A DNA stretch of 64,000 nucleotides, taken from contig FLMG01003780.1 of NCBI GenBank assembly GCA_900088475.1, forward strand, positions 1 to 64,000, in the 5' to 3' direction. How positions within the stretch are numbered: the stretch's first letter is position 1; every line of letters begins with the position of its first letter. Shown here in pieces: positions 1-64,000 of the stretch. Position numbers and translations under genes: made by a program. The notes below the pieces were generated by a model. That model did no database searches, was not told the origin of the DNA, and was given only the letters and a program-made list of their open reading frames with translations. Source of the stretch: Hyphochytrium catenoides. Its lineage: Eukaryota; Protista; Hyphochytriomycota.

Positions 1-374
1 AGAAGATGCACGTAGTGCCTGATGATGATGCCTCTCCTCCTCTTCTTCCACTCCTCCAAGAGTGGTGGATGATCGCATTCTTCTTCTGCAGTTCTGGTTC
101 TTCAATGGTTGCACCCTCCGTAATAAGAAATAAAGCCGACGAAGAGCATCTTCGAAGGACAGGCAAAAGACAAGTAACAACCAGCAGTAGTCTTCATCTC
201 CTGCTTGTTGGCGTCCTTCCTCGCCTCCTCGTCGTCGTTCTTCAGCAGCAACCGAAAATAATAAATAATGCTCCTACTAGCTGCAGATTTTCTTCTCCTC
301 TAACTCCTCTACGACTAGAACTATGCCCTCAGCCAGCACTGTAGTCATCCTTCCTTCGTCAATATCTAGTCCTT

Positions 375-653
375 TACTCATCAGGGTACTCATAGCCTAC
401 TCATTATTTTACTCATGGCCTACTCCTCATCTTACTCATAGCCTACTCATAGGAGGGCTTTTTTAAAAAGTACTCACGATATGAGTATCTCGATCGAAAA
501 CATGTATGAGTATACTCGAGTACATTATACTCACTCATACTCATAGGGGAGGCTCTTTGAGTAACCAGTACTCATAGAACATTACAAGTACACAGAAAAG
601 CACAATACTCACTCATACTCACTCATCATGTGAGTATTGTACTCATTACTCAT
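375..653. repeat. Cluster of ~20 TACTCA(T)/(A)TGAGTA motifs in both orientations; possible transposon subterminal repeat array
   Basis: tactca(t) at ~375, 387, 398, 410, 433, 444, 471, 528, 538, 569, 606, 616, 640, 647; reverse tgagta at ~482, 507, 558, 631; palindrome tactcgagta at ~513. Confidence 0.75.
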
Positions 654-3396
654 CCGGTGTGTGGAGGATTGGCGACGAGGAGTCTGAATCTTTTTCTAAC
701 TTTTAGTCTTTAAATTTTTTGGCACAAATTCTCCAGCTGTTATTGGCCTTCATCTTCCTTATTACATGGAGACGAATTCTCCACTCAGGATCACTGCTCC
801 ATCGACCCGCTCGCACAAGTAAGAAAAACTCGACATCCTTGTTCCTTATTTACACAGCCGAGCTTCTATCTCCACACCTTTCTTCTTTGAGTGGAGGAGG
901 AGTAATAAACAATTCCTGACAATCATCATTATGAGGTTTTCTATAAGGAAGTATCGCGTGAATGAACGCCGGAGGACAATGATCGATGGTTGGTTACGTT
1001 TGCCCTCGGAGGCAATGTAGTCCATCTATCTCAATATAAGCACTTGTCTTTAGCAAATCGCTTCTTGTTGTTGTTACTGCTTGCGCAAGGGGATCTGACC
1101 ACGAAATCCTCCTCATTAACTCGTCTCCAACGCCGATTAGGCCTGTTTCTAACCCTTACCCTTGCCATCACAATGGGTGTGACTTTATTAACTTATTGTC
1201 TCAAAGAGGCGGCGGGGAAACTCCGAGAAGGGATGATGCCCTATTATCTGGGCGAGACGTGCTTCTTGTGGCCGAACAGCGGCGCAAAGTTACATGTCAT
1301 TTTAAGGTTCCCAGGGAATGACTATTCATCCTCCTCTTTGTCGCGTAGATAGCTAGAGGTCTTCTGGCATGCTGACCGCTTGCTTGAACCTGCTCTTTCG
1401 GCATATGCTTCTCGTTATTGGACAGGAAAATTTTCATTTGCGCTACCTCTTAGCTCCATTAGCTGCGGTTCGTTGCCAAGGTTGGCGTCCAACAACTGAA
1501 CAAACAGGGAGTTAAACTCCTAGCTCTATTACCAGCACACAAGAGTAGCTAGTTGATGACGCTTGATTATTAGAGGAATCCTAATCCATGGCGGAACTGA
1601 AGAAACAAGACTGCCAACTGACGAGACAGAGGCAGGAACGTAGACTGAGAGGTCGTCCTGTTAAGGTGAGGGAGGGAGGGAGATGGAGGATGCTGCTGGG
1701 CTTGTTGCGTTATGAGCTCCGAGGAGGCTGTGTGGACGCGGGCTAACGGAGAGCGTTCCATGCCTTATCGCACTTCCCAGGAAAACCTAATATTCTCAGG
1801 ATGTTCGCCGCCATGTAATCATTGAGAGCAGCAAGCAAGTGTCCTCCTCCTTCCTCTTCTTTCCGCATTTACTTCTAATCTATTATCTATCATATTGCTA
1901 TCCATCCGTCCGGCAATAATGGTCTCTTCTCCATTCTCCATCCTGAAAGTCTGTCTGCGGTTGCCTATTCAGCTCTATTCTCTTTCTCCGTCCTGTTCCT
2001 ATGAAAGGCTAATAATAATGTTTTCGTCACATTATCGACAATAATGTTCTAGGCGTGACTGTCAACAGAAAGAAGAGAGAGCGGGGAGAGAGGCTGGCAC
2101 TGAGGAAGATGATACTGTCGAGTGCTTGGTGCACCCAAAGTTGTCCACCAAGATAGAAGACGAAGGAGAGGGACCTGTAGTTGATGAGGAAGAGAGACCC
2201 TTCTTGATGAGATAAATTTTAGGGGAAGCGTGGATTATGCTAGTCGAGCGGAAGAAACTAAGAAGATAGATGTCATCGTCGAGGAGACTTCGCTGTCGGA
2301 AGCGATCAGCAAAGACTGCCTACGGGGAAAGAACTAGTCAGCTATTAGAGAATGATTATTAATTGGCATGTGGTGGGGCGGAGCGAGAAAGACATCATGA
2401 TCATGACTTGGAGCGTGTTAGAGGCAGCACAAACGGCAAAACAGCTACTCCTAGAGAGCTAGCTAGAAGAACTTAGAACACGGGAGGAGGAGCATCAAGC
2501 CAGCGAGATAGAGAATGGAAAGGGAGAGAATAAAGCATGACGGACGGAGGAGGAGGAACAAGTCGTAAAGAAAGAGGCCAGGGAACTGATAGAGCAAAGA
2601 AAGACCAAGAGTTTTGGTTTCACTGTGAGGCCTAGCTTCTTACTCTAGAGAGTGAACGGAATGCGAGAAGCGGAAACGGATGATGACCCACCAAAAATGA
2701 GAGAAGTCATAGGGGAAGAGGTAGTTAGTAGAAGACATCAGGTGCGACGCTCGGGAAGAAATGAGAAGGGAGTGTGGGGGCGAGGTCAGAGCGCAAACGA
2801 AGCGGCAGGTCCAGTTGAGGAGTTAGGGAAGAGGCTCACAGGAGAGAGCAAGAATATCAAAGCGCTTGACATGAGAAGAGGAAGAGGAAGAGCAGCACGG
2901 GGGCCTGGAACTGAAAACCAAAGGTAGAAGGACCTCTAGTGAAAGAGCTAGCTAAACAAGGCGATAATGCGATGTTATCAGCTTTCTATAAAGAAGGGCA
3001 GTCCGAAGGACAGCAGAGAAGGTCTCGAGAGCGACAGGATGGAGATCGAAGAGCGGTGACTATCACTTCGAGATGTGCGGGGAAGAGGAAAGAGCGAGAA
3101 AAGAAAAGGAAGGATGAAGAAGAAGGGAAGGAGTGACGTGACGTGACGGCGTGGCGCCTGCTGTATCTACTACTGGTGCCAGCTCCTTTGGTGCGGGTAT
3201 TGCCTTCCATTCAGCAGACTAATCAAAGCGGGAAACATAGATGTCAGACGGTATGGAAGGCCCTAGAGGCTACTTGGACGCTCTCTTTTTTTAGACGTTT
3301 GACCTCCCTGCGGCATCCAGGAAGCTATTCAGATAAGATCCTAAGAGATGGAGAAGAAGAGACGCCGTATAGCCAGCGCAATAGCGTTTATTTGAG

Positions 3397-6300
3397 TTAT
3401 CGTCTGTGACGCTTTTTTGCTTCCTCTTCTCCTGGCGATGGCCCTAGTCGGTCAAGAACGGATCGCTTTCGGCTCGATTCTCTGTCACTTACTAGCTCCA
3501 GAGACACTTGCCGGTTCTTCAACCTTTCTTTTTCCTTATCGGGTTGCGAAGACTTACTACTACTCTCCTTCTCGTGTCTCTCTCTTCTGCCAAGTCCCCT
3601 GCTACTGTCTTCCCTCTCTCTTCGATCGTCCGGACCTCGTGCGGTTGCCAGTTTAGAAGTGGACGATGGACGAGTGGGCCTTGGCTCATGGGATGAGGAA
3701 GAAGGTTTCCGCTTAAGGTCATGACTGAGTCTTTCCCGTGACCGACCGCGACGCTCTTTCTGGCTCCTACTTCCAGCTTCTTCACGCCCGGCTTCCTTGA
3801 GCACGACGCGGTCCCGTTCTCGGCTCTCTTTTCTCCGGTCTCTGCCAGAGGGCCTTTCCTTTGAGTGGTCAGTACTCAGCCTGCCAAGGTCTCGTGGGCT
3901 TCCCCGAGGTGTCCTGCCCCTTCCGTCCAAGTCAACTCCATTCTCTGTCCGCTCGCTTGTCCGTCTAGAGTCCCGGTGGCGGCCAGGAGAGCTGCTCCTC
4001 CTAGACCTCGAGCTTACTGAACTGTCTTTGTTACTGCCCTTACTCTCGTCACGTCTTCTCCCTGACCTCTCGCTCGGCCACTTTTCCCGACCTTCAGTCC
4101 TACGGCTTACCCTCACATCAGCAGAATACTCCGCGTCGTCGCCTTCTTCCACCTGTCCTGTCCACCTGTCTTCAAATTCTTCCTCGCCAAAGTCCATGGG
4201 CAAAGCGGCAAACTTGATATCAGAACCCGAAGACTGTGGCGCGCCGCCGCCCTCCTGTTCCTTTCCCGCTTCACCTCCCCGTGACATCTCTCCAGAGCCT
4301 GAGCCTTCGGGCAATGATGAAGGCTGGCCGTCTTTAGGGGCCTTCACCCTCTCTTTACTAACTCGACTGACAGTCACGGGCTCATCCCGTCGTTTGGAGC
4401 GATCTCGAGAGCCTGATCGTGATCGCGAACGGCCCCTTCCGGGTGCCCTTTGTCTTCCTCCTCTTCCTCGAAAACGCGGCGACCGCTGGCCTTGACGAAG
4501 CGGACTTCTACTTCGAGATCTTCCTCGCGTTCCAGGACGGCCCTCGTAGCCCTCTTCTCCCGTTCCCTCGCCGTCTCCTCGATCTGACTCCGAGATGGAA
4601 CCACTCCTAAAGTCCTTTTCCCGTCGCCAATCGCCTTCTCTCTCGCGCTTGCGCCCTCTAGCCAAAGCTGGTCCTGGACCGACCATTGGAGGCATCATAG
4701 GCACTCCATCAGGACCAAACATGGGAGGCGGTCCACCGAACCATGGAGGCGGAGGTCCATCAAACCAGCCACTTGGGCCTCTTGGGCCCGGTTGCATGTT
4801 AGGGCCTCCAACCCAAGGCATACCTGGCGGCGAAGGTCCCCAGTGGCCAGGCCCACGTGGACCTCTCCCTCCTCCTCTTCCTCCTCTACCTCCTCCACCT
4901 CTGTCTCTTACCGGCCCTCTCCCTCGCCCTGGCGCTCCCGGCCAATTACCTGACTGAGGCTCGAACCACCCTCGCGGCCCTGGGAAGGCGCCAGGGACAA
5001 CCGGAGGACCCCATACAGGATGCGGAGGAGCGCCTGGCGGTCCCCAAGGTCCTCTGGGGCCTGCTGGAAGCCTCGCACGCGGAGGCGGGGGAAAGGGCAT
5101 CACGCCAATACCTCCTCCTGGGCCGCGTTCAGGAGGACCTCGAAAACCATGATCCATTATCCCTTCTTCCTCCTCATGAAGAACGGATGCTTTGTCCTGG
5201 ACGGTGCCCTCTCGTACTCTTGTATCTGTCGCTTTCGAGGGTGATGCTACCTTCTTCTCAGGAGCAGGAGCCTCTTCCTTTGCTTTGACCTTCTCCCCAG
5301 ACTTTTCATCTGCCACTTCTCTATTCAAGATTTATATAGAGAGAAGACGCAGGTGCAGCAAAGTGGTTAGAAGCCAAACTCTGACCTTGTTCAATCAGTG
5401 AGACGTCGTAGTAACTTACCCTTCCTCATTGCCAATGGCGGATGCCTCATCCTTCCCTTCTTCTAGCTTCACTCCTTCAGCTTCTTCTTCTTCATCCTCT
5501 TCTTGTCCTTTGTCTGCACTGTCAAAGATATCTCCTCCAAGCTCGTCATCATCGTCGTCGTCACCTTTCTTTTTATCCCCCTTGCTTTTTCCCAGAGCAA
5601 GCACAGCATCCGCCCGGCCCTGTATCGTAGCTCTTTGATCCCTTTCGTCTCTTTGCTCCTCTTCTTTCTTCTTCTCTTTTTCCTTCAAGAGTTTCTCTGC
5701 CTCCCTTGCAATTCTTTCCTTGTCAGCTTGTTCATTGCGAGTTCGCTGCAAATAGTCCTCCACTGAGACTCGAAGCTGCTTGTTAGGAAGCAACTGTCAA
5801 GGGTGAAAGCAGAGAGAAGTTATCTTAGTTTGACGACAGTACGACTGCCCGCCACGGTGGCATGATAAAGGTCAATGCGTTAGGTCCCTTAGGACAGGGG
5901 ACACCGCCACTGAGCCGACCAGATATTTTGCGAGGACAAAGGACGACATTTGAGGTGCACTGCGCATCAGACAGCAGAAAGCCAAAGCCCCGCGCCTCAC
6001 AGACACTGCCTATCAATGAAGAAGCCGATTCCCGCATTTAGCGGAGAAAGGACTGAACTCAAGAGAAAGCGAGAATGGTCACAGAGTAAACAAACCTTAT
6101 CTGGAGATACTTCCTGAGTTCCACATAGAGGACATTGCATATTCGAGTCGATTAAGGCAGACCGGATGCACCCGTCACATGTCGACTGCTCAGATTTTTG
6201 GGACAAGACGCAGGGGGGAGAAGGGTCAGAACGCAATTATAGGGCGCAGTAAGTATGAGTCAGGCAGTCTTGGGAAAGAACAATCAGATAATGGGCCTGG

Positions 6301-9071
6301 CGCGATCTCCTGATGCAAGGGAGAGGAGCGATGGTGGAGAACGGAGAACCCAAAGACACGCAAACGAAATGTAAGCCTCTCCTATATCGTACGGCTCATA
6401 TACACATGAACAGAAAGAAACAAGGATCCTAGGGCCATGTACAAGACGGACCTCGTGACAGCAAGGCACCAAGACCGCGTCCTGTATGAGCAGTGAGCAG
6501 ATGAGGCAGGAGAGATGTGGAGGAGGATTCTTCCTGAGCTCGTCAACAGTTGCGCTTCCGCCGCCTTTCTGCACCGCTTTCTCAAAGTCTTGCGTCTTAA
6601 CCTGCCAGCAGTTCGTATGTGTCACACACATCGTGTCGCAGAGATTGAAGAGAAAGAGAGAGCCCATATCAGAACCACGTATGCAGACGCAAAAGGTAGG
6701 TACTATAGAGCCATAGAAAAGAAAACGAGGCCACGCAGCTTACCGCTACGACTGCTAAACCTCCGCCCGGAGCAGTCACAATGGTTCTGCCGTCACCTAA
6801 GCGCGCTGCCTCCTCTTCTGTCACAGTCTGCAAGAATGTTGTGGGGATACCTGTGCGTTTTCGCACCTTGTGCTAGAGGTATCATGAACAGTTAGTGAAG
6901 AAGACGCTAGCTTGGTAGCGTAGCTCTTTGACCGCGGCGATAGCGAATTTAAGCAGGTAGAGCACCAGCACGAGATGCAAGTAGGCACCCATGGCTTATC
7001 ATAAGGCCCTTGAGCAGCATGATAGAAACTCAGAGCGGCCACGCCGGTAGAGGTGTTGCTTGAAAGACTAGTACACTCTTCGCTCAGTGGACAGACGTGG
7101 CCCACTTGCGATCAAGCTCAAGGAGGCGTTGTACTCACCGTGTCATACTTTGGATCCCCGTTAGTGGGACACTGGTTAATCCAGTGCCCAGGCTGGCCGC
7201 AGCGGTGGCAGATATACCCCTCAGGCGGCGTCAAGGACGGACCTGTTCGGCCGTACATCCCACGGCCAGGGCCATAGGGACCGCGACCTGGGAAAGCCCC
7301 TCGACCGCGGCCAGGCCCATTTTGGCCCCCAGGAGCCCCTACCATTCCTGAAGGTCCTGAGCCTGCACTCCATGTCATGTTGCCACCTGGCCGTTTAAAC
7401 CTTTGGTTTCTGTGTAAGAGCAAGCGAGTGAGGACATAGTAACGGAAAAAGGAAGCGAGATGAGAGTACTGACTGCCACCTCTCGAGGGACTACTTTTGC
7501 AGCAGGAGGGGCGGCGGCGATGCGGATTTGCGGATGACACGTAAAGACATTGGACTGACCGGAACTCAGCAGCTCTATTATTGATCTCATCCAAAAGAGC
7601 AACTTCATCCACCCCATTCTCCCCCTTTGCAAGGCTTTCTTCTCCCTCTCCCAGCTGTTCCATCACGCCAACATCCTGTCCCTCAGGCATTGTGGAAGCT
7701 AAAGGAGCGCCAGGTCTCGCAGGTGAGCCTGCGGGCGTGCCCTTGGCCGTGCCCTCTTGCGCTCCTGGTCTCGAGGGACTTGAAAGCTGGGACTCACTCC
7801 TACATTGCACACAGAGATAACGTAAGCAACACATAGATATGCTGGGATATGGAGCCAAAGGTCTAGGGCGAGGAACAACATTTAGCGTTAACGCTGAACA
7901 ATCCAAAGATGCAACGCATCGGGCGTGAGGACAGCATCAAGGGTTAGGATGTCGAGCAAAAGTTTAACCCTACTTGAGGCCCTGGCTTTGCTGGCCGATT
8001 TGAACGGTAGGCACTGCGTTCTGGTACTCCTGCTTCATGCGGGCGAGCAACCCCGTCTTAGCCACCGGCACTCTCTTCACTAGAACGCTTGTGTTCTTAG
8101 GGAGTAAGAAGTTCTCGTCCTCATAGGCTAAGAGACGGGTAGGGACCATGGACAAAGGGCACAAAGAAAGTGGTGAGAGGCAAGTGAGCCACGATGAAGC
8201 AAACTAACAATGAAGGGATATAGCATGGGCGTAAGAGCGCTAGACGGCAGCCGTTCCTCATGACAGAGTGCGCAGTCGTGCAGCTTATAGTGATGTGAAG
8301 CGAGGAAGTGTGATATCTCTTTCAAGAGAGCCGATGAGACAGTCCAAGGACTGTCCAATCGTTCTTCCTTCTTCACAATAGAGAGCTAAGGCTTCACGCT
8401 GCTAGGGCAGTCTTCCCGAAAGAAGTGAATGACGAGAAGCGCAAACTTTTCGCCTGTATAGGCTGCGCCAGCACTCGCCCCATCAGCTGATTTAACGCTC
8501 GCCGACCAGACTAAGGTACCGCCCCGTAGATACAGAGACAAGCAAAGAGGCAGCAAGAGTACTGCGGGAGGGGCAAGCTGAAGAACCAGCATCAACCTCG
8601 AGCAGGTCAAAGAAAGGTAAACAAAAAGAGCAACAATGACCCAGAGGACACTTCTTGAAGAGAAAAGATATCTGCACGGTCCAGCCAGCAATGAATTTCC
8701 ATTTTGTTAGGAAGGCCAAAAGGTAAACGCGAGTCAACAGATGTGTGCTCTCTACGTTCAATTAAACACTTTTCTCTCGTCTGGAAGTGACAATGAATCA
8801 ACAGACATGAAATGGACATCTTCAGGCTCCACTCAGGTTCCGTGAGATTGGCAGCTCCGTCTAGCGCTCTGAAGGTCTCGGTAATGAGGGCAGGAATGAA
8901 GTTACCTTGACCGGTCTGGGCGTCAGTGATCACCAGATCGAAATCCAGTCCTTTGTTTAGCTGCTTCTTCTCGACAATAGCCTTCTTTAGGTCATAGACC
9001 TTGATGGCGGTGCCGCCAAATGTGACGGTGTCATAGCTCTTTGCGCTCTTGAACTTAAAATGAACTGACAT
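3397..9071 (-). CDS. RBBP6: RBBP6/Mpe1-like E3 ligase and 3'-end processing factor (DWNN, CCHC zinc knuckle, RING, Pro/Gly-rich and RS-rich tail); 9 exons
   Basis: DWNN MSVHFKFKSAKSYDTVTF...LLPKNTSVLVKRVP; knuckle YICHRCGQPGHWINQCPTNGD; RKRTGIP; RING CLIC..VPCCHE|STCDGC..CPLC. Frame-consistent exons 9071-8906, 8127-7974, 7799-7560, 7409-7139, ~6866-6744, 6601-6452, 6185-6096, 5793-5420, 5320-3397. Confidence 0.95.
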
Positions 9072-9408
9072 CTTGCACGTAGAACCTCCAAAAGGCGAGC
9101 GAAGTGCAGGTGGCCGTTCCGGACGTGAGTTGACGAAAGAGCTCTGCAATGTGATCTAAAGATCGGCACCCTCTTCACCTCTCACTCTGGCGCCATCTCC
9201 CTCACAGACAGAAGAGTAGTTTCAAAGACAGAGCTAGTTGAATGACAGCCCCTACGCCTTTGGATTGCGTTCTACAACCAGCGATCCTCCCTATAAATAA
9301 AGGGCAGATAAAGGTGATCTCGCGCTTTGAGAGATTCTGAGCTGGCGCGGAATGGCGGCGAGGGTGTGGGTGAGATGCGGCTGAGATTGCAGTTTCCCTG
9401 ACAAGGGG

Positions 9409-9427
9409 AGAGAGAGAGAGAAAGAGA

Positions 9428-9480
<53 letters not shown>

Positions 9481-9690
9481 GAAGAGAGAGAGAGAAGAGA
9501 AAGAGAGAGAGAGAGAGAAAGAGGCAGAGAGAGAGAGAGAAAGAGAGAGAGGAAGAGAGAAAGGCAGAGAGAGGGGAAGAGAGAGAGAGACACAAGAGAC
9601 CGGGAGAGAGAGAGAAAGAAACGCGCCAAGAGAGCAAAAGACAGAGAAAGAGAGAGAAGACGGGGAGGGAGCAAGAGAGGGGAATCAAAC
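9409..9690. repeat. Compound (GA)n/purine-rich microsatellite upstream of RBBP6
   Basis: Long AG dinucleotide runs with interruptions; explains the spurious ER/LS ORFs. Confidence 0.95.
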
Positions 9691-10619
9691 AGGAGAGAGT
9701 TACGAGACAGAGGTCTCACTCCCCAACACATCCACCACAAACCTACTCCTTGCACTACCCACCCGGCCCCTTCATCTGAGACGGAGAACATTAGAACCAC
9801 CTCTTGCCCTACCCACCCTCAAGAGTCAGAAGGCGGATCTCCCCTTCACAGCTGCTCAGGTTGGCAACTCCGAGTTTTCGCTACTGACAATGTTTTGCCA
9901 AGTCACGTCTCGATAACTAATTCCTGATTCTCAATGCTATTGATTCTATTTTGAGCTGTCAATAATGATCTGGAGCTTCAGGAGATCGTCCGCAGTTCAG
10001 CATCGGCCATCAGATCCGCATTCTCTTCTGATGGTCTGCTGGCGCGCAGGAGCCGTCCAGGTGCTAGACACGTAAGCACCCTCCTGAGTGGTAGGTAAAC
10101 CTGAGGAAAAGCAGATTTCACCTAGTACTGCTGTTGATGAGCATCAACATCTACGCGGAATGACGGAGGATCCAATGTTTTCGTACCAATCGTAAGATGT
10201 GTTTTTGTTGTTGCTTAGGTGTGCGTCCTGGTCTAATGATCATCATACGCCCATTCAGGACGGTCTCTCTGTACTTGCCATCAGCGCAGTTTGCTACTAT
10301 AATAAAGAACACCTTATCGGTTGACCAAGAGCTGCAACCCGACAAGTGCAGAAGGAGTTTTCGTCAGAGTGATTCAAGGCTAGAAGTGTAAGTGACCCCT
10401 TATCCTGCCCGCAATCATTCGACTTACCAGGCCCTTGAGCTATAAGAACTCATACCCTCCTTTGCAGGACATTTGAAAGTACAGAGCTGAAGTTATTACG
10501 AGCTAGTGTGTCGTCATTCTATGATATGCTGACTGTGACGGCCGAGACGTTGATGCAGTTCGGACCCTAACAGGTCATGGTCTGCGCTGTTCCATACAAA
10601 TATTATGCTGTACACTATG

Positions 10620-13600
10620 TTATTCGACTTCCTCAACCATCAAAAGGGTTTTCGGTGACATGCCACTTTTCAATGTCCAGAGACTCAGTTGCTTCAAAAC
10701 GGCGATAGCGGGAACATTTTCGTCATCCTTGGCATCTCCTCTGGCCCCATGCTGCATGAGGAGCTCAATGCCCCGACAGAGCAACTCTCCGCGAACTTGA
10801 CCACACTTGTCCTGGTCTTCTTCACCCTCATACTTTACGCCCTGTAAAGCTGCCGTGTGAAGTGCGGTCCTTCCCATGCTATCCCGCTTGTCTGCATGCG
10901 CACCGGCGGCTAAAAGAAGCTCTAGAATGTTGAGGTCTTCTGGCAACATCAGTCGTGCTGCTAGGTGCAAGGGAGTCTCTATGAGGTTGTGGGTCCTCTT
11001 GCGGGATACTCTGCGAGGAGGGATTGGACAGTTTGCCACAGCTCCTCGAGCAAGAAGAACTCGTACTGCTGCTACGTGACGGTTGAGAGTGGCCCAATGA
11101 AGCGGTGTCCGCTGCCATTTATCTCGGGCGTCGAGCTTGGCGCCTTCCAACACCAACAGTTCAATGCACTGAAGACTAAAATAATCAGGGCAGGGAGGGT
11201 CAAACAGCCGTCAGGATATGCTGGGAAGAGCTATTTAGGAGATGGGAACATAGTGATAACGGACCAAAGTGAGTGCGGAAGAACGAAACATAAAAGGAGG
11301 AAGAAGAGCTGCCGGAACGACAAAGGGTGTCCCGAGCATTTCATAGAATAGAACCCAAGGAAGCTGCTATTCACGTTCAAAGAGGAAGAGAGAGAATGCC
11401 TAACGTCCGCCGTTACCTTCCCGCTCTCGCCGCACAATGTAGTGCCGTTTGTCTGTTATGATCACAGGCAATAACAAGCACATTCTTCCGACTTTCGTCC
11501 TTGTTTCTTGTGGTGGTTCTAATGCTCCGTGCTGCCCTCAAGAGAACACTTAAAGAAGAAGCATCACCAGCCCCCGCAGCTAGGTGGGCAGCCGTCTGGC
11601 CCGCTTTGTTCACGACTGTTACCTGGCTGCCTGCCTTAAGTAACATAGACACAACGTCCGAGTGTCCATGTGCAGCAGCCGCATGCAAAGGTGTCGTCCC
11701 TCGCTTATGTCGAGTTACTCCGGCGTCAGAAGACAAGCCCGTACGGAGCATGCAGTCTACCAAGGCCGAATCGCCCTGTGCAGCAGCTTTAATCAATTCA
11801 GAATTCAAAGTGAGTTCAAGGGATGAGGAAGTGGTCTCATCCTCCATTAAATCTGGTGGGAAAACATGTTCTTCTGCAGTGGTCGGGACCCCTTGGCTTA
11901 GTCTTTCCCCCATCTTAGGGGCAGAAATCCTGGTTTGATGGGGCTCGTCAGAATCCTCGACCCGCTCCCAGGAGTGTCCTACGTGGTTCTCGGGTGAGCC
12001 CAATTCAGCTCTAGAGAGCAGCAAGATTGTCAAATAAAGCAGGCACTTTAGACGTCAGGACCACATCCATAAATTAACTTAGTTCGGGAAGGTAAGGCGA
12101 TAGGGGAGACACTATTCAAACTCACCACGGGGAGCGCCAGGATGACAGGCTTGCTGGGGAAACAAGCTTTCTTCCGTGTAAGGGGATATTCGGTTGCAAA
12201 AATCTCGTAGCACACTGAACCTCATGAGGAGAGGAGGAAGGAGCTGCTTCAAGAGCATCTGCTCCCTCTCCGTGTACTGAGGGCGGCTGCCCTCGCTGCC
12301 AAAGATTGGCAGGTTGAGCACTTTTCTGACACCATTTATGGTTCGCAGCGCCGCTAAACTGTCACCACCGAGCACAAAGAAATCATCGGCAGCAGTGGGA
12401 GAGAACTGCAAACCAAGGATGTCCTTCCATACTTCACTAACTGCCAACTCTAAGGCTGAGTTCGAAGGAAGAAGCTCTTCTGTCTCTTGCCCCAGCGAGT
12501 CTGGAGCCTCGTGGGACCTAAGACTGAGCTGTGCGTGGTGGTTAGATAAGCTGGTCCTGTCCACCTTTCCACTGCTTGTCTTAGGAAGCTCTTGCAAGAT
12601 ATAGACGCGGCGAGGAAGAGCATAACTAGGAAGAAAACGTGTGCACCACGATGTGATGAGGGCCTGTAAGGCAGATCGCGAACTTCCAACAACAGCGGGC
12701 ATGACTTCTACAAACGCCACCAAATGTTGTCCTTCACTCTCTGTGCGTGGTGCTATCTCAGCTTTCTCTTCTCCTCTAGTGGATTCATGAGTATTTCTGA
12801 GTACGACAGCCGCAAGCTTCACTGCGGGGCTTTCACCGACGACTGTTTCCACTTCATCCAGTTCCAGTCGAACACCATTCACCTTGACCTGGCGATCGCG
12901 TCGTCCTAAGAACTCCAAGCATCCGTCTGCTCGCCACCGCCCTATATCTCCCGTCCTGTACGCAGGCTGGGCATTGACAGGGTAGTGCAACGGTTGGCCC
13001 AGGTCCGGAGGTGGACAGGAAGTAACAAACATCTGATTTGTAAGCTCCGGGCGGTTGAGATATCCCAGGGCCACTTGGGGCCCTACGATCAGTATCTCAC
13101 CCTCTTTCCCTTGGTGCTCATCGCTTGCCCTTGGTATAACCTCGAGCTCCTCATCAACTAGGAAGATTTGCGCAGAGTCCATAGGCTTGCCAACACAACG
13201 TGGCGACATCCCTGGAAAGCAACGGGCATCAGTCTGATAGACCGTAGCCTAAGGAAGCAATATGTAGACATGAGGTGGATCCATTCAACTAAGATTTTTA
13301 ACGGCGTGCATACGGACGTCCAAAGAAGGTAGGAAGAGAAAACTAAGCGTGGCAGCCAAAAACGGCGCACAAGGCACTAAAGAGCGAGAAAAGACGCGAG
13401 AAGAGAGCGATCAAGCTTTGTGAATGCCCGCAAAGAAACAAGACGGGGAAAGTCGCGCAGTAGATCTCACCTCTGTGACTCCATAGGTGTTGATCAGCTG
13501 GACCACACCTGACAGCTCATCCAGAAGACTCTGAGTCATAGGCTCTCCACCCATGACCACAGTCTTTAATGCAGGAAGCAACTGCGGGATCTCCCGCAAG

Positions 13601-14463
13601 TTAAATCCTTCCATTCCACTCCTGAACATTGTTGGGGTCAGACAGACATAAGTCGCTTGACTTTGTACCAGGAGAGACGGGAGCGAAGAGAGCAGGAGAG
13701 ACCGTCTAGGAAGACAAGCCACAGCCCCCGCAGTCAGAGCCATGAAGAGGTCACCGATGCTGGGATCAAAGGTAATCGAGGAAGCAACAAGCACGCGAGA
13801 GGCTGCACTAATGCCATGATGAGCCCGTCGTGCGCGGACGTATGTCGCGATGTTTAGCTGCGACGCAATGACTCCTTTTGGTCGCCCTGTAGAGCCCGAT
13901 GTGAAGATTATGTAGGCAGGCGAGGAGAGGGAAGAGAAATCTGTCTCGAGAGCAGGGGAGACAGCTGTATGCGGCGGTGAAGAGCTAGCTTTCGCCGAGT
14001 AGAGCACCTGCTCGTCGTACAAGCAGCTGTCCGCAAGAATTCGAATGGATTGACCCTTGAATCTGCTTTGACAGTCTTCATAGCTCTCCTGAGACACTAC
14101 TAGAAGCTTGGTGCCAGTCTCGTGGAGCAGAAACTCCAGGCGCTCAAGCGGCTGCGAAAGGTCGAGAGGAACGAAAGAGAGCTTCAACTGCCACACAGCA
14201 AGCTGCAGGACTGCTATAGAGGGCCCTTCTGCCGCTGTGAGTCCAATAACACCGCCATAGGGTGACCCCATGCCAGTGGGAGTGGTATCTTGCTCGCTGT
14301 CATCAATGCAAAAGCAATTGAGTTCTTGCCGAAGCCTCTCTGCAGCCTGTTCTGATGCTCGAAGAAGACTTCCGTAGCTGACCTCGCGGTTATCGAACCA
14401 AAGTGCAGGAGCTTCTGGCGTCTGCCTTGCTTGGCGCTGAAACTCCTCAATGACTGTCCCCAT
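10620..14463 (-). CDS. NRPS-like protein: adenylation domain, phosphopantetheine carrier (T/PCP) and C-terminal ankyrin repeats; 4 exons
   Basis: A3 YIIFTSGSTGRPKG, A4 TFDPS, GGE, A5 NTYGVTE|ATV, A7 YRTGD, A8 GRRDRQVKVNGVRLELDEVE, A10 PKTSSGKVDR; PCP DDFFVLGGDSL; ankyrins GTTPLHAAA, GQTAAHLAA, RQTALHCAA, QRTPLHWAT, ETPLHLAA, GRTALHTAA. Exons 14463-13471, 13248-12126, ~11978 (or 12008)-11417, 11175-10620. Confidence 0.85.
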
Positions 14464-16261
14464 GCTTTCCTTCCGCCTGCACCAAGGTACTCACTGCGGC
14501 CTAGCTATCCCCAAACCTCCTTAATCGCTCTCCTTCTTCCTTCTATTGGCATGCAATGCGTACCGCTTGGAAGATTAAACCCAATGGCAGATCCCAGCCA
14601 GGGAACAGCAGGGTTAGGCGACCTTCTTGCCTTACATCGAGGAAGCGATGCGGCCACTTGGCGCTCGCCCGTGAAGATCTTCCAAGGTTCAAATCACTTC
14701 TTCGCCGCTGGGACGTTGACAGACAGGAGGGAGGAGGGAGGAGCAACCCTCAGGGGACAAGGAGTGGAGGATAGGGAGCGATCATTTAGAATAGTTATAG
14801 CATATATATCACAGATTGGGGATAATATAGTTTATATTCCTTAGAGACATGGTGAGTCCCTCACCTCTCCTCGCCTAGAAACCACCCCCCTCCTCCCTCC
14901 CTCCAAGGTTCTGATGCTTTTCTCTGTCTTCGCTGTGCTCCTCCGTCCAGGCTCTGCTGGTGCGACCATCGCCGCCTCCGCCACTCTCCTCTGGCAAGCG
15001 TTGTGACTCCTCCGGCTGGGCTTCTAGTCTATTGGCGTTGGGACCCCTGTCCCTTGGCGCTGCGCCTCTTCCCCTGAGTTGCGGCACTTTCTTGGTGCTT
15101 CTTTTCTCCGTTGTCGGTTCTGCTCCTTCCCTTCATCAGGTACCGCCGCTGTGCTTCTCCCTTCTCTGTCGTCTCCCCTCTGATGCTGCTGTTTCCGCAA
15201 GAATGAGGAAGCCACAGGGTGGCCTTGAAGCGCTTTGTCGGCTTTTGAAAGAGTCAGCCATCAATCTCAGCTTCCTCGTTCCTTCTCCTCCCTTCTTTGG
15301 TCATGCAGCACTCACCACCCTGCTCTAACCTAGGAAGTTGGCGGCTCTTCCGCTCTGCTCCCCTTTACGCGGTGCTCTTTTTAAATAAAGCCCGATTGGC
15401 TCCGCTCCTCAGTAGCGAGACCTTCTGCGGACTACTCAATAAACGCTGATGAGATCTATGCCAGTGCGGCGCTTCGCTTATCGCATCAACTGTTCAACTG
15501 TAGGGTTGTTGACAATTCGTTCTCCCACTCCCTGTCTTCTTTGCTCTCTTGTTGCGGCCAAGAGTTCTGGTGGGCGGAACCGTCGGTCTCAAGTGTTTCA
15601 ATGTGACGGTTCACAAGGAGGTGCCAGATGACACAGCATGGGATGACAGTTGCAGCTTCGCAGAGCGAACTGGATCCCCTAGGAGATACATGACGATCAA
15701 GGCGATGGGGACAAGATCAGCTCGTCGAGCGTGACAGACAAGGCATTCCATCGACAGACTTCTACCCGGTTCAATGGTAGGAGACAGACTTCGAGAGTTC
15801 CGCCCACTCCTTTCACTGAAGCCTCGTACGATGATGTATCTCTAAGACTGAACGCAGCGCTGTCCTTTCTTATCTCTCATCCCGCTTTGCCAAACTCTAT
15901 AGCAGCAGAATCTAGACGTTGCATCAGTTCCTCGTTTCTAAGCTTTTGTCCATCAGAACTGACCTTTGTGAGCACTATGTGCTGTCGAGTTCGCGGGCTA
16001 GCGCTTCGTTAAAGTTCTGCCAAGACAGCATCACTCTGCACTGAGAGAACACACCAGGCAGGTGAAGGGCACCGACAAGCATTGTAGCTAGTTGTCGACG
16101 TAGAAATGCAGAGATAATTTATAGCTTACACTCATGGAGCCGCACTCTCCAGCCCGCGGTAAGAGAGCTACATTGCCGGGCCTGGACGAGGTGGACGGCA
16201 TATTGGTATGTGACATTGCCCTCTACGGGGTCCACCCTGATGGTGCTATCGATGGACAACT

Positions 16262-17725
16262 TTACAGAAAGTCTAGCAGCTCTTGAACCACATTCTGTCC
16301 ATCCTCGTCCAGCTCTGGTTCTGAAAGAAATCTTCGTATGCTGCTGACACTGAGGCCCAAGCCCTTCAGATACTGCTGGTTCTGATACTCCTCGCGCATT
16401 ACCATCATAGAACAGATCATGCCGATGGCGCTCTTCTTGACTCTGACACTAGAGCCGGGGTTAACGAAACAGAGAGCGGCGGTGCGTGTGAGGTCCCAGC
16501 TTTCAATGGCTCGAACACCTTCTAGATTGAGAGCAACCTCCCACAAAACTTCCAGCGCTTCCGCTGTGTGCTCGTGGATATCTCTGTCTTCATCTATCAG
16601 TCTTGNNNNNNNNNNNNNNNNNNNNNNNNNNNNNNNNNNNNNNNNNNNNNNNNNNNNNNNNNNNNNNNNNNNNNNNNNNNNNNNAGGGAAACTGATCCTC
16701 CAGTTGCAACACGAGATAGCGCAACAGGTCAGCTGCCAGGTAGGAGCCTGTCTTCTCAAAGAAGTTTATAATCGTTGGTAGGCGGACCGCAATGCGCTCA
16801 CAATTCTGCCAGTTCTCATGGCCGTCACGGTCATCTCTGGCGAAATTGATCAATGCCCAGGCTGCAGCACTGACAGGATTTTCTTCCTTTGGTAAGGGCC
16901 CTGGTGCAGCCTCATCGAGCACAGAGAGAAGAACCTCAATGGCCGAGGTAGTTGCGCCAATTTGTTCTCGTGCGTCCAGGCTGTGGCACACTACATTTGA
17001 CAGCAAGATGATCACGTGGCAAAGCGACTCAAGCGAGACCACATTCTTCTTTTTCTCTGCTAACACGAGCTGTACCAGCTTCGTACCGCCAAAAACGCTG
17101 TAAATTGCCACAGCTCCATCTGTCTTGGCACTGAGCTTAGCCAGGTCCCTCGTCTGCAGCTCATTCAAGGGCCTTCCCCCTTGCATAGTAGCGTCAGCCT
17201 GACTAACTACGCGTTCAACTTTACGGCGAAAGAGTCGTCTGGAGGTTCTGTCCAAGGCGCCTTTCATAACATCCTCACCTAACAGCGGCCGCTGCGTTCG
17301 AACCATGACTCTAGTCCAGCGGGCCATGAAGGCACCTATTCTCACCTGTATTCCTTCTGTAAACGCTAGCCGTTGGTGCTAATGGTAAGCAGAGGGTTGC
17401 GAAGTCATTTCACTCTCAGCTTGGCAACAAACATTTCAGCAATGGCTCACGCCGGCACCATGACGCTGTTTAATGGCTAGCTCGTTCCCGTCAAACGCTT
17501 ATCCAGACGGAGGCAGCCTTGACTTACAACGCAGGGTAGCGCTAATATCTGCAGACTCTTCAAAAGCAAACAGCGGAATAGTAACAATTGTCGATTGTGG
17601 CAGGATTCAATCCGCGGCGCTGGGCGGCGGCGGCGGCGGCCTTGAGCTGGCGCTGGGGCGAGAAAAATTGCGAGTGCGCGCTTCTGATTCCCCAGCCCGG
17701 AATTGAGACAAAACGGCCCACCCAT
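16262..17725 (-). CDS. Armadillo/HEAT-like helical repeat protein; 5' exon uncertain; interrupted by an N gap
   Basis: ORFs 16590-17345 and 16262-16759 have ARM-like segments (HVIILLSNVV, AIEVLLSVL, AAAWALINFA, TAEALEVLWEVA). A possible upstream exon ends at a gtaagt donor near 17527. Frame across the gap is unknown. Confidence 0.55.
16606..16684. other. Assembly gap (N run) inside ARM-like CDS
   Basis: 79 Ns. Confidence 1.
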
Positions 17726-18462
17726 GCGAAGCAAGGATTCAGGATTAAATGTATTTCAATTCTAGGTTTATATCATCTGGCCATGATGATTCGCGATATG
17801 ATCAGAAGAGAATGTTCTGAGCCCTAAATTGAGTTTTTACTTTGAGAGATATTTGACTCAGAAAGGTCAACACGCTGTCTTCTCTCTTTATTATAAATCT
17901 TTGGGGCCAGATGAAGATGGAGACGCGTCTGGTGAAGCGCCGGCATCGGAAAAGCAAGATGATTGAACTATTAGAGCTAGTGCTTGCCGTGAAGGGGGGC
18001 CTAGGATGGCAGGAGCTGAGTATGTTATGTCTCTCTTGCTGGTAAACTGCCCTCTATTGGAAGCTCTCTTCAACACGCCGAAGTTCTAGGCTATTTTCAA
18101 ATTCATCGTGCTCAGGCTCTTAGTTACAGGCTGCACGTTCCTCCCTCAGTTGTTGGACTCATCATCAGCCTATCACTCCTTAGAAACGATACAAGTGCTA
18201 TAAAGTCCCCATGATAAAGGTGGCTCAGGAAAAGGAGCGCAGTTAGCAGATTTCAGTCTTTATGGGTCACGCCAGGAGATTTGTCTGCCTATGTCTTTGC
18301 TGATTGTCATTAGTGGCGGGATTTGTGGGTCCAGCGCTTGGATCCCAACCCATAACCTTTCGCAGCGCAGGTGGTCTCTGCAGGTCCCATGCAGCTAAGA
18401 TCAAGATATCGTCTACTTCCCCTCCCCCGAGCTCGGAACTGCTGCTCTAAGTCTTTTGGGTG

Positions 18463-19932
18463 CTAGTACTGGCTCTGGAATTCGACTTGAAATGCTTTCA
18501 CTTGAGACAGAACTGCCGCCTCCAGCGTCTTAAGCTGTTCCTTCACTGCTCCACTTTCAGCGCTAGGCGGGGACTTCGTGAATTTCTTTGTCACCTTCAG
18601 GAAGACAGGCGAGGAATAGAGGGAGTTAATTCAGTGAGCGCCACTTTGTGGATGTGCCCGTGCCCGGAGCCGCGTTTCTCAGTTAGAATTTTTTGGGGTT
18701 GGGAGGCAGAGTTGCTGGTTAGAGAAGAGAGAGAGACACAGATAGGGCGGCTAACAAGAATGACTTCGAGAGAGAGAAAGAAAGAGAGTCTTCGCCAAGA
18801 GCAAAGACTGCGGCTGTTACCTCATAATTGTTAAGATTATTATCTACGTCCGCGAAGTCTAGTTCCCCTGCGCAACTGCCGGCCGCGAGCGACATCGACC
18901 AGGAAACCGTGAAGTTGAGATCAAAAATGTATCTAGTTCGCAGTGAAGGCAGGACAGACTTGTGAGCCATCCCGAGGAGCACAGCGCAAGAGGTACGCGA
19001 GCCAGAGAAAGTAGCCAAGAGACAGAGACCTGGAGAACGCAGAGCACGTCAAAGCAGGTGAAGAAGAAGGGCGAGAGATGTAGAAGGGTGGCAAAAGTTG
19101 GTCAGAAGAAGCAAAACAATGGGCGGCAGCGCCAAGTAAAGCAGGAAAGACTAGATATGGAGATGGACAGCTCAGCGGCATGACTGACCGTTTGGTGCCT
19201 CTGATCACGGCGACATGACAGTCTCCCTTCACCTTGCTCACGGCTGTCACCTTCAACTTCTCGTCTGTCTCTGACAAGTCTAGGCCCTGTAGCATCTCCC
19301 TCAGCCGCTGACTCGCCCAGCCGCTGACGTCTTTCTCTTCCCACGTCCCACCAGCGTTCCAAGCGGATCCTGAGGAGTTTGTTGGGGGACGCTTCTGAGG
19401 GCTGTTTGATCCTTCTGAGATCTTCTTAGGCTGAAGGTCTCCAAGCAGTTCTTTCTCGCTTGCGTCCAACTCTCTATGGAAGTAAGGCTTGCCATCCCGG
19501 TAGCCTAAATAGACAGAGAGGACACGGTGGAGAGAGAGAGAGAGAGACAGAGAGAGAGAGAGCGAGAGACAGAGAGAGAGACAGAGCGGTCAGCGGGTGT
19601 AAGGTATAGAACAAGACTGACGATGAGGTCGAGGGAGATAAGCCCGCCCACTGCGACCTCAGGAGAAGAGAATAAACCATATGGACAGAGGGAAACGGAG
19701 GTCGAGAAACGAACAAGAAGAGCAGTCGCGGTGTGGGTCAGAGGGAAAGAGAGTAGGAGAGACAGGAAAGAGAAGGGAAAGAGGGAATGGGTGGAGATCA
19801 GGTAGGGACAGCTAAGGAAGGTAGCAACTCATAGTCTCTGAAGGATGAAAGGCGTGTTAGCCTTACTCCGTACTACCGTGGGATACCAGCCGGGTCCATA
19901 GAGAGGGAGGATTCATGAAGAGAGAGAGAAAC

Positions 19933-19967
<35 letters not shown>

Positions 19968-21275
19968 AAAGGAAAGACTAGTAGAGAGAGGCAGACAGAC
20001 AGACAGACAGAAATGGTATTACAAAGAAGAGAAACGTGTTCCCCTTTCTTTCCCTTACCTCTCGCGTCCTTCAGATCCAGATCCTCGTCCTCCACCTTCA
20101 CCACCTCAGTGCGGCTGCGGCTAGGCTGGGCCGGGGCAGGAGAGGCAGAGGGAGAGGAGAGGGAAGCACTTCGGGACGCTGTCTCTCTCTCTGCCTTCTT
20201 TTCCTCTTTCTTCGGCTCTGGCTTCTTGCAGATCCGCCTGTGGAATTGCCAATCGGACTTCTGCTCCCATAGAGAGCGGCGGAGAGGAGCGATGGCGGCG
20301 AGAAGGAGAGAAGAGAGAGAAGAGAGAGAGAGAGAAGATCATCTTCAGCGTCACTGGAGCGTGAAAGGAAGAAGCAGAGGGAGAAAAGAGAGACCGCAAT
20401 GTGAGAGAGAGAAAGGAAAGGCACATCAACCTCCAGTTGAGAGAATAGTCAAGCTGTGGTCTGACGCACTGCAAATCTCCGCAAGAGGTCAGACAGCCAT
20501 TCACTCGGCGACACGAGAAGAGCAAGAGCAAGAGAGAGGGAGAGAGAGAGAGAGAGGGAGAGAAATTATAAAGACGCGACAAAGCAGAGAGAGACATAGC
20601 AGGCTCTTCATGCCCCACCTGACAGTCTCTATTGCAATACTTCGCTTTCTTGCAGACAGAGCAGAGTAGTCGCGCCGCGGGCGCCTGGCAGTTCTTGCAG
20701 TTCACAGGCGCCGAAGGCCGCGATGAGACCTTCGCTGAGGGCCAAAGAGAAGAGAAAAGAGAGCGAAAAAGAGAGACAAAGAGAGAGAGATCAGCGAGAG
20801 AGGCAGAAGGAGGGGAGAGCATGAAAGAAGGACGGTGAGAAGCGAGAGACGGAAAAGCGAGAGGAAGAGAGCAGGAGCACGAGAGAAAGATACCACGATG
20901 CGTCCTTGACTTTCTCTTGTCGGCCTGTCTCTATCCTTCCTCTTTCTCTCTCTCTCCTCTCTCTCTCTACTCCCTCTTTCTCTCTCTCTCTCTCTCTCTC
21001 GCTCTCGCTCTCTCTTTCTCTCTCTCACTCCCTCTCTCTCTTTTCCCCTTGGCCGTACCGTTCTCCTTCTCATCATCGCTGTCCACAATGTTATCAAAGC
21101 GGGAGTAGTCAATGGGACGCGCAGAAGGCAAAGAGTTGCCATCAGTCCTCTCTCTCTCTCCCGCTCTATCTCCTTTGTCTCTCTCCTGCCAGCGCTGCTG
21201 CGTGGCAGCGTCCTCGACACTAGTGTCCCAGCCAATGCTGGGGGAAGAGGAGGAAGGAGAGAGAGGAGAGGCCAT
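18463..21275 (-). CDS. Hsp90 co-chaperone-like fusion: Cdc37-like DYS..D...SDDE motif, MYND zinc finger, Aha1_N domain; 6 exons
   Basis: PIDYSRFDNIVDSDDE; MYND CKNC..CSVCKKAKYCNRDCQ|KSDWQFHRRIC; Aha1_N SAWNAGGTWEEKDVSGWA...KVTAVSKVKGDCHVAVIRGTKR|YIFDLNF. Exons 21275-21059, 20734-20619, 20260-20059, 19504-19189, 18932-18821, 18594-18463, all phase-consistent; start codon uncertain. Confidence 0.85.
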
Positions 21276-21727
21276 AGGTCCGAGCAGTCACTGTTTTCTG
21301 AGCGGTAATGACAGCAGAACGGAGAAGAGAGGACAGAGAGAGAGAGGCTCCCTTTCAAACTCTTTCCCTGCGGTCCAGGTCTCTCGTTGTCTGGTTCTCT
21401 CTGTGTTCCGTCTTCTGTCTACGATGCCACCTTCAGGTCGGGGCTGGGGAGAGAAGAGAGGAGAGAGAGAGAGAGAGAGAGAGACAGATAGACACCTCTA
21501 GAGAGAATATCGGAGTTTACCGTTAGACAACGAGTCTAGGAAGGACCTTTTTGCATTGAGATAACTCCGCTAACGGTACACCCATCAGGGACATGCCCCC
21601 TATCATTCTCTCTCTCTCTTCTGGCTGTTTCCTTCCTCTGTCACAGTGCTCTCTCCTCTCTGCGCTCAACTGGCAGGGGCAGGAAGAGAAAGGACAACAG
21701 AGCGCCTGAGCGCAGCGTGGAAAGAGG

Positions 21728-21769
<42 letters not shown>

Positions 21770-21989
21770 NNNNAGCAGAGAGTAGGAGGGTTTCCCGATT
21801 GTTTATAACTGTTAGGACTAATATACTTTACAACGAACATCCTTTCTCTCTCGCGCGCACCTCTTTCTCTCTCTCTGTCTTTCCTGCTCTTCTCTATCCA
21901 CAATCTTCTTGCGCTTGGGCCCACTGTTTCGCCGACCAGGAACTCCCTGTCCTGGCCAACTGGTGTTGGGATAGAAGGCGAGGGAGAGG

Positions 21990-22032
<43 letters not shown>
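19529..22032. repeat. Multiple (GA)n/(CT)n microsatellites in introns and the upstream region of the MYND-Aha1_N gene
   Basis: Runs at ~19529-19585, 19918-19970, 20937-21042, 21450-21485, 21733-21769, 21990-22031. Confidence 0.9.
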
Positions 22033-22042
<10 letters not shown>

Positions 22043-22069
22043 GAAAGGGAGGGAGACCACGTTGCGCGC

Positions 22070-25000
22070 TCAGCTCTCCATGATAAAGTCACTCAGCTTC
22101 TCCAGCACCAGTGGCAGCGGTAGACCGAGCTGCTGCGCCAGCCCCAACGCCTGATCCTTTGATATCTGAAAGGTCTTTCCTCTGCTGCTGCCGTCCAGCC
22201 CCTGCTGCTCCACCCAGCGCTGCAGACGCTGCACGAAGATCTCCAGAGAGATGATGTCTCGGTCCTGCACCTCGCCCTCCGGTCCGTCCAGCAGCCCTGA
22301 GGGTGGCGCGTAGTTCTTGAGGATGAAAGGGTGAGAGAGGAGCTGCCGTGGTGTGGGACGCTGCGATGGTTCTCTCTTCAGACAGAGATCCACAAAGTCT
22401 ACCAGCTCTTCGGGGAAGTCGCCATAGGAACGCAGCGAGGGCAGTGCCTTGTTCCTCACAGCCTCCACCACGCCCCAGAAGCCGTCCTTGCTGTCTATCG
22501 GCCGCCTGCCGATGGCGCAGGCCATGATGGTCAGACCAAACGACCAAATATCACTCTCCATGGCGTACTCTCCTCCCGCAATCCGCTCCGGTGCCATGTA
22601 AAAGACCGTGCCTGTGAAGGTAGTGGCGAAGGCCTCAGACTGTTCAAGCTGCTTGCTGATGCCAAAGTCGGAGATCTTGGCTGTTCCCTGTTTATCTATG
22701 AGGATGTTGCTGGGTTTGATGTCTCTGTGGATCAGCCGCTGCTCGTGCAGGTACTGGAGCCCGTGAAGCACATTGTGCGCGATCCTTGCCAATGTTCGCT
22801 CGCTGCACTTGACCTGCCTCGCGACCAGGTCTTCTAGGGAACCACCGTTCATATACTCGAGAACGATGGAGACAGTGCGATCATTGGGGTTCGTGAAGGC
22901 GTCATAGAAGGCAATGACGCAGTGTCTGCCAAAGTTAGCAGAGTCTCTGATGCCCAGCGCTACAAAGTTGTTATGCTGCGCTTTCAGCTCGCGCACGAGC
23001 TGATGGCGCTTCTCTTTGTCATAGATTGTCACCACCTTCACAGCCACCAGGCGCATCGCCTGCGTGTCTAACGCCTTGTACACCTCACCGCCTGCCCCTG
23101 CTCCAAGCCGCTCCAGCATCAACAACCGCTCCGTGATGCTCAATGAGTTCTCAGAGTCACCTCGTCGCATGCCATTGGCCTACAAGAAGGACGGGGAACG
23201 GGGAACGAGGAAAGTAAGCGACCCGCGTTAGGTCCGGCCAAGTAAACAATAAAGAAGGCCAATAGAAACCTATTCCTTATTTCTTGTAAGGATCATACAA
23301 GCGGAGAGAGAGAGAGAGCAAAGAGAGAACTGAGCGAGGAGAAGGAACAGACAAGGGGAGAGAGAGAAAAAGAGACTGAGAGGTAGATGAGCTCGGATGG
23401 GAGCTGCGCACAGGTTCTTAAAGCCCGTCAAGCTGCATTTTACCTTGATCTCTAGCCCTTGGGTCAGCAGCGATCCCTCAGCCGAAAAGATGTAGGATTG
23501 TTGCAGCGGGTTGGCCCGCGGAATGTTCGCAATATCGAGCGAGAGATCGCCAATGGGAGTCGGACGGCGAGGTTTCTTCCCTCCCATACCCACCGCCCCA
23601 GTCTGCGCCGACGTAGCGACAGAAAGGGTAGAAGAAGCGTTGTGCCCTGGTGCAGGCGTCGGGCCAGCGCTAGTCACTGCTGTGGTCTGTAGGCTGGCCG
23701 GCCGGGTAAGAATCTTAGTTCCCACCGGCGGAGAAGTCTTTCCCGCAGGCGCGTTGGAGGCTGTCCCGGACATGACAAAGGCAGGCTGCACAGTCACAGA
23801 CAGAGAACTGGTACTGGAGGATTGAGCATTGCGGTCGCTGACAGTTTGACTCTCTGATGGTGACTTGGCCGAAGAGCTCTCTGCCACTGCCACAGCAGCT
23901 GAGGGCGTGGAGGCCGCGGAAGACGAGGTGGTGGAGGAAGCAGGAGACACCCCACCGCGGACCGAGATGCGTGTGCGGGATATCATGGTTGGGGAGCCTG
24001 AAGAGTTGAGGGGACTGCCGCTGAGCGTGGCAGCACCAGCGCGGGAAGGGTCCACATTGAGGAAGGAGCGGGATACGCGTCGCGACTGGACTTGTGAGCG
24101 GCTTGGAGAGTTGACAGATGGTGCGGTGCCTGCGATCTGCGGCGGTGCCCCGGTCTTGCTCTCTGAGAAAGATCCCCGACGCGCGCGGGGAGAGTCGTTG
24201 AACCTTCGTTGCATCATAAAGCGCTCCACTTGCGTCACCGGCCTGCAGAGAAGGAGGGCCAGACACGATCAGATGCCGGAGAGACGCCATCGAATGCGAG
24301 TAAACGCAATGTTAGATAGAGAAGTGGCGACCAAATGCAGGCAATTAGACAATCGCGTAGGCTCAAGAGGGACCTAGGAAACGCTTTACAGAGGTAAATA
24401 GAGGAGCTTGCGTAACGGGCAAAAACGAGCAGAGAAGTCGAAGAGAGAGAGTAGGAACTAAGGAGAGACAAAGGGAGAGAGAAGAATAACCAGCGGCAGA
24501 AAGAGCAACGTGACAGCAACTTGAGGGACAGCTGTCTGCCCAAAAGAAGAGAAAGACAAGGGCAACACACCTCTGGGCATTGACTGGAGTCACCGCTGCC
24601 TCCTTGTTCGCTGCGGTGCTGGGAACTCCGCCGCCCACACTTCCCCGTGAATGAGTACTGGAGCTGCTACTGGCAAGCGAGCCAGCACTGACTCTGAAGT
24701 CTTTGTGCTCGCTGAAGGAGCTCCGGGTCATCCCGCCCTCTCCTTCTAGGCTGGCTGGAGGCGGCGCAGAGGCACATCTCTCTGAAGGAGAAACGGAGCT
24801 GTCTCCTGCCCTCCCGCTCTCTCGATGAGGCAGAGGATGGGTCACTCGACGCGTAGTTATCTTGCCTGGAGTAGGGGAATCCTCTCTGCGCCCTTCAATG
24901 ATTAGACCGTCGCTCCCTCGTCGACCCTGGCTCTCTAGGCCAGGCCTCCCCTTCTCCTCTCCGTGGTCCTGCACATGGCCCTGGCTGTCTCCTGCTTTGT

Positions 25001-26339
25001 CTTCCATTCCTGCCAATCCCTGGCCCGCGAATAGACCTTCAGAGGCTCTGTTCTGTTGACCAACTGAGGCTGAGGACCACGCTTTCTTCAGATGAGGCTG
25101 TTGCGACTTCACATGAGAGAGAGACGAGACGACTTTCTTTCTTGTCGTGCACGCCTCACAACGCGGGTTGGCCTTCATCTGCCCAGGTATCTGGAGCAAC
25201 CGCACATCGTGTACCACCAGCTTCCCGCGCTGATGGATCAACTGAGAGCAGTCATGGCAGTACACCAGCCCACAGTCATGGCAGAAAACGGCTGGCCCTG
25301 TCTCCTTGCAGCCTTGACAGATGCGATTGCACTCGGAGTTGTCCAGCTCTGTAGTCACATAGAAGGTCATTAAACGGTTCAGCGGCGACCTCCGTCTCCC
25401 CTTCGCCCCGACTCCTCCTGCTCTGTCTCTTCCCCCTGCTTGAGGAGAGTCTGACTTACAATAGGAGCGGAGGAAGAGGTTGGAGACATTCAGCCTGCTG
25501 ATGAGAGCAGAAGAGCTCTTGCCTTCCTCTCCAATGTATTCCACACAGTTCGCCACTGTCGAAGCAAAACACTCGTCACAGCCTGGCAGTGTCAACGGCA
25601 TGGGCGAGCTGTGGATCGGCCTGAAGTCGTGCACAACGAACTTTCCCTTCTGATGCAGCAGTGTGTTGCAGGCGTTGCAGTAGATCAGTCCACAGTCATA
25701 GCACAGCCGCTCCGCCTGCCTCTTCTCACAAGACTGGCAGATCATCTGGTTGAGCGTGTCACTGAGCTCTGTCAGCACTACCGCGTGCACTGAAGATGGC
25801 TTCTGCGCCTCCGTTGGGGAGACAGAGTGCGCTGGTCGGCTAATGTGATAGTTCTGTACGCGATAGGAAACAGGAGTGTGTCCTCCCCCGCAGCCGTCAG
25901 CAACACGAGCCGGATCTGACACATGGATTGTCTTGATACCCAGTCCGCCGCCTCCGCCGGCTGACGCCTCCGGCAGCAGCGGAGAGTCATCAAAGTCTTC
26001 TAGCGCGTCATCGATATCGTAGGCATCTTCCAGCCCTGCAAAAGGGTCAGAGACGCCGCTTCCAGTCTGAGGACTAGCGATGATGAGCTCTGAGTCACCT
26101 GCGAGGTCGTGCAAACGATAGTCGCGCTGCGGCTCTCTCCCTCCATAACCTGACGGTCCCAGCGAGCTGCTCTTTGGTCGGGAAAGAGGGTTGATGGGTC
26201 CCATGACAGAGCCCATAAGGCAGAGAGACATCATGACGTTATCCTTGCCACGGCCATCCTGGTTCTGTCGCCGATCTTCGGCAGACAGAGGAGCAGTCAG
26301 GCTCTGCTGGAGTGGCGGTGCTGCATCTGTGTCCGGCAT
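22070..26339 (-). CDS. MAP kinase kinase (STE7/MKK family) with two N-terminal B-box zinc fingers; 3 exons
   Basis: Kinase motifs GAGAGG, VAVKVV, HRDIKPSN, DFG, activation loop SEAFATTFTGT..YMAPERI. B-boxes CQSC..CYDC..YCNAC..LHQKGKFVVH and CQGC..CHDC..YCHDC..IHQRGKLVVH. Exons ~26339-24571, 24242-23444, 23179-22070 join in frame (AQR|PVTQ; LEIK|ANGM). Confidence 0.85.
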
Positions 26340-26749
26340 AGTGAGAAGAAGGAAGAGATGGATGGGGAAAGAAGAAGAAGCAGAATGAGGAAACAACGGC
26401 GTGTTATCAAGAGATGGCTATGGCCTTCGATAGGCAGGCTTCATCTCTCCGTGGAGAGACGAGATAAGAGAAGAAGATAATGAAGCCAAGCGATCCAGGG
26501 CGGACGACCCTCTCTCCTCAAAGGCTGAGCCTTTACCTTTACATTCACCAAGAGATCCAGAGAAGAGGACGCTAGAGCACAGTTAGAGAAGGAGTAAGCT
26601 AAAGAGGATAGCAAGGGGATTGGAAAAAGAAGGGAAGCGAGCTCTGTCTCCTTCTTAGAGCGAGCTGATCAAGCTAAGCGTCTCTCACGAAGGGAAGACA
26701 AGATCTTTTCTCCTTCCGCTTCTGCACTTTCTCTCCTTTTGGCTGGCGA

Positions 26750-27122
26750 TCTCTCTCTCTCGCTCTCTTTCTCCTTTCAAAATCGTCCTTGACTTGGCAT
26801 CTCCACCAGGATCATCCAACTTCTAGTCAAGCTTGAGAAAAGAGATATGAAGATCTATGGCTGTATCTCTAGAAATGCTTCTCCCTTTCTCTCTTTCTCT
26901 CTCTCGCGCTGTTTCTCTCTCTCTCTTCGTTCTCTCTCCGCTCCTCCGTCTCACATTGGTCTTATCCTCCTCCGCCCTCCTATCGTCCTTAGCTGATCGA
27001 GTGCTTTGTGAATCTTTTTTATCGAGAGGGAAGGTTGCTCTTCTCTTTTTCCTCTCTTCTCTGCAGTGTTCTGAGCGCAACCCCCAGTCTGTCTGGCGCN
27101 NNNNNNNNNNNNNNNNNNNNNN

Positions 27123-27149
<27 letters not shown>
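26750..27149. repeat. CT/GA-rich microsatellite region with N gap (27100-27122) upstream of the MKK gene
   Basis: (CT)n stretches at 26750-26940 and (GA)n at 27123-27149. Confidence 0.85.
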
Positions 27150-27154
<5 letters not shown>

Positions 27155-30100
27155 AGAAGCTTGTATCCGGGTACGCCTGTATCTCGTTGCTGCTTCTTTG
27201 TCATCTCTCCCTGTCTAAACCTAGTACGCCTAAAGTACCAAAATTCTCTCTGTCTCGAGAGAGCTTGACTCTGTCTGTGGATCTACTTTTGACTTCTCAG
27301 GCGCCTCTGTCCAAGAGGCAGGGCAGGAAGCAAGAGGGAGCATGGAGAGGAAGAGAAGAGAGGACGGCACGCAAAAAATGGATATCAGATCCAAGACCTG
27401 CAAGAAAGAAGGACTAGAGAGATATGGATCCCTGAGACAGAGCAAGACTATTTTACCTTTGTAACCTTTATAAGAGTTGTGAGAGATAGGTCACTCCACG
27501 AGACAGAGAGGGAAGAGTGAGACATGAGAGAAGGAGCTTGGAGAGGCCAGAGTTATTATGCCTGTCTTCCAGCTGTACTCCCTTGTACCTGAACATATCG
27601 AGTGCCAGCCATCTACAAAACCTGTCACTTTACATATATAGTATATTGTAGCCTAGCACACCGCGACGGTTGCCACATTCTCGCAGAACATGTACTCGTA
27701 CTACATTCAATGTACACATCCCGCTTCACTTGTAGGCAGATTCTGATTAGCTACAGCTAGAGATGAGATTATCCTGTATATGAATTTTCCTATAACTAAT
27801 AGTCTGCAGAATGACAAATTGATACTTTAGGGAAACTGTAACGGAACGCAGTGTTCTGTAATATAAGGTACCGGAGGAGGTCTGGGCTCTCACCCTCTTT
27901 ATTCTTCTGCTTGCGAGTACTTCTGCGTGCATGACAGCATCACCATCATCAGCTCCATCATCCTCGGCCTTACTTGTTGAGATTCTATTCTTCTCTCAGG
28001 ATTCCCTCCTCGCCCAGAGCGCCATCCTCTCATCTTCAAAGCCCACCATGTCCCATGTCCGCCTTCTTGTCCAACTCTCCACTGGCTTGTTGGCTTCCCT
28101 TTCATGAGTTTGAGCAGCAGCAGAATGCTACTACACAATTCTGTACGAAGGAGCGACACAAGCTAATGAATGGCAGACCCTACTATTCTTGGACCCATCG
28201 TGGCCTGGTCTTTAGGCCTTTAGGTCTCCTTGGGAGCGATGAGCTCGCTCATTTCCTGCTTTGTACAGCACAGCTGAAGCTGCAGAGCTCCCAGTGATTG
28301 ATGAAGAGAGATTCCCAATAAGCGCCGATACCTGCACTTGCTCAAGGAATGAACTCGCTGTTCTACGGAATGTATGATTGGACACTCGCGGTGAGGCCAA
28401 ACAGGTGAGGCCAAAACAGAAAGGTAAGGAGATGGCGCTCCTTGTCAATCAGCTCCACACTGGCCTCGTCGGCCCTCATCATTCCTTCCCCCTGCTGCTC
28501 GCCAGTTGCTACGCGGCTCCATCAGAAGACTTGGCTGCGGTCGGAATTGGCTGCAGTCATCAATCATCTGTCTGGCTCTGTCTGATGAGTGACGTAGAAG
28601 GCGCCATTGTTCATGGTCCTTGCCTGGGTGAGTGGACAGGAAGCAACCCAAATAGACGACTGGTTGAGACACAGCGAGAAACCTGCCAAAGTTTATAAAA
28701 AGAGGTGTCCGACTGCACTCAAGGTTGTTCGCGACGAAAGCTTTTGAATAGCTAGTACAAGTAGGGTCACTATAGGAAGGGCGAGGCAAAGGAACTCAAA
28801 GTTTCTTGCTTCAACGTTATTTTAAAATCGATCACCACCCAGCAGATTGCCGTCCTCGTCGATAGCTCGCCAAAAGAACAAACCACTTCTACATTCTGCT
28901 ATGGACGGGCCAGCCGGATGCTGTCCCTATGATGGAGCCGGCTCAAGGACAACCCCTGATCGCACGCATCTTGTCTTGGTGCTATGTTTGTCGACCTACT
29001 AAAGCCTGAAACCTGCCGACATAATAGGATTCTTGCTGCTGCTGATGAAGAGAGACACGTCGTCATCATCAGCCTTCGGTTTCTATAGTATTTGTGTAGA
29101 TTGCTATGGAATCGAAATTGCAGCAGCAAAGGCGTTTGGCATCACGACGGTGAAACTCGAGAAGGCTATCAAAGACCTGAACTCTATCTAGTTATGAGGG
29201 CTGTCGCCAGCACACACGAAGCAGAAGCTAGCAACGCATAACAGTGGATTGCGCCGCTAACCTATTATCCATGAGAAGCAAGTGGCCAACAGAAAAAGAA
29301 GTCCTGTGCTCAAGCTGCAGCTAGCCACGCTACTCCTTCATAGAAGATGTAAGCTTGAGAGCAATATTCGAAAGTGCTTGTTGGAAGCGGCGTTGATTGC
29401 CGAGCGTATATCTACGGGCAAGGAAGGGAAGGGCATTGTGACTATGAGGAACTTACCTGGACCGCCTGCTACACTATGGTAGCATGCGGGCTGGGAATAA
29501 AGACAAAGCAGGACAGAAGAAGATGCCAACCTCCTCCGAAAGCCAGGCCCTCCTTCTTTACCCTTCCACGTCCTGCCTTATCTAACCGCAGCAGATTTGA
29601 GGCAAGATGACTGGGCCCAAGTGGTCGCCCACTCACGGGTTTGAGCTTACTATCCACATACATACTGTCGAAGCGTCGGGTTCCAGGAACTATCTTCGAC
29701 TCAATTTCGATTTTTATAAACCTTTGGATGATCCTGAAGGACGATGATGTCCCGAGCAGCAGCGGAACTGAGGTAGGAGGTGGGGTCGGACTTCGCCCCA
29801 GACGGTACTAAAGAGCAGGGGGACCAAGAATCATATCCGGTCCCTGTATGTGATGCACAGAGTGGAGAGGCAAAGAAGAAGAAGATGCAATTCTAGATGT
29901 TAACGAAGGTGGAGAGGAGGAGGCTATTTCCCCTATATCCCCACAGACGGATGAAGCAACGCCAGGCCACGGCTCCGTCCAATTAAGCTGCCCAAGAGAT
30001 ACAGGCAGGATGATGAGAACATCTACTTCGTCGTGTCAACCCTCCTTTCCTCCATTCTTTACCTTCACCCTCAAAACTACAAGGATTGACTTGTCTCATC

Positions 30101-32861
30101 CTCATCATCAAAGTCGTTTTTGTCTTCTTCCAGAGAGCAGGGCAGATCTTAGAGACGCTATTCATAAGAGGTGCCCCCGTTCTCGGTCGTTCTTTCTTCA
30201 GTGACTTAACCCCATTCAGAGAGATCAAGCTCAGCAAGGAAAGGAGAGCAGCAGGACCAGACTAGCTCCCTTGTCTGGAAATCAGCCATGGAAGAGACCT
30301 TTCGTGTCAGTGCTCTTTCGCCTCCAAAGGGCGGTCTTGCATACTCCTCTTGGTCCGGCACAACGTACTACCACTTGCCTTCTTTGGCTCTATCCTCCTT
30401 CATTTCTATTAGTACTCCATCCACCAAGCTCTGGGGCATTTTATCATCATTATCCTGCTCTTCTTCGTCACATCGTCCTGGCAGTCTCACCATATCCTAC
30501 TAGCCTGATTATGAATCTAATATCTTACTACGCTGCTGGCAAAAGATCAGGGAAATGCTTATCCATAGCCTTACCGTGGTAGGAGGAAGAAAGGAGGAGA
30601 AGGTGGAGTACTGATAAGTATGATGCCAGGATGGTGTGACGGGAAGAAGAGAAGGAACGCCTGCCGAGCACGAGCTCCTGGTCAGCACTGCTTAAGCTAA
30701 TAAAGGGCTGGCATTAGGAAGAACGAGATCAGGACCACCAAAGGCATTCTGTGTTATATTATCGCCCACCAACGCGCATTTATTCTCCTCAGCAGCATCC
30801 TGGGTCGGCAACATCAATCGTGATTGTCATTGCCACCAGAAGAAAAACAGTCGCCCCGTTTCAGTCACAACTCTCTAGCTGATCGTCAAAGCCAGAACGA
30901 AGAAGGGGAGAAGTCTCCATCACATCATCACTGTTCGCCGCCGACGTCGCTAGTCTCTTCGCCATCGGTCTTCACCACATCAGCATCCCTGACCGGCGTC
31001 ATTGCTAGGAAGGAGGAGGAGAAGAGACTCTTCTTCCTTCAGCCTTCTTATTAAGTCAATCATCACTATCAATGGCCGTCTTATCATCAACTCCTACGGC
31101 GAGGAGCTCTACGGCGTCGCTCATCTTTATTAAAATCTTCATTTCTGCAGACGTCTTCATCCAAGCTTCAACTGGCCTTTCTGCTGTACTGACGGTGTAG
31201 ACAGGCACATACACATGACACGACTACAACGCCTGGGGATATAATAAAAGTGGGAAGCCCAGATCCCCATTTCGTTGCAATATTTTATATCTGTAGCAAG
31301 GGACTTCAGAATCCGCATGACATTCTTTCGATAAAGTGCTAAGAGTTATCCTTGGACCTCAAAACCTTGAGGTTAATATAAGGAATACAGAAGGGCTAGC
31401 CATGTTATTGTCGTATAATGAGGTGTGATCATCCCACACTTTCTTATGGGCTGTGTGAGACAGGGACAAGACTTCTTCAACCTTCCAGGCCGTTCAACTG
31501 CCTGCCTGGAGGAGACCTGTGTAAAAGGATCGAATTGCCTTTGTCATAGATTTTATACCTTGACTCAGGGTATCAGCGGTCCAGGGGCATCTCTCATGCC
31601 TCTGTCTCCCATTGACCATAGAACAACTCCAACGGTAAGTTTATCTCTTGCACCTCGTACTTTCGATATAATCTTCCACACAAACGTCAATTCCATCATT
31701 TTGGCCTGGTGTAGACCGAACGAACCTAAATAACCTAAGAAACGTCTTGCCTCAGCCCCACAGCCGCAAACAGCACAGGATATTACCAAGGGCCACATAA
31801 CACTGGGATAGTAGTCTCTAACATTCAAGCCTATAAGTCCTTATCCCAGTGCTGTCTGTTGTCTGTCCTCTCCTGCTGCAGTCGATGCTCATCCATAGCG
31901 ACAGATCCACTTGAGGGAGAGTCTGCATGAGGCTCCTACAGGAGAGGGAAAGGCAGAGACAGAGTGACAGTTATCTGAAGTCTTATTAGGGATTCTCAGT
32001 GTGAAAGAGAGAGGCAGAGGAGAGTTAGAGGAAGTGCACATGGTCGGACAGTTAGAGGAAGAAACATGGAAGGCAATCAGGGTCAGAAAACGGTGCCTGT
32101 CCTTGTACTTCCACGAGTAAGACAAGGTAGTGAAAGGAGGAGGGAAATAGGGGATGTGCAGCAAGAGAGAGAGGTAAAAGGAAGAGTTCGAAAGGGAGCG
32201 AGCTTGCTTGAGGAAGAGGAATAAGACGAGATAGAAGCAAGGAAGAAGCATGTTTTTGGATCGTTCTACAAGTGCGAGTGAGTACGGAACGGGATGGATG
32301 AGTGCATGCAACGCTGGCCAGACCCGCACGGCATATTTGAAGGCAAGCCACTCTGCTTGCCCCTTCCCTTCCTTGCTCTTCTTTGCCCTTGCTGACTCCT
32401 CTCTTCACCCCTTCCCGCTTCCCTTCTCTCCCTTCTCTTCCCCACTTCCTGTGATGAGCTGGAGCTATTCCAGACAGTTCCTGGTAGATAAGAGCAAGCT
32501 ACCTAGAGGAGTGAACAAACAGTACCACAATAGAAGACAGAGTGGCTCCAAGAGAAGAGCGGGTTAGGTCCGTGACTCGAGAGTGTGGTTGTGGGACCCC
32601 GCAAAGTAAACGACCGGCTCTGGGGCGAAACACGAAGACACGCTCAAGACAGGCGGAACCAGACAGTCATCAGACAGGCAAACGGGGAGAGGAAGAGAGC
32701 AGATGAGGTCCAGACAGCCACTAAGGAAGCCAAGCAAAGAGACAACCATAATCTCTCTTTCCCGCAAGCAGCTACGACGGCGGCGGACGGTCAACCTCGC
32801 TTCCTCGTTCAATTTGTGGACCTAAGCAGAAAGAAAGGGAAAGAGAGAAGTTTCCGATAAG

Positions 32862-34404
32862 ATGGTAGACGGCGCCCTTGGAAGCTCCTCTTCCGAGCAA
32901 CCTCTGGAAGTAGAGTTCGTTGCTCCTTCTCAGGCAGAGTTTACATCTCAGGCTGCGCCTCCAGAAGAGAGCGGCCTAACTGGGCCAGCCGACATCGTAG
33001 CTATGCAAGACAGAAAGGAAGAGCGTCATGTTACAGAGTCCATCGAGATATCAGAAAAGGACGTTAGAAAGGATGAGGTTAGACAGCTAAGTGGCACTAA
33101 CTGTGTCGGGACACGAGAAGCACTAGATGAATCCGAGACAGAGGTTATGAGAGACAGTCAGTCTGAGAGTCAAGACAGTCAAGAAGTTAGAGGTGGGTTC
33201 GGCGACCGTAAGGAGACAGAGGAGAGCGACAGATGTTCTCTGCCCATACACGCAGCCGATGCTGGCTGCGGTGACGGATTACAGAAAAGCGAGACACCTA
33301 CATTAAAAGTGGGGACCATGTCTTCAACAACGGAGTTTGAACCGCTCCTCTCAGTAGAAGGTAAATTAGCAGCAGAAACAAGAGAAGCACAAGAGAAAGA
33401 GGACACCGAGGCTCTTGAGGTCCTCTGTGCGTCTCCCTACAGAGATGAGGAAGGGGAAGCGGACCAAGACGAGGAGGAAACGGTTCCTTGCACCTGGCGG
33501 TGCTCTCTGCCAAGAAAGCGTAGAAGACACGGAAGAGTTTACCGTGACCCTACCTCGGGAAGTTTCTCAGCTGACTCTGTCCAGGTAGTAGGTAGTTCGT
33601 GGTCTTCCGAGGACGTGAGCGCGAGCAGCGAGCAACAGCCATCGTTCTCGTCCGCTTCATGCCCTCTCTCACGACGACGGAAGAGACTGAGGGCGGGGCG
33701 AGGGACGGCTTTTGGCTATAGAAAGGGCCAAGCAACAACTCTACTCCTCTCTGTCCCGCAGCCAGAACCTGCTGATTACTGTCCAACTCATAAGAGCAGC
33801 GCGGCGGCAGCGCCCACCACCATGACCAGAAGTGAGGGCCGAGGGCTCAGCCTTCCTACTTCTTTATTGTATGCTAAGGTAAGCTTCTAGAACGTTTTAG
33901 AGCCATGGCTAAGACAAGAGGCAGGCAAAGGTAGCACTCGAATTAGACAATGCGGGAACGGAAGGAGTGTGGACAAGTCAAAGGAGGAGAGGGAGACGTT
34001 ATGGGACGACCCTCCTGTTTGTTTAGGTCAAGCTCTCTTAATATATTTGTTCGCTAATCGCCCGCTTCCCCGTAGCCGTCCTTCAAGAAGAAAGCAGCTT
34101 CTTGCGGTCAGTCATTGCCCATGCCAAAGGTCAGTAGACCCATGCCTGTCCACTTCCCATGTCTTCAGAGTCATGCGCTATTTGTAACTAACACCAGGCT
34201 TGCTTCCCTTTATTATCTCAGATTCCTGCGCTTCGTGCTATGGAGCGTGCCAGCTTACTTGGCTATCAGTTGCATGACTCCTACTGCCCCTGGGAGGGCG
34301 AGGAAGAAAATAGACTGGTAGGCTGGAGCTTTCCTTGGTTCCAGCCAGGCGCAGTGGGACTCCTGCCGCTCGCGCCGGGATCGCTGCTGCCAGGACCAGC
34401 TTAA
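32862..34404 (+). CDS. Hypothetical acidic, disordered protein with NLS-like basic clusters; probably 3 exons
   Basis: 342-aa ORF ending at a gtaagc donor (33879). Phase-0 exons 34076-34129 (PSFKKK..PMPK) and 34222-34404 (IPALRAMERASLLGY..GPA*). Basic clusters PRKRRRH and RRRKRLR. No family recognised. Confidence 0.55.
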
Positions 34405-35291
34405 CAGAGATTAGGAGGCCATAGGTTATATTGTAAATATCTGTTAATGTGTAGCACTATCACCCAGCAAGTCCTTAAGCTCGTTCACTCTCATTCTCGA
34501 GACATGTTGCCTTCCTCGCTTCACAACTGCTTGGTCACTCTGTACAAGAGGGACCTCATTCGTCGGAGCTATTGTCAAAAGCAAGCGGTTGCTTAGCCAC
34601 GCATACGTGGTCCTCCACCTCTACCTAATTCTATGCTGTGAAGCTTGAGGCACACTCTCTCTCAGGATAGAGAAGCCACGCTTGCACATTACCAGTGCCT
34701 TCCATTCCAGCTTATAGTTCGTTGTAATGCACACGCCTGATCAAAAACTCTAATGATGCTCGAGACAACCATCCTCTAGCGTGAGAAACTTATCAGGCCC
34801 AAGGTCTCGCGCCATCTTTTGGCTCTGTTCCTTCAGAGCATCAAGACAGACAACAGCCAATGACCCCAACGCTCAGAAGAACTCAATAAAGGTCTGCGCA
34901 AGGACCGTTTACTCTTTAGCCTTTAGATTTCTCGGGGCCTTGTCCAGAGCTTTTCGCAGCCTTTTCAGAGCAAAAAGGTAGACAAGAGGCAGGAGGAGAA
35001 TGAGAGACACACTTTTCAGAGGAACCCCAGGAGTCAAGCATTCACCAGACCTACCCTCAGCGTTGATATGAGGTGAATTCAGGCTTCCTCCTGGATCGCG
35101 TGGGAACTGAATGGTGGGCTATGGCCAAGTATGGGGAATATTGTAGAGACCATCGGGGAAGACGGAGCGAGGATGAAGATTATTGCCCAGAAAGTCAATA
35201 AGTATATGGAGATTCAGCTCGCAACAACGAGCCTGCGCAAGCCTCTGAGTATGCACTCTATGGTATAGAGGGTAAGTGTACCATAGGAAGG

Positions 35292-35937
35292 ATGCAGAGG
35301 GCCGCTGTCATTATCGGAACAACCCTTGGGCGTGTGCCTTCGAGGACAGTTCTCAAGAAGTTTCAGAACCATCCAGCCAACCTTAAGCGCCTTGCTAAAC
35401 TCGGCATTAAGCCTAAGCGAGTGCAAGAAATCGAGTCTATCTCACCTTTAGTGTATAAGCCTACCTACAAGCCTCCTCTGGTGGCATTCAATGGCTGGAG
35501 CCCAGCACCGCCCGCAGAAGTTGCGGCAGAATTGCTTAAGGATGTCCCATTTCGAGTATGTTAGCACTGCTTTAAAACGCTTGGCAAGGCGTGACAAGAA
35601 GCTCATTTGTCTCGCGTGTGATCTCTTATTGCAGGTAGAGCGGACTGGCAATAAGTTCCTTCCTATCTATAGTGACTACAAGAATGGCAACACGCGGGCG
35701 CTGACGATAGTGAGGAAGATCTCTGGAGATCTAAATGTAGGTGTCTGCTTCTCGTGTTCGGAAGTTTCTCTCTTAAGTCATCATTCTAATCTCCCCGCTC
35801 CGTACCGCTAGATATTCAGTAAGGAGCTGTCCAAAGTATGCGAAGGCCGGCCAGTAGTAAAGAAGCATAACCATGTGGAAGTGAAGGGCAATCATAGCGT
35901 TCGAGTTAGAAAATGGTTAGTTGGTTTGGGCTTTTAA
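35292..35937 (+). CDS. MRPL49: Mitochondrial ribosomal protein L49/Img2; 3 exons
   Basis: VPFR|VERTGNKFLPIYSDYKNGNTRALTIVRKISGDLN|IFSKEL...VEVKGNHSVRVRKWLVGLGF*, matching the Img2 signature; basic N-terminal presequence. Confidence 0.9.
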
Positions 35938-38230
35938 GCCTCGCACGTTTACCTGCACATGGCACTTTCGAAGCGTCGTTCCATGCTGGATGGCGATCAA
36001 AGACGGCCCCTACTTACGGAGCTGTAAGTAGACATCTTTGGATTGCTGATCCGTTATCGCATTGGCCGTTACCCTCAGGAACGTGTGATCGCACAGGAAA
36101 AAAGGAGGGAAATGAGGCCAGCACACGCAGGCACTATGTATATTTCGCTATTAATCTGAAGTGCGATGCAGTGGGATCTTCGTCAAAGGCGCTGTGCATC
36201 TCTCTTGAGCCTCTTATGGTGGTCCGCGCCTGCCTCATAAATATTTCTTCACTCTCCTGCTACTCTGTAAGCACGAAGTTCTGAGACTGCTTCCCCCTGT
36301 TAACTGTATGCTGAGGAAGGAGCAGCATCTTTCTACCAAGTCGGCAAAAACTATCACCCTTGCCATAAATACCTATCGTTAGCCTCTCCCGTATAAGAGT
36401 CTTTAATGCCAGCTGGCCCAACCATACCTATACCTAGGAAAACGGCTAATATTCGGCAGTGCGACGCCAGACAAAGCCCCGGATCTAAGGAGCTGCTGGT
36501 GCATAAGTGACCGGATGATAGCCGCCCCCACCCCAAAACCCCAAGTTGAAGCGCAGGCACAAAATGCGACCTACTTTGCGATGATAGGAAGACTGTTGAA
36601 GATGTTGCCGTCCGCTATACGGTATTAGTGTTTTGGGATAGCGAAGGCTAAGCCGGGGCCAGGGTTTCCTAAGACAGCCTCATACTGACGTCTCTCCCAC
36701 ACTGAACGACCCTGCCGGACCGCCGGGGAATAGTTTAGTTAGTGGACAGAACTTATGCATTGTGGATCTCGTCAGCCATAGCATATATCTTCGGCACTAT
36801 GCGCGGCGATTACCAATAAAGAAATTCCGTATCGGCCTCTGCTTAACCAAGCTCTGGTAGGAGAGAAGAGAATACATGGATGGTCTATTAGCAGGAGCAA
36901 GCAGCTTGCCGAAGAGTGATAACTCTTTCCATAGTGACATGCCCTTGGAGTACACTAGAGCCCTAGGGATGTCCGAACACTGCCCTACGAACTCTGTTAG
37001 AGACTGAACCGCGAATCGAAAGGCTTCAAATGGTGGCATTATTACTATGACGTTGAGTTAAAGCGACACATGACACGTGCGCTGCTGCAATAGAAACTAC
37101 ACTCTTTGATAAGCCTGGCCTGCTTGTCGCCGCATCTCGTCGGTCCCAGCACAGACGGCTAATGCCTCGTAGTAGTGTCCGGAACCCCAACCCTATGCGG
37201 TCTTTATTAGTGGGATCAGTTCGGATTCCTCTTTCATTGATCCCTTGTGAACAGTGCAACACCAATCTCTTTCTCTTTATCCTGTGCGTCGACGATAACA
37301 GGAGAGCCTTTGACCTTTGATACCTAGGATGTGAGGAGCACGTTGTAGCTCATAACCCTCAGGTTTTGAGTACGAGAAACAGCACAAGCACGCAACCGAT
37401 TTGTGTGAGCAGTACTCTCCCATGTTTGTCGAAGAGTGCCCAACATTTCAAGTAAAAAGTGTCCGTGATTGACACGAAATCCCCCATGTCCACGAAAATA
37501 AACTCGTCTGTCTCTGTGCATCGACAACACCACGCTGTTTTTAGATTTTAGAATAGGGATAGATCCTTTCCGAATGACAGCATCTTTTTTCACCATATTC
37601 GCCGTGCAGTTTTGTTACTGTACAATGGTACTGCTGGCTCCGAGTTCTATTTTGGTCTATAGAAAATGTGAGACAGAAATAGGTCTAGCCTTACTACAGC
37701 ACCCGCAGTTGTTAGGCATTTCTACACACAGGTGCTCGGTTCAGCCAATCAGCGTTGGCCTTTGGGTTCCTGCCTCTCATCCGATCCGCATCATGGTTGA
37801 CGGAAAGACTACCGAAAAGAGTATTTTTAGCAGGGGCGGTCAAGATTTAGGAATGGTGGGGCCGTTCTTCGCTGGTATGCACCTTCATAAATAGATCCAA
37901 GAGGTTAAAGTCTCGGAAGGTAAGAAAGGTATGCGAAAGAGCGAGGACAGGGAAGAGGCACAGACATAGCATTGGAAATTCAGTTTCCCTCAATTGAAAC
38001 AGAACAGAACCTCAACCTCAGGACTATTACTACTTGTGTTGAACCGATGTTCTGTACGATCCTCATAATCCATAGCCTTATTACTAATCCATTTCAGCCC
38101 GCCTCTGCCCCTTCTGAAAAAACATTCTCATTCTTCAACTTCCAACGCAATCCTGAACCCGCCCAACGCAAAAGCGATTACTGCAGACCTTAGAGAGAGA
38201 CCATCCCGTCAAAACAAGAGATCGACCAGG

Positions 38231-38746
38231 ATGAGTACCATGACGATATCCTCGTTAAATCCATACGCACCAGAGTTTGTGCCGACTGTTCATGCCCGCC
38301 GAGCCTGTGAGCCGGGACCTAATGGATTCATCCTCATGGAGACGAATGCCTCCTTACCCTACGTAAATGTTCCAGACGAGGAGCTTTTCGACCAGCATCT
38401 CTATCCTGTCACCGAGAGCGACTTGGAGGAGCTAATTGCAGCAGATGCGATGAACGAGTACCTCGCAGAGCTCGAGCTGATGGAGAGGGAAGAAGAGCTC
38501 CATTTTCTTCTCCATTCTAAAATCGATAGAAATGTCGTTCAGAAGCTGGTACAAGCAGCAGCTAACAGAAGAAACAACCATCAGCAGGCTGGCCGCAAAG
38601 TGCAGGGCCACAAGCATCAGCAGTCTGACGTCAATGCCGCCAAGCTGAAGGCCAAGGCCGACATGAAGAAGATGATGAAATCATCGAACAACTCGCCCCG
38701 CGCTTCTCAACGTCGCCACATTCAGCAGCCTTCCAACCATCGGTAA
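38231..38746 (+). CDS. PAM2-motif (PABP-interacting) protein, ERD15/CID-like; intronless
   Basis: N-terminal SSLNPYAPEFVP is a canonical PAM2; acidic middle; C-terminal HIQQP. Confidence 0.8.
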   Translation: MSTMTISSLNPYAPEFVPTVHARRACEPGPNGFILMETNASLPYVNVPDEELFDQHLYPVTESDLEELIAADAMNEYLAELELMEREEELHFLLHSKIDRNVVQKLVQAAANRRNNHQQAGRKVQGHKHQQSDVNAAKLKAKADMKKMMKSSNNSPRASQRRHIQQPSNHR

Positions 38747-39526
38747 GCCTGGTAGGGTGGCCGGTCACGGTTACAGCTCCTTTCAAGAAAGAAAAGAAAA
38801 ATATACGGGTAACGAAAGAGGCAGCCTTGAGCTGTCAATGCAAGAAGCAGACTTCCAGTTTCTGCCAAAGCCATTCCAAGCTGAAGAGCTGAACCCAGGT
38901 TAGGGTTAGTACTAGTTCTACTTGTTAGCTATCAAATAGGGCATATGGGAGAGCCGCTCTGTGTTGGCGTCTGTCATGCCCACGCTTATACCATAAAAAT
39001 GTAAGATAACGATGTAAAAGGAGGTGTAACTTTAACATATTGAACGTGCCTGAGTGTCACCTTGCCCTTTCTCTCTCTGTCTCTCTCTTCAGGACAGTCA
39101 TTGGGCGCAAGTCGTTAACACTTTCCTCGTTTCCTTCCCCTCCGATGCTGTCGTTGTCATTGACCCTAATCTCTTCCTTTTCCTTCGCCTTCTCATACTC
39201 TCGTTGTCGTCTCCTAGGGTATCTATAGCACCCTGCCCAGTCCCTTGATATGAGCCAGCTTCAGAACTAGGCAATCAAGGGAGAGGCGCTCCTGGCTGAT
39301 GCATTGATCATAAACGCCACAGTCTAGCGTCTGATATGATTGTGTTTAGAGCTAGAAACAGTGCCTTTGCTGCAAGCTGACGCTTCAGAAGAAAAAGCCA
39401 CTAACACATCATAAGAAAGAATAAAGAACGAGAGACAGGTAAACTGCGCTGTTGGAAAAAGATCTTGACTACAAAGATGGGAAAGCAAAAGCTACCAGGA
39501 AAGAGGTCCGATAAAGCTTGAGCTAT

Positions 39527-39961
39527 TTAGCCATGTGACTGAGGGCCATGAAAAACAGCCTCAATGTTGTTGCCATCCAGATCGTAGACAAACGCTCCAT
39601 AATAATTTGGATGATAGTGAGCCCTGATGCCAGGCTTTCCGTTATCCCTGCCGCCAGCTTTGATGGCAGCTTCATAGAATTGATCCACCTCTTCCTGGCT
39701 CTTTGCTCGGAAGGCTACATGCACATTGGTATTCGCATGAAGAGCCGAGTCGCTCTTGGAAGATGTTGCCTCTTTCCCCTCTTTCAACCAAGATATCCAG
39801 AAGTCTGGAGAGCCTGGGACACCAAAGCCAGCAACCAGGTGTTCCCCATCTTTCACTTTCATGTCATAAATAAGCTCATATCCAAGAGGAGCCAGGGCCG
39901 TCAGGTAGAATGCCTTACTCTTCTCATAATCAGCCACGCTAAAGCCAATGTGGTCCAACAT
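39527..39961 (-). CDS. VOC family (glyoxalase/bleomycin resistance/dioxygenase) protein; intronless
   Basis: MLDHIGFSVADYEKSKAFY..LAPLG; HVAFRA; GGRDNGKPGIRAHYHPNYYGAFVYDLDGNNIEAV. Confidence 0.95.
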   Translation of the reverse strand: MLDHIGFSVADYEKSKAFYLTALAPLGYELIYDMKVKDGEHLVAGFGVPGSPDFWISWLKEGKEATSSKSDSALHANTNVHVAFRAKSQEEVDQFYEAAIKAGGRDNGKPGIRAHYHPNYYGAFVYDLDGNNIEAVFHGPQSHG

Positions 39962-42003
39962 GTTGCTTGGCTGATGGTAACCGGGAAGGGTAATGTACGT
40001 TGAGGGGTGTTGGTTATGTATATCCTTGAAGTTGGAGTATCACTTGCGCCGTAGCTTGGAAGTTGGAGAGTGATGAGGAGAAAACAAAACTAGTGAGAAG
40101 GTGGTGGCAGCTCAAAAAAGACCCTTTTAAGATACTGATACCTCTACCTAGAAAGAACTAGAGGGCAGTGGGCTGAAGAAGAAGGTAGATAGACGAGTGA
40201 ACGACAGGATCAGAGGAAGAGGCGGGAGCTTGCAGCTTCGTGAAAAGGCGCCAAGATACCGCTGCTACTAGGAAAAAGACGGCGCATCATCAGTAGCAAG
40301 AGACAAGAGAACCTAAAGCACCTGATGATGGGACCTTCACTCGTTGATGTTGGCAAAGGATTCTGATCGCAAGGAAGGATAGCGCCACCTTCCAATAAAT
40401 GTGACGAGTGCATCTTCAGCCTATTGCTATTAACTATGGAATACCCCACCCTCCTTGACATTCGTTTATTGTACGGCCCTTTCACGAGGATAATAACTCC
40501 TCCATGATAGAGCGGGAAAGAAGAAGGAAGACCTACCGCCAACAGAGCTCATAACCAAGAAGAGGCAATCCTAGGCAGCAGCGCTCTTCTGTCTCCCCTT
40601 CTGCCTCCCTCTTCGTTCCCTTATGATCATCCCAACCTTCTTTATTCATACTTTCCCTCTGCTGTTAGCTTTCATCTGTGTCGCTATCGTCCTCTCGGTG
40701 TCTCTTGTTGTCAGATTCTTCTCCCCCGCAGTGCAGAAGCGGCAACAGCAAATAAGAAATAATCTTTTCCTCCGTCATCATCATCGCCATTATTGCATCA
40801 TTATCAATATGAGGCTAAAGGAGAGAAGGCGCCTGTCGACGACACCTTAGCAGCAGGAAACTTAGCTTGTCGCTTCGGTACTACGAGCAGCCTACCACTA
40901 CTGCTGCGTGCCTGTCCTACTTCCCCGCACGACTAATAACCATCTAACTACTTTGGTGCTCTTTTTTCTTTGGGCCCATTATTATCGTTCCATCTCTTCT
41001 TGCATCCCTCGTTGCCTCTCCTCGCGCCACTAGTCGACGACAGGACAGCTTCTACAACAATGTGATCCAGCTGCCTGCTCCCTATTCCTGCAGGAACAGG
41101 GTGAATGTTAAAGGTCTCTCAGTTGACAAAGACGATAACTGACAAACTAGTATTACGTCTTAGTATCAACAAGAGGGCGGATGCTATATTAGCAGAACTT
41201 TATTATAAGAGGATGGATCTGCTGGGCATGGAAGAAGGGCATGCATAGCTGCAGGTAATGATGAGATAAAACCCCGCTCTTCTTAAATAGAAAGTAATCT
41301 CACTCACCGCCGCCGCTGCGACGCAGGCTCCACTGCTCTTTCTTCTGCTGACTGTTGTGAGGACGAAAATTGTTGATCAATACTTAATTTATGATGCTGA
41401 AAACTTGAGGAGGACGGCTTTGTCGATACAGCCGCTCGCGAAGGCCGAGATCTGCCAATGATGAACGGAGACGGACTAATAGCAATGACAATGATTGGTG
41501 ATTGCTTGTGGCATGACCGATGATGATAGACAGATCATATTGAAGAATTACTGGAGGATCGCATCGCAGTGAGATCATCATGATTTCCCCCCAAGTCCTG
41601 GACTAGTAGCCGGTAACCTCTATACGGCATGTTCCTTTGACCGTTAGCCGCTTCATCTTCCCGCAGCTTGCTCCCTTCCACTTTGGTCAGCTCCTTCTCA
41701 TCTTCACCTTCTGAAGGCAATAGCAGCGGTGGTGCAACACCTAGCAGGTAACAGCAGCATCGATTGCGTCTCTCTCCCGCATTCTCTCTGTCTTTCTCCT
41801 CGCTCATCTTCATCTCAACCTCCATCTTCATCATCTGGAACTCAGACGCTTGCCAGCGCTACGGCTGTGTGGGCTAGCAGAGCTTCCTGCCATGAAGCGC
41901 AGCGATAATGGAGTCAGATAGCGTAGCAGCCTTGACAGCGAATCGCAAGGGGTACAAACTGCTCCACTTGCAAGCGGAGCTCTAGAGCTCAGACTGGAAG
42001 AGC

Positions 42004-45000
42004 ATGGCGTCAGTGCGAGAAGTACAGTCGGTGGATGCCATTCTGGCGCAGGAGGATGACGATGACGGCATCGACTATAGTAAAGACATCAATCTTGAGG
42101 ATATTCTCCGGGAGGAGCCAGACGAAGAGGATCAGACGTAAGAGAGATGATTTCTCGGATACCCAGGCCGCTGTACTGACTATTAGCACCTCCTTCCCGT
42201 ATTCCCGCGCACTTCAGCCTTCTCAAGCTCAGTAGCATCAAGCTCGGGCTCCTGACCGAAAGCCCCGAGGTTCCCGTTGGCGGAGAGGTAACCTGCTCCC
42301 TCTATTGTCTAGGGTGCGTGGCAGGCACTTATCGTAGTTTCACGCTCAGCGGAGTAAGAGCAACCTCGTGATTCAGAGATTGCAAAGAATCGTGCAAGAG
42401 GAAGAGGGTCGGAAGGATGATCCCAAGAGCTCAGCAGACTCGGAGCTGGACATACAGCTCTTTTATCAACAGCCCACACTACCTGGCAAGGGGAGAAGCT
42501 CCCCTCGCAGCCGCTCAGGAAGGGGCTTGGGCTCGCCCAAGGCAGAGAAAGAGACTCGAAGCCCCTTAGAGCTAGCGGAGGTAGCCTCAGTCAACTACGC
42601 TGCTCAGCTCCTTTCTCCACCTTTTCTACCGCATTTACCCGATAGGAAGTTGCGATCTTAAATGACCCTCACTCTTCCCCTATGAGTAGCGCCTTGGCGT
42701 AGCTCTTTCAGAGCTCGACCCCCCGTCGGCAGTGCTTTCTTGCGTTTATTTGTGCATTGCTAACCCTCTTTCACTTTGTCGGTGTTGGCAAATATCTACT
42801 GACTCGATCACCATGTTATTCTTGCTGTCTGACTTCATAGGAGCGTGAACAGCGCCTGCTTTCTGTCGGAAATACCGAGATGTTCATGCCCCTGGGAGTC
42901 AAGCGGAGACTTAGATCTAAGCCCAGAAGACGCACACGGTCTCTGGCACAGCCTACCAAAGAGGAGGAGAGGCATCACCGAGAGAAGTACGGAACATGGT
43001 CCATTTCGCCCCTCGTTGACTTTTGCTTAGTTAGCCCTCTACACTTTCGCTTCCAGTGGTCACTGCCAACTCAGCATGACTACGACACCTCCAGCGTTAC
43101 CTGAAGCTACTCATCATAATAGCTCTCTTGCTGTTCTTTTGGTCATCAAACAGTCGTTAAAGTCGCTCCTGTATACTCCATGACGTTAGGGCTGTGCTAT
43201 TTATTTCGTCACTCTGCGTCCGCCCCCCCGTTTGCTTTGTCCCTCATCCCTCCCACTCTGTCTTTCTCAGCGAACCTTCCTCCCAAGAGAACGCTGTGGC
43301 TGGCGCCCTTCGCATCGAAGATTTGGAGCGCATTGGGCTGCAGCTACAGAAGAACGCAAACTTTAAGGATAAAGGCCCAGGCACACCCACTGCAATCTCC
43401 ATCCATTCAAAGTTTATCGCCATAGGAACCTCAGGCGGGTATATCCTGCTCTTTGATCACTTCCAGAATGTAAGAAGGATCTCCCATCCAAATACACGGT
43501 CAAAACTTTTGCGGTCTCTTCTCCCGCACTACTCCCGTTCCTCTTACTCACGCATTATCTTCTAGGGCCTCTGTACTGACGGGGCTCCCAATGACATCTG
43601 TCTCTTTGTGCTGTCCCTGGAGTCCCTTCTTTGGCTGTCATAGCTTCTTGCTCCACCTCCTTAGACCTCCTTTGTAACATGGAGTAATCATGCTTCTCCT
43701 TTGATTAGGTCCGCCAAGTGCTGGGCAATGCCTCCGACGCTCAAAGCGATGGCGCTGTTACTGCGCTAGATGCCTCAGGAGGCAATGACTATCTTGTTTC
43801 TGGGTATCACTCGGGGCGAGTGGTGCTTTGGGACATGATCCGGGGAACAGCACTGAAAGCTATCACAGAGGCTCACAGTGCGCCGATTGTCTTTGTGAAG
43901 TTCTGGAGAGAGAAGAGTCCAGCGGTACTCGCAGTGGATAACAAAGGAATAGTGAACAAGCTATCTTTCTCCCTGGTGATGTTTATATGGAATACTTCTA
44001 CCGAGACGATACTGGATGGCGCCGGGGTGATTCCTGCGCTGTCTATACTTCCCCCTGCCCGGGTGTCTGGTAGAGGGGAGAAGGGCCATCCCTTGGAGCA
44101 GTATTCTCTCGCTGCTCTCAGTAGCGAGAAGAGCACCTTTGTATTTGCGATAGAACCAGAAGTGAAGGTGGTCTATAAATGGGGAAAGCCAGGTGCGTGA
44201 ACAGATTGGACCTCGCCTTAGTTGCGCTCTCGCACTACGTTCATCGCTCTTCTTGTCCTCTAGCTTTTCAGCTTTTTGTCCTCAGCGTCTCTGCAATCCA
44301 GCCCATCGCCCGATTGTCTTAGTCTTTATATTTGTGGGCTGTTGGCTCATCAACGACTGGGTCCCCGCTATGACTTCTCTGGTCAGGCGTTCTTTCCCTA
44401 GCTCATACACACATTTAACGTTTCCCCTTTTTGCTTATGAAGAGAAAGTCCGCGCTCGTGATGGAATGCTGCCGGTGCTAGATTTTAATTGGGCTGCGGT
44501 TGGCGGAGACGCTAACCAAGCTGATGCGGTGCTGGCACGCGGCTGGGGCAAATATGTGCAGCTGTTACACGTGAGCTGCTGCTATATCTTCTCTCTCTGA
44601 TCCGCCTTGTTTTCCGTATGACACCCGTAGTTCTCGTAATTGTTGAAGATCTTAGTGGTGCCAAAAAAACAGCGTTACTGAGCGTTTTCGCTCTTGCCAA
44701 TCTGACTCTCCGCCATGCCGATTCTTTGTTATTGCGCACTCTGTCCAGGTTGTCCTTCCAGGAGGTGCTCAGCATAGTCACTCGGAGCACGGTTGGCCCC
44801 ACTTTCGGGTAGGCGGAGAGCTAGAATGCTCGTCGGAGGTAGTAGCCATTCAGTGGCTAAATGATCAGGTGTGACCGCTTTCTCAGTCTCCTCTGTCGCT
44901 GGTTAGCGTACCTACTGCGATAGGAATACACTTTTAGGACCAACCTTACCTGTCGTCGAACCCTTCTCCCATATCATCGCAGATCCATAGCTTGCATGGG

Positions 45001-48000
45001 GCTTGTGGGGCAATAATGATTCTCTCGTCGCTGCTGCCACCTCTACTCATCGCCATGCCTCTCTTTCTACACGAAATATAGGTTCTAGTATATCTCAACG
45101 CTCAGGATGAGCTCTGCGTGTATGACACTGTTGCACACGAGGAGCTGGAGATTGTCTCCGTCTCCTCACTGGCACTAGTGCGGACGCCTTTCGTCTCTAA
45201 AGTTCAGGCGGCGGCAAACAGGAAATGGTATCCACAGACGTTCAAAGTATGCGATGCAGCGCTTTATCTTTTGGGGCTCAAACAGCTGAAGGTGCGGCGG
45301 ATCCTTCTTGTTTCTCTCCCATCGTCCGTCTCTCTCCTCTATTGTCTGTGGCTTGGCACGGGCCATCTCCCCCTCTCATTGTCTACTCAATAATGCTTGC
45401 TCCTCAAGCTCTTTTGACTCTTCGACCTCACTCTCTTGAGGTCATGTCGGTAACATCTCATAACCCTCGCATTCTTGAGCATGACATACCTAAACCTAAT
45501 GTGCTCCGCTTTTTAACGCTTTGCCCTGTGGCACTGTTCCTTGTAGGTGGCAAAGGCCCAGTCCTGGCAGCAGCGAGTAGAGTCACTAGTTGAGGACGGA
45601 CAGTGGCTGGAGGCGCTAGCTCTTGCGCTAGATCACTTCGAGAGCGTCAGACAAATTGCCATGGAAAGGGCGCTCGAAAACCGGCGACGGGCCGTAAATG
45701 TGCGCTGGCCAGTGTCCAATGACCAGACCACCGTGGACCTAACCAAGATGGAAGCAACTAACGTACGCACTAATGAGCGCGCCGATGTGCTAAGACAGGA
45801 AGGGGCGGGAGCGGTCCGATGGTTTATCGGGGACCAACCCTTCGCCTCCGAGTGGACACAGAAGTTAGAGGCAGCATTCCAGAGCGTCAGAACTGGGAAT
45901 GTGACGCCTACCATTCCCATAGGTATGTCGCTGGCATTCCAAGGGAGGGTTGATAGGGGCGAGCATAACCTCTGGGGATTACTGGTCCAACTAAAAGGGC
46001 TGGAGGGCTGGAGAGGCACGATAGGGCCAGCTTGCTGGATAGCTCGACGCGGCTGGGTAAAGAGGCAGAAGCTTTATCTCTTAGCTATCCACCAGCGCTC
46101 TCTCACCTTCTCGTTTCTGATATCTTTGCCGCTTCTCCTTCCCATCTAGGGCTCTCGGAGAGGGTGGCGGATTTATTGATGGATTATATCAAGCTTGCAC
46201 TGGCTGCAAGGGGAAGCTCCGGTCTCTCTCTCTCTTCGTCGCACTACCGCCTTCTCGCAGCTGTTTGCACGGAGTATTGTGTCACCATCGATCGAACTGA
46301 CCTGCTGTTCAGAGACATCTTCCAGAGGTTTCAGGATGCAGGGCAGGCTGCCATGCTGGTTGAGGTGCTGGAGCCCTACATATTGAATGATAGAGTCAAG
46401 GTCCTAACTCCGGAAGTGATGCAACTGTTCGCCAGTCATTATATGCAGAAGAGCATGCTCGCCCAGGTAAAAGTTGTATTCCTTCGCGAATGCGATACTC
46501 TACGCTGTTCTCCACGTGCTCGTTTTCCCTCCACAAGCTTTGAGTTTACCTAGATCATAGTACATGGTGTTTTTGTCCCTTCTAGATCTGCCTCGATTGT
46601 AGCTTCAATCTCTATTATAATTTGCTCTGTGTGCCATCTTCTCTCTCTGTCAGAATATCCGTTCGCGATGCTTTGATTGAACCGCTTCCTGGGACTAACA
46701 TTCAGCTATCTCTTACTATTCGGTTCCTCCAGGTTGAGCAGTGTCTTCTGCACATGAACGTGAAAGGTTTGGACTTTGACTCTGTGGTGCGGCTCTGCCA
46801 GTCCAACAACCTCTTCTCGGCCCTAATCCACGTCTACAACCACGGGCTCAATGACTATATCACTCCGCTGAAGGCGTTGCTCTACGCAAGCAAGCCAAAA
46901 AGAGAGGGAGAGAGTGAAGAAGAGCGAGCTAGAAAGGAGTTATGGGGTTACAAGCTCCTGCTGTACGTCAAGTATTGCCTAGAAGGGAAAGTCTTCCCTC
47001 ATCCACAAGAATCTTTGCCAGGGGAGAAGGCAGCGGTAGTCAGGGCCGCCGTGGCACACTTCGTCTTTGCTAGGAGAGATCCTAAAGATTTGAACAATGA
47101 GGTGCGAAGGATTGTCACAGGGACGAGACGACCTGTGCCTATGTTTGCCATCTGATCTGCTGCTCGTCGTCCTCTCTATTCTGCTCAACTATGCCCATTG
47201 ACTGTGTCTCTCTCCGATGCATCTCCCTCTGAACTATCGTTTCGCCTCTTTCTCGCGGGCATGGTTATACTCTCTCTCTCACTCCCCCCCCCACACACAC
47301 ACACACACACTCCCCCTGGAAGCTAGGTCGCGTTTTACTCTGGCCACAACTTTCACCTTGAAAAGCTGACTCTCTCGAAACACTGATCATTGTAATCGCT
47401 GTTGCATGTTAACAGGACTTTGGTCGTCTGCGGCAGCTGCTGTTGCTGGACACCACAGAGATGCTGAAAATCATACAGCGTCTCTTTGAAAGCCAGGAAG
47501 TCGTCTTCGACCCAGACATCCATCTCTCAGAGTCGCCAGGAAGGAAGGAAGACAGAGCCAGCTTTGGAAGGCAAAGCTCTGTCTTGAGGATTCCTGCGAA
47601 CCAGCGGTGCCCCTCGCGGATGTCTATCATGCTCGCTTTAGCCGAGGTTGACCTGGAGACTCCCTCTTTGTTTCTTTTTTGTTTCTATCCGTCTTGTTTC
47701 TCTCTAAAAAGAGTGTCTGACCCTCTCTTTCTCTGCTCTACACGTGTCCCTCAGGTTATCTTGGGTCCTCCTGGGTCAGATCCGTCTCGCAGCCCATTCC
47801 ATGTCCGCGCTCTGGGCAGCTTTTATATGTTCGAGGCTAAGGCGCTAAGCTCTGCAACCATTAACCCAAGGGTAAGACCTAAGAGCCTCTTCATCTCCGT
47901 CTAACGTTGGCTCTTCCCTACTACTCCTGAGCAGATCGTCACCATTCTTGGCTGCGTCTGCCCACTCTATCATGCCAGACTGTCAGATTTAAAGTAACAC

Positions 48001-51000
48001 CGCAAACTTCTTCTCTCTCTTCCGCGGCGGACACAGGATTACGCTGAAATGCGCACCCTGAAGGGCCGCGGCGATCGGGCCAGCACTTCAATGATGGATT
48101 CGCTCATGAGGTTTCTGGCCTTGGGCACAGTCTCCACAACTGACAAGAGCTCTCCTCGTCGCTCCGTGCACGATCTCTCTCCCTTTCCTCCACGCTCTCG
48201 CACTGGTTCGTCCCCTCAGGATGACTGGGGTTTGGACAAGGCAGCGAGACAGGCGATGCTAGTTCGACTCATCCAGAAGATTCCTCCCGACTCTTATGAT
48301 GCCAACACGCTGCTAAGACTCGTGGAAGAGGTGATTACGCAAGCAGCCGTTGCCTCATGCTGCTCCCCTTAGTCAACTCTTCCTTGCTTCTCGCTCACTG
48401 CGTCTCTGTCTGCCTCTTCCGCGCTTGACTTCCCGTCGGTGGTACTCTATCTCTCTCTTTATCTGTCTTTGTCTCTCCTCACCTCTCTAATCTACAGGAG
48501 AAGATGAATCGTGCGTCGATGCTACTGTTCCGGAACAAGCGTGACATCTCAGGCGTTATCCGGAACATTCTCGCCGACTCCGACCCTTCCTATGCGAAGC
48601 AAGTGTTCCAGTTCATCACCTCAGAGGCAGAGAAGACCGCCCTTGCCAGAGAGGAGCAGGGAGGGAAGAGCCAGGCATGGAGGTCAAAGCATCAGGAGGA
48701 CCTTGAGACTAGCGTGCTTGCACATGTATGGCACCTTGCTAACTTTGTATTGTCCTATCGATATTGCTTCTCTGNNNNNNNNNNNNNNNNNNNNNNNNNN
48801 NNNNNNNNNNNNNNNNNNNNTCCTTCAAGGTCTTCTCTTCGCCTTAGGGTGGTCAGCCCTCAAAACTCATATTTTTCTCTAAAGGGCGGTCTTCCTCTCC
48901 TTTGATGGTTTGTTACGCTTTCTTTGTTCCTCACACCTCGGTATTATCACGTCTTGTCGGACAGGTGCACACATTGGTAGAGACGGACGCATGGGCGACG
49001 GTCATGCTCATAATTGGACATTTTCCTTCCCTGTCTGAGTCTGTCCTCAGGCGTCTTCGCGCCCTTGGAGAGAGAGGAGATCAGCTCGAGTTCCAGTACC
49101 TGAAGCACATCATCACCGCCTGCAACCCTCCCGAGAGTCTGGACGACCAACAGCAGGAGTACGATGTTCTCAAGGAAGCGCTGGATAGGGCAAGGATCAG
49201 ACCTACGGTCAGTCCTCTTCTCTCGTCCCTCTCGCTCCTTTCTATCCCGTCCACATTGCTGCCTCGTCCTCAGAATCTCTCTTCATTCGTCAGAACTTAT
49301 CTTACGCTGCCCTCTTCTTCCCCTAATGGAGCCTTCTTGGCCATACGGGCTAGCTTATTCTCCTCCTTGCTCTTCGATATTCTTGCTAGTGCTCTAAAAG
49401 GGTCTCTTTTTGGCTGCTTTGGCACTAACGTGGTTTCTGCGCTCTCCTTCTTTTGACTCCAAATCCTGCTGGCCCACTTTGTTCTTAGGATGATCCGAAG
49501 ATGCAAGAACGTTATATCTCTCTGTTGTGCCGCTTCGAGCCTGACAATGTGTTTAAATATCTCGCCAACAACGATAATTATCCCATCAAAGACTGCCTGC
49601 GGTAAGTGACCGCTCCTCTCTCTCTTTCTCTCTCATTCTCTCTCTCTCTCCCTCCCTCCCTTCGTCTTGAGACTCTCGTTGTTTCTCTCCACTCGGTACT
49701 GATTTTTTCAAGCATTCATCATTACCCACTTAATGGATGTTTTCGATCGTCGTCTGTAGCCTTTGCCAGCAGTACAAGATCACCGAGGCATCTTCTTATC
49801 TATTGGAAAGAATGGGAGACGTACGAGGCGCGCTGCAGCTGATGCTTCAAGATGTGCTTTCGCGACTATCGAAGCTTCTCTCTCTTCTCACGCGGACAGA
49901 CGTCTCGAGAGCGGTCATATTGGCTCAGGGCGCCCAGAGCAAGACACTTACTCAGCAGCAGCACCAAATCCTTGGGGAGCTCTACAAGGAAGGAAAGGGC
50001 CTAACAAGCATTCTGAGCAGCACGCTCTCTCTGTGTGAGAGAAACTCCAAGAGAAGCGAGGACAGCAGCAGCGAGCAGCTCTGGTTCAAAGTACTGGATA
50101 TCTTCCTTCAGGCGCAGATCGACCTCAAGAGAAGGTTACAGAGCAAACAGAGCAAGGGTGAAGATATTCGAGGCCAGAGCACTTATGGACTGACGGCTAA
50201 AGATACGGTGAGGTTGCACAGCGAAAGTGAGACAGCGAGAGCGAGTGAGAGAGAGAGAGAGAGAGAGAGAATGGCAGTGACGGTGGATCACTTGTTGCAC
50301 CGTCCGGCGATCCGTTTATTGCTGGGCGCCATTATTCAGAGGAGTTAGTTGTTAACTCTTGCCCTTCCTTTGTTTGTCTAGCGTTTGACCTTTATTCTAG
50401 TCTCCTGTCCCTTGACTACCACGGTGTGGGTCTCTTTCTCATACCTCAAGGACTCCCTTTGGCACACTCTCTGACTGTGTTCGATATATTTACGCCAGGG
50501 CAAGACCAAGGCTGGCGGTAGCGTCGTATCTCAGGCGCTGACAGACTACATTCGGATCATCCTTGAGCGTATGGCAGCGCACATCCCTCTGAAGTCCATC
50601 CTGTATAAGATCACGAGCGAACATGCCAAGGACGAGTACGGCGAGTTCCGCAGTACTATCGCTGGCATGCTAGAGACGTACATCTATGAGCAGAATATCT
50701 TCAAGACGGCCAATTCTCTCCTCTCTGCTGACACACATGATGCTGTGAAGTCTCTGTACAGAGCCATTAATAAGTCTCTAGCGCCTCCCTCTTCTCGGTG
50801 CAACTTCTGCGGTGGCTATCTGCAGCAGCCTCCTGTGGGAATAGGAGCTCTCGGCGGAGTAGGAGGTCTAAAGATCACGATGGTGATGGTTGTGGTCTCA
50901 GGAGCAGGGATGATGTTCCACGAGAGCTGTGCGCGACTATATAAGAGTGAGAGCAAAGAAGGCGGAGCCGCAACGGTCGCAGCTTCACTGGAGAAGGAGG

Positions 51001-51951
51001 AGAGCAAGGTAAGAGGTAGAGCGGGAGCGCTGAAAGGCATAGATAGGAAAAATCTCGGGGCAGGTCTTCAGATGGAAAGGACTCGAGCGCGAGCTCCATA
51101 GACGGAGACCACCACCTGATAGAGAAGGGAAAGGGTGCCACAGTGAGGAGAGTGAGACAGAAAGTAGTTGAAGACGGCCAGAGAAAGGAGAAAATTTGGG
51201 CTCGTCAGAGTCTCTGCCGTGTTGTCGTAGTCTTCTTACCCCAAGCTCACAAACAACAACCTGCAGAAGGAGCCAGAGGAAAACAGCGGGAGAGGAAAGA
51301 AGAAGGATCGAGGAGGCTTCGATGATGCGACGACGGCTAAGTACGTCAAGAGGCTACAGAAGGCTCAAGAGAAGCAGAAGAGCACTGCAGTGCCTCTGGT
51401 GCGTCGGGCTCCTGTTTGATTTTTCTTTGCTGTCTTCTCTCTCCGCTCTCCTGCGCTTCGAACAGTCACAACCCTAAGGTTACTAAATACTTTCTCTCAT
51501 GCTCGTCTAGAATGAGATTATGGCAGAATTGAAGCGAAAGGCCGAGGGCTCCTCCCCTGGTCACCCTCAGCTCTTGGTCCGCGCTAAGGTTTCCAAGCCA
51601 AAGACAGCGCCTGGCCAGAACATCTGGGAGGAGCGTCTGGACAGCCTCGGACAGCACACTCCGGCTGTGGAACGATTGGGAAAACGCCAGCCTGGGGCAC
51701 TGGACCCAACGCCACGTAATTTTGGCGGACTGCCTGGTGCCAGACCTCGGGCCTCGCCGCCGAAACCTCCTCCATCTTCGTCTCTACCTTCAGGTTCTGG
51801 AGGAATGTCACCACCTGCAGGTTCAGCAGGACCTGGGCTAGCTGGGTATCCTACCCAGCGACAGCCGTCTCGCTCTAACTTAGTCACAGCATCCTCGGTT
51901 AGGATGCCACGGACAAGCGCAAGTTCAGATTCTAGCCGAGGTCCGCGATAG
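42004..51951 (+). CDS. VPS8: Vacuolar protein sorting 8 (CORVET subunit): WD40, clathrin-like helical repeats, C-terminal RING-like; many exons
   Basis: GTPTAISIHSKFIAIGTSGGYILLFD; VLARGWG; SWQQRVESLVEDGQWLEALALALDH; VLEPYILND; VEQCLLHM..LDFD; GYKLLLY; YLLERMGDV; EQLWFKVLD; EYGEFR; CNFC..FHESC. First exon MASVREVQSV at 42004 is tentative; N gap at 48775-48820 lies in an intron. Confidence 0.92.
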
Positions 51952-52532
51952 ATAGGCATTAAGTGAGCGAACATAATCTTATTGGCCAACGATGTCTTTA
52001 TTCTCTTTCTCTTACTGGGAGCACATTAATTGTGAGTATCCGACTCCATTCATAATTAAGGTAGATTGGCTTGTCCTCGTGTTGCAGAAAGCCTGCTACC
52101 CATCATTAATCTATCATGCCCCAATATATTGGCTCTTCTCTGCATTGAAGGGAGCTCCTCGTCTGCTGCTCCCCCATACAGTTAGCCTACTATGGGCAAA
52201 GAACCCAATGAAAATCTTGAACGAAGCTCTGTCTGCATCTTCGTCTGCATCTGAAACGGATCTCAAATCGTGAAATCATGCCATTTGTGAAACCTCAATA
52301 TACGGTTTGAAATGATATACTCTACTCCAGGGGAGGATTTGGAGGACCCGCTTTTGATGGCTCCAGGTCTTCACCGCTGGAGAAGCGACAACAAGGATTC
52401 TGATGCCAAAGCTTTGCCTGCGCTCGGGTGCTTCGCGATGGAAGATCTCAAGGCAAGCTCTTTGCAGAGACCTTGGAGGTTATTGTTAGCTGGTGCCGCC
52501 ATTGTAGCCATCTCCTTGCACGTGTAAGGACC

Positions 52533-54154
52533 ATGCTTGAGGCAGATAGTCTAGAGACCATGACAGGACATGATGATCAGATATGCTGGCGGTCGGAGGG
52601 GCAGATAGACGCCCTCGAGATCTGCGGAGGAGAGGGCTCGTTCTTAGCGATAGGATCTTCTAAACTCGATGGCAATACATGGGACGGCTTTCTTGCGCTT
52701 GCTGATGCTGAGAATTTTGAGATCCACGCCACTGCACACTGCTGGTGGGGTGGGGTGACCTCACTCACAGCCTGTGGGTCAGGCAAGGAGCTCATTGCAA
52801 GCGCCAGTGATAACGNNNNNNNNNNNNNNNNNNNNNNNNNNNNNNNNNNNNNNNNNNNNNNNGAGGATAGGAAGCTCCGCCAGGTCTCAAGCTACGGTGC
52901 ACATACAGATGTCGTGTCTTCTGTAGACTGTCATGCCAACCATAGAACCATCGCTTCAGGCAGCTGGGACTTAAGGTAAGAAGGATGCTCTCTCTATAGC
53001 TATAGCAGCCTATATCCCTTTTGCCTTGTCTTTATTGCCAAAACTTTCCACTGTCATTTGTGGCTAAGTGATCGATCACGATGTGTTCCTACTCTAGTAT
53101 AAAGCTCCACGACTTTGAGGCAGGAGATGGCAAGACTGTAAGACTGGAAGGTAAGACTTCTTCCGGAACCTTACCCTCACATGCTGCTGACCGGAGCCAT
53201 CGTGCCTTCCCAGGTCATACGGCAAGAGTGCACAGCCTCTGCTGGAACAAAGTTTCCCATAATATTCTGGCCTCGGTGGCAGCGGATCACAGCCTTCTTC
53301 TCTGGGATACGGCGCAGCGACGGCCGCAGCTCGTGCTCAAGCAGCTGGACTCTGCCCTCGCTGTTGATTGGCATCCTGAGCAAGAGCATGAGCTCTGTGT
53401 AGGTCAGTCGTTAGATAAGCTTTCTGCTTCAAAAAGCAGGCCAGTATATCTCTTGTTGCGTGTTCCAGCTCACCATCAGTCATGTTGGTCACATTAATTC
53501 TATGTGCTAGTATTCTCTTGCTTTTCCTTTAGATTGTACTTCATAGATGCTGAGATGCTTGTTCGACTCCAGGCAATGAGGCAGGTGAAGTGCTCCGCTT
53601 CGATCTTAGGAACCCCTCAGAAGAGCTTGCGATCGAGGTATGTCAACCAGCTCAGCACTTTATAAGCACTGGAACTCCATGTCCCGTTCATCAGCTCCCC
53701 TTCTTAGTATAGGTTGGATCTCTTTCTCTTCCTTCTCATGTCAGATTGGCTGTTGCTCTTAAGCAGGCTTCACCTTTTTGCATCTAATCAATGCTTTCTA
53801 CTGCTTCCACATGTCTACTACCCCCTGCCACGGATTGGTAGCGTCGGCACAGCGGCGCAGTCTTCGCGGTAAAATACTCTCCACAGCAGAAAGAAAAGGA
53901 GCCATTGATCGCCAGCGGCGGCGATGATGCTCTTGTCGCCCTCGTAGATGATCAAAGCAAGAGGTATGAGAAAGAAAGAACAGCAAAATCCATTATCTGT
54001 CGAAATAACTCCCAACCTGTCCTGCAGAATACAATGTCACGGCCACCGTGACTACGTGCGGGCGGTACTGTGGACCCTACCCTCGCCTGCGTCCTCTACT
54101 CGCGCTCTCCTCTCAGGATCCTGGGACTTTACAGTGCGACAATGGCAGATCTGA
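52533..54154 (+). CDS. WD40 repeat protein, most similar in motif to MEP50/WDR77 (PRMT5 cofactor)
   Basis: LAIGSSKLDGNTWDG (MEP50-like N-terminal motif); GAHTDVVSSV..IASGSWD; GHTARVHSLCW..LASVAADHSLLLWD; GHRDYVRAVLW..LLSGSWDFTVRQW. N gap 52816-52862 lies in the CDS. Confidence 0.75.
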
Positions 54155-54264
54155 GGCCCAATCAAGCTTCCACTGAGACAGAGAACAGACTGAAAGTGCA
54201 CAGATGTCGACAAACCGCCAAGATTTGATATATAAGTTATGCACACAAATAATGTGTGGCCTGT

Positions 54265-54629
54265 CTAATAGAAAACAGTCAGCGTCCGATGGTGAGCTCT
54301 CAGTTGTCCTTTCCGGTCGAGCTCCTCTCCTTGCTGCCAGAGCAGCCAATCAAGCTCTATAACACGCCAGTTGGCTCCTCGTTTCACTATGGCCTGGTGC
54401 AGCTGCTCTACGGCCTGGACAGTGGCGGCTCTAATCTCTATCTCTTCCTCCGAGCCCACGGCTATCTCTTCCTTAGTGTCAATCTTTTTCGCTATTTCAC
54501 TGGAGTATCTCAAAGCGCCCATTGCTTCCATCAGCTGAGGAACGCGGTAATCCGCTGCGATAAGCATGTGAGAGATATCTTTCCTATAGATAAGGAGCAA
54601 GCGGATAAATAGCGATACGATAACCGAAG

Positions 54630-54663
<34 letters not shown>

Positions 54664-55669
54664 TACGGCGCGCAGAAGTGGACGACGTGAGCCGAGTAAA
54701 TGCAGCATAGAGTTGGCCTTACCAAACATTGTTAGCTGGTCAATATCACGGAAGGCATAGGGATGCTGTCCGACTTGACGGCCGTAGGCAGCCCATACAT
54801 CTCCCACAAAGATCTGTGCTCGCTTGTAGAAGAAGATCTGGCGTCCTTTATAGACAGACTGGTCTCTGAACCCTAGCATGCCCTCCTTGAGTCAACCTTC
54901 AAGATATGTCATCGACGGATGAGCAAACAAATGTACCGGGAAAGTGGCAAGTCAAGAGGTCAACGAGTGCCACAGCGGAGCCTGCAGCTGCCTTTACAAG
55001 CTCTGCAGCTTGGCCTTGGAACGACTTGAGTAGCACTAGGCCAATCTAGAGACGTCGAAAGAGTAAGTAAACTTACGAAGCTATATCGTACTCATGACGA
55101 TGTACCTCTTGCACTTTGCGTACTCGCTCCTCTATCTGAGGCACCTGGAAGGGTTTGAACCACTGCTCCACCTCCGGAGCGGTGATCTCCGCAAGTCTCT
55201 TGGCATCTAGCGCTCTCTCATCAGCCTCCAAGGCTCGCTTGAGACCTTGCGCTAGATGTTCATATTGAAGGCTGGGCAAGAGAGGGGCAGCCGCTGTCAC
55301 ATCGCGAAGGTTTAACCCTAGTCACAGTAAGAGCTGCAACAACCTTACCCATCGGTGGGCCAGAAGCAGAAATTCAGTGCGTCTAGTACGAGGATGTACT
55401 GGCAAGTCAACGGGCCCGCATCCGCAGCATCCTTAGAGTAGTGCCAGTCGTTCGCATCCCAGGCCACCTGCTGGAAATCAAAGGTAGTGGAGGCCTACGG
55501 AAGGCAGAGAGATCATAACGTCAAACAGTATCTCGATGGTGTCGTAATAAGGCTGCCTCCGCACCATGTCCACCGCTAGCTTATCAATAGCAGCGGCGTC
55601 GATCGTCACGTGCCGCATCAGCTGGCAGACCTCCTGAGTGGTGACTCTAACTGCCTGAACGCTATTCAT
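54265..55669 (-). CDS. QNG1: Queuosine 5'-phosphate N-glycosylase/hydrolase (queuosine salvage, DUF2419/C9orf64)
   Basis: YILVLDALNFCFW; HFPG|FRD; FFYKRAQIFVGDVW; LTMF|ADYRVPQ; EIEIRA; LDWLLWQQG; HHRTLTVFY*. Confidence 0.95.
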
Positions 55670-56243
55670 CCTATCCCACTTCCTTCCGGCAGCCAAATGA
55701 GCGAAGATACCCAGTGCTAGAGCCTTAATAAATGCTAGACAAGCATTGAGCCTCCCGCTATACTCCTTATCAGTCTCTCTGCATCATACGCGAGGCTTAG
55801 CCGTGGGCAGGCTTGAGCTAAGCAGCAGGCAAACAACTCTTCAACATCACGAATTATTCTGATTCCTCTGTGATTCTCAAAGTTCTCATCACCAACCCCT
55901 CTTTCCCTAGCATGTAGCATGGGAATAGGTAATTTCAATAGCCGTTAGACAATAGCAATAACAGCTTTGAGAGCTCATTTAGGATTGTGAGAATAGTGAA
56001 TTCTCATACCTCTGTGGCGGGATTCTTCGTTACTTCAAAATCTCTGTCCAGAAAATTATTGCCATCGCCATAAAGATTGAGATTTGCCTTGCGCACAAGC
56101 AGAGGGTTTCGCACAGCTCTCTCTCTCTCTCTGGGTTGAGCCAGTCACTGCGATGTTCCCCCGCGGTCTCCGAGGGTCACTCTTCCGTTAACATTCTTTG
56201 ATTCATCGGCCGAGGTTGTGTATATCACTGTGAGCTCGTTGCG

Positions 56244-58112
56244 ATGACCCTCAGCAGAGGACAGATGATGATTCAGCTGCCAGAGACGAAAGCAGAGGCC
56301 CCTTACCTTGCTGCCGATGCTAAAGGATCTCCAAGTACAGCTTCAAGCTGTAAGAAGAATGAAGCAGCGGATAGTGAAGAGGTACCTGATGCCGTCCGGA
56401 CCCTGCTATCTCGATTTCAGGAGCTCGATAAAGGCGTCAGAGTACTCAGCAGGCGTCAGGTACCCACATTCTTCGCCCTACATGGATTCGTCAGCCGAAC
56501 CAGTAGCACGTAAGCACCTCCCACGCTACCTCGCCCTCTCGTTTGGCTCAGTAAGTCCTGGCCGTAACTACACAGAGACTTCAACAAGATACATCTACGG
56601 CAGATTCTCTATTTGTATCCCGAGGCATTCACTGTCGAGGTTCGTCCTATCAAAGCTGCTGTCGACCAGAAGGAACATCAGGGTGGCCAAGAGACTCTTA
56701 TAGTGAAGGTGCAAGCGCTCTGTCTCTCCTCAGAGAGCACAACGCTACTCTTGCTAACCTCAGCCGCGTCGTATAGGTTAAGGAAGATAAGGAGGCACTC
56801 ACAATCGCTGAGAGAGCCGACAAGTTCTTAAGCAGAGCCAGACAATGGTGGCGAGCTTACGCGAGCCAGACCCACTCCGCTTCATGCACCGATGACCTCT
56901 TCCCCCTGGTACCCTACTTCTAAAGCTAATGGAGCAGCTTTCCTTTGCCCTTGTTACTTATGCCCTAAACCTGTGGGATGGCCTCTTCACACTCCTGCAT
57001 TGACACGCAATTCTCACAGGCCACTCTACCAGAAAGAAGTGAGAGGAGTTTGAAGGCCGAGGACCTGCTCCTAAACGGGGATAATGGGGTCCTGAACCAG
57101 TTGGGAAAGAAACAAGAGGTAACAGGAGTCTTCTCTTGACTAGCCCCTGAAGCTTCATGAGGTTTTGCACCACCTCCGCACCTGGCTTCATCAGTCGTAT
57201 ATCTCCTCCAGCTTCTCTGCATCAATCTCTGCTCTTACGTATCTCCACAAACCCTCTGTTACTAGGGAGCTAGGTTAGAGGTGAAGCGGCCCAAGTCTAG
57301 CCTTCAGGATATCTCTGCTCGGGTAAGAAGATCCTCCTGTGACATCGACACTATTATCCAATTTCTAATCTGGTGGTGACGCCTCTGCCTATTTCGGCTC
57401 AACCTGTTGGCTCTTTCTGGCTATGCGCTCTTGTCCATACAGATTAGTAAGAAAAGGAAGGCACGTGAAGACCTGCAGCCTGCAATCGAGAAGTGCATCC
57501 AGCAGTCCAAGCTCACGGATCTTCCTCCCTTCTTCGATAGAGTGGCAGGGTACCGAGTCATCTACTATCTGTCTTAAGTACGCTACTTTTCTTTCTCATG
57601 TACCCGTTTAGGTTAAGCACTTGCTCTCTCACCTACGTAGCCAACTTCTGTTTGTCAATCTACCCGGTTCTCCAACTCTTAGGCTGAAGATGCTACTTTC
57701 CTTTGCACAGGCTGGTAAGACGAGAGAGAAGATGGAGTTTTCCCTTACAGCAGCTTGCGAGCAAGTTGGCTGCCACGTATACAACGCCTATCACCGAAGG
57801 TAACGTCACACGCTGATCACTATTTTTACCTTCACAGATCGGCTATTTGGTCCTCTTCCACTGGTCGTTGTTTATCAACCTGACTTCTCCTGACTTACTC
57901 TCTTCTTTGCGGATTTATCTACTCTCATCCACCTGACTTCTATAGAGGAACTCCAAGAACGATTGGCGCTGCTTGCGGAACATTCAGACGGCTGGTGCTG
58001 TCTCTCTGTGTCGAAAGTGGACCCTGTGCTGCAGCTATTTCAGATTGACAGTCACAAGGACCTAGCTCAGGCGCGACGAGCACTAAGCTTGGCAGCGGCC
58101 CAAGAGCACTAA
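56244..58112 (+). CDS. CDT1: DNA replication licensing factor Cdt1-like; multi-exon
   Basis: LLSRFQELDKGVRVLSRRQVPTF...FNKIHLRQILYLYPEAF (CDT1 geminin-binding winged helix); C-terminal EELQERLALLAEHSDGW (CDT1_C-like). Confidence 0.7.
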
Positions 58113-58129
58113 GCTTGGCAGCGGCCCAA
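58078..58129 (+). repeat. Perfect 26-bp tandem duplication spanning the CDT1 stop codon
   Basis: gagcactaagcttggcagcggcccaa twice (58078-58103, 58104-58129). Confidence 0.95.
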
Positions 58130-59414
58130 AAGACGTTGGGACAAAGAAAGCTCTTGGGAGACAGAAGCTAGAGCGCTGCCCAGCCTATTTATTCGTGGCT
58201 GTACACTATCAAATGGGTAGCATCGATGCAGGAAAACAGTAGGACGTAAGGGTTACAGCGGCGCCTAATATAAGGCGCTACTCTTCTTTTTGTCTTTCTG
58301 GGAATGACACTCGGGAGCTAAGGCAAGACTAATGTTCTATAGCAAAGTACATTCGGTACCTTCAAGGTGAACTCCTACTGAGAGATTCATCGAAAGAGAG
58401 TAAGGGTCTCCTTCTCACTCTAGGTGGGCTAACTATCAATATAATAGCATCACAACCAGGGACTCATCTTTCCCCTATCATTCACACTTTAGCTGCGGTG
58501 ATCATGAGCGCCACCCCGGATGATACTTCGAGACTGACCACCAGCTAGAAATGCCTGAATGGGAGCCCTATTGGCTTTACAGGTTTGATGTCATGTCCCT
58601 TTTCACCCCTTGTCTGAAGCCTTCCTAGTAGGCCCCTGTAAGGAGCCATATCAAGAAGAGACGAGGACCTGGGAGGAGACACGATAGAAAGGGAGAACGA
58701 AAAGATAAAGAAATGGATAAGCCAGACAGGGCAAAACCAAAGTCTACTTAGCGAGAAGACGCAGGGGGGCCTCACCACTCTCCTCCCTTCCCTCATCTGC
58801 CTGTTCGGTTTCCGGGCTTCCTTTACGGTCCCGTCAAGCAGCTAGAGTACACATCCGGCTAGACGTTAAAGTAAATGTGAGCCATTAGAATAATAGGTAA
58901 CCTAGTTGCTTCATAACAAAGCCGAAACAAAAACAACCTTAAGAAGGGACCAACATCAGCCGCTACTATGGTCTGCCGTCCGAAACGAGCCTGCTGCTGC
59001 TGCCACGCAGGGCATAAACTTGCTCTCCGCAGCATCTAGCGCAACAAGCAATAGGGGCCACATGCCAACAATCAGAAAGCGGATGCAGCGCGGCGTAACT
59101 TCTACTGACTGCTGGTGATGACTGCTTGATCTTCTCGTGGCCTGTTGAAGGTCTTCTTCCTCCTCTCTTTCCTCAATGCCATGTCTTCCAACGCTGGGCC
59201 GAACTATCGCACTTGGTGCGTAATTCTTATCAGCTGGGCACCGCCCCATTAGCTAGCCAAGAGCATTCAAATCCTCCAAGGAAAGAAGTAAGAGCTACTT
59301 CGAACAATGGGTATTGGCTGCAGCGACTAAAGGATTAGAGATACACGAAAGAGCCATGCTAGCTGACCTGGCTCACTCCCAGCTAGAGCCTTCTACATCA
59401 CAGCAGCTACCTTG

Positions 59415-61259
59415 CTATTCGGTATGCCTTTTGGTCACATGGCCTACAGGATACTGAACACGCTTCCCGAGGTATATGCGTGGTATGGCGAATAGGCACC
59501 ATAAGCCAAAAGCTGTCAAAGTCAGGAGACAAAGCACTGTCCCAGGTGCGATCTCACTCCTTGCCTTTAGATAAGAAAGGTCAAAGCTCTTCATCCCGCC
59601 TCCAGAGGCAGTTGGCAGTGCTGGATGACTTGCATTGTGCACTCTTAGGGTCATTGAGCTTCGACCTTCTTCGTTCATAATCCGTAGAGTGAGACTCGGC
59701 CTTGTACTATTTGCATCTCTGTCTGATTGCCAGTCGATATCCAGAATGCCGAAGTTCTTGCCCTCATAAACAGCTGAGGGAACTATTCTGTGTCCCTCAT
59801 ACTTGCGGAGTACCCACTGGCAGAGAGACGAGTACCAAGCGTCTCTGCAGGAGTGGCTTAACCCCGAACTTGTTACCTCAATCACTCGATGAGCAGCATC
59901 TACATCGCAGATGAGTGCATTCGCTTCCCTATAGCAAACTGGCGAAGAGCCTTCGGCATCGACTGTTTGTCCCCTCACACTAGCAGAGGATAGCTCTGCA
60001 AAGTGGACATCTCCACTAAGCAGTATCGGTGCTAGAGAGTGCAGAGTCAATATTCTCTTTGAGGCTCCACCTATCGCTTGCAAAGTCTTATCTACCTCTC
60101 TGAGCTGTCGCTACTAAGCTTAGCAGCCGCTGTAGACTCCATGGATAATGACTCCAGCTTTCCACCAGAGGATTTGAAGTCAACACCTGCCAGAGTAGCT
60201 ATTAGGACGTCTAGTCCTCCACCAATTATGGCGTTTGACGAGTTATCGACCACCTGGATGCTTGAGACTATGATTGTTACGGCAGCCTCAGGACTACGGA
60301 GCTGCGACTCCAGCCAGGTCCATTGCTCTTTACCAAGGATATCTCCAGAGTAGTCCACGTCTAAGCTCAGAGCGTCATCTATGAGTAAACTAGGACGATA
60401 GTCGTAACTTGTACCTAGCCCCATTATGGCACTGGCCGCCCTGAAGAAGGCACCAATGAAAGACCCGAACGGGAAATGTGCAGCAAAAACACCTGGCACC
60501 ACAGCAGGATCTCGGTCGAAGCGAGTGTCGAGGATAATCACCTTCACCTGCATGGGAGAGCTATCAGTCTTAGAGGCTGAAGGGTCCCAGACCGATCTGA
60601 GAGGTATACCTGTTCTGTAGGGTTATTACCATAGGTAACGCTCCAGTATGCTCCGCGTCGCTGACGGCGCTTTGAGTGCGGCGGAACGCCAATGAAGTCT
60701 AAGAAAAGCTTAAGACTCTGTTCTTTCCACCTAAACTCCTACTGACGGATTTGTCAAGAAAGTGTTAGGCTGCCTTCATCACCCATCATGTGCTCAGACA
60801 GTCAATAATCAATGAGGGGGGCAACGCGTACTTAAGGGCTCACCTTTCCCCCGTCGTTCCGACCATAGTCGTGGTCATCGTAAGTGCCGTCAACGATCAT
60901 CCCGCGAGTCTGGCCATCGGCTAGAAATGCCTGGTACCCGGCTCCGTGTAGCTGCTGGGAGTAGTCCGTAGCCATCCTCTCGGGATTGGGACTGCCACCA
61001 GACCTTAGCCAGGCAGCTAGCAGTCATGGCCCTGCATTGCTACTTACCTATCCGGGTATATTGCGTCTCCAAGCCACAGAAAGACGTCGGGTTTGGACGA
61101 GGCAATGTGAGGCCACAGAGGCTGGGGTAGCTTTTGATTGCTGCATGAGCCAAAGGTAATGCGGTTGAGAGTCTTCTCATGGTGCTCATCAGCAACGCTA
61201 GCAGAGATGGCACTCTCGTCGTGCAACATGGGACCATCATTGGCGATGACCCTTGCCAT
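59415..61259 (-). CDS. phoD: PhoD-like alkaline phosphatase D with a C-terminal hydrophobic segment; multi-exon, 5' end uncertain
   Basis: RITFGSCSNQ; PDVFLWLGDAIYPD; GTYDDHDYG.NDGG; ILDTRFDRD; ILGKEQWTWLE; IVSSIQ; LLSGDVHFAE; EVTSSGLSH; NFG; TM-like VLCLLTLTAFGLWCLF. Confidence 0.93.
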
Positions 61260-62407
61260 GGCCGTTTACTTGGCTCTAGCCACACAAATTGACTACTGTT
61301 TCTTACATACCGCCATCTTCGTTCGGCTACAAGTGCCTGACAGACGCCGATGGCCAAAGGACAAAAGCTTTTACAAGTACTATATTATGATAGGACGGTG
61401 TCACCTTCAAGCCCTTCCATCCCGCCTATCACCATAGACTAGCATCGGGCTCATGACAAATGCCGAAGATTATTGCCCCGCCAGATGCGGGCAGATTATT
61501 GAGATGTCAAGCTCTGAATGAGAGATTTCTGTCGAGATGCTTTTTATGAGAGGAGCACCATATATGACTGATAAATATAAATGTATGCCAAAATTCACAT
61601 ATCCAGGCCCAGACTATCAGGGATTCGCCCCCAACTTGAACCTCAATGATGTTACAATGTAGGAAGCTCATCTCTGTCAACAATCTGACGACTGAGTGGC
61701 CGAGGTACCAAGGTATCGCAAATTCAGTAATAATTAGCTCAATTTGGTTATTATGACGGTAAGGACGAGTGTTTTATTCGGAATAGAGTCTCTATTGATG
61801 AGTAGACAGTGGAGTTGCAGTCAACAATCTGCGCGGCATCAGCATGTGTGATGAGTGTTGGTTCTCACTCTGGACGGACCGCACCAGAACCGGCTGATTG
61901 TCAGTCAAGAAGTATTATGTTCTTCAGGGCTGGATCGTTAGTGGCTGCGTCTGATGGAGGTAGGTACTTCTCTTAGGGCTATCTTACCCACTGTCTCCTG
62001 ATGAGTAGAGCTCTGTCTCTGCTTCCTGGACAACGCTCATGAGAAGCAGATTGCAAGCCATGCTTTCCAACTGCCCTCCAAAGCTGAGACAAGTCTCTCT
62101 TCCCATTCCCTGCCTTCCTCACTTGTGCTGACACTTCCTTCTCATCAAGGCAGTTACCGATTGACCTTCTGAACCGCATCACGTAGAGCTGATATGAGGC
62201 CATATCAGCGGCAAAATAGGGGTCAACTCTTCCAGCCGTAGCTTTCAGCAGTCTCTTGTTATCCGTACATTCGGGCGGGACTCTAAGGTGACCTTGCTCT
62301 AGTCCCCGTATCTTCTCATCACCCACGCAACACACCTTATTGTGCCTTCTTGGGGCAAGACTCTCTTTAGCGGAGTTGTACAGAACCGGCGGGCCTTGCA
62401 GATTGTC

Positions 62408-63631
62408 ATGGGCACCAGGGAGCTTAGGATGGCCACTTTAAAAAGAGCTTTAAGCTGGGCCTGTTTGGCTTTGATTGCTTCATTCCAACTGCTTTCGATG
62501 CGCTGCCCATATGTGAGTGCTGATGGAGACCATAGCTCCCACTCCTCCGGGCCCACTCCATCCTCAAGCGCCATCTCACTTAGCTCTTCGGTTTGTGTTA
62601 CAACCCCATCAGATGCAGCATGCAAGACCTACACTTACCCCGATGCCGATGCAAGAGCGGATTTAGACAAGCTGTGCACTTCTATGCCCTTCATGATTGG
62701 ATGTAGCCTTCGGTCCCTGTGTGACGCTAAGTCAATTGTCTCTGAGAAGTACTGCGCACCCATCAGTCTGTTACAGACAATTTGCATTGAAGACACTGGC
62801 ATGAGCAGCATGCAAGGCTGTGCCAATGTCTCCTCTCTTTGTGGCTCTGGGGGTTCTGTCGTGGAGCAATGCAAGCAGAAGCCACCGATTCCCTCAGTTA
62901 TTGAATCATTTTCGACCACAAAGTTGGCCGTCAAGTCTTGCTCTCAGATGAACATGGACGGCTGCGACCTCTGTGTCTCTGAGAACAACTGCAAGGACCC
63001 CTTGATGGCCATGTCAAGACTTTGTCAGTCCATGTGGATGGATGAATGCCAGGAATGGAAAAGCATGTGCGACGCCCTGCCTGACAACGAAAGGCAGTCT
63101 TTAGCAGTCATCTGCGGCTCCTCTTCACCTAGCGAAGCCACACCTCTTATGCGGATGTACTTCCACACAGGCCTTGTGGACTACGTTCTCTTCAAAGGGT
63201 GGGTACCACGGACACCCGGTTACTATACCCTCACCGTCCTGGCTATCCTGCTCCTTGGAATACTCTCAACTCTCCTTCGTCTCTTTAGAAAGAATGCTGA
63301 GATGAAGTTTGCGATGAAAGACGCCAAAGATTCCGCCGAGGTCCATTCCCCTGCAGACAGAGGTGAAGCTGGGGTCGTCATAGTGAATGGCATGAAGCGC
63401 AAGGTACTATCACGGAAGACAATCCTCCTGCAAAACGCTGTCAGAGGCGCGTTCATGGCGGCCATAGTGACGGTGGACTACATGCTCATGCTGATTGCTA
63501 TGACCTTCAATGTCGGCCTGTTCATAGCTGTCGTGGTGGGCTTCAGTCTAGGCCAGCTCTTATTTGGGCACCTCCTGGTGGAGGAAAGGGTCGGCTCGCC
63601 CGGTGTGGCAGACCCAATGTGCTGCGGCTAG
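62408..63631 (+). CDS. CTR: CTR/COPT high-affinity copper transporter with signal peptide and Cys/Met-rich ectodomain; intronless
   Basis: MRMYFH..VLFKGW; TM1; YMLMLIAMTFN (MxxxM); GFSLG (GxxxG); C-terminal CC; repeats CTSMPFMIGC, GMSSMQGC, CSQMNMDGC, CQSMWMDEC. Confidence 0.93.
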   Translation: MGTRELRMATLKRALSWACLALIASFQLLSMRCPYVSADGDHSSHSSGPTPSSSAISLSSSVCVTTPSDAACKTYTYPDADARADLDKLCTSMPFMIGCSLRSLCDAKSIVSEKYCAPISLLQTICIEDTGMSSMQGCANVSSLCGSGGSVVEQCKQKPPIPSVIESFSTTKLAVKSCSQMNMDGCDLCVSENNCKDPLMAMSRLCQSMWMDECQEWKSMCDALPDNERQSLAVICGSSSPSEATPLMRMYFHTGLVDYVLFKGWVPRTPGYYTLTVLAILLLGILSTLLRLFRKNAEMKFAMKDAKDSAEVHSPADRGEAGVVIVNGMKRKVLSRKTILLQNAVRGAFMAAIVTVDYMLMLIAMTFNVGLFIAVVVGFSLGQLLFGHLLVEERVGSPGVADPMCCG

Positions 63632-64000
63632 GCAAGGATGACGAAGAGCAATAAAGTAGCTAGAGGAAGAGGTTACTAGGAGCCTCCTTGAGGCTTGACA
63701 CAAGGGATTGTGTCCTCACGTTTGTATTATGTGGTGTCACTTAGCTAGTCTTACTAGGCGCGTGGTATGGTCCTCTAAGGATCACGATCCTCTTCATATC
63801 CTCTCCTCCTTCCTAACCTAATAAACCACATAAGTTACTGAACTGACACTTGCTTGGACGCTTCCTCCGGTTACCTCTATGGAGGCAAGTGTGGGGCCGC
63901 GCGGTCCCTTACCCAGTGAGACCTAGACCTAAGGTGCTGTACAAGGAGGCAGCTGCTCTCTTAGAGTGCACTACTGGGAACAGTCTCCGTCCTCTCTTAC

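Follow-up and report, generated by a model that had tools for sequence, protein, structure and literature searches.

A probable adenylation-carrier-ankyrin fusion gene in Hyphochytrium catenoides and its possible role as a docked aminoacyl carrier

Structure of the gene

Within the window analyzed here, the first 64,000 nucleotides of H. catenoides contig FLMG01003780.1, a spliced gene was modeled on the minus strand from position 14463 to position 10620. Its four exons, separated by GT-AG introns, encode a product of 1087 amino acids (aa) without any internal stop codon. The minus-strand open reading frames (ORFs) underlying the gene lie at 13411-14463, 12112-13209, 11413-12033 and 10620-11156. 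The gene is composed of the following features.

13471 to 14463, minus strand: exon 1, aa 1-331, with the ATG at 14463; N-terminal part of the adenylation (A) domain with motifs A1-A5; AMP-binding match
13249 to 13470, minus strand: intron 1, 222 nt, GT..TAG; GC content of 47.7%, codon score negative in all frames
12126 to 13248, minus strand: exon 2, aa 332-705; motifs A6-A8, C-terminal subdomain of the A domain (A9, A10), carrier domain with a loop insertion, and a short tail
12009 to 12125, minus strand: putative intron 2, 117 nt, donor GTG/GTGAGT; GC content of 43.6%, codon score negative in all frames
11417 to 12008, minus strand: exon 3, aa 706-902; acidic Pro/Ser-rich linker, N-terminal cap and ankyrin repeats 1-3; Pfam Ank_2 and Ank
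11176 to 11416, minus strand: intron 3, 241 nt, GTAACG..TTTTAG; splits the third ankyrin repeat
10620 to 11175, minus strand: exon 4, aa 903-1087 and the TAA stop codon; second half of ankyrin repeat 3 to repeat 6 and C-terminal cap; Pfam Ank and Ank_2

Introns 1 and 3 are secured by the continuity of the domains that they interrupt. The first residues of exon 1 align with the start of bacterial A domains, and the exon ends in phase 0 at the donor GAG/GTGAGA. Excision of intron 1 brings YGVTE next to ATVYQT, and the joined sequence matches the YGPTETT.. stretch of bacterial A domains in a gap-free alignment. Similarly, excision of intron 3 yields TALHCAARAG-S-LQCIELLVLEGAKLD, a single regular ankyrin repeat. 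Bacterial contamination was considered as a source of the gene and rejected, since three spliceosomal introns are present and the GC content of the gene (~0.51-0.52) falls inside the 0.46-0.57 seen elsewhere in the window.

Adenylation, carrier and ankyrin domains

The initial annotation had described an intact A domain that retains the A10 lysine and the aspartate of FDPS, and our analysis bore this out. AMP-binding scored 155.8 bits in Pfam, compared to a gathering score of 29.9, and AMP-binding_C scored 45.0 bits, compared to 24.5. Motifs A2 to A10 could all be located in the spliced model, with the readings FTSGSTGRPKG (A3), FDPS (A4), NTYGVTE (A5), YRTGD (A7) and SSGKVDR (A10, at 12576-12556); A8 reads KVNG, the consensus being KIRG. 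Alignment to TycA (5n81) and to bacterial A domains showed that Asp235, the aspartate of FDPS, and Lys517, the lysine of SSGKVDR, are both kept (GrsA numbering). The pocket code was read as DPGCVGTVYK, which has glycine at two pocket positions and no acidic residue and hence suggests a substrate with a long or bulky uncharged side chain.

We then compared the A domain with known families. TIGR01733 was by far the top NCBIfam match for both halves of the domain; scored as two exon pieces, it gave 154.5 and 126.8 bits, a sum of 281 bits, with a curated cut-off of 317.4. The Lys2 model TIGR03443 reached 38.8 and 87.7 bits, compared to a cut-off of 1030. Among PDB entries, LgrA was the best match of exon 2 (183 bits), and TycA was also among the best for the A-domain halves. 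The resemblance to AASDH that had been proposed from the motifs was not supported, as the best PDB and NCBIfam matches of both A-domain halves were bacterial NRPS entries (LgrA, TycA, TIGR01733), and nothing in these matches favored a special link to AASDH.

The carrier domain was recognized by PP-binding (PF00550) with 24.0 bits, compared to a cut-off of 20.8, and it holds the carrier serine motif LGGDSL at aa 624-629 (12372-12355). AlphaFold2 (AF2) modeling of exon 2 (pLDDT of 81.7) predicted a four-helix carrier fold formed by exon-2 residues 265-278, 297-310, 327-343 and 347-362, with a pLDDT of ~79-92 for the block, and residues 1-361 of this exon gave a TM score of 0.71 against bacterial A_C-PP clusters. 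A loop of 16 residues is inserted after carrier helix 2. The predicted fold thus supports the presence of a real carrier domain.

Downstream of the carrier, an acidic linker of 80 residues leads to the ankyrin region. This region consists of six canonical repeats with terminal caps and contains six TPLH-type cores, those of exon 4 being at aa 926, 970 and 1006. Ank, Ank_2 and Ank_4 (PF00023/PF12796) all scored above the Pfam cut-offs in exons 3 and 4. The domains downstream of the A domain therefore lie where the initial annotation had placed them, a carrier with the GGDSL serine followed by about six to seven ankyrin repeats, which we now count as six canonical repeats plus caps.

The absence of a condensation (C), thioesterase (TE) or reductase (R) domain, also noted previously, was confirmed by a Pfam search: neither the gene nor its flanking ORFs gave a match to condensation (PF00668), thioesterase (PF00975) or reductase (NAD_binding_4) families. 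PQQ-like repeats were likewise not found after the carrier, where only ankyrin families match in Pfam. A hidden C, TE or R exon close by was rejected because the flanks gave no Pfam match. No partner gene was visible near the gene.

Some of these features could be taken to indicate a noncatalytic or sensor protein, in which the A-T unit binds a metabolite or is loaded with it, does not transfer it, and has its loading state relayed by the ankyrin scaffold. The unusual pocket code, the off-consensus A8 motif (KVNG), the summed TIGR01733 score below its cut-off, and a carrier that combines a loop insertion with a tail lacking relatives are all compatible with such a role. We nevertheless consider it improbable, since the protein retains all the residues that adenylation and thiolation usually require (A3, A7, the A10 lysine and the carrier serine) and the fold is predicted confidently by AF2.

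The carrier-to-ankyrin join

The initial annotation treated the carrier and the ankyrin repeats as parts of one polypeptide. This view stood in part: the two can be joined in frame across a GT-AG intron and exon 3 has the appearance of coding sequence in its upstream part, but the strongest pair of splice sites is out of frame. Putative intron 2 falls inside the unconserved linker and holds an in-frame TAG (12114-12112), which would end a stand-alone A-T protein. Joining the best donor (exon end at 12126) to the best acceptor, CTCTAG/ (exon start at 12010), shifts the frame and leads to a stop after 11 codons. The acceptor region contains a tandem AGAG at 12012-12009, and an in-frame join is obtained with the next AG, a GAG acceptor two bases further on (exon start at 12008), or with other, weaker pairings. 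A search for RNA runs with the full 3.8-kb stretch as the query listed none.

To these splice sites, codon usage adds a second type of evidence. The exon 3 stretch 12006-11853 has a codon score of +4.2 in the ankyrin frame, compared to -13 and -12 in the other frames, and a GC content of 56.5%; by both codon usage and GC content, the 150 nt that precede the first ankyrin ATG look coding. Because codon usage favors coding sequence upstream of this ATG, we consider it probable that the carrier and the ankyrin repeats are fused in a single polypeptide.

The main competing explanation is that the locus makes two products and that the fusion is an artefact of gene modeling. The A-T protein would then terminate with the TAG at 12112 or, if the upstream TAG acceptor is used, 11 codons past the start of exon 3, and a separate ankyrin protein would start at the ATG at 11913. 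This ATG stands in a good context (A at -3, G at +4), the in-frame stop lies only 12 nt past the donor, the best donor and acceptor give an out-of-frame join, and chance alone puts many GT/AG pairs in frame. However, a consensus GTGAGT donor directly precedes the stop, and the 31-51 codons before the ATG at 11913 are open, GC rich and codon biased in the ankyrin frame, with a codon score that was equaled by only 9.5% of noncoding windows. Moreover, the distance from the A-T stop to the ankyrin ATG would leave only ~200 bp for a terminator and a promoter, compared to at least 1.4 kb for the gene's other two neighbor gaps, and a dinoflagellate gene model with a transcript identifier has the same domain order. 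We thus regard two separate products as possible though rather doubtful, and a single fused protein as the preferred reading.

Relatives and proposed function

The nearest sequence relatives of the gene are bacterial NRPS A-T units, at ~35% identity. When exon 2 was used for a word search, the top matches among candidates of 206-654 aa reached no more than 35-37% identity over the C-terminal half of the A domain and the carrier. The source-named matches among the best 120 listed were all bacterial, and the matches listed included neither an ankyrin-bearing protein nor a fragment of the same gene. In a representative search with exon 2, the best 150 matches listed were giant multimodular NRPSs of 4,842-7,864 aa, which, through the added scores of their modules, rank above any relative with a single module.

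For the alignment search, the query combined a 644-aa bacterial A-T protein with exons 1 and 2, and the collection searched did not hold the gene's own 1087-aa product; in this design, an orthologue below ~50% identity would be hidden. The best 120 matches were relatives of the bacterial scaffold together with several long high scorers. These long proteins were considered as potential A-T-ankyrin relatives and rejected, all six that were examined being proteins with two A domains. No relatives were found with the carrier and tail region as a query, two scans of metagenomes, one with exon 2 and one with exon 1, were negative, and feature and fold searches of protein-structure clusters returned only bacterial A_C-PP or generic ankyrin clusters. 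Altogether, the word, alignment, metagenome and carrier-tail searches, which used exon pieces as queries, retrieved no relative with the A-T-ankyrin layout.

Bacterial A-T didomain proteins and NRPS modules (LgrA, TycA, P0151-P0154) are the best sequence and structure matches and share the same motifs and fold. In contrast to the H. catenoides gene, with its spliceosomal introns and eukaryotic setting, they lack ankyrin repeats and are usually clustered with C or TE partners. Among eukaryotic proteins, Ebony combines an A-T unit with an amine-selecting domain, AASDH/ACSF4 with PQQ-like repeats, and Lys2, CAR and ATRR with an R domain. All of them resemble the H. catenoides protein in having one A-T unit followed by one non-NRPS C-terminal domain, but their C-terminal domains are catalytic or of a non-ankyrin type and are absent from the H. 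catenoides gene. A functional analogy is offered by ACBD6 and the plant proteins ACBP1/2, in which an acyl-CoA-binding domain is joined to ankyrin repeats for docking to a partner enzyme. There too, ankyrins are fused to a domain that holds an activated acyl thioester, although the acyl-binding domain is unrelated and involves no adenylation and no covalent loading.

The claim that no A-T-ankyrin protein had been characterized agrees with our literature search, which found no paper characterizing such a protein and no functional study of one. However, the architecture itself is not unprecedented, since it has been tabulated in Symbiodiniaceae as the "A-PP-Ank-Ank" gene model s1214_g6.t3 of Cladocopium, which has 962 aa, a transcript identifier, and S. 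microadriaticum OLQ14049.1 as its best hit (Beedessee et al. 2019, PMC6361889, supplementary Table S4). The same table lists an "A-Ank" model of 1893 aa in Breviolum, and the supplementary tables also contain "C-Ank" models, including "C-Ank x5"; according to the same paper, fusion to ankyrin, HEAT or PPR repeats is frequent among monofunctional NRPS/PKS domains (PMC6361889). The Symbiodiniaceae A-PP-Ank-Ank protein shares with that of H. catenoides the Pfam order AMP-binding, PP-binding, ankyrin, a similar size and the lack of a release domain; the likeness is one of tabulated architecture between an alveolate and a stramenopile, and the entry is tabulated with no function assigned. Symbiodiniaceae A-PP-Ank proteins were absent from the listed matches of our word and alignment searches. 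The aspergillic acid cluster of Aspergillus also associates an ankyrin protein, AsaA, with an NRPS-like A-T enzyme, AsaC, which is encoded beside it; here the two are distinct proteins, AsaC carries a reductase domain of its own, and the passage on the cluster gives no role for AsaA (PMC10512218).

As judged from its domains and motifs, the enzyme most likely activates an amino acid, keeps it on its own carrier arm and ends in a docking domain. The A domain would adenylate an alpha-amino acid, which would be loaded as a thioester on the phosphopantetheine arm of the protein's own carrier domain. Ankyrin repeats are protein-binding modules, and on their flexible acidic linker they would most likely dock the carrier, once loaded, onto a partner encoded by a separate gene. 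The aminoacyl group would be passed to this trans-acting partner, possibly an enzyme of the condensation type, a tailoring enzyme or a hydrolase. Lacking condensation, thioesterase and reductase domains, the protein could finish no reaction alone. We assign a probability of about 55% to the overall reading that a single spliced gene encodes an A-T-ankyrin protein acting as an aminoacyl carrier docked through its ankyrins to a partner enzyme.

The initial annotation also proposed that the ankyrins might recruit a protein acceptor. In such a ribosome-independent aminoacyl-protein ligase, a lysine or the N terminus of the ankyrin-bound protein would attack the carrier thioester, and the amino acid would serve as a posttranslational mark. 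The lack of a release domain, the protein-binding nature of ankyrin repeats and a long flexible linker that would let the carrier reach a bound partner are consistent with this scheme, but no catalytic element for amide formation is visible, the literature search found no precedent, and docking to an enzyme partner fits the data equally well. We therefore consider a ligase unlikely and, together with the sensor function discussed above, a minority reading. Slightly less likely still is an NRPS-derived, ribosome-independent writer of an aminoacyl mark on an ankyrin-bound substrate protein that would be common to stramenopiles and dinoflagellates.

Where a single A-T unit ends in an unusual domain (Ebony, AASDH, Lys2, ATRR), it has repeatedly been found to serve primary-metabolic or signaling chemistry and not peptide synthesis. 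The identity of the ankyrin partner would distinguish a small-molecule product from a modified protein. An A-T unit that ends in a mere docking module would show a way for eukaryotes to hold a "disassembled" NRPS together. Given that A-, C-, KS- and AT-ankyrin fusions all appear in the dinoflagellate tables, ankyrin fusion may thus be a general assembly principle in these lineages.

Gene model and surroundings

Four ORF pieces were found by an ORF scan on the minus strand, at 14463-10620. Their translations matched AMP-binding (155.8 bits), AMP-binding_C (45.0 bits) and, in the last two pieces, ankyrin families, all above the Pfam cut-offs, as well as PP-binding at 24.0 bits (gathering score, 20.8). 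The adenylation (A), carrier (T) and ankyrin domains proposed in the initial annotation are thus real. Sequence reading and a scripted trial of splice joins gave a GT-AG model of four exons (14463-13471, 13248-12126, 12008-11417 and 11175-10620, minus strand), whose spliced CDS of 3264 nt encodes 1087 aa with zero internal stops and contains all of the motifs noted initially.

Motifs located in the spliced model
A2: LKLSFVPLD
A3: FTSGSTGRPKG
A4: FDPS
A5: NTYGVTE
A6: GEILIVGPQVALGYL
A7: YRTGD
A8: GRRDRQVKVNGVRLELDEVE
A9: LPSYALP
A10: SSGKVDR
Carrier motif: LGGDSL, Ser627

Introns of the model
13470-13249, minus strand: intron 1; excision fuses YGVTE and ATVYQT, gapless against the YGPTETT stretch in an alignment with bacterial A domains
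12125-12009, minus strand: intron 2, the inferred carrier-to-ankyrin join
11416-11176, minus strand: intron 3; interrupts one ankyrin repeat, and excision gives a regular repeat

Introns 1 and 3 are poorer in GC than the exons (47.7% versus about 53% on average for the CDS), and their codon scores lie below or close to zero in all frames. This is a resident eukaryotic gene, since it carries spliceosomal introns and its GC falls inside the range across the window. Neither the gene nor the flanking ORFs gave a Pfam match to a condensation, thioesterase or reductase domain. Downstream, the adjacent gene, also on the minus strand (7118-9149), combines DWNN (66.6 bits) with a CCHC zinc knuckle in an RBBP6/Mpe1-type layout; it may extend to 3397, with a 643-aa ORF lacking a Pfam match (3397-5328) as its tail. 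In the gap downstream of the gene, a long microsatellite of the (CT)n/(GA)n type (9272-9800) gives rise to mirror ORFs on the two strands, with abundant SL and RE repeats. Upstream, two ORFs of 165 and 251 aa (16262-17345, minus strand) had no Pfam match. Elsewhere, a 429-aa ORF (62342-63631, plus strand) encodes a long N-terminal extension followed by a Ctr copper transporter domain (97.9 bits).

The probable carrier-to-ankyrin join

Intron 2 is the weak point of the model because the linker in which it sits is unconserved; the initially proposed A-T-ankyrin protein holds for its domains, by Pfam and motifs, and is probable as a single polypeptide. Its donor, GTG/GTGAGT, is a full consensus and lies 12 nt ahead of an in-frame TAG (12114-12112). 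The sequence around the acceptor is CTCTAGAG, and the inferred intron ends in a tandem AGAG acceptor at 12012-12009 (minus strand). The usual YAG rule favours the upstream TAG acceptor (exon start 12010); introns 1 and 3 also end in a TAG acceptor. Joined to the donor at 12126, the upstream acceptor puts the following exon out of frame, and translation ends 11 codons later; this outcome speaks for an A-T protein and an ankyrin protein as two separate gene products, an alternative that we consider rather unlikely. The reading frame is kept with the AG lying 2 nt downstream (exon start 12008), with a TAG at 11978 whose pyrimidine tract is poor, with a CAG at 11852 whose tract is good, or with a weak donor at 12122 joined to the TAG acceptor. 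Frame compatibility by itself is little proof, since chance places many GT/AG pairs in frame. The AGAG acceptor may offer a "poison" splice choice with no productive outcome; alternatively, the frame may be toggled here by a length variant of (CT)n(AG)n or by an assembly slip. No matching RNA runs were listed in a search with the whole 3.8-kb gene stretch.

Against two separate products stands the stretch 12006-11853, which begins ahead of the ankyrin frame's first ATG (11913) and has an exon-like GC of 56.5%. Its codon-usage score was +4.2 in the ankyrin frame versus -13.2 and -11.6 in the others; the average is 8.9 ± 4.1 for in-frame coding windows and -7.6 ± 9.7 for non-coding ones, of which only 9.5% reached +4.2. 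Moreover, if the ankyrin gene were separate, its ATG would follow the A-T stop by only some 200 bp, whereas the other two neighbour gaps of the gene are at least 1.4 kb each. Because of this coding-like stretch and the short gap, we estimate at about 70% the probability that carrier and ankyrins are fused in one protein.

Domain structure and predicted substrate

In a PDB search, both halves of the A domain best matched solved bacterial NRPS modules: exon 1, its N-terminal part, matched NRPS A domains including TycA (84-72 bits), and exon 2, encoding the remainder and the carrier, matched linear gramicidin synthase LgrA (183 bits) through the carrier domain. The AASDH link drawn initially is therefore unsupported. 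Among NCBIfam families, TIGR01733 (amino acid adenylation domain) was far ahead for both halves (154.5 and 126.8 bits), and the Lys2 model TIGR03443 and acyl-CoA ligase models were much weaker. Scored as two pieces, the halves sum to 281, under the 317-bit cut-off, so that the domain is probably a divergent member. The ten pocket positions read D-P-G-C-V-G-T-V-Y-K in the TycA and bacterial A-domain alignments. Retention of Asp235 and Lys517 indicates an alpha-amino acid as the predicted substrate class. By the Stachelhaus code, two glycines (positions 239 and 301) and a pocket that lacks an acidic residue suggest that the side chain is uncharged and either long or bulky.

Exon 2 was modelled with AlphaFold2 from 75 bacterial homologues (mean pLDDT, 81.7). 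The model contained four carrier helices (exon-2 residues 265-278, 297-310, 327-343 and 347-362); a 16-residue insertion (residues 311-326; 12301-12254; block pLDDT of about 63-65) forms a loop that separates the serine helix from helix 3. Given these helices and the superposition on bacterial A_C-PP clusters (TM 0.71 over residues 1-361), the modelled region behind the marginal Pfam score is a genuine carrier fold. A linker rich in Glu, Pro and Ser (residues 693-774) leads to the ankyrin domain (aa 775-1075), which has six TPLH-type cores (aa 811, 844, 893, 926, 970 and 1006), includes N- and C-terminal capping repeats and nearly reaches the stop codon.

Relatives and proposed role

Relatives were sought with exon pieces or composite alignments, not the spliced 1087-aa protein. 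A word search with exon 2, which covered proteins 0.55-1.75 times as long as the query, returned bacterial A-T proteins (35-37% identity among the top matches) and no eukaryotic relatives among the matches with a source name. The matches listed by an exhaustive representative search with exon 2 were only giant multimodular NRPSs. A composite query, a 644-aa bacterial scaffold aligned with exons 1 and 2, extended the size range to about 1,130 aa and gave only bacterial-type architectures among the matches listed; the long high scorers fetched (6/6) were two-A-domain proteins. A word search with the carrier-plus-tail region found no relatives, nor did two metagenome scans, one with exon 2 and one with exon 1. 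By sequence comparison, these results exclude close relatives (above roughly 50% identity) from the size ranges covered; more distant full-length orthologues could exist, for example, in oomycetes.

The best reading of our analysis is a putative self-loading aminoacyl carrier whose ankyrins dock to a partner. The predicted A-T unit would load an aminoacyl group onto its own carrier, which could not release this cargo by itself; the ankyrin domain, on its flexible linker, would dock on a partner encoded by another gene, and this partner would accept the aminoacyl thioester or process it. A functional analogy for such docking comes from ACBD6 and plant ACBP1/2, whose ankyrin repeats, fused to an acyl-CoA-binding domain, bind a partner enzyme. 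Direct aminoacylation of an ankyrin-bound protein, as suggested initially, appears highly improbable, and a non-catalytic sensor or scaffold is just as improbable.

Consistent with the initial statement that no characterised A-T-ankyrin protein was known, no description of such an enzyme was found among the papers searched. The architecture is nevertheless not undescribed, being already tabulated for Symbiodiniaceae, where monofunctional NRPS/PKS domains are often joined to ankyrin, HEAT or PPR repeats (Beedessee et al. 2019, PMC6361889). Supplementary Table S4 of that study lists a 962-aa "A-PP-Ank-Ank" gene model of Cladocopium, s1214_g6.t3, with a transcript id and S. microadriaticum OLQ14049.1 as its best hit, as well as a Breviolum "A-Ank" model; "C-Ank x5" appears in Table S3 (PMC6361889). 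In Aspergillus, the ankyrin protein AsaA is encoded next to the NRPS-like AsaC (PMC10512218). The layout varies the NRPS-like A-T-X theme in a new way, and in dinoflagellates it has been listed, not studied.
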